The notes: generated from the letters alone by a model not told the origin. 29,487 nucleotides of DNA from Verrucomicrobiales bacterium (GCA_023253575.1 JALRGB010000124.1:1-29487), one strand, 5' to 3'. Shown: positions 1 through 29,487, numbered from the stretch's first letter. Made by a program: numbers and translations.

Positions 1-117
1 TGGCTGCCGTCTTTTTTGCCCGATAGGATAATGACCCAGCTGAGGCGCATGATTAGAGCCAAGTCCGTCGGTCTTAACCGACCCGAGCAGCTTCTATACC
101 CTCTGCATTCTGCATGA

Positions 118-216
118 AGCCGCCAGGGAACCGCGACAAATCCGGACTGGTTACCGTTGCTTCCTCTCGGACCTGGCGGGGTTGGCCGGCCGAAAATCCG
201 CGGCCCCTGACGGGAG
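118..216 (-). ncRNA. ffs: Signal recognition particle RNA (small bacterial SRP / 4.5S RNA)
   Basis: The minus strand reads CCCCGCCAGGTCCGAGAGGAAGCAACGG, the conserved SRP domain IV core (GNRA loop GAGA). It is closed by a terminal helix CCGTCAGGGGCCGCGGA / TCGCGGTTCCCTGGCGG. Ends are approximate. Confidence 0.9.
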
Positions 217-219
217 GAT

Positions 220-225
220 AGCTTA
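220..225 (-). promoter_or_regulatory. Candidate -10 element (TAAGCT) for SRP RNA
   Basis: TANNNT hexamer about 6-7 nt upstream of the predicted SRP 5' helix; no good -35 at 17 nt. Confidence 0.4.
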
Positions 226-242
226 GGTTCAAACCCCGAAGT

Positions 243-2345
243 TCAAGAACCAAAATGCGAATTTTGCGCGGCGGCCGCGACCCGCAAATCGTCCAATTCA
301 ACCTCAAACCCACCGCTCAGAATCGGCCATCGACACCACGTTTTGGGATCGAGATTCTCATCATCCAGATGAAAACTGGGCGCGTACCGCTCGCGTTTCC
401 ATTGGTTACGACTCCACAGTCTATAGAATCGCTCGACCCACGCTGCCAGTGGCCCGGCTTCGTAGTGGGGAAATTCCCGCTGCACGAGCTGCCACACTTC
501 GAGCGGCGGCAATTTGTCGCGAATGGCCAGCCGTTCAATGGCATCGAGCAGCGGATAGGGCATAAGGTCCGCCTCATCCGTCTGCGCGGCACCGGGAGGA
601 CGCAGCTCAGCCGTTGGCGCCTGCGCCGTGACCGCCTGCAATTCAGGGAGGAACAAACGCATCCCGTTCCGCAAGCGGGGGCCGCGGTTTTCAAGCCAGC
701 ACAGCCAGTGGCGCAGAAACGCCTTGTCAATTCCAGCAATGGGGGCCAGCCCGCCCGAGGTGTCGCCATCCATGGTCGCATACCCAACGGCTGCTTCACT
801 GCGGTTGCTGGTGCTGAGTAGTAACCCGCCGGTCAGATTGGTCAGCATCCAGATCCCGGGCGACCTGACGCGCGCCTGAATGTTCTGCAGCGCAATGTCG
901 TCCGCAGACCATTCCAGCGAGCGGCCCAGCGCCTGCTCGATGGTCTGCACATACCCCTGATGTAAGGCCGTCACATCCAATTCAAAATGTCGCGCCCCAA
1001 CCGCCCCGGCCACCGTCTGGGCCGCCTGACGGGTGACCGGTCCGCTGTTTTCCGTGGCCTGATAGGCCGTCGTCAAAAGCCACCGCGTCAGCGTACGCGC
1101 CAGTATCGCCTCATCGGCCTCGGAACCATCCGCCGCTGACACCAGCTCGCGATAATAACCCAGCTTGGCCACCAGCTCCGCCCTCCCAATCTCATCCAGC
1201 GCCAACCGCACCATCAAATGCACCAGACAAGCCACCGCCGCCGAATCCGCACCACCACTCAACGAAACCACAAACCCCCGAGCCCGGCATTTGCGCAGAT
1301 AATCAAATAACGCCAATGCCTCGGCACGCGCAAATTCCTCTTCCTTCAAATCATCAGTCTTCTGCCAGTAATCACCGCGAGCCTCAAAACCACTAGTCCG
1401 ACTGACCGCCGCCGCCGCCAACAACGGCCACCTGAATCCAGCCACCATCAACAACGGATCATCCCCCGTCAAATCAGGCCGAAAACTGGAAGTGCGCGCC
1501 TGCGCCATCCGCGTCGCCTCCACATCTACCACCGCATCAGTCACCAGAAAATCCGCAAACGAAAACCGCTCACCCTCAGCTACCAAACACCCGCCCGTCG
1601 CAATCATAGCATCACCATCGTAAATCGCCCGGCCCGCTTCATTGCCAAGAAGATTCGCATACACATACGTCGCATTGAACGCCCGCGACCCCTCCAGCAC
1701 AAATCGACGCCGCACCTCCAGCTTGCCAAAGGCAAAATGACTCGCACTCGGATTCAAAATCAAATCAACCCCCAGCCTAGCCAGCCCCGCCCCAGGCCGC
1801 GCCGCCACCCAAGCGTCTTCACAAATTTCAAAACCCAAACGCACCCCGCCAATGTCGAAAATAAGATCCCCTATCGGCAGCAAAACCGCACTCCCAGCAC
1901 CACCCGCTCCCTCACCGTCCGGCTCAGGCGGAGTGAAAACATCGCGAACCCCCACCGGCCACGCCTTAAACCACCGCGGTTCATAATGAATGCCGTCGCC
2001 CGCCAGAAATCGCTTGGCCACCAGTCCCGCCGCCACCCCATCAATCATCACCATCACACAATTATAAACTCCCCCCTGATGCCAAACCGGCAGCCCAACA
2101 CTCACCACCATGCCATGCGTCTCCTGCAACAGCTCGGACATCATCAACCACGCCCGCCGATGCGTATTCGCCGAAAGAAACGCATCTTCACACCCGTAGC
2201 CAGTCAAACACAACTCCGGTAAACACAAAACCGACACTCCACGGCTCCGAGCCTCCCGAATAGCCGCCTGACACCGCAACAGGTTTCCACGCCAGTCCAA
2301 TGGCGTCTGGTTCAACACCGCAGCAGCAACATGGATCAGTTTCAT
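243..2345 (-). CDS. nadE: Glutamine-dependent NAD+ synthetase
   Basis: N-terminal nitrilase-family glutaminase domain (PELCLTGY, EICEDAW) fused to a synthetase domain (SLSGGADS, NIQARVR, TSNRSEAAVGYATMDGD, PTAELRP). Confidence 0.97.
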   Translation of the reverse strand: MKLIHVAAAVLNQTPLDWRGNLLRCQAAIREARSRGVSVLCLPELCLTGYGCEDAFLSANTHRRAWLMMSELLQETHGMVVSVGLPVWHQGGVYNCVMVMIDGVAAGLVAKRFLAGDGIHYEPRWFKAWPVGVRDVFTPPEPDGEGAGGAGSAVLLPIGDLIFDIGGVRLGFEICEDAWVAARPGAGLARLGVDLILNPSASHFAFGKLEVRRRFVLEGSRAFNATYVYANLLGNEAGRAIYDGDAMIATGGCLVAEGERFSFADFLVTDAVVDVEATRMAQARTSSFRPDLTGDDPLLMVAGFRWPLLAAAAVSRTSGFEARGDYWQKTDDLKEEEFARAEALALFDYLRKCRARGFVVSLSGGADSAAVACLVHLMVRLALDEIGRAELVAKLGYYRELVSAADGSEADEAILARTLTRWLLTTAYQATENSGPVTRQAAQTVAGAVGARHFELDVTALHQGYVQTIEQALGRSLEWSADDIALQNIQARVRSPGIWMLTNLTGGLLLSTSNRSEAAVGYATMDGDTSGGLAPIAGIDKAFLRHWLCWLENRGPRLRNGMRLFLPELQAVTAQAPTAELRPPGAAQTDEADLMPYPLLDAIERLAIRDKLPPLEVWQLVQREFPHYEAGPLAAWVERFYRLWSRNQWKRERYAPSFHLDDENLDPKTWCRWPILSGGFEVELDDLRVAAAAQNSHFGS

Positions 2346-2541
2346 CAGATCATCATCTACCCTTCAATCCGCCTCCAATCAATGAATGACACCCACAGAG
2401 AAAATCACATCCAAACCATCCTCCACACCACCCCACCACCCCAGAAAAACCACCCCCGCCAACACCTCCAAATCAAACATGCCTCTTGATTGAAACCATT
2501 TCTCCCGCGACAAACCTCTGATGACCACGGACAGGTGCTCC

Positions 2542-3405
2542 ATGACGACTGAGCAGGTGATTGCAGCGGCTTTGGCCGAGGATGTGGGCGCGGGTGACGT
2601 GACCACCCAGTTCTTTGTCCCCGAAGGCGAACACGCGCGGGGCCGGATTTTTACCAAGGAACCCGGAGTCGCCGCTGGCACATCCGTGGCGTCCGACGTA
2701 TTTCGAGCCGTCGATCCATCCATCGAAATCAAGATACTCAAACCTGATGGAGCCATGCTCGTCAAAGGCGATACCCTGCTGGAAATCGCTGGCCCCACCC
2801 GCTCGCTGCTGACCGCCGAACGAACGGCCCTCAACTTCATGCAACGACTCAGCGGCGTCGCCACCCTGACACGACGCTACGTCGAAGCAGTCGCCGGCAC
2901 CAGAGCCGCCATCCTCGATACCCGCAAAACAACTCCTCTCCTGCGGGAACTCGAAAAACAGGCCGTCGCCGCCGGAGGCGGCATGAACCACCGCCGCGGC
3001 CTGTACGACGCCGTCATGGTCAAAGATAATCACCTGCTGGCTGAATCACGCCCCGAAGCACTGCAACAGGGCATCAACGCCGCCCGCGCCGCCCACCCCG
3101 GCATCCGCATCGAACTGGAAGCCGATACCCTAGACCAGTTTCGTGAATTCTTGAAATTGACCGGGGTCGACTGGATCCTGCTCGACAACATGCCACGAGC
3201 CCACCTGCGCGAAGCCGTGGCCCTCGTCCGCACCCTGCCACCGGAACGGCGAGTCAAACTGGAGGCCAGCGGTGGAGTCACCATCGAGACGGTACGCCCG
3301 ATTGCTGAGACCGGCGTTGATTACGTCTCGATCGGAGCCCTGACCCACTCAGCCCGCGCACTTGATCTTTCGTTGGAACTGACGCGCTCGCCAGGCGCAG
3401 ACTGA
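2542..3405 (+). CDS. nadC: Nicotinate-nucleotide diphosphorylase (quinolinate phosphoribosyltransferase)
   Basis: Motifs EDVGAGDVTT, LTAERTALN, DTRKTTP, NHRRGLYDAVMVKDNH, LLDNM, EASGG, SIGALTHS. Start could be 2521 or 2542. Confidence 0.96.
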   Translation: MTTEQVIAAALAEDVGAGDVTTQFFVPEGEHARGRIFTKEPGVAAGTSVASDVFRAVDPSIEIKILKPDGAMLVKGDTLLEIAGPTRSLLTAERTALNFMQRLSGVATLTRRYVEAVAGTRAAILDTRKTTPLLRELEKQAVAAGGGMNHRRGLYDAVMVKDNHLLAESRPEALQQGINAARAAHPGIRIELEADTLDQFREFLKLTGVDWILLDNMPRAHLREAVALVRTLPPERRVKLEASGGVTIETVRPIAETGVDYVSIGALTHSARALDLSLELTRSPGAD

Positions 3406-4205
3406 TGAATAAGGAATTTGCACACCACCGGCTCGCCTCCTCGCTGGCCGGCCAACGCATCGGTCACACCGTCATTTTCCATCCGGAAACGGCATCCACC
3501 AATGACGTGGCCCGCTCGCTGGCCGAAACCGGCCACCCGCATGGCATCACCGTCGTCGCCGACCACCAGACCGCCGGCCGCGGTCGCCGCGGGGCTGAAT
3601 GGTTCTCGCCGCCACGAAAGAATCTGCTGCTCTCGGTCCTCCTCCGGCCAGCCGCCCCCGCCAGTGAATGGCCGCGCCTGACGCACCTCGCCGCCCTCGC
3701 CGTCTGCGAAGGAATCGAAATCACTCTCCCCGCGCTGCGCCCACAGGTCAAATGGCCCAACGACATCTTCCTGTCCGGCCGCAAGGTCGCCGGTCTGCTG
3801 CTCGAAAGCTCCTTTCCCGCCCACGCCGCACCTTTCGCCATTCTCGGCCTCGGCCTGAATGTCAACCTCGCCACGCGTGACCTCCCTCCAGAACTCCGCC
3901 CCATCACCACCTCGCTCGCTATCGAAACAAGCCAGCCGGAAATCAGACGCGAATCCGTGGCCGCGGCCATCCTGCGCGCCCTCGACCGCCTGCTCATGCG
4001 CCCGGCAGGCGAATTCCCAATGCGCTTAGATGAACTGCGCCGCCGCAGCCTGCTCCTCGGCCGCCACGTGCGCGCCGGAGTAGCCGGCCGCGAGCTGACC
4101 GGCATCGCCGATGACCTCGGCCCCAGCGGAGAATTGATCGTCATGGAGGCCGATGGCACTCGCCGGGAACTGAACGCCGTCGATTACGTCAGATTGCTCG
4201 CGTAA
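3405..4205 (+). CDS. birA: Biotin-[acetyl-CoA carboxylase] ligase, no N-terminal HTH
   Basis: Motifs STND, QTAGRGRRG, KWPND, KVAGLL, GLGLNVN. Start overlaps the nadC stop (TGATG). Confidence 0.94.
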   Translation: MNKEFAHHRLASSLAGQRIGHTVIFHPETASTNDVARSLAETGHPHGITVVADHQTAGRGRRGAEWFSPPRKNLLLSVLLRPAAPASEWPRLTHLAALAVCEGIEITLPALRPQVKWPNDIFLSGRKVAGLLLESSFPAHAAPFAILGLGLNVNLATRDLPPELRPITTSLAIETSQPEIRRESVAAAILRALDRLLMRPAGEFPMRLDELRRRSLLLGRHVRAGVAGRELTGIADDLGPSGELIVMEADGTRRELNAVDYVRLLA

Positions 4206-4273
4206 AATCCAGACCTCCCCCAGACCGCCCCCAAGCCGCCCACATCGGCCCTCCCCGCACCACCTCCCCCCGT

Positions 4274-5890
4274 TCACGGCCGGACGATTTCAAGTCGCTC
4301 TGCATAAAGCAAGGGCACATCGAAACGCAGAAAATCATCGGTCAAATTCACCTTTGCATGCGCCCGCTGATCCAGCCAAGGAGTCAAGGTCAGTCGAACT
4401 TTCTGCCCAGGCTTCAGCCGGGCCGCCGGTTGAACCACCCGGTTTCGAAAATTCCACATCACCACATAGGCTTCTTCCTCGGCATATTCACCGTCGAGGA
4501 CACGATCCACGGTGAATTCAGCCGTAAAAACAGCATCGGGGTAGTTGACCGAATTCATATCAAGCACCTCAGAGCAAGCCTTTAAGGTGGCTTCGACTAC
4601 CACCGCCCGAGCCGCAGGAGCCGCTCCAGCCTTCGCCTCCGCCGTATTAAAAACAACCCGCTCCCACGTCACACCGTTTTCCCGCGCCACCGCCGGGTCC
4701 ATGAAAAGATCTCGCTCAGCCAAGACCCAGATGACAACTTTTTTGGATCGCACCACGTCATCGGGCAGCGCCGCCAGCCGCTGCCGCACCTGGGTAGCTC
4801 CGCCACCGTTCATCGCAATCACATGCAGCGGCTCGCCCAGACAGGCGCTCAACCACGAACCAAACCCCGCACCCGCTTGATGAAAAGGTAGCCCCTCCTC
4901 ATCATACATATTCACGTTGGAGTCACCCAGCAGCACCGTCGACGCCGCGGCACTGGCCTCAAGTGGCGCCGTGACCGCAACACGGGCCGTCGTCCGCAAG
5001 GAAGCCTGCCGATCGCGCCCCACACCCAGCAACCCCGCCAGATCCCCCCGATCCACCAGCACCGGCTCAGCGACGATAGCCGGCATCGCCCAGTCATCAC
5101 CCCGGAGGTGCGCCGCAACCCGGGCCGCCGCCACCCGCGCCCCCGACGATTCCCAATGCGTATCCTGCGCCAGAAAAGGAATATCATCCTGCAAATCAAC
5201 AATTTCCATTTCAGTCCGCAAGGAGTCCAAAAACCGCGCGGCCTCGGGATGGCGCACGCGGCCAGGACCACTCCCCAGCCCCGCCCTTCCGCCCAGAAAT
5301 TGCGGCCGCATCCCGGCCTTGTCCGGCACCGGCACCAGAACGAGTCGAATGCCGCGCTCCTTCAACTGCGCGGCAAAACTCTTGATGACAGCGATCTGCC
5401 CCTCCCATTCCTTGAGCGCCGGATCCTTCGCCACCGAATGAGTGGGACCAAGAACCGGCCCACGCCCGGTCAGCGCCCGCACCCCCGGACGATGAAAAAA
5501 CCATCCATCGCGGCCCATGATCACCTTGCGATTACCTTCCTGAAACAACCCGGACAACCCTGACTGCATCCGCTCGCGCACCGGCAGCAACCACACCGCC
5601 TCATCAATCCGTTTTTCCACCGCCCGCAACCGGTCCACCACCAGCCCGGCCTCTGGTCGAAAAATTCCCGCCACCGCATCGCGCACGCTGTCCTGCGAAA
5701 ACTCACGCCAGACGCCCGGAAGAGTGATCATCACTCCGAAAACGGCAATCAACACCCAGGCCAAGCGGTTCGAGAAACGCACATCCTGCGGCCAAGGCGC
5801 ACCCGGATCATCCCCCCCGCTTCGCGCCGTCGGAGGAAGCCCCAACCCGCAACCGCCAGAGACCGGCGTGATGTCATGAGGGTCATTCAT
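4274..5890 (-). CDS. AlgJ/AlgX-family SGNH-like O-acetyltransferase with extra C-terminal domain
   Basis: N-terminal TM segment, GRDGWFF, VPVPDK, DTHW (DxH) and GDSN (Ser) motifs. ATG at 5890 overlaps the upstream MBOAT stop. Confidence 0.85.
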   Translation of the reverse strand: MNDPHDITPVSGGCGLGLPPTARSGGDDPGAPWPQDVRFSNRLAWVLIAVFGVMITLPGVWREFSQDSVRDAVAGIFRPEAGLVVDRLRAVEKRIDEAVWLLPVRERMQSGLSGLFQEGNRKVIMGRDGWFFHRPGVRALTGRGPVLGPTHSVAKDPALKEWEGQIAVIKSFAAQLKERGIRLVLVPVPDKAGMRPQFLGGRAGLGSGPGRVRHPEAARFLDSLRTEMEIVDLQDDIPFLAQDTHWESSGARVAAARVAAHLRGDDWAMPAIVAEPVLVDRGDLAGLLGVGRDRQASLRTTARVAVTAPLEASAAASTVLLGDSNVNMYDEEGLPFHQAGAGFGSWLSACLGEPLHVIAMNGGGATQVRQRLAALPDDVVRSKKVVIWVLAERDLFMDPAVARENGVTWERVVFNTAEAKAGAAPAARAVVVEATLKACSEVLDMNSVNYPDAVFTAEFTVDRVLDGEYAEEEAYVVMWNFRNRVVQPAARLKPGQKVRLTLTPWLDQRAHAKVNLTDDFLRFDVPLLYAERLEIVRP

Positions 5891-7311
5891 CAAAACTGGA
5901 AATACAAAAACGGATTAAACCCCTGAGTAAACATCATGGCCACCGCTAGCACCAGCAGCAACAATGCCGCCACCACCTTCCATGGCGTCAGCACCCGGAG
6001 CATAGTCTGAGTGTTCGGCACCAAAAACACCACCCCCAAACCGAGACCCAACATCGTCAGATTATACGGAACCATCATCTCCGCCCGCAACAACCAGGCC
6101 GCATCCGCCGTCCCACGCCGCCCCGCCAAAGCCTCAAAATACTGCGCCGCCACCGTCAGAGTATCACTTCGGAAAAAAACCCAGCCCGCCAGCACAATCA
6201 AAAATGTCGATCCTGCCGCACAGGGACGCGGCCACCAGACGACCGGCACAACCCGCCCCAATACTCGCTCCAGTACCAAGACCCCACCATGCAGTACCCC
6301 CCAAGCGACAAACGTCCAGTTGGCCCCATGCCAAAGACCACCCAACACCATCACCATCATCAAATTCACATACATGCGGCCGTCGCCATGACGATTCCCC
6401 CCCAGCGGGATATACACATAGTCACGCAGAAACGTGCTCAGCGAAATGTGCCACCGCCTCCAGAATTCACTCAAACTACCAGACCGGTATGGAGAAGCAA
6501 AATTCTCGTCGAACGTAAATCCAAACATCCGGCCCAACCCAATCGCCATGTCCGAATAAGCAGAGAAATCAAAGTAGATCTGCAACGCATACGCCACTAA
6601 TCCGATCCACGCGGTGGAAAAACCAAGCACATCCGGGTGAGCCGCAAAAGCTGAATCCGCCACCGGCCCCATCGGATTTGCCAGCAGGATTTTCTTAGCA
6701 AATCCCATGCTGAACCGCGTCAACCCACAGACAAATCCAGCCGCCGTATGAGGCCGCTCCACCAACTGGCTGGCCACCGTTTCGTAACGAACAATCGGCC
6801 CAGCCACCAGCTGAGGGTAAAGCGAAACATACGCCGCAAAATGTAAAAACGTCGGCGCCAGCCGGGCATGACCGCGATACAAATCAATGCAGTAACTCAT
6901 GCTCTGAAATGTATAAAATGAGATCCCCACCGGCAGCACAATCCGCGTCACCCACTCCGGCGCCACCCATACCCCGAAACCAAGCGCTTCCGCCACCCCG
7001 CCGGCCGCCCCCACCGCAAATCCGCAATACTTGAAAAATGCCAGAATCGCAAGATTCGAGACCACCGAAAGGACCAACCCAAGCCGCCGCCGCCGCCGAC
7101 CCGCCCCAGGCGCCCCCACAAGCAAACCACCCGCATAATCAATAGCCGTGGAAATAAACATGAGCACGCAAAACCACGGGTTCCACCACCCGTAAAAAGC
7201 ATACCCCGTCAGCGCCAGCACTCCGATCCTCCACGCCTTTGGCACCGCATAATACAGCAGCAGCGAAAGTGGAAGAAAATAAAAGAGAAACAGATGTGAA
7301 GAGAAAACCAC
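5890..7311 (-). CDS. AlgI/PatA/DltB-like MBOAT O-acyltransferase
   Basis: GTG start gives MVFSSHLFLFYFLP. Motifs LPVGISFYTFQ, YFDFSAYSDMAIG, NFASPY, EFWRRWHISLS, GLWHGANWTF (catalytic His). Confidence 0.93.
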   Translation of the reverse strand: MVFSSHLFLFYFLPLSLLLYYAVPKAWRIGVLALTGYAFYGWWNPWFCVLMFISTAIDYAGGLLVGAPGAGRRRRRLGLVLSVVSNLAILAFFKYCGFAVGAAGGVAEALGFGVWVAPEWVTRIVLPVGISFYTFQSMSYCIDLYRGHARLAPTFLHFAAYVSLYPQLVAGPIVRYETVASQLVERPHTAAGFVCGLTRFSMGFAKKILLANPMGPVADSAFAAHPDVLGFSTAWIGLVAYALQIYFDFSAYSDMAIGLGRMFGFTFDENFASPYRSGSLSEFWRRWHISLSTFLRDYVYIPLGGNRHGDGRMYVNLMMVMVLGGLWHGANWTFVAWGVLHGGVLVLERVLGRVVPVVWWPRPCAAGSTFLIVLAGWVFFRSDTLTVAAQYFEALAGRRGTADAAWLLRAEMMVPYNLTMLGLGLGVVFLVPNTQTMLRVLTPWKVVAALLLLVLAVAMMFTQGFNPFLYFQF

Positions 7312-7493
7312 GCTGTAATCGACAACCCGGCCAGCCCGGCACCGCAGAACGCGCCAGCCCGCCGCCTGAGAGTGTGGCACAGGCTACCTCCCGAGCAATC
7401 AGGCAATCACCAGCCTAAAATTTCATTGCCGATACATGCCCCGCACCGCTTCCCTCCACTGCCACTTTTATTCATGGCGCAAACAAAGCCCGG

Positions 7494-10400
7494 TTACTCG
7501 GACTGATGGCCGCTGGAACCGAGCAGAAAACCCATCAAATCATAAAAATCAGCTTCAGGAATCGAAAGCCCAAAAGCCGCAGGCATCAATGAAAGCCCGG
7601 TCACTTCGTTCTTTTTAATGTCAGCCCGCGGAATGCGCTGCTCCCGGCCGGTCGCATCGACACAAAGCAGCACCTCGCCCAGCAATCCGCGCTCTAATCC
7701 AGCGACCACACTGCCGTCGTTTTTGTAAATAAGATGAACGTGAAAATTGGAGTCGATGTTCCGGTTGGGATCAAGAATATCCTCCATCAGACGCTCCGCA
7801 CCGCGCTGACCAACGCCTTCCAGCTGCGGACCCACCAGCGCGCCCTGACCGTTAATGGCGTGACAATTAGCGCAGTGCAGCGCAAAAACCCGGCCCCCAT
7901 GCGCCACATCAGGCGTGACCGCCGCAAACGACTTGAGCCGCTGCTGGATGAGCGCATCGAGCTCGGCGCGTTGTTCGACTGTGACAGTCGAGGGCGGAGC
8001 GGGCGGCGGAGGCGGGAGAAAACCAGCCAGCTTCTCACGCAGATCTCGCGGTGCCGAATACTGCAGCAACGAGGCCAGTGACTGCAGCTGACCCCGCGCC
8101 TGATCCTGCCGTTGGAAATTCTCAACGGGCACCACCGCCGGATCGATCCCCCCGACCGCCAGCCACGCATAAGCGTCACCCGTATCTCCATCCACGATTT
8201 CCAGACGCCGCGAGCCGCCCGTCGGCGATGCTGGCAGCTCCGACGCCACCCAACGCACCCTCTGCCCGGCATCCGTGCGCGGAGGATAAACCCGCACCAC
8301 TTCCGCACCCGTCACCCCATCCACCAACCGCACAAAACTCCGCTCATGCGCCGGCTGATCCGGCGGCCCACGATGCCCGCATAGCCAGAAACTCAAGACC
8401 TCTGGCATCACAAACGGCTTGGATCGCAGCAACCCAGTGCGCTTCTCCCACTCGCCCCCAGAAACCGGAAGACTAGAAATCATTGTTATTTCAACACCAT
8501 CCAGAGCCGGTCGCTTCTGCAGTCCCCAAGGTGATGGCTGCCCCGACGGCCCGTCCGTCACCACTTCCCAGTCAGGCGCCTCGGCCTCGCCAAACACCCC
8601 CAAAAGACCAGCCGCCACCTCCTGCGCCCACCCGAGAACCACCGCGTCCAGAGGAACGCCGCGCTCAGCCAGTCCATTGGCCACCGCCTGCACCAGCTCC
8701 GCCTGCACCGCCCCATCACCCGCCAATCGCTCGCGCGCCAGCGCCACCAACTGCGGCACTTCCACCACCGGCAAATACCGCGCCAGACTGGTCAATGACT
8801 GCACCAAATCAGCGCCGCCCGCATCTCCCTTCCGCAGATGCCGCAACAGCCAAGCCGCCGCCTCCGGCGTCGGTATCGTCCTCGCCAGCCCCCGAACGGC
8901 CACCGCCTCCGGTCCCTCGACCGGCACCCCATCAAATCCACCCGGCGCCGTCAGCGCATGCCTCATCGCCAGCTGCAACACATGACGCAACGTGACATCC
9001 CCGGCACCCGCCGTGGCTTCCATCGCCCGGATCACCGGCCTCGACACCGACCCCGCCGGCCCATTCAAAAACGATTCCGCCCACTGCCGGACCGTCCGCG
9101 CCGGCAACGTCGACACCACAGCCACGTCCAAACCGTCCGGCACCACACCAAAACGTACCTGCTGCGCCAACTGCTGCTCAACAGTCAGATCCCGCTTCAC
9201 GGACTGTACCCCGTCCTTGACCACCCGCCAGATACGCCCACTCGTCCGGTCGCGTCCCGGATGATGCAAATCAACTTCATAATGACCAATCACTTTGTTG
9301 TAAAAATCAGCCACATAAACAGCCCCGTCGGGACCGAGCTGCATGTCCACCGGCCGAAACCACAAATCACTCGTGGAAATAAAATCCGGCTGTTCCACTG
9401 CCTTCGGCGTCGCTCCCTCAAAGACAATATGATCACGGTTGATCCTCGATGTCACCGGATTGCAGACCAACAAATGATCGTTCCACTCCGCCCCCCAAAC
9501 ACCGCCGTCAAAATAAAGCGGCCCGCAAATCCCCGTGGAACCGTGGCTGTGCTCGCACAACACCGGCCCAAAACCAAGCCCCAGATCCGGACGCCCAAAA
9601 CTAGGGTAGGCCGCCCCACGGATCAACTGGGTGACCGGGTTGGAATGGCAGTCGGCCGAATAAAGATGCCCCCATGAATCCCACGTCAATCCGAATGGAT
9701 TCACCTGCCCCCACGCCCAGATCTCCACCGCCGAGCCGTCTGGCTTGAAGCGAAACACATTGCCTGACTGCAACTCCAGTGAATCGCCCCAATCGAGCTG
9801 CTCACGCGGCTGGTTGGCATTGGCATAACTGGGCGTTGGCCGTCGCGGAGCATCAGGGTCAACCGGGGTCGAGCGGTTCTCCGGCCGTACTTCCAACCGC
9901 GAGACATTGTTAAATCCATGCGTGGCATAGACCCACCCGTCCGGCCCCATCCGCAAACTCGCAATATTTCCATGAGTGTCCTTCTCATACCCAAGAGGAC
10001 CAAATAAAACCTTCCGCCGGTCACACTTCCCGTCACCATCCGTGTCCTCAAAATACCAGATGTTCGGAATACTCCACGCAATGCAGCCGTTGCCATACGG
10101 TAACACCCCAATCGGCACGTTCAGACCATCCACAAAATCAGTCACTTTGTCCGCACGGCCGTCACCATTCGTGTCCTCCAGAATCTTGATCGCATCCTTG
10201 CTGTCCTGAACTCTCGACCCCTGAGCATCCGCCCAGCGTTCCTTCGCCGCAGGAAAAGGATATTCCGTATTCGATGTAACCCAGAGCCGCCCCCTCGCGT
10301 CAAACGCCAGATTGATCGGCTTGTTGATCATCGGCTCACTGGCAAAAAGTTCGATCTTAAAACCAGGCGGTAACGAGAACGAGGACGCCTGCTGCTCCGC

Positions 10401-10556
10401 CGACCGCCACTCGCCCGATCGGACCAAGGAAGCATCCGGCTCGGCCGCCGCCCGGACCGGCACCCCAAAAACGAGATGCGCCACCACCCCGGCCACCATC
10501 GCCCCACAGAACGAACGAACCGTGACCGCCGGACAAAAACAGAATAAACAAGCCAT
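7494..10556 (-). CDS. PVC-type heme-binding CxxCH protein (putative membrane-bound dehydrogenase: beta-propeller, helical repeats, cytochrome c)
   Basis: LPPGFKIELFASEP, FDARGRLWV, DTNGDGRADK, FRPVDMQLGPDGAVYVADFY, GRIWRV; C-terminal CANCH, GPQL and SLMP. Exact start uncertain (possibly MVAGVVAH). Confidence 0.88.
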   Translation of the reverse strand: MACLFCFCPAVTVRSFCGAMVAGVVAHLVFGVPVRAAAEPDASLVRSGEWRSAEQQASSFSLPPGFKIELFASEPMINKPINLAFDARGRLWVTSNTEYPFPAAKERWADAQGSRVQDSKDAIKILEDTNGDGRADKVTDFVDGLNVPIGVLPYGNGCIAWSIPNIWYFEDTDGDGKCDRRKVLFGPLGYEKDTHGNIASLRMGPDGWVYATHGFNNVSRLEVRPENRSTPVDPDAPRRPTPSYANANQPREQLDWGDSLELQSGNVFRFKPDGSAVEIWAWGQVNPFGLTWDSWGHLYSADCHSNPVTQLIRGAAYPSFGRPDLGLGFGPVLCEHSHGSTGICGPLYFDGGVWGAEWNDHLLVCNPVTSRINRDHIVFEGATPKAVEQPDFISTSDLWFRPVDMQLGPDGAVYVADFYNKVIGHYEVDLHHPGRDRTSGRIWRVVKDGVQSVKRDLTVEQQLAQQVRFGVVPDGLDVAVVSTLPARTVRQWAESFLNGPAGSVSRPVIRAMEATAGAGDVTLRHVLQLAMRHALTAPGGFDGVPVEGPEAVAVRGLARTIPTPEAAAWLLRHLRKGDAGGADLVQSLTSLARYLPVVEVPQLVALARERLAGDGAVQAELVQAVANGLAERGVPLDAVVLGWAQEVAAGLLGVFGEAEAPDWEVVTDGPSGQPSPWGLQKRPALDGVEITMISSLPVSGGEWEKRTGLLRSKPFVMPEVLSFWLCGHRGPPDQPAHERSFVRLVDGVTGAEVVRVYPPRTDAGQRVRWVASELPASPTGGSRRLEIVDGDTGDAYAWLAVGGIDPAVVPVENFQRQDQARGQLQSLASLLQYSAPRDLREKLAGFLPPPPPAPPSTVTVEQRAELDALIQQRLKSFAAVTPDVAHGGRVFALHCANCHAINGQGALVGPQLEGVGQRGAERLMEDILDPNRNIDSNFHVHLIYKNDGSVVAGLERGLLGEVLLCVDATGREQRIPRADIKKNEVTGLSLMPAAFGLSIPEADFYDLMGFLLGSSGHQSE

Positions 10557-10615
10557 GCGTAATAAATTAAATCACCCTCAGCAAACAAAGGCATGCCCTA
10601 CAATGCAACCTGATG

Positions 10616-10655
10616 AAAAAGCCGGAAATCATGAGCCCAGCCTCACGCATCCGGC
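10616..10655 (-). terminator. Intrinsic-terminator-like hairpin with U5 tail
   Basis: Minus strand: GCCGGA-TGC-GTGAG-GCTGGG-CTCAT-GATT-TCCGGC-TTTTT. Confidence 0.5.
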
Positions 10656-10766
10656 ATCAAATCCACCGCCACGCCACCGCTGCCGTGACGACCAGCGCGG
10701 GACGACCGGCACTTCCCGACGCCGTCCCGATTGCATCCCTCGCGGATGCAGTCAAAGTGATGATCA

Positions 10767-11195
10767 ATGACCCGCGATGACATCATCGACAAAATCCGCA
10801 AAGTCGAGGCCCTCTACACCGGGACCGACTCCAAAGGAGAAATGCAGGCGGCCCGCAGCGCTCTCGACCGCCTTCAGGCCCAACTCTCAGCAGCTCCAGA
10901 AGAAGCGGTAGAATTCCAATTCAGCCTACCTGATCCTTGGAAGCGCCAGCTATTCCTCGCCCTCATCCGCCGGCATGGCCTCAGGCCTTTCCGGCTTCCC
11001 CGTCAGCGCACTTCCACCATCATGGTCCGCGTGCCCCGCTCCGTCCTCGACACCGTGATCTGGCCCCAGTTCACTCAGCTCTCCAGTCTGCTCCATGACT
11101 ACCTCAGCGAGGCCACTCGCGACATCATCACCCGCAGCGTGCACGGCGACGTATCCGAAGCGTCCGAACAACTCAGCCTTCCCGGCGTCTCCTGA
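10767..11195 (+). CDS. Conserved hypothetical protein with DUF2786-like N-terminus
   Basis: 142-aa ORF with host-like codon use. N-terminal IIDKIRKVEALY...GEMQAARSALDRL resembles the DUF2786 helix pair, followed by FSLPDPW...LFLALIRRHGL..RQRTSTIMV. Confidence 0.7.
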   Translation: MTRDDIIDKIRKVEALYTGTDSKGEMQAARSALDRLQAQLSAAPEEAVEFQFSLPDPWKRQLFLALIRRHGLRPFRLPRQRTSTIMVRVPRSVLDTVIWPQFTQLSSLLHDYLSEATRDIITRSVHGDVSEASEQLSLPGVS

Positions 11196-11237
11196 TCGCC
11201 CACTCAAATCCCCCCTTTCCCGCCGCTCCCCATCCCC

Positions 11238-11243
11238 TAGACT
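11238..11243 (+). promoter_or_regulatory. Candidate -10 (TAGACT) for dnaX
   Basis: TANNNT 12 nt upstream of the dnaX ATG; no SD; weak -35. Confidence 0.35.
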
Positions 11244-11255
11244 GTCCCCCCGCCA

Positions 11256-13205
11256 ATGAGCTACCAGGTTTTTGCTAGAAAATACCGCCCCAAGACATTC
11301 GATGACGTCCTGGGCCAAGAACACGTCGTGCGAACACTGCGCAATGCCATCACGCAGAATCGCATCGCCCATGCTTACCTCTTCGTCGGCCCGCGCGGAA
11401 CCGGCAAAACCTCCACCGCTCGCATCCTCGCCAAAGCACTCAACTGCCCAGGCGGACCGAAAATCGACTTCGATCCAGAAGCTCCCGTCTGCATCGAAAT
11501 CGCCGAAGGCCGAAGCATGGACGTCCTCGAAATCGACGGCGCCTCGAATAATGGTATCGATCAGGTGCGCGACTTGCGCGACACCGTGCGCTTCGCCCCC
11601 ATGAGCGGCCAGTTCCGCATCGTCTACATCGACGAAGTACACATGCTCTCAGTGCAGGCGTTCAACGGATTACTCAAAGTACTGGAAGAACCGCCCCCCC
11701 ACGCAAAATTCATCTTCGCCACCACCGACCCACAGAAAATCCTCCCCACCATCATCAGCCGTTGTCAGCGGTTTGATCTGCGGCGCATCCCCGACACCAT
11801 CATCGCAGACCACTTGCTCCATATCGCCGAATTGGAAAAAGTCGGCCTGACCGACGGCGCCGCCCACGCCATCGCCCGGGGCGCCGAAGGCGGCATGCGC
11901 GACGCCCAGTCAATGCTCGATCAATTGGTCGCTTTCTGCGGGGAAACCATCGCAGAAACCGATGTACTGAACATTTTCGGATTCACCGCGCAGGAAACTA
12001 TCTCCAGCCTCACCTTAGCCCTGCTGGAAAAAAATACGCCCGCCGCCCTCGAACAAATCCACCAACAGGCCGATCGCGGCAAAGACCTCACCCGCCTGCT
12101 CGCCGATACCATCGGCCACCTCCGTAACCTGCTCGTTCACAAAATCGACCCCTCCGCCGCCCGGGACGTAGCCCCGGACCTGCTCGAGGCGCTGAATACC
12201 CAAGCGCCACTCGTCACCACCGAACGTCTCATCAACCTGATCGACCAGTTCGCCGAGGTCGATGCCCGCATGAAATGGGCCTCAAACAAACGGCTCTATT
12301 TGGAAATCGGCGTCATCAAAGCCGTTCATTCCCTCGAAGAAGTCCTGCTCAGCGACGTTATCGCCACCCTCGAAGGAGTCGCCGAACCCAGCGGTTTCCA
12401 GACCAGTCAGTCCAGTCAAAGCAGACCTGCGGCCACGCCGCCCGCCACGCCGCCCGCCACGCCGCCCGCCGCTACCCCTATTCCTGTCCCTGTGACCCCG
12501 CCCGTGGCCCCGCAACCACCCGTGGCCGCCAGCGTGCCAGTCACGTTACCCCCGCCACCGGTGGCCGCGCCAGCTCCGCCGCCAGCGCCGGCGCCGGACC
12601 TACTTCTGGCCAACGAGTCTTCTGCCGCGCCCGCAGCTCCGCTCGAATGGGAACCTCTGTTACTGGACGTCCCGTCCACGGCTCCCGCGAAAGCAGGACT
12701 TTCGGGAGCGGCTCTCTGGGCCGGCGCCGTTGTTGAGCTCCAATCCCGCAAGCCGTTGCAGGCGGGTTTTGCGGGTCAGGGGGTTTTTCTCGAGCAGCGG
12801 GGCATGGAAATTGTGATTGGTTTTGCGCCCTCTGGCCAGATGGCCAAGGATTCGCTCAACCGTCCGGCGGCCAAGTCAGCGGTCGAAGAAATCCTCTGTG
12901 CACTCTCAGGAGAGGCCATTGCCTTGAAACTGGAAACGCACGCCGATCTCATTCCTCCCCCCCCTCCGCCCAAACCAGAACTTCCACCGCGACCAGCACC
13001 CACACCAAAACCCGAGCCCCCCAGCACCAGCCGGAAAGAAAAACCCTCCCCCGCCCCCGTTCAGGAATCAGCCGCACCCGCGGTCGAAATCCCACACGTC
13101 GACGAACAAGAATTTTACAATGATCCATTAATTGCTGCCGCTCTCGTCCAGTTCGAAGCGACCATCACCTCGATCACCCCCGCCGCACCCAAACCAAAAA
13201 ACTGA
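11256..13205 (+). CDS. dnaX: DNA polymerase III subunit gamma/tau
   Basis: ARKYRPKTF, Walker A GPRGTGKT, EIDGASN, IDEVHML, SRC motif, GGMRDA; Pro-rich linker and C-terminal domain. Confidence 0.97.
   Translation: MSYQVFARKYRPKTFDDVLGQEHVVRTLRNAITQNRIAHAYLFVGPRGTGKTSTARILAKALNCPGGPKIDFDPEAPVCIEIAEGRSMDVLEIDGASNNGIDQVRDLRDTVRFAPMSGQFRIVYIDEVHMLSVQAFNGLLKVLEEPPPHAKFIFATTDPQKILPTIISRCQRFDLRRIPDTIIADHLLHIAELEKVGLTDGAAHAIARGAEGGMRDAQSMLDQLVAFCGETIAETDVLNIFGFTAQETISSLTLALLEKNTPAALEQIHQQADRGKDLTRLLADTIGHLRNLLVHKIDPSAARDVAPDLLEALNTQAPLVTTERLINLIDQFAEVDARMKWASNKRLYLEIGVIKAVHSLEEVLLSDVIATLEGVAEPSGFQTSQSSQSRPAATPPATPPATPPAATPIPVPVTPPVAPQPPVAASVPVTLPPPPVAAPAPPPAPAPDLLLANESSAAPAAPLEWEPLLLDVPSTAPAKAGLSGAALWAGAVVELQSRKPLQAGFAGQGVFLEQRGMEIVIGFAPSGQMAKDSLNRPAAKSAVEEILCALSGEAIALKLETHADLIPPPPPPKPELPPRPAPTPKPEPPSTSRKEKPSPAPVQESAAPAVEIPHVDEQEFYNDPLIAAALVQFEATITSITPAAPKPKN
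12432..12467 (+). repeat. In-frame 12-bp tandem repeat x3 (GCCACGCCGCCC; ATPP) in the dnaX linker
   Basis: Three exact copies at 12432, 12444 and 12456. Confidence 0.9.
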
Positions 13206-13257
13206 TCCCCGGAGCCAGCCGGCCACCCGCCGCTGCCCCCCATCCACCGACCTACTC

Positions 13258-13572
13258 ATGAACCTCGCCAAAATGATGAAACAGGCCCAGCAAATGCAGG
13301 CCGACATGCAACGCGCCCAGGAAACGCTGGCCCAAAAAACCGTCGAAGCCAGCGTAGCCGGAGGCAAAGTGCTCGTCACCGCCACCGGCGCCGGTGATAT
13401 CGTCAATATCAAAATCGACCCCGCGGTCGTCGACCCCTCCGATGTCAGCCTGCTCGAAGACCTCATCCTCAGCGCGGTCCAGCAGGCGCTGGCCAAAGGA
13501 CGTGAAATCGCTACCTCCGAAATGGGTAAAGTCACCGGCGGCATGGGACTGCCAGGCGGATTCGGACTGTAG
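13258..13572 (+). CDS. ybaB: YbaB/EbfC family nucleoid-associated protein
   Basis: MNLAKMMKQAQQMQ, EASVAGGKV, IKIDP, LLEDLILSAV; directly after dnaX. Confidence 0.93.
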   Translation: MNLAKMMKQAQQMQADMQRAQETLAQKTVEASVAGGKVLVTATGAGDIVNIKIDPAVVDPSDVSLLEDLILSAVQQALAKGREIATSEMGKVTGGMGLPGGFGL

Positions 13573-13603
13573 TCAGACCGCACGATTTTCCGGCGCACCG
13601 CCC

Positions 13604-14665
13604 ATGAGTGAGGCTCCTCCCGCTGCGGCCACGGATCGACCTGCCGCTGCGATCAGAAGCGGTGCCAGCCGGGCCGCCGCCGTCGGCTCGCTGGGTCTCT
13701 TCGGCACGGTGATGATGTGCTTGAGTGGCCGCTGGGATGCGGTCGCCGCCATCACTATCATCCCGTTGTGGGTCTGGTCATTTTTTGGACTGGCGGCCGC
13801 TACCGGCGGATTACTGGCGTGCCGCACTCGATCTGCCGCCCTAGCGGCGCTGCTCTGGGGAGGCACTCTGCTGGCCGGACCCGATGAATGGCGGGGACTG
13901 TGGCGCAGCTGGTTTTCCAATCCCCCTCCCCTCCTCCCACAGCGGCCAGCCGTCCACCGCGCCCAGACTCTGCGCGTCATCACCCTGAACTGCCGCCGCA
14001 GCAATATCGCCAGCGCCCGCGAAGCCGCCGCCTGGAATCCGGATGTCATCCTCCTCCAGGAAATGCGCGGCTATGCCACCCGCGACGTCAACGCTCTCGC
14101 CCGTGAACTGTGGGGACCGGAAAGCAGCACCGTCGCCAGCTTCGATACCGCCATCCTCGCCCACGGCCACTTGCGCCCACACCCCTCCAACCGGGCCAAC
14201 CGTAGACTGCAAGAATTCGTCCAAGCCACCCTGACCCGGCCCGATGGATCCCAAATCGAGGTCGCTAGCGTGCACCTGCAAGGCCACGTCACGAGCTTGA
14301 AACTCTGGGACCCGGAAACATGGCGGGCCCACGCTCGCAAACAACGCCGCCACCGCCTCTACATGGAGGAAATTATCGCCCCATCGCTCCAATCAGGCCA
14401 GCCACGACCACGCTTGATCGGCGGCGATTTTAATTCCCCGGCCGGCAACCGGACATTCGCCGCACTCCAACCGTCATTCGCCGACGCCTTCGCCACCGCC
14501 GGTACCGGCTGGGGCAATACGTTCCGCAACGACTGGCCACTGCTTCGCATCGATCAAATCTGGGCCACCCACGACCTGCAACCGACCGCCGCCCGCACCA
14601 TCAAGACGGCCTACAGTGATCACCGTATGGTCGTGGTGGATTATACCTTGCCCGCCGCCCCATGA
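13604..14665 (+). CDS. Membrane-anchored endonuclease/exonuclease/phosphatase (EEP) family protein
   Basis: Hydrophobic N-terminus, LRVITLN, PDVILLQE, GGDFNS, RIDQIW, SDHRMV. Start at ATG 13604 is inferred. Confidence 0.85.
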   Translation: MSEAPPAAATDRPAAAIRSGASRAAAVGSLGLFGTVMMCLSGRWDAVAAITIIPLWVWSFFGLAAATGGLLACRTRSAALAALLWGGTLLAGPDEWRGLWRSWFSNPPPLLPQRPAVHRAQTLRVITLNCRRSNIASAREAAAWNPDVILLQEMRGYATRDVNALARELWGPESSTVASFDTAILAHGHLRPHPSNRANRRLQEFVQATLTRPDGSQIEVASVHLQGHVTSLKLWDPETWRAHARKQRRHRLYMEEIIAPSLQSGQPRPRLIGGDFNSPAGNRTFAALQPSFADAFATAGTGWGNTFRNDWPLLRIDQIWATHDLQPTAARTIKTAYSDHRMVVVDYTLPAAP

Positions 14666-14678
14666 CCCACAGACCCAT

Positions 14679-15422
14679 CTACCAGAGCCCCCACTGGCGG
14701 GTCATCATGATGTATAATCCAAGCAAAAAATTGGATGTTGCGTGCATAATGACGCACGCTCCTAGGCTGCGTGTGCGCACGGCCACCAGACTGACCAGCA
14801 GCGACCACAGCAGGCAGACAGCGTAATCTGACGGTTGATGCGCTGTCATCATGAGGACCGAAGTCAGTCCAATGACCCGCAGGTTTTTGACGCCCATCGG
14901 CACCCGCTCCCAGTTTCCCCCCGCCGACGCCAGATACCTCCAAAGAAACCCGCGCCAGAAGAGTTCCTCCACAAAAGCGACCGCCACCGTCATCCGTAGA
15001 AACCGCACCACCACCGACGTCCACCACGCCGCCGAACCGTCCGGGAAAATTCCAGGGTCAAATCCCGGCTCCGAACGGTCAACCACACCCAGCCATTTGA
15101 TGACCTGACCGGTCTGCGTGTGCCACCAGCTTGGCAGAATCCAGAACGCAATTCCCACGGCCCCGGTCGCCACGCCCCAAAACCACGCTTTTACCCCCAG
15201 TGGGCGAAAGGAATAGTGGCGCCACCAAAAGGCCAGCATACCTAGGCAGGCCAGCGTTTGCAGGGGATAGACCCACTGCTGCGGCTGCCTCCGCCACCAG
15301 GGAGCATCCGGATGTTTCCACTCCAGCCCCGGCACCGAGGTCAGCAGCATCAGCCCCATAAAAACAAATAACGGCGCCACGTGGGCCACCGCCTTATTGG
15401 ATCGCAGGGCAGTGAGTGTCAT
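14679..15422 (-). CDS. CAAX prenyl protease-related (CPBP) protein resembling the PEP-CTERM-associated type
   Basis: HVAPLFVF, WVYPLQTL, FVEELFWRG, H..HATSN motifs. Alternative TTG start at 15473 overlaps the aminotransferase stop. Confidence 0.85.
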   Translation of the reverse strand: MTLTALRSNKAVAHVAPLFVFMGLMLLTSVPGLEWKHPDAPWWRRQPQQWVYPLQTLACLGMLAFWWRHYSFRPLGVKAWFWGVATGAVGIAFWILPSWWHTQTGQVIKWLGVVDRSEPGFDPGIFPDGSAAWWTSVVVRFLRMTVAVAFVEELFWRGFLWRYLASAGGNWERVPMGVKNLRVIGLTSVLMMTAHQPSDYAVCLLWSLLVSLVAVRTRSLGACVIMHATSNFLLGLYIMMTRQWGLW

Positions 15423-15469
15423 CAGATTAAATGGACTGGCAAAAGCATGGAAACGGATACCCGGTCCGC

Positions 15470-16675
15470 TCAAGCCGCCCGGTCCCCCGCCGCCGATTCA
15501 CTTTTCAAACCACTCACAAAACGAGCCATCCGCTCAAGAGCAATCTCAAGCTGGGGCATCGCCGTCGCATAACACGCACGCACAAAGCCTTCACCCGATT
15601 GACCAAAAGCACTCCCAGGCACCACCGCCACACTCTGCTCGTTGACTAGCCGCATCGAGAATTCCTTGCTGGTCAATCCCGTCGGACGAATGTCCGCAAA
15701 AACATAGAAAGCGCCACCCGGACGAAACGTCGGCAACCCCATGGCATTCAGCCGCGTCACTATCACGTTCATCCGCTGCTCATAACTCTGACGCATCATC
15801 TCCACTGCCGGTGCCCCGTTTTCCAACGCCTCAATGGCCGCCCGCTGACTCATGATCGGCGCACACAACATCGCATACTGGTGCACCTTCATCATCGCCT
15901 CAATAATTTCCGCCGGAGCACACGCATAACCCAATCGCCAGCCAGTCATGGCGTAAGCCTTGGAAAAACCATGAAAAAGCACCGTCCGCTCCTTCATTCC
16001 AGCAAACGTGAGAATGCTGACATGCTGGCGACCGTCATAGAGCAGCTCCGTGTAAATTTCGTCCGTGAAAACAATCAGATCATGCTGGACCGCCAGCGCC
16101 GCAATCTTCTCCAACTCTTCCACCGGCTCAAAGGCCCCGGTCGGATTCGTCGGGAAATTCAACATGATGACCTTGGTCCGCGGAGTGATCGCCTTCTCAA
16201 CATCGCTGGCGCGAAGCACAAAATCATCCTCGGGCCGGGTGTGGATCGGCACCGGCACCCCCCCAGCCATAAAAATGGTCGGGTTGTAGCTCACATAACA
16301 CGGCTCATGGTAAATCACCTCGTCCCCAGGATTCAACAGCGCCCGAAAAGCAATGTCCAACGCCTCGCTGACCCCCACCGTAACAATGATCTCCTTCGCC
16401 GGATCATACTGGGTCGCACAATGACCCCGAATATAGCCCGAAATCGCCTTGCGCAGCGGCAGCAATCCCAAATTAGAGGTGTAACACGTCTCCCCCTTCT
16501 CCAAAGCGAATATCGCCGCCTCCCGGATATGCCACGGTGTCGAAAAATCAGGCTCGCCCACCCCCAGCGAAATCACATCGCCGCGGCTTTGAACCAGTTC
16601 AAAAAAGTCCCGGATGCCGGAACGGGGGATTTCGCGGATGCGCTCCGCCACTTTGGAGGAAAGAGATGATGACAT
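15470..16675 (-). CDS. PLP-dependent class I/II aminotransferase, YugH/AlaT-like
   Basis: SGIRDFF, VISLGVGEPDF, YTSNLGL, NFPTNPTG, DEIY, GFSKAYAMTGWRLGY (PLP Lys). The N-terminus closely follows B. subtilis YugH as I recall it. Confidence 0.92.
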   Translation of the reverse strand: MSSSLSSKVAERIREIPRSGIRDFFELVQSRGDVISLGVGEPDFSTPWHIREAAIFALEKGETCYTSNLGLLPLRKAISGYIRGHCATQYDPAKEIIVTVGVSEALDIAFRALLNPGDEVIYHEPCYVSYNPTIFMAGGVPVPIHTRPEDDFVLRASDVEKAITPRTKVIMLNFPTNPTGAFEPVEELEKIAALAVQHDLIVFTDEIYTELLYDGRQHVSILTFAGMKERTVLFHGFSKAYAMTGWRLGYACAPAEIIEAMMKVHQYAMLCAPIMSQRAAIEALENGAPAVEMMRQSYEQRMNVIVTRLNAMGLPTFRPGGAFYVFADIRPTGLTSKEFSMRLVNEQSVAVVPGSAFGQSGEGFVRACYATAMPQLEIALERMARFVSGLKSESAAGDRAA

Positions 16676-16737
16676 GAAAACGAATGAGTGAAAAAACTGA
16701 ACGAGTGCGGGTATACGGACTGGGAGGGTCGGATATT

Positions 16738-16827
16738 TCAGGCTGCCTGCGCAGCCCGTCTAGCTCGCGCCGCTACAGTCAGCGGGCGGCAGCGGTCATC
16801 GTTCAGCATGGACACGTCACAATTCAT
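16738..16827 (-). CDS. Putative Ala-rich leader peptide MNCDVSMLNDDRCRPLTVAARARRAAQAA (or 23 aa from ATG 16809)
   Basis: Short ORF ending 62 nt upstream of the aminotransferase start; 7 of the last 11 codons are Ala. Confidence 0.45.
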   Translation of the reverse strand: MNCDVSMLNDDRCRPLTVAARARRAAQAA

Positions 16828-16890
16828 GGAATGATCTGGAAAGCGGCAGAAAATACCGGGCTTTGGCGATTTGTCGCGTGCGAAGATTCG

Positions 16891-16919
16891 TTGCCTCGCC
16901 ACCATCCAGCCCGCACAAT
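16891..16919 (+). promoter_or_regulatory. Candidate sigma70 promoter for the ABC exporter (TTGCCT-N17-CACAAT)
   Basis: Hexamers at 16891-16896 and 16914-16919 with 17-nt spacing. Confidence 0.45.
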
Positions 16920-16986
16920 TCTCCGGGAGCATAAACCACCGCGCCCACCGCCCCTCATCACGGACGCCAGCCCCCTACTCAACCCC

Positions 16987-18873
16987 ATGTCCACTCCGCG
17001 CCCCGCCGCCTCGTGGCGCTCGTCGCGCCAAATCTACCAGCAGTTCCGGCACGACCTGAAACATCCTCCCACCACCGACCCCCCAACCACAACGGCCACA
17101 GCCGCCACGCCGTCCACCACCCGTCGCGAGAATTTCCGCGCCTACCTAAAGGTCGTCTTCCTCTTCCGCTGGCAAATCGCTGCCATCCTCGGCCTCGCCG
17201 TCGTCGTTTCAGTCCTCGAAGTCTACCAGCCACGCCTGATCGGCGAGGCCATCGACCAAATCCTACAAAATCCGGCTCTCTCCACCGCCGAGAAAAACCG
17301 CCAGCTCCTCCACATCGTGCTCATGCTGCTAGGCATGGTGGTCATAGCCCGGGCGCTTGATTCATGGCGCGATTACCGGACCCACCGGCTCAACGCCCGT
17401 GTCCTCTCGCGCCTGCGACGGCTGCTCTACGGCCACCTCCTTCGTTTCCCGCTGGCCCGCATCCACGACCTCAAAACCGGCGGCATCGTCTCGCGGTTAA
17501 CCGGCGATCTGGAAGCGCTGACCGGTCTGGTTCAAATGGCATTTATCTCGCCCCTCGTGGCCGTGCTGCGCGTCGGGTTCGCCTTCTTCATCGTCTGGCA
17601 GTGGAATCCACGGCTCGCCCTCATCCTCGTCTGCCTACTCGGCCCCATGGCTTTCGCCTCGTTCCTCTGGATCGGCCCCATCCGCCAGGTCTGGCACTTC
17701 TACTTCAAACGCAAAGGAGAACTAGACTCGCGCATCAGCGAAACATTCGGCGGCGTGCGCGTCGTGCGCGCCTTCCAACGCGAAAATGCCGAGGAATTAC
17801 GCTATGCCGCCAGCCAGCACGCCCTCGCCCGCCTCAACCTGCATGCCGTCCGCTACACCAGCATCGTCCACATCCTCTGGAGCGTGCTCATCCCTCTGGC
17901 CAATGTCGCCGTCCTCTTCTTCGGTGGTCGCATGCTCTTCGACGGCACCGCCAGCATCGGCCAAATCACCGGCATGATGGGGTTCACCGGCATGCTCATG
18001 GGCCCCGTCTACATGATCGTCCAAACCTTCGGAGACCTGCAAAAAAGCCTCGCCGCCGTAGACCGCGTCTTCGATCACCTCCGCGAACCAGATGAACTCA
18101 ACGACCCGCCCAATGCCGTGGACGCACCTTCCATCGTGCGCGAAATCACTTTCGAGGCGGTTGATTTTAGCTACTCCGACGATCGCAAAATCATCCACGA
18201 TTTCTCGCTGGTCGTACCCGCCGGATCCACTGTGGCCCTCGTCGGCGCCAGCGGTGCCGGCAAAACCACCATCGCCGATCTCGTCGCCCGGTTCTACCGT
18301 CCCACCAACGGCCACATCCGCCTCAATGGCATCCCGCTGGAAAACATCCGACTCCACAGCTACCGCCGCCTGCTCGGCATCGTCAGCCAAGATACATTTC
18401 TGTTCGATGGCACCATCGCCGAAAATCTGGCCTACGGCCGACCCAAGGCCACCCGCGAGGAAATCATCGCCGCCGCCCGCCAGGCCCATGCCGACGAATT
18501 CATCGCCGACCTGCCCCAAGGATATGACACCCCGATCGGAGAACGCGGCACCCGCCTCTCCGGCGGCCAGCGCCAGCGGCTCAGCATCGCCCGCGCCATC
18601 GTCGCCGATCCACAAATCCTCATCCTCGACGAAGCCACCAGCGCCCTCGACACCCACAGCGAACGCCTCATCCAAGAAGCCTTAGAAAAACTCGAGGTCG
18701 GCCGCACCACCTTCACCATCGCGCACCGCCTCAGCACCATCGCCCGCGCCGAAATCATCGCCGTCCTCGACAAAGGCCGCCTCGTCGAATGCGGGACCCA
18801 TGCCGCCCTGATGGAAATGCGCGGCCGGTATTGGCACATGGTTGAACAACAACGCGAAGGCTTAGGTGACTAA
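16987..18873 (+). CDS. ABC exporter, fused permease and ATPase (MsbA-like half transporter)
   Basis: TM domain, then Walker A GASGAGKT, signature LSGGQ, Walker B ILILDEAT and IAHRLS. Start inferred at ATG 16987. Confidence 0.93.
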   Translation: MSTPRPAASWRSSRQIYQQFRHDLKHPPTTDPPTTTATAATPSTTRRENFRAYLKVVFLFRWQIAAILGLAVVVSVLEVYQPRLIGEAIDQILQNPALSTAEKNRQLLHIVLMLLGMVVIARALDSWRDYRTHRLNARVLSRLRRLLYGHLLRFPLARIHDLKTGGIVSRLTGDLEALTGLVQMAFISPLVAVLRVGFAFFIVWQWNPRLALILVCLLGPMAFASFLWIGPIRQVWHFYFKRKGELDSRISETFGGVRVVRAFQRENAEELRYAASQHALARLNLHAVRYTSIVHILWSVLIPLANVAVLFFGGRMLFDGTASIGQITGMMGFTGMLMGPVYMIVQTFGDLQKSLAAVDRVFDHLREPDELNDPPNAVDAPSIVREITFEAVDFSYSDDRKIIHDFSLVVPAGSTVALVGASGAGKTTIADLVARFYRPTNGHIRLNGIPLENIRLHSYRRLLGIVSQDTFLFDGTIAENLAYGRPKATREEIIAAARQAHADEFIADLPQGYDTPIGERGTRLSGGQRQRLSIARAIVADPQILILDEATSALDTHSERLIQEALEKLEVGRTTFTIAHRLSTIARAEIIAVLDKGRLVECGTHAALMEMRGRYWHMVEQQREGLGD

Positions 18874-18893
18874 ATAAGCCCTTCGCCAACGCA

Positions 18894-20354
18894 TCACCGC
18901 ATCACCACCACCATCACGGCAAAAAGTGTGCCGTTATTGAGAGCATGAGCCGTCATGGAAGCGATGACCGACCCCCGCCATTCCCGCAACAACGCCATCA
19001 CCAAGCCCACCGCACCCAGCGCCGGGATCGCCGTCCATCCTTGCGGATGCACCGCAGCAAAAATCACGCCTGTGCCCACGCCAGCCACCCATCGGCCACC
19101 ACTCTGGCGCCAAGCCGAATAAAAAGCCCCGCGAAAAAACGTCTCTTCCACCACCGGCGCCCAGACCGCCGCCAAAAACCCGAGAAAAGCCAGCGCGGGA
19201 GCTGAAACTCCGGTCAAATGATTGAGCGGATGGGTGGCGTCCGCTCGGGTCACCAGCGTCAAAGCCATGGTCAGCCCGACACCCACAGCAATGATCGGCA
19301 ACCCGGCACAATAACCAAACAGCCCGGCCCCGACTTCCCGCATCACCCCCCGGCCTCGTCGCCACCCCAGCGCCACCATCCACTCGGCCCAAGTCACCCC
19401 GCGCCACCGCGGCCAGACCGCCCCCAGCACCGCCGCCCCGGCAAAAGCCGCCGCTTGCGGCCAAGGCGCCCAGCCCGAAGGCAACCCATCCGCCACCAAC
19501 CCGCCCACCACCATCACCCCCAAATAAACCGCAAAAGTTTCCAACCACACCGATCCGCCCCGCGCCGCCACCCGCCCGCGGTCCCACGCGTCAAACGCCC
19601 ACACCCAGCGCCCGGTCGCCCGTCGCACCAACGCCCAGAGGGCCAGCCCACTCCCAAGCACAAAGGCCCCCAACACCCCGCACGCCAGCATCACACTCCC
19701 CAGAAATGTGCGCCGCGCCTCTCCCAGCACCACCCGCCGCGAGGGTTCGCCCTCCGGCCACCCCCGGCTGAGCGCCAATCGCCCGACCCATCCAAACCTC
19801 TCCCGAAACCGCGCACGATCGTCGTCCGACAGCTCATCCGCCCCCACCCCGCCCTCCGCCACCGCCCGTCTGACCACCGCCAACGTCTCCCAGTCACGCC
19901 GGTCATCCTCATCCACAAACACCACCGGAAAATCCGCCGCCAACGCCTCGTCCCCAAGAATCTCCCACCGCAAAATCGCCAATGACACCCGCTGCCGCGA
20001 GGATTGAGCCGCCTCCGCCACCGCCCACAACCAACGTTCCTTCGACTCGCCGCCCGCCACCAACACCGGTCCGACTATCTCATTCATCCCCACTAAATAT
20101 CGCGCCCCCAGCTCCGCCTCAATCCGACTCACCCGGGTCCCGCCCGCCGCCGCCTCCGCACGCGCCATCTCGGATTTGTCCATCACCACCCGCCCCATCG
20201 CCAACACCACACTCACGCCAATCACCACCGCCGCCACCCAGCCAGCGGCCACCGAACCCGTCTTGCGCGTCGAAATCACCCGCTCCTCCGCCCCCGGCGA
20301 GGAAGAGAATAGCGGAGGCCCCCCACCAGACGGATCATCATTCATACCCGTCAC
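18894..20354 (-). CDS. CPBP (CAAX/Abi) intramembrane metalloprotease with large N-terminal soluble domain
   Basis: C-terminal APVVEETFFRG, FAAVH and HALNN motifs; several TM segments. Start may be 20345. Confidence 0.88.
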   Translation of the reverse strand: MTGMNDDPSGGGPPLFSSSPGAEERVISTRKTGSVAAGWVAAVVIGVSVVLAMGRVVMDKSEMARAEAAAGGTRVSRIEAELGARYLVGMNEIVGPVLVAGGESKERWLWAVAEAAQSSRQRVSLAILRWEILGDEALAADFPVVFVDEDDRRDWETLAVVRRAVAEGGVGADELSDDDRARFRERFGWVGRLALSRGWPEGEPSRRVVLGEARRTFLGSVMLACGVLGAFVLGSGLALWALVRRATGRWVWAFDAWDRGRVAARGGSVWLETFAVYLGVMVVGGLVADGLPSGWAPWPQAAAFAGAAVLGAVWPRWRGVTWAEWMVALGWRRGRGVMREVGAGLFGYCAGLPIIAVGVGLTMALTLVTRADATHPLNHLTGVSAPALAFLGFLAAVWAPVVEETFFRGAFYSAWRQSGGRWVAGVGTGVIFAAVHPQGWTAIPALGAVGLVMALLREWRGSVIASMTAHALNNGTLFAVMVVVMR

Positions 20355-20437
20355 TCCATCGTGGCTCCACCCACCCCAGAAAACATGGACGTAATCCGTT
20401 CATGACAGTCAAATTACTCCAGATCGCACCCCAACCC

Positions 20438-20815
20438 CTACGGAATCGCCATCTCAAAACGCGGAATCCGCGTCAAAACCGGCACCCCATCATCCGTCAC
20501 CGCCAGAAAACTGCCCACCGCCGAACTGTCCATCGCCACCACATGGTAGCTGTTATAAGAAAACTCCTCGCCAGGACGCAGATACGGCGTTTGTCCCACG
20601 ACACCATCCCCTTCGACGACCAATTTGTCGCGGTTTTTCGATTCAATCACCCACTTTCGGCCCTTCACGGTCAGGGGAACCTTCGATTTGTTGGAAATGG
20701 TAATAAAGTACACGAAGGCGTACGGACGATCCGGGGGAGTCTCGAGGCTATCCATGTAGATGACCTCGTCCACCGTCGCCGTAAATCCCGGAAGCTCTTG
20801 TGCCTTCATGACCAC
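20438..20815 (-). CDS. apaG: ApaG domain protein
   Basis: YAFVYFITISN, RKWVI, VEGDGVVGQTPYLRPGEEFSYNS. Confidence 0.93.
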   Translation of the reverse strand: MVMKAQELPGFTATVDEVIYMDSLETPPDRPYAFVYFITISNKSKVPLTVKGRKWVIESKNRDKLVVEGDGVVGQTPYLRPGEEFSYNSYHVVAMDSSAVGSFLAVTDDGVPVLTRIPRFEMAIP

Positions 20816-20933
20816 GCGTGACGACCTTCCGTGCGGCCACGCTCAGACGCAAGCAGAAGAAAACAATTGCCGCATCTTCGACCGCGGAGGATCGCCCTTT
20901 CGCCCGGCCAGCTTTCAGTTACAGCTTCAAGCT

Positions 20934-21746
20934 ATGTCCCCGTTGCTCACTACCCCACCCGTCGCCCTCAGTATCGCTGGTTCTGATTGTTCCGCCGGCG
21001 CCGGTTTGCAGGCAGATTTAAAGACGTTTTCTGCACTTCGAGTGTATGGCCTCACAGCGGTAACTTGCGTCGTCGCGGAGGTTCCGGGCAGAGTGACGCG
21101 CGTTCAAGCCGTTGATAAAGATATTGTTGAAGAACAACTTCGTCTGCTTTTAGGCGCTTTTCCAGTGACGGCCATCAAGACTGGCATGCTGTGGTCCGCC
21201 TCGACGATCCGCCTCATCGCCCGCGTCCTCGACTCCCTGCCACGCACCCGTCGCCCGTGGTTAATCGTCGACCCGGTCATGGTCGCCACCAGTGGCGACA
21301 GCCTGATCGAGGAAGATGCCGTGACGGCGTACCGCGAGGCACTTTTTCCCCAGGCCGACCTCATTACTCCCAACATGGACGAGGCCGCCACCCTGCTGGG
21401 GCAAGCCATCAGCCGTGAGGAAGACCTCGCCGGCGCCGCTCACACCCTGATGAAAACCCTCGGAGCCCCGGTCCTGCTCAAGGGCGGCCACCTGCGCGGA
21501 GAAACCGCTCTCGATGTATTTCAGCCGCTCGAGGGGCCAGCTCAACTGTTCTCCGGACCCTACTTTCACGGCGTCAGTACCCATGGCACCGGCTGTACTC
21601 TAAGCGCCGCCATCGCCGCCAGTCTCGCCCAAGGCCAAACCATGCCCGAAGCCATCAGTACAGCTAAAACATTCGTATCCAATGCTATACGAACACTGTG
21701 TCGTTGGAATGGAGTCGATGCACTTAACCACAATGGCCTGACCTGA
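20934..21746 (+). CDS. thiD: Hydroxymethylpyrimidine/phosphomethylpyrimidine kinase
   Basis: SIAGSDCSAGAGLQADLKTF, IKTGML, VDPVMVATSG, TPNMDEA, KGGH, HGTGCTLSAAIA. Confidence 0.95.
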   Translation: MSPLLTTPPVALSIAGSDCSAGAGLQADLKTFSALRVYGLTAVTCVVAEVPGRVTRVQAVDKDIVEEQLRLLLGAFPVTAIKTGMLWSASTIRLIARVLDSLPRTRRPWLIVDPVMVATSGDSLIEEDAVTAYREALFPQADLITPNMDEAATLLGQAISREEDLAGAAHTLMKTLGAPVLLKGGHLRGETALDVFQPLEGPAQLFSGPYFHGVSTHGTGCTLSAAIAASLAQGQTMPEAISTAKTFVSNAIRTLCRWNGVDALNHNGLT

Positions 21747-21770
21747 GGCCCTCCGTCCCCCCATCCGTCG

Positions 21771-22322
21771 ATGCACACCACCTTGATCGCCGCCCACGAC
21801 GAAGACGGCGCCATCGGCCGCCACTCCGGCGGCTTGCCTTGGCACCTGCCCGACGAAACCGCTCACTTCCGAGCCTACTGCCAAGACAAATGGCTCATCG
21901 TCGGACGCCAGACGTTCAACGAAATGCTCGGCTGGTTTCAACCCGGCCACCACATCATCGTCCTCACCAGCAACCACCACCCACTCCCGGCCCTGCCGCA
22001 TCCCGACATCCACGTCGAATCCGCTCGCAGCATGGAGGACGCCCAGACCCGCGCCCTCCAGTCAGGCGCCGCCGAAATCGTCGTCATCGGCGGCGCCCGC
22101 ACCTACGCCGCCGCCCTGCCCGCCGCCACCCGCCTCGTCCTCACCACCGTCCACCTCCACAGCCAAGCCACCGTCCTGTTTCCCCCCGTCTCATGGAACC
22201 AATGGCGCCGGACCCACACCAGCCACCGCCGCCAGGATACCTCAACAACCGTAGAGTTTACCATCGACACATGGGAACGAATCGAAAACACCCATCCCCA
22301 GCAGGCCGCCATAGCCCCATAA
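21771..22322 (+). CDS. folA: Dihydrofolate reductase-family protein (divergent)
   Basis: LIAA..IG..LPWHLP, GRQTF, IIVLTS, VIGGARTY, LVLT, LFP. Confidence 0.85.
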   Translation: MHTTLIAAHDEDGAIGRHSGGLPWHLPDETAHFRAYCQDKWLIVGRQTFNEMLGWFQPGHHIIVLTSNHHPLPALPHPDIHVESARSMEDAQTRALQSGAAEIVVIGGARTYAAALPAATRLVLTTVHLHSQATVLFPPVSWNQWRRTHTSHRRQDTSTTVEFTIDTWERIENTHPQQAAIAP

Positions 22323-22418
22323 GCCCCACCACACCGCCCGAAAACAACCGCCTCCCCCAGAAAAACCCGGATTCTCAGACGTCCATCATAGAAAACATCA
22401 CAACTCACCAAAATTCCC

Positions 22419-22446
22419 TTGCGGGCGGCTCCGAGGCAATTATCAT
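22419..22446 (+). promoter_or_regulatory. Candidate sigma70 promoter for tRNA-Asp (TTGCGG-N16-TATCAT)
   Basis: Hexamers at 22419-22424 and 22441-22446, followed by a leader hairpin CCCGGA/TCCGGG. Confidence 0.6.
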
Positions 22447-22491
22447 TCGTCCCACCCGGACCACAAATTCCGGGAGCGTTTCTTCGGTAGA

Positions 22492-22568
22492 GGAGCGGTA
22501 GCTCAGTTGGTTAGAGCGCAGCCCTGTCACGGCTGAGGTCGCGGGTTCGAGCCCCGTCCGCTCCGCCA
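22492..22568 (+). tRNA. tRNA-Asp (GTC)
   Basis: 77-nt cloverleaf: acceptor GGAGCGG/CCGCTCC, anticodon arm CAGCC-CTGTCAC-GGCTG, T-loop GTTCGAG, encoded CCA. Confidence 0.98.
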
Positions 22569-22985
22569 AGAAAACGCCCAATTATTACTAGCTTGTTGAG
22601 CCGGTCGTCGCTTGAGCGACGGTGTCAGCCTCATCTTTAAAGCTCACTCCAGTCCCTGCTTCCACATAGGTTGCATTTTTTGTCCTCCTTCATACCACGT
22701 TGGCTTTGCGTCCGGAACGATCGCACGCCTTGGGTGTCATCAACCGCTGACTTAAAGACGTGATCGATTGACGAAGCACCGATCACTCTTTTGGCATGGC
22801 GGCTTCCGTGGATGCGCCCGCCCATCCCAGTACCCGACCGCCATAGAAAAAATCGTCGAGACCCTTCACCGTCCACTCGTCCACTCGCGTCGTACTGCCA
22901 CTATTGAGTCAAAGTGTCGCAGATAAAAAGCCACTTTGTCTCTGTAGAATCCCTGCCAGTTTCTCCTCGTCACGAGAGATCCTTT

Positions 22986-23014
22986 CTGGCATGAAAAATG
23001 AAGCTGGGTAAACT
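22986..23014 (+). promoter_or_regulatory. Candidate lon promoter (CTGGCA-N17-TAAACT)
   Basis: Hexamers at 22986-22991 and 23009-23014. A second TAGAAT lies at 22945-22950. Confidence 0.4.
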
Positions 23015-23028
23015 CTATCACCACTCAC

Positions 23029-25443
23029 ATGCCACCCATCCTGCTGACCATTGAACAGTCCACCCGCTCGGATATGGCCGGAGACGGTCTCATTCAGGTC
23101 GTCGCCAATGCCGAAAAGGCCGCTGCCGCGGAGCAGGTGCACCCGGCCTCGCTGCCAGTCCTCCCTATCCGAAATTCAGTCCTTTTCCCCGGCGCCATCG
23201 TGCCGCTCACCATCGGCCGCGAATCATCGCGCCGATTGCTCGATTCTCTGCCCGCGGAAAATGGATGGGTGGCCGTCTTCACCCAGAAAACCACCGAAAA
23301 AGAGGAAGCCGGCCCCGAAGACCTCCACCCCACCGGCGTGGCCGCCCAAGTCCTGCGCGTCGTGAAAAATGACGACTCCGTCGTCGCCATCGTTTCAGCC
23401 CGCGAACGCATCCGCCTGCGCCAAACCATCGCCACCGAGCCGTTCCTCACCATCGAAGCGGAGTACCTGACCACCCGCCCTCACCCCGACTCCCCCACTT
23501 GGGAGGCTGCCGTCGTCTCACTGCGCGACTCCGCCCTCAAACTCCTGTCCATGAAAACCGAGGTGCCCGATCAAGTCGCTGCCTTCGTGCGCGACTTGGG
23601 AGACGGTGGCAAATTAGCGGATTTCGTCGCCGGCGGATTGGAGGTCGAAACTACCGAGAAACAAGCCGTCCTCGATGAACTAGATCCATTTAAGCGAGTC
23701 AAGCTATCGCAGCGGCTGGTCGGCAAACAACTCAAAATCGCTACTATCTCGGACAAAATACAACAGGACGTCCAATCGCAGTTCACTGATGCCCAACGGA
23801 AAGCGTGGCTCCATGAACAAATGCGGGCCATCCAAAAAGAACTTGGCGATGGCAGCGACAGCGAAAAATCTGCCGCACAGGAACTGCGGGAGAAAATAGA
23901 AGCCGCCGCGCCTCCGGAACTCGTGCTCGAACAAGCCGCCCGGGAATTAAAGCGCCTCGAGTCCATCCCGGAAGGCAGCCCGGAATATGGCGTCATTTCG
24001 ACGTACCTCGAAACTATCGCCTCTCTGCCGTGGAACGTCGAAACCGAGGATCACTTAGATCTGAAACGCGCACGGCGTATTCTTGACCACGACCATCATG
24101 GTTTGGAAAAGGTCAAACGCCGGCTACTGGAGCATCTCGCGGTGCGGAAGCTCAACCCGAACGGTCACCCCCCTATTTTGTGCCTGCTCGGCCCGCCCGG
24201 TGTGGGCAAGACCAGCTTGGGCCAGTCGATTGCCGACGCACTCGGGAGGTCGTTTGTCCGGGTCAGTTTGGGCGGGGTGCGGGACGAGTCTGACATCCGA
24301 GGTCACCGCCGAACCTACATCGGGGCCATGCCAGGCCGCCTCATCAATGAAATCCGGCGCGCTGGCACCCGGAATCCGGTGATTCTGCTCGACGAAGTGG
24401 ACAAGCTGGGGCGCGATTTCCGCGGCGACCCGTCCAGCGCTTTGCTCGAGGTCCTCGACCCCAAACAAAACCATACGTTCACCGACCATTACCTAGACGT
24501 CCCCTTCGACCTGTCACAGGTCATGTTCATCGCGACCGCCAATGATCTGGGACCGATCCCCGGCCCACTGCGGGACCGCCTCGAGGTCGTCGAACTCAGC
24601 AGCTACACCGAACGAGAAAAACTCGTCATCGCCCGCCGCTACCTCGTTCCGCGCCAACGCAAAGAACATGGATTGAAAAAATCTCAGTGCGATTTCACCC
24701 CCGAAGCGCTCCGCTTCGTCATCTCGCACTACACCCGCGAGGCCGGTGTGCGCGAACTCGAACGACAGATCGCCTCGCTCTGCCGCGCCGTGGCCGCTCG
24801 CATCGCCAGTGACGACAGTACCGGCGAAATCATCAACCCCACCGTCGTCGAAAAAGAATTGGGACCACCCAAATTTCTCCACGATGAGAAACTCGACACC
24901 CCGCGCCTCGGCATCGTCACCGGACTGGCGTGGACTTCCGTCGGGGGCGAACTGCTCCACATCGAGGCCCTGCGGTTTCCAGGCAAAGGCCACGTCCAGC
25001 TGACCGGACAACTAGGCGAGGTCATGAAAGAATCTGTTCAGGCCGCTTGGAGCTTGTTGCGCAGCCGCGGCGCCGGCCTCGGCATCGGCCGTGATGCCTT
25101 CGCCGAACACGATGTCCACGTCCACGTACCAGCCGGAGCCACCCCCAAGGACGGACCCAGCGCAGGCGTTGCCATGTTCACCGCTCTCGCCAGCCAGTTC
25201 ACCGGCCGCCCAGTCCGCGCTGATGTAGCCATGACCGGCGAAATCAGCCTGCGCGGTGCCGTCCTCCCGATCGGAGGACTCAAAGAAAAATTGCTCGCCG
25301 CCGTGCGCGCCGGCATAAAAACCGTGCTCATCCCGCATGAAAATGAAAAAGACCTCGTCGACCTTCCCACCGAGGCCCGACGCAAATTAAAAGTCATTCC
25401 GGTGCACACCGTGGATGACGTGCTGGCCCACGCGCTGGTTTGA
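23029..25443 (+). CDS. lon: ATP-dependent Lon protease (endopeptidase La)
   Basis: Lon N domain (LPVLPIRNSVLFPG), Walker A GPPGVGKT, RGHRRTYIGAMPG, LLDEVDK, catalytic PKDGPSAG and downstream Lys (GGLKEK). Start 23029 or 23074. Confidence 0.97.
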   Translation: MPPILLTIEQSTRSDMAGDGLIQVVANAEKAAAAEQVHPASLPVLPIRNSVLFPGAIVPLTIGRESSRRLLDSLPAENGWVAVFTQKTTEKEEAGPEDLHPTGVAAQVLRVVKNDDSVVAIVSARERIRLRQTIATEPFLTIEAEYLTTRPHPDSPTWEAAVVSLRDSALKLLSMKTEVPDQVAAFVRDLGDGGKLADFVAGGLEVETTEKQAVLDELDPFKRVKLSQRLVGKQLKIATISDKIQQDVQSQFTDAQRKAWLHEQMRAIQKELGDGSDSEKSAAQELREKIEAAAPPELVLEQAARELKRLESIPEGSPEYGVISTYLETIASLPWNVETEDHLDLKRARRILDHDHHGLEKVKRRLLEHLAVRKLNPNGHPPILCLLGPPGVGKTSLGQSIADALGRSFVRVSLGGVRDESDIRGHRRTYIGAMPGRLINEIRRAGTRNPVILLDEVDKLGRDFRGDPSSALLEVLDPKQNHTFTDHYLDVPFDLSQVMFIATANDLGPIPGPLRDRLEVVELSSYTEREKLVIARRYLVPRQRKEHGLKKSQCDFTPEALRFVISHYTREAGVRELERQIASLCRAVAARIASDDSTGEIINPTVVEKELGPPKFLHDEKLDTPRLGIVTGLAWTSVGGELLHIEALRFPGKGHVQLTGQLGEVMKESVQAAWSLLRSRGAGLGIGRDAFAEHDVHVHVPAGATPKDGPSAGVAMFTALASQFTGRPVRADVAMTGEISLRGAVLPIGGLKEKLLAAVRAGIKTVLIPHENEKDLVDLPTEARRKLKVIPVHTVDDVLAHALV

Positions 25444-25460
25444 CCATCCCCCCGGCGGAC

Positions 25461-25498
25461 CGCCCTCCGCTTCAGCGCCCGCCCTCCGCTTCAGCGCC
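25461..25498. repeat. Exact 19-bp tandem duplication (CGCCCTCCGCTTCAGCGCC x2)
   Basis: Copies at 25461-25479 and 25480-25498, between lon and the acyltransferase. Confidence 0.9.
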
Positions 25499-25530
25499 TT
25501 CTCTTCGCGCCCTCTACCACGAGCAGGAGG

Positions 25531-25558
25531 TTGTCCGATCCGGTCTGCGAGCTAACAT
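25531..25558 (+). promoter_or_regulatory. Candidate sigma70 promoter (TTGTCC-N16-TAACAT)
   Basis: The -10 ends 5 nt before ATG 25564. Confidence 0.5.
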
Positions 25559-25563
25559 GCCCG

Positions 25564-26760
25564 ATGGACCCACTCGTCAGCGAGGATCGCTACGTCTTTA
25601 TTCCACCCCACCGCACCACCCTCTGGACGTGGTTCGTCGCCACGTGGCTACGCCCCTACCTCAAAAAATCGTGGGGCTTGGCCAGCTTTGATCTCCACGG
25701 ATTGGATCACCTGCGCGCCTCCTTGGCCGCCGGTCATGGCATCTTGCTGGCCCCCAACCATTGCCGTCTGAGCGATCCCCCGTCGCTGGGGGTACTCGTT
25801 CAGGCCCTCCGCCAGCCGGTCTACGTCATGGCCAGCGCCCACATCTTTCGCGAAGGCTGGTTTCCTCGATTCATGCTGCCGCGCCTCGGCGCCTTCTCCG
25901 TCAATCGCGAAGGCATGGACCGCGAAGCCCTTAAATTGGGGATAGAAATCCTCAGCACCGCCGAGCGGCCACTCATCGTCTTTCCCGAAGGCGTCACGTC
26001 GCGCACCAATGACCGCCTCATCCCTCTGCAGGATGGGGTCGCCTTCCTCGCCCGCTCCGCAGCCAAACGCCGCGCCGCCCTCACCCCGCCTGGCCAAGTC
26101 GTCATCCACCCGATCGGCCTGCGCTACCAGTTTCGCGGTGACCTCGAAAAATCACTCGGACCGGTGCTGCAACGGCTGGAATCGGGTCTCTCGTGGGGAT
26201 CACGCGAAGGCCTACCACTGCGGGAACGCGTCGTCCAACTGGGTAAGGCCCTCCTGACCATGAAAGAAATGGAATTCCATGGAGAAGCCCGCACCGGCCC
26301 CACCCACGAACGCCTAGCTGCCCTCGGCGAGGACATCCTCCGCCCCCTCGAAGCCCAGTGGCTCGGCGCACGCGCCGCCACCGCCCCCCAAGACACCATC
26401 ATCATGCGCGTGAAAAACCTCCGCAAAGCCATGCTCCCGGATCTGGTGGAAAAACGCCTTAACCCAGAACAACGCGCCGAACGCTGGCGGCAACTCCAAG
26501 CCGTCACCGTGGCCGAACAAACATTCCATTTTCCCCCAGACTACCTCGGCGACAACCCCACCCCGGAACGATTGATCGAAACCGTAGAACGCTATGAAGA
26601 AGCGTTTGGCAATCAAAACCCGACCATCCACCGCCCCATGCACCTCAGTCTCACCATTGGCCCGGCCATCCCGGTCCCGCCCGACCGAGACAAAAAAGCC
26701 GAAAGCGATCCTATCATGGATCAACTCGCCGCATCGCTGCGCCAGCTCCTCGGGATTTAA
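25564..26760 (+). CDS. 1-acyl-sn-glycerol-3-phosphate acyltransferase-like (PlsC superfamily) protein
   Basis: HX4D motif NHCRLSD, GAFSVNREG, LIVFPEG; long C-terminal extension. Confidence 0.85.
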   Translation: MDPLVSEDRYVFIPPHRTTLWTWFVATWLRPYLKKSWGLASFDLHGLDHLRASLAAGHGILLAPNHCRLSDPPSLGVLVQALRQPVYVMASAHIFREGWFPRFMLPRLGAFSVNREGMDREALKLGIEILSTAERPLIVFPEGVTSRTNDRLIPLQDGVAFLARSAAKRRAALTPPGQVVIHPIGLRYQFRGDLEKSLGPVLQRLESGLSWGSREGLPLRERVVQLGKALLTMKEMEFHGEARTGPTHERLAALGEDILRPLEAQWLGARAATAPQDTIIMRVKNLRKAMLPDLVEKRLNPEQRAERWRQLQAVTVAEQTFHFPPDYLGDNPTPERLIETVERYEEAFGNQNPTIHRPMHLSLTIGPAIPVPPDRDKKAESDPIMDQLAASLRQLLGI

Positions 26761-27794
26761 TCCGCCCTCAACCCGGCCGGCGCAAATCCATACTCCTCGC
26801 CCAAGGCCAGGCAGTCGGCCAGCGGCCCCAATCCTTCGCTCGTCGTCGGATCACTCAAACACATCGCCGCCGCTGACACCGCCTGCCGTAAACACACAGG
26901 AACCGGAAATCCTTCATGTACCCCATGAATAAACCCGGCCGCAAAAGCATCACCCGCACCCGTCGCCCCGCGAATAAATCCCGCCGGCAACCGCACCGAC
27001 CCTTGCCCATACACCTCCCCATCCGCCACCGCCGCCACCGCCCCCTCCACAAAATGAATCACAACCCCGCAGCGAACCCCGAATCCAACCAACAATAACG
27101 CCGCTTCACCACACCCAGCCCAGTCAATCCCCCCGCCATCACCCGCCACTCGCAATGAACGCCCCACTAGCTTGCCCGCCTCCACTTCGTTCAAAATAAA
27201 CCAGTCCAAATACGGCAGTGAGGCGCGCGCCGCCCGGACGAAATCCGCGTGCTCGATACTCACCATGTCCGCCACCGTCACCATCCCCGCCGCCCGCGCC
27301 GCCTCCAAAACCCGTGACGCCCCGGTTCGCCCCGAAACGTCCACCCGGTCCAGCGTCTCCAGCAACATAAAATACCCAAGATAAAAAACCCGCATCGACG
27401 AGGCCGAGAAATCAAAATGCGCAGGCGCCAACAACGAATTCGCCCCGCGTTGATGGAAAAACGTCCGACGCCCGGTACTCTCCACCGTGAAAGCATCCGT
27501 GTAACTCGTCGGCGCCGCCGGAGTGCGGCTCAATCCAGTCGTGTCAATGCCATGAGCCTCACAGTCCGCCACAATCGAGTCGCCAGTCTCATCGTCCCCC
27601 AACAACCCAGCCGCCGCCAACGGGAAACCCGCCCCCATCTTCGCCAAATCTTTCAATATGTTGTAAGGCCCACCCCCATTGCCAGAAGTCTCCCGCAAAA
27701 TCGAGGCCAACATCTCCTCACGTGGGTAGTAGTCGATAATCTTGAAACGATCGACAATGAAATTACCAGCCGCCAGCAAACCGGATCGCTCCAT
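26757..27794 (-). CDS. PfkB/ribokinase-family carbohydrate kinase
   Basis: GNGGGPYN, GLLGDDETG, GRRTFFHQRGAN, LNEVEA, GATGAGDAFAAG. Start inferred at ATG 27794. Confidence 0.9.
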   Translation of the reverse strand: MERSGLLAAGNFIVDRFKIIDYYPREEMLASILRETSGNGGGPYNILKDLAKMGAGFPLAAAGLLGDDETGDSIVADCEAHGIDTTGLSRTPAAPTSYTDAFTVESTGRRTFFHQRGANSLLAPAHFDFSASSMRVFYLGYFMLLETLDRVDVSGRTGASRVLEAARAAGMVTVADMVSIEHADFVRAARASLPYLDWFILNEVEAGKLVGRSLRVAGDGGGIDWAGCGEAALLLVGFGVRCGVVIHFVEGAVAAVADGEVYGQGSVRLPAGFIRGATGAGDAFAAGFIHGVHEGFPVPVCLRQAVSAAAMCLSDPTTSEGLGPLADCLALGEEYGFAPAGLRAD

Positions 27795-28021
27795 CACAAC
27801 ATGAGAAAATGGTGATTCAGACACAGCCGCCACCAAGGCCGCAGATGCCGCGGATTTCAACCCCACACCCCCCACAATGTGGCCGCCTCCCACCTCAAAT
27901 CCCAGCCCCCGATCCCTCACTCACACCGCACACGCCGGACCACACCCCGCGCTGAGAGAGCCGCAGATTCCAGCAGATTGCTGGTTGTGGTCCTGATACC
28001 GCCGAGTTCACTTTTTTTAAC

Positions 28022-29487
28022 ATGACGCCTGTCCTGACTGAAGATGCTATTCGCCGTCTCCCCGAGCCCATAGTGGCGAAATTGCGCAGTCTGATTGCGC
28101 GCATCCGGCGCGTCCTGTGGTGGCGCGGGTGCTGGCTGACTCTAGCGGCACTGGTGGCGTCACTCATCGCGGTCATGGGGATCGATGCCGCTTTTGATCT
28201 GGAATCAAAACTTTGGCGCTGTCTGCTTTCGGCTGCCGGGCTGGGGGCGGTGTCCGTCGTCGCATGGCGCACGTTGTTCCAGCCGCTACGCCGCACCCTA
28301 GGGCTGGCCCAAGTCGCCCGGATGGTGGAAATCCATCATCCTGAAATGCATGAGAGAATTTCGACAGCGGTGGAGCTTTTGGGCAGTACGGATGCAGCGA
28401 GTTTGCGCGGCTCAGACGAACTGCTGGCCGAAGTCGTGAAATCGGCGGTTATTGATGTGGGAACGGTCACTCCAGAAAAGGAATATTCCTCGCTGCCCAT
28501 GCTTTGGCCCAAGCGGCTGGGCGCGGCCGCACTGACGATTTTGGCCGTCATCCTGATCGGATGGCCGTTTCAAGGAGGCATTCTGCTCGCCCGTGCCATC
28601 CTGCCGCTGGCCAATATCGGTAGCGCCACCTCCTCCGATCTGCGGATGATCACGCAAAATGCCACCGTCGTCGAGGGCGCCCCCATCACCCTGCTGGTCG
28701 CCGCCAAAGGGAAATCAGCCCAACGCCTGGAACTGCGCCGCGAATCAGCCAGCAGCCCTGACGGACCGGCCACCAGCACCCCACAAATCGAAAGAATGGT
28801 CGTGCAGCCGAATGCCACCGGAGCGCAACCCGGCGAAACCGTATTCGCTCTCACTCTGCCGCGTGTGCCCTCGAGTTTCCGCTACGCGGCCACCTCCGGA
28901 CGCGCTCGCAGCAAGGAGTTTTTTGTCGAGGTCCTGCACCGGCCGGACATCACCAACGTGAGCGTCCGCTACACGTTCCCTGCTTACACCGGGCTCGCTC
29001 CAAAGCTCGATCCAGATTCCCTCGGCGACATCTCAGCCATCACCGGCACGATGGTAGAGGTCACCGCCACCTTGAGCCATCCAGCCGCCGCGGCCACGCT
29101 GGTCTATGACCAGACGGAAAATGCGGGTCCAGACGTCAGCTTGGTCAACGAGGGCCCCCACCAACTGGCCCGCTGGTCGGCCGAGCTGGCCCCCGGCATG
29201 AATTACCGGTGGACGCTTCACCCAAAAGGCGCCGGTGAATTGCTCGGCAAACCATCCAGCGGCACCCTCAAAGCGCTGGAAGACTTACCCCCCGCCGTCG
29301 TCATCGATTCTCCCATCGATCGCGAATTATCTCTCCGCCCCAATGAATGGCTCCCGATCGTGTATTCCGCAGCCGATGACTACAGCCTGTCCGCCGTCGA
29401 TGTGATCGTAAAACTCGATGGCCGCGGGACCCGGATCATCCCCATGCCCCTGCCGGAAAAAGACCCTCTCGTCGCACAAACATGGCG
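28022..29487 (+). CDS. Large DUF4175-like membrane protein, truncated by the window end (not in the ORF track because it has no stop)
   Basis: Open frame from ATG 28022 to the end: MTPVLTEDAIRRLPEP..., TM helices, ARMVEIHHPEMHERISTAVEL, YTFPAYTGL, DLPPAVVIDSP, AADDYSL. Confidence 0.8.
   Translation, partial: MTPVLTEDAIRRLPEPIVAKLRSLIARIRRVLWWRGCWLTLAALVASLIAVMGIDAAFDLESKLWRCLLSAAGLGAVSVVAWRTLFQPLRRTLGLAQVARMVEIHHPEMHERISTAVELLGSTDAASLRGSDELLAEVVKSAVIDVGTVTPEKEYSSLPMLWPKRLGAAALTILAVILIGWPFQGGILLARAILPLANIGSATSSDLRMITQNATVVEGAPITLLVAAKGKSAQRLELRRESASSPDGPATSTPQIERMVVQPNATGAQPGETVFALTLPRVPSSFRYAATSGRARSKEFFVEVLHRPDITNVSVRYTFPAYTGLAPKLDPDSLGDISAITGTMVEVTATLSHPAAAATLVYDQTENAGPDVSLVNEGPHQLARWSAELAPGMNYRWTLHPKGAGELLGKPSSGTLKALEDLPPAVVIDSPIDRELSLRPNEWLPIVYSAADDYSLSAVDVIVKLDGRGTRIIPMPLPEKDPLVAQTW

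Follow-up and report, generated by a model that had tools for sequence, protein, structure and literature searches.

In the his, trp, thr and leu attenuators, a short leader open reading frame (ORF) enriched in the codons of one amino acid stands before a biosynthetic gene, and in the translational attenuation of erm and cat a leader ORF acts together with an RNA fold in which the start of the next gene is hidden, the position of the ribosome deciding the fold. In the coat-replicase interaction of MS2 (the Min Jou interaction), upstream codons pair over a long range with the downstream initiation region, which is opened by upstream translation, and in translational OFF riboswitches it is the P1 helix that sequesters the start site. 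We know of no leader-ORF attenuator for alanine, and the cis-regulatory RNAs of Verrucomicrobiota are, to our knowledge, almost unexplored. For the polycysteine small ORFs (sORFs) of mycobacteria it is reported that ribosomes which stall within the Cys tract block the RNA structure by which the ribosome-binding site further downstream is sequestered (Canestrari et al., bioRxiv 10.1101/834739).

Here we describe the 5′ leader of an aminotransferase (AT) operon from a Verrucomicrobiales bacterium (the window, that is, the whole stretch of DNA analysed, comprises 29,487 nt). This leader is a real, conserved and previously undescribed cis-regulatory element, and we propose, with about even confidence, that it is a lineage-specific translational control leader (a translational attenuator). 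The genes and the elements from which the leader is transcribed are as follows.

14679..15473, minus strand: gene for a CPBP/Rce1-like intramembrane protease, overlapping the AT stop by 4 nt
15470..16675, minus strand: gene for a class I/II PLP aminotransferase (AT) of 401 aa, AlaT/YugH-like by best family match
16673..16843, minus strand: the whole 5′ leader RNA of the AT operon, ~170 nt, matched by covariance model R1 with 136 bits
16738..16827, minus strand: leader ORF (29 codons and a TGA stop) whose tail is rich in Ala and Arg, supported by its sequence and by conservation in 17 leaders
16850..16877, minus strand: promoter-like element with a −35 GCGACA (16877-16872), a 16-nt spacer and a −10 TATTTT (16855-16850)

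The window also holds a bacterial small SRP RNA (52 bits, 118-212, minus strand) and a tRNA gene (71 bits, 22492-22565, plus strand).

The leader ORF, its transcript and its fold

The intergenic gap upstream of AT spans 311 bp (16676-16986) and reaches to a divergent gene for an MsbA-like ABC transporter (~16987). On the minus strand it contains an ORF (ATG at 16827, TGA at 16740-16738) with the product MNCDVSMLNDDRCRPLTVAARARRAAQAA*, which stops 62 nt before the AT start (16675). Seven of its last 11 codons (codons 19-29: GCG GCG CGA GCT AGA CGG GCT GCG CAG GCA GCC) encode Ala, with all four Ala codons in use, and the Arg codons among them are CGA, AGA and CGG; CGA and AGA are used 7.6 and 1.9 times per 1000 codons in this genome, and CGA is called rare. 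The ORF had been picked out from the sequence in an earlier note, and its composition and position, the gap of ~310 bp and the GGCTGC/GCAGCC hairpin are all as described there. That description came with the caution that GC-rich DNA and the hairpin inflate the number of GCN codons. The six frames of this 3.6-Mb, 60%-GC genome hold 598 runs with 7 or more Ala in 11 codons (0.17 per kb), and hence the Ala run by itself is not significant. What lies above chance is the recurrence of the ORF together with its RNA context in every orthologous leader of the clade. A 64-codon extension of the frame (ATG at 16932) begins 5′ of the likely transcription start, and its upstream ATGs are not conserved.

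The promoter-like element is kept as GCGACA-16 nt-TAnnnT in most of the aligned leaders and in L142, the most divergent one, at a distance of 13-22 nt upstream of the ORF; it is not evident in L122, and in a simple promoter scan it scores below threshold. A metatranscriptome contig (X15) spans 16416-16843 and ends 7 nt after the −10, with the next X15 contig beginning at 16880, which is consistent with an AT transcription start that likely lies near 16843 and thus upstream of the ORF, as an attenuator of the kind suggested in the earlier note would demand. The evidence is not unanimous and is suggestive only, since a contig from another run (X18) spans this gap and with it the promoter region. 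With this start, the leader ORF has a 5′ UTR of 16 nt and is not leaderless. On the opposite strand, a contig of the divergent ABC transporter mRNA starts at 16880 (plus strand, 16880-16987 in the window) and implies a 5′ UTR of ~107 nt, which fits back-to-back divergent promoters whose start sites lie within ~36 bp of that of AT. Inside the AT coding region, ~50 nt after its start, there is a terminator-like hairpin followed by a T-run (16607-16623, minus strand), which could be due to chance (0.3 expected in shuffles) or could be a pause or termination site relevant to a Rho/polarity model.

We collected 17 leaders, of which 14-15 are distinct, all from one genus-level clade of Verrucomicrobiales in which the AT proteins are at least 82-83% and up to 100% identical. 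A same-frame ORF of 26-29 codons is present in all 17, its ATG is always in a CATG context, and the peptide tails follow the pattern A-R-A-[RSN]-[RLQ]-A-[AV], with 4-7 Ala among the last 11 codons. The distance from the ATG to an invariant CGAGCT is 60 nt in most leaders, 54 nt in L006 and 63 nt in L122, and the length changes within the ORF are multiples of three only, an argument that is built on two to three events. The stop is a TGA at the foot of the hairpin P3 (see below) in most leaders and lies within the P3 loop in L119, L121, L122 and L142, and indels in this loop that are not multiples of three are found only behind a relocated stop (L119, L122). The first 40 nt of L142 are unrelated to those of the other leaders, yet its ATG stands exactly 60 nt before CGAGCT and its 26-codon frame is open to the stop in the P3 loop. 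The ATG of L142 is not paired with the AT AUG, and hence the conservation of this ATG cannot be put down to pairing alone. The expectation that an Ala-rich upstream ORF would be found before orthologous genes therefore holds for the Ala-rich tail, start, frame and stop in all leaders of the clade but not for remoter orthologs, as no such ORF precedes any of 56 metagenomic homologs with 53-64% identity, where the best cases have 4 Ala in 11 codons and are the C-termini of upstream genes.

The elements of the predicted fold, in the order in which they are transcribed, are as follows.

16799..16828, minus strand: 5′ strands of the masking helices, equal to ORF codons 1-10, from the fold and covariation; P0 CAUGAA (16828-16823), P0b GUGAcGUG (16820-16813) and P1 CUGAACGA (16806-16799)
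16769..16790, minus strand: hairpin P2 with a GCCG/CGGC base and an apical part that is variable in sequence and fixed in length
16759..16768, minus strand: junction J2/3, GCGAGCUAGA, predicted to be unpaired in the consensus
16739..16758, minus strand: hairpin P3, CGGGCUGC-GCAG-GCAGCCUG, containing four Ala codons and overlapping the UGA stop
16705..16737, minus strand: spacer J3/1, pyrimidine-rich and G-poor, with a CCUCCC box (16728-16722)
16673..16704, minus strand: 3′ strands of the masking helices, with long-range pairs in 17 of 17 leaders and compensatory changes; P1 UCGUUCAG (16704-16697), then a U-run, P0b CAC-UCAU (16690-16684; CAC-UCAy across leaders) and P0 UUCAUG (16678-16673), which contains the AT start codon

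Folding each leader independently gave a common architecture in all 17 cases, in which P0, P0b and P1 are stacked and enclose P2 and P3, and through these three long-range helices the first 10 codons of the ORF are base-paired to the 30 nt that end with the AT start codon. The fold has a z-score of −3.4 for the leader in the window and −5.1 for L142, and each of the 17 leaders has 20-29 long-range pairs compared with 4-9 in shuffles. In a sequence-only MAFFT alignment, 89% of cells are paired, compared with 33-43% when the partners are slid, and compensatory changes occur in nine pairs compared with 3.1 in shuffles (0 of 500 shuffles). The model-fitted alignment, which leans towards structure, has 92% of cells paired and 15 compensatory pairs compared with 4.7 in shuffles. 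The compensatory changes fall in P0b and P1, among others, and the G-U pairs are compatible with the AT sense strand only. In 16 of the 17 leaders, the AT AUG has an in silico probability of no more than 0.26 of being unpaired, and L142 has an entirely different 16-bp long-range helix at the same place that ends 13 nt before the AUG. A duplex predicted from these comparisons thus sequesters the AT initiation region.

Within the enclosed junction, 97% of the cells in P3 are paired, with compensatory U-A to C-G changes in three leaders and one strand-specific G-U pair. P3 and its G-U pair were also considered, by eye only, as T-box-like, tRNA-like or AlaRS-minihelix-like, and these readings were dropped because the G-U varies (it is A-U or G-C in some leaders) and no UGGN/ACCA logic was seen. 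The CGAGCU core of J2/3 is invariant in all leaders and is followed mostly by A, with C in L117, L134 and L006; in the ORF frame it reads Arg (the rare CGA)-Ala (GCU)-AGN and is invariant at all three codon positions. The length of the spacer J3/1 ranges between 26 and 38 nt, with increments other than multiples of three, and from the end of P3 to the AT start codon the leaders average 38% C and 13% G, with a C/G ratio of 2-5 in nearly all of them. Leaders L134 and L117 are identical except for a 9-nt duplication of a CCCCTCCCG unit in J3/1, and hence this region tolerates indels. By comparative analysis, then, the leader contains a conserved structured domain with covariation and with invariant positions that are predicted to be unpaired.

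Conservation within the ORF lacks codon periodicity, as the entropy is 0.52, 0.60 and 0.62 at codon positions 1, 2 and 3, and it is 0.87, 0.89 and 0.89 when only unpaired sites are counted, likewise with no relaxation at the third position. It follows that selection does not act on the peptide itself, and RNA pairing accounts for most of the conserved bases in these alignments. Synonymous variation in the Ala run had been put forward as a test in the earlier note; the substitutions observed obey pairing, such that a C-G to U-G change turns Ala into Val and a G-U to A-U change turns Arg into Gln. The Ala codons are located in P3 and in the 3′ strand of P2 and are largely by-products of GC-rich helices, in that helices of the GCNGC type are read in one of three frames. 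Conservation of the peptide does not go beyond what the RNA imposes, and we rejected an arrest peptide as the main reading, since a sequence-specific arrest peptide is unlikely when the peptide as such is not selected. For the unpaired CGAGCUA, with its invariant core, contact with a ligand or a protein would be more typical than a coding constraint.

That the frame is open in the variable part of the ORF is uninformative, as stops are few in any frame. Shine-Dalgarno (SD) enrichment is absent upstream of 1526 long ORFs in the whole genome (10.2% compared with 10.5% in shuffled sequence), a C precedes the start codon (position −1) at 48% of the starts, and both the leader AUG and the AT AUG have this C. 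The organism seems to initiate without SD pairing, and for this reason a missing SD sequence is no argument against translation of the ORF. Taken from sequence comparison, the kept ATG (including that of L142), the fixed 3n length, the stop that relocates and the SD-less genome with C at −1 suggest that the ORF is translated, and we lean towards this conclusion.

The aminotransferase module and its Lrp gene

AlaT (YugH) is the main alanine-forming transaminase of Bacillus subtilis (bioRxiv 10.1101/562850), and the enzyme encoded here had been called AlaT-like. This name agrees with the best NCBIfam match (PRK07682), although the score of 526 bits is below the cut-off of 620 and, among solved structures, the nearest are Pyrococcus enzymes with the names of aromatic and aspartate aminotransferases. 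The specificity of the enzyme is uncertain, and "AlaT-like" is a reasonable lead from sequence rather than an assignment. AT orthologs occur once per genome in a protein search of 40 relatives. The CPBP gene, of the PEP-CTERM-associated type (TIGR03008, just above cut-off), is probably in the same operon as AT, and it lies 3′ of AT in most related loci with listed gene tables, an unexplained conserved pair.

Outside the genus, upstream DNA could be read at 22 loci (57-81% identity), and in all of them AT is preceded by a co-directional Lrp/AsnC gene; it ends up to ~130 nt and mostly less than 65 nt before AT, and it is likewise upstream of AT in the metagenomic loci L128 and L129. In the nearest sister genera the order is phosphofructokinase-Lrp-AT, and the CPBP gene follows AT in related loci. 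Within the genus and its metagenomic relatives (AT identity down to ~82-83%), there is no Lrp gene at the locus and the promoter-like element and the leader are found instead. The earlier note had remarked on the absence of AlaR, which is correct for the locus but not for the genome, as an Lrp ortholog that is 72% identical to that of the sister genera is kept on another contig in all five genus genomes searched, including this one. The relocated gene is seen at G000:C436:3827-4303 (locus L139) and L140:394-1980, 18 nt behind a phosphofructokinase gene. Two contigs with an Lrp gene and a 500-nt gap before an 82%-identical AT might represent an intermediate state. The neighbours upstream of the leader vary (ABC transporter, PIN toxin, glyoxalase and others), and the promoter, the leader and AT, with the CPBP gene where downstream sequence is present, form one unit across the loci.

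Searches with model R1 covered 38 genomes of the family and 151 of the order. There was one match per genome in 6 of 6 genus genomes and none in 32 other genomes of the family, and in the ~145 order genomes outside the genus there was nothing but one weak partial match (24 bits, E 0.03) in a neighbouring genus. No Rfam 15 family matches the leader at its gathering threshold, and a search relaxed to E of 10 gives nothing but noise. The element hence does not recur before related genes in several lineages, being present as one copy, before one gene, in one genus. An origin from a repeat or mobile element was rejected, as the core motif is single-copy in the genome and the model matches once per genome, and so was the idea that the leader is a relic of the lost Lrp gene, as it has no nucleotide similarity to the Lrp loci of this and the sister genera. 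A crude scan of the genome for other leader ORFs with cognate codons gave 91 candidate rows, and none of the nine loci chosen from them precedes an amino-acid biosynthesis gene, so it lends no support to a habit of leader-peptide attenuation here. A Cys-rich mini-ORF (MICM..CCICW.SIMS) occurs in near-identical copies in G000:C9 (L146) and G000:C107 (L147), ~115 nt upstream of unrelated genes for a Mala_s_1-like protein and an RNase R homolog, and is probably a short repeated element. A Phe-rich mini-ORF of 10 codons (MGRFFRYFFD; G000:C624, L150:1-300) ends 51 nt before a gene for a LivJ-like periplasmic amino-acid-binding protein.

Proposed translational control and its alternatives

In the mechanism that we propose, transcription would begin near 16843 and the ~170-nt leader would fold such that P0, P0b and P1 pair ORF codons ~1-10 with the AT AUG region and close over the junction of P2 and P3, by which the start codons of both the leader ORF and AT would be buried. 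The leader AUG would be made ~150 nt before its pairing partner, and co-transcriptional loading of ribosomes would thus be possible. Ribosomes on the first third of the ORF would keep the AT initiation region single-stranded, either by opening it directly or by queuing behind a ribosome that is slowed in the Ala/Arg-rich, rare-codon tail and obstructed by P3, and the mask would close when the ORF is quickly cleared. This proposal draws on the structure, the masking geometry, the conservation of the frame, length and stop of the ORF, the distribution in the clade and the replaced Lrp adjacency, all obtained here; translation of the ORF, dwell time as the signal and the content of that signal, for which charged tRNA-Ala is one candidate, are what we infer from them.

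As would be expected of an attenuator, one strand of the duplex lies within the leader ORF (codons 1-10), and when codons 1-11 are held single-stranded in silico, the AT initiation region is open throughout. With codons 12-35 occupied by a ribosome, the same kind of calculation keeps the masking helices in place at −20 kcal/mol, and therefore a stall in the Ala tract could act only via queuing or steric exclusion. Direct control through the stalling on Ala codons that had been envisaged for this locus is not borne out, as the Ala/Arg tract (codons 19-29) is not the masking strand and is not so positioned that a stalled ribosome would itself block the duplex. Whether the leader might sense alanine at all is a separate matter, and we consider it unlikely. 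The same doubt attaches to the full scenario of a first alanine-responsive, ribosome-mediated attenuator, in which a de novo ORF would report charged tRNA-Ala through the dwell time in its Ala-rich, rare-codon tail, would thereby open the long-range masking helix and would functionally replace the Lrp/AlaR regulator adjacent to AT in sister genera.

The main rival to translational attenuation is a riboswitch-like or protein-bound operator, a tentative reading to which we give appreciable but clearly minor weight. The P1/P2/P3 junction, the CGAGCUA and the CCUCCC box would bind a protein or a metabolite (alanine, pyruvate, glutamate, 2-oxoglutarate and PLP are candidate ligands), binding would stabilise the helices that bury the AT start, and the ORF would be an incidental reading of the anti-start-codon strand and of GC-rich helices. 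Much of what is described above would be expected of such an operator, including a multi-helix fold with covariation, junction bases that are invariant and unpaired even at third codon positions, the lack of codon periodicity and substitutions that follow pairing rules rather than amino-acid conservation. Moreover, the conserved CAUG pairs with the CAUG of AT in 16 of 17 leaders, which would explain the ATG without any translation. Less readily accommodated are the restriction to one copy per genome, one gene and one genus with no Rfam match, and the fact that L142 keeps the ATG, the 60-nt spacing and the open frame although its ATG is outside the masking helix, and an operator leaves unexplained why indels within the ORF are 3n only whereas length varies freely behind it. 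If the ORF is translated, control could also be Rho-dependent and of the tnaC type, although we regard this as improbable. By pausing at the Ala/Arg-rich end of the ORF or at its stop, a ribosome would shield the C-rich, G-poor spacer from Rho, and its quick departure would allow Rho to load and to terminate transcription in the untranslated, masked AT gene. The stretch that separates the ORF from AT suits this in its composition, having 38% C, 13% G and a C/G ratio of 2-5 in nearly all leaders, as does an ORF end that is always at or inside P3, directly before the C-rich tract, with a stop that relocates and is never lost. However, the tract is short, as the AT AUG follows after ~50-70 nt, and half of it is paired because it forms the 3′ strand of the masking helices; SD-less initiation would be just as good a reason to expect a single strand rich in pyrimidines.

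Attenuation of transcription in the classical his/trp manner, where a stall on Ala codons would select an antiterminator over an intrinsic terminator, was the model favoured in the earlier note, and a conserved leader ORF with 4-7 Ala in its last 11 codons and a GTTCAG followed by a T-run in ~8 of 12 leaders seem at first to speak for it. A terminator scan found no hairpin between the ORF and the gene, however, and the T-run follows the long-range helix that closes a multi-branch domain of ~100 nt and is absent in L003, L005, L119 and L124. A mutually exclusive antiterminator pairing was not found, all sequences having one common fold, and the remoter orthologs are without the Ala-rich upstream ORF. 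As there is neither a terminator nor an alternative antiterminator, we reject this type of attenuation as extremely improbable. It is also very improbable that there is no switch here, merely a constitutive structured 5′ UTR (a stability element or a fixed damping of translation) that carries a chance ORF. The Ala run is indeed ordinary for this genome and the openness of the frame is weak evidence, but selection has preserved the fold by way of many compensatory changes and, in L142, across a complete turnover of the sequence, and the element appeared exactly where the Lrp adjacency was lost, which argues for a regulatory role.

The locus is in effect a natural experiment, in which the same AT-CPBP module stands behind an Lrp gene in the sister genera and behind a newly evolved promoter and leader in one genus. 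It could show how a cis-acting RNA/ribosome device replaces a linked transcription factor, and how a start codon is masked in an organism that does not use SD sequences, and if alanine or another metabolite were the signal, the leader would represent a new class of sensor. As the element is compact (~170 nt) and fully defined by comparative data, reporter tests are directly feasible.

Comparison with known systems

The leader has features in common with each of the systems described at the outset. As in the his, trp, thr and leu attenuators, there is a short leader ORF rich in the codons of one amino acid, but here there is no terminator/antiterminator pair and the codon tract falls on helices under selection as RNA. 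With erm and cat it shares the combination of a leader ORF and a fold that conceals the start of the next gene, and it differs from them in having no antibiotic context, no conserved arrest peptide and no alternative pairing of four segments. Like translational OFF riboswitches, the leader has a multi-helix junction with unpaired bases that are invariant, closed by a helix in which the start codon is hidden; unlike these, it is found at one gene in one genus, belongs to no Rfam family and has a frame-conserved ORF inside it. The AlaR-AlaT-like arrangement, in which Lrp/AsnC adjoins AT, is that of the 22 out-of-genus loci and of L128 and L129, whereas this genus keeps its Lrp gene at another locus, behind phosphofructokinase, and AT has its own promoter and leader.

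In its geometry the leader is closest to the MS2 coat-replicase interaction, as codons of an upstream ORF pair with the AT initiation region; it is distinguished from it by the nature of the upstream ORF, here a 29-codon leader without a conserved peptide, by a helix that buries the leader's own AUG too, and by the conserved junction with invariant bases between the two strands. Among analogues demonstrated by experiment, the polycysteine sORF attenuator is the closest. The two have in common a short ORF, rich in the codons of one amino acid, upstream of a gene, and an RNA duplex that sequesters the downstream ribosome-binding region and with which ribosomes on the short ORF compete (here, as proposed). 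The gene downstream of a polycysteine sORF belongs to the metabolism of the amino acid in question, and AT is AlaT-like by family match only. In contrast to the mycobacterial case, the leader ORF is not leaderless, the dependence on Ala is a candidate only, the element does not define a regulon because it is present at a single locus, and the masking strand is followed by the Ala tract only at a distance of 25-60 nt, whereas a ribosome stalled among the Cys codons blocks the sequestering structure directly.
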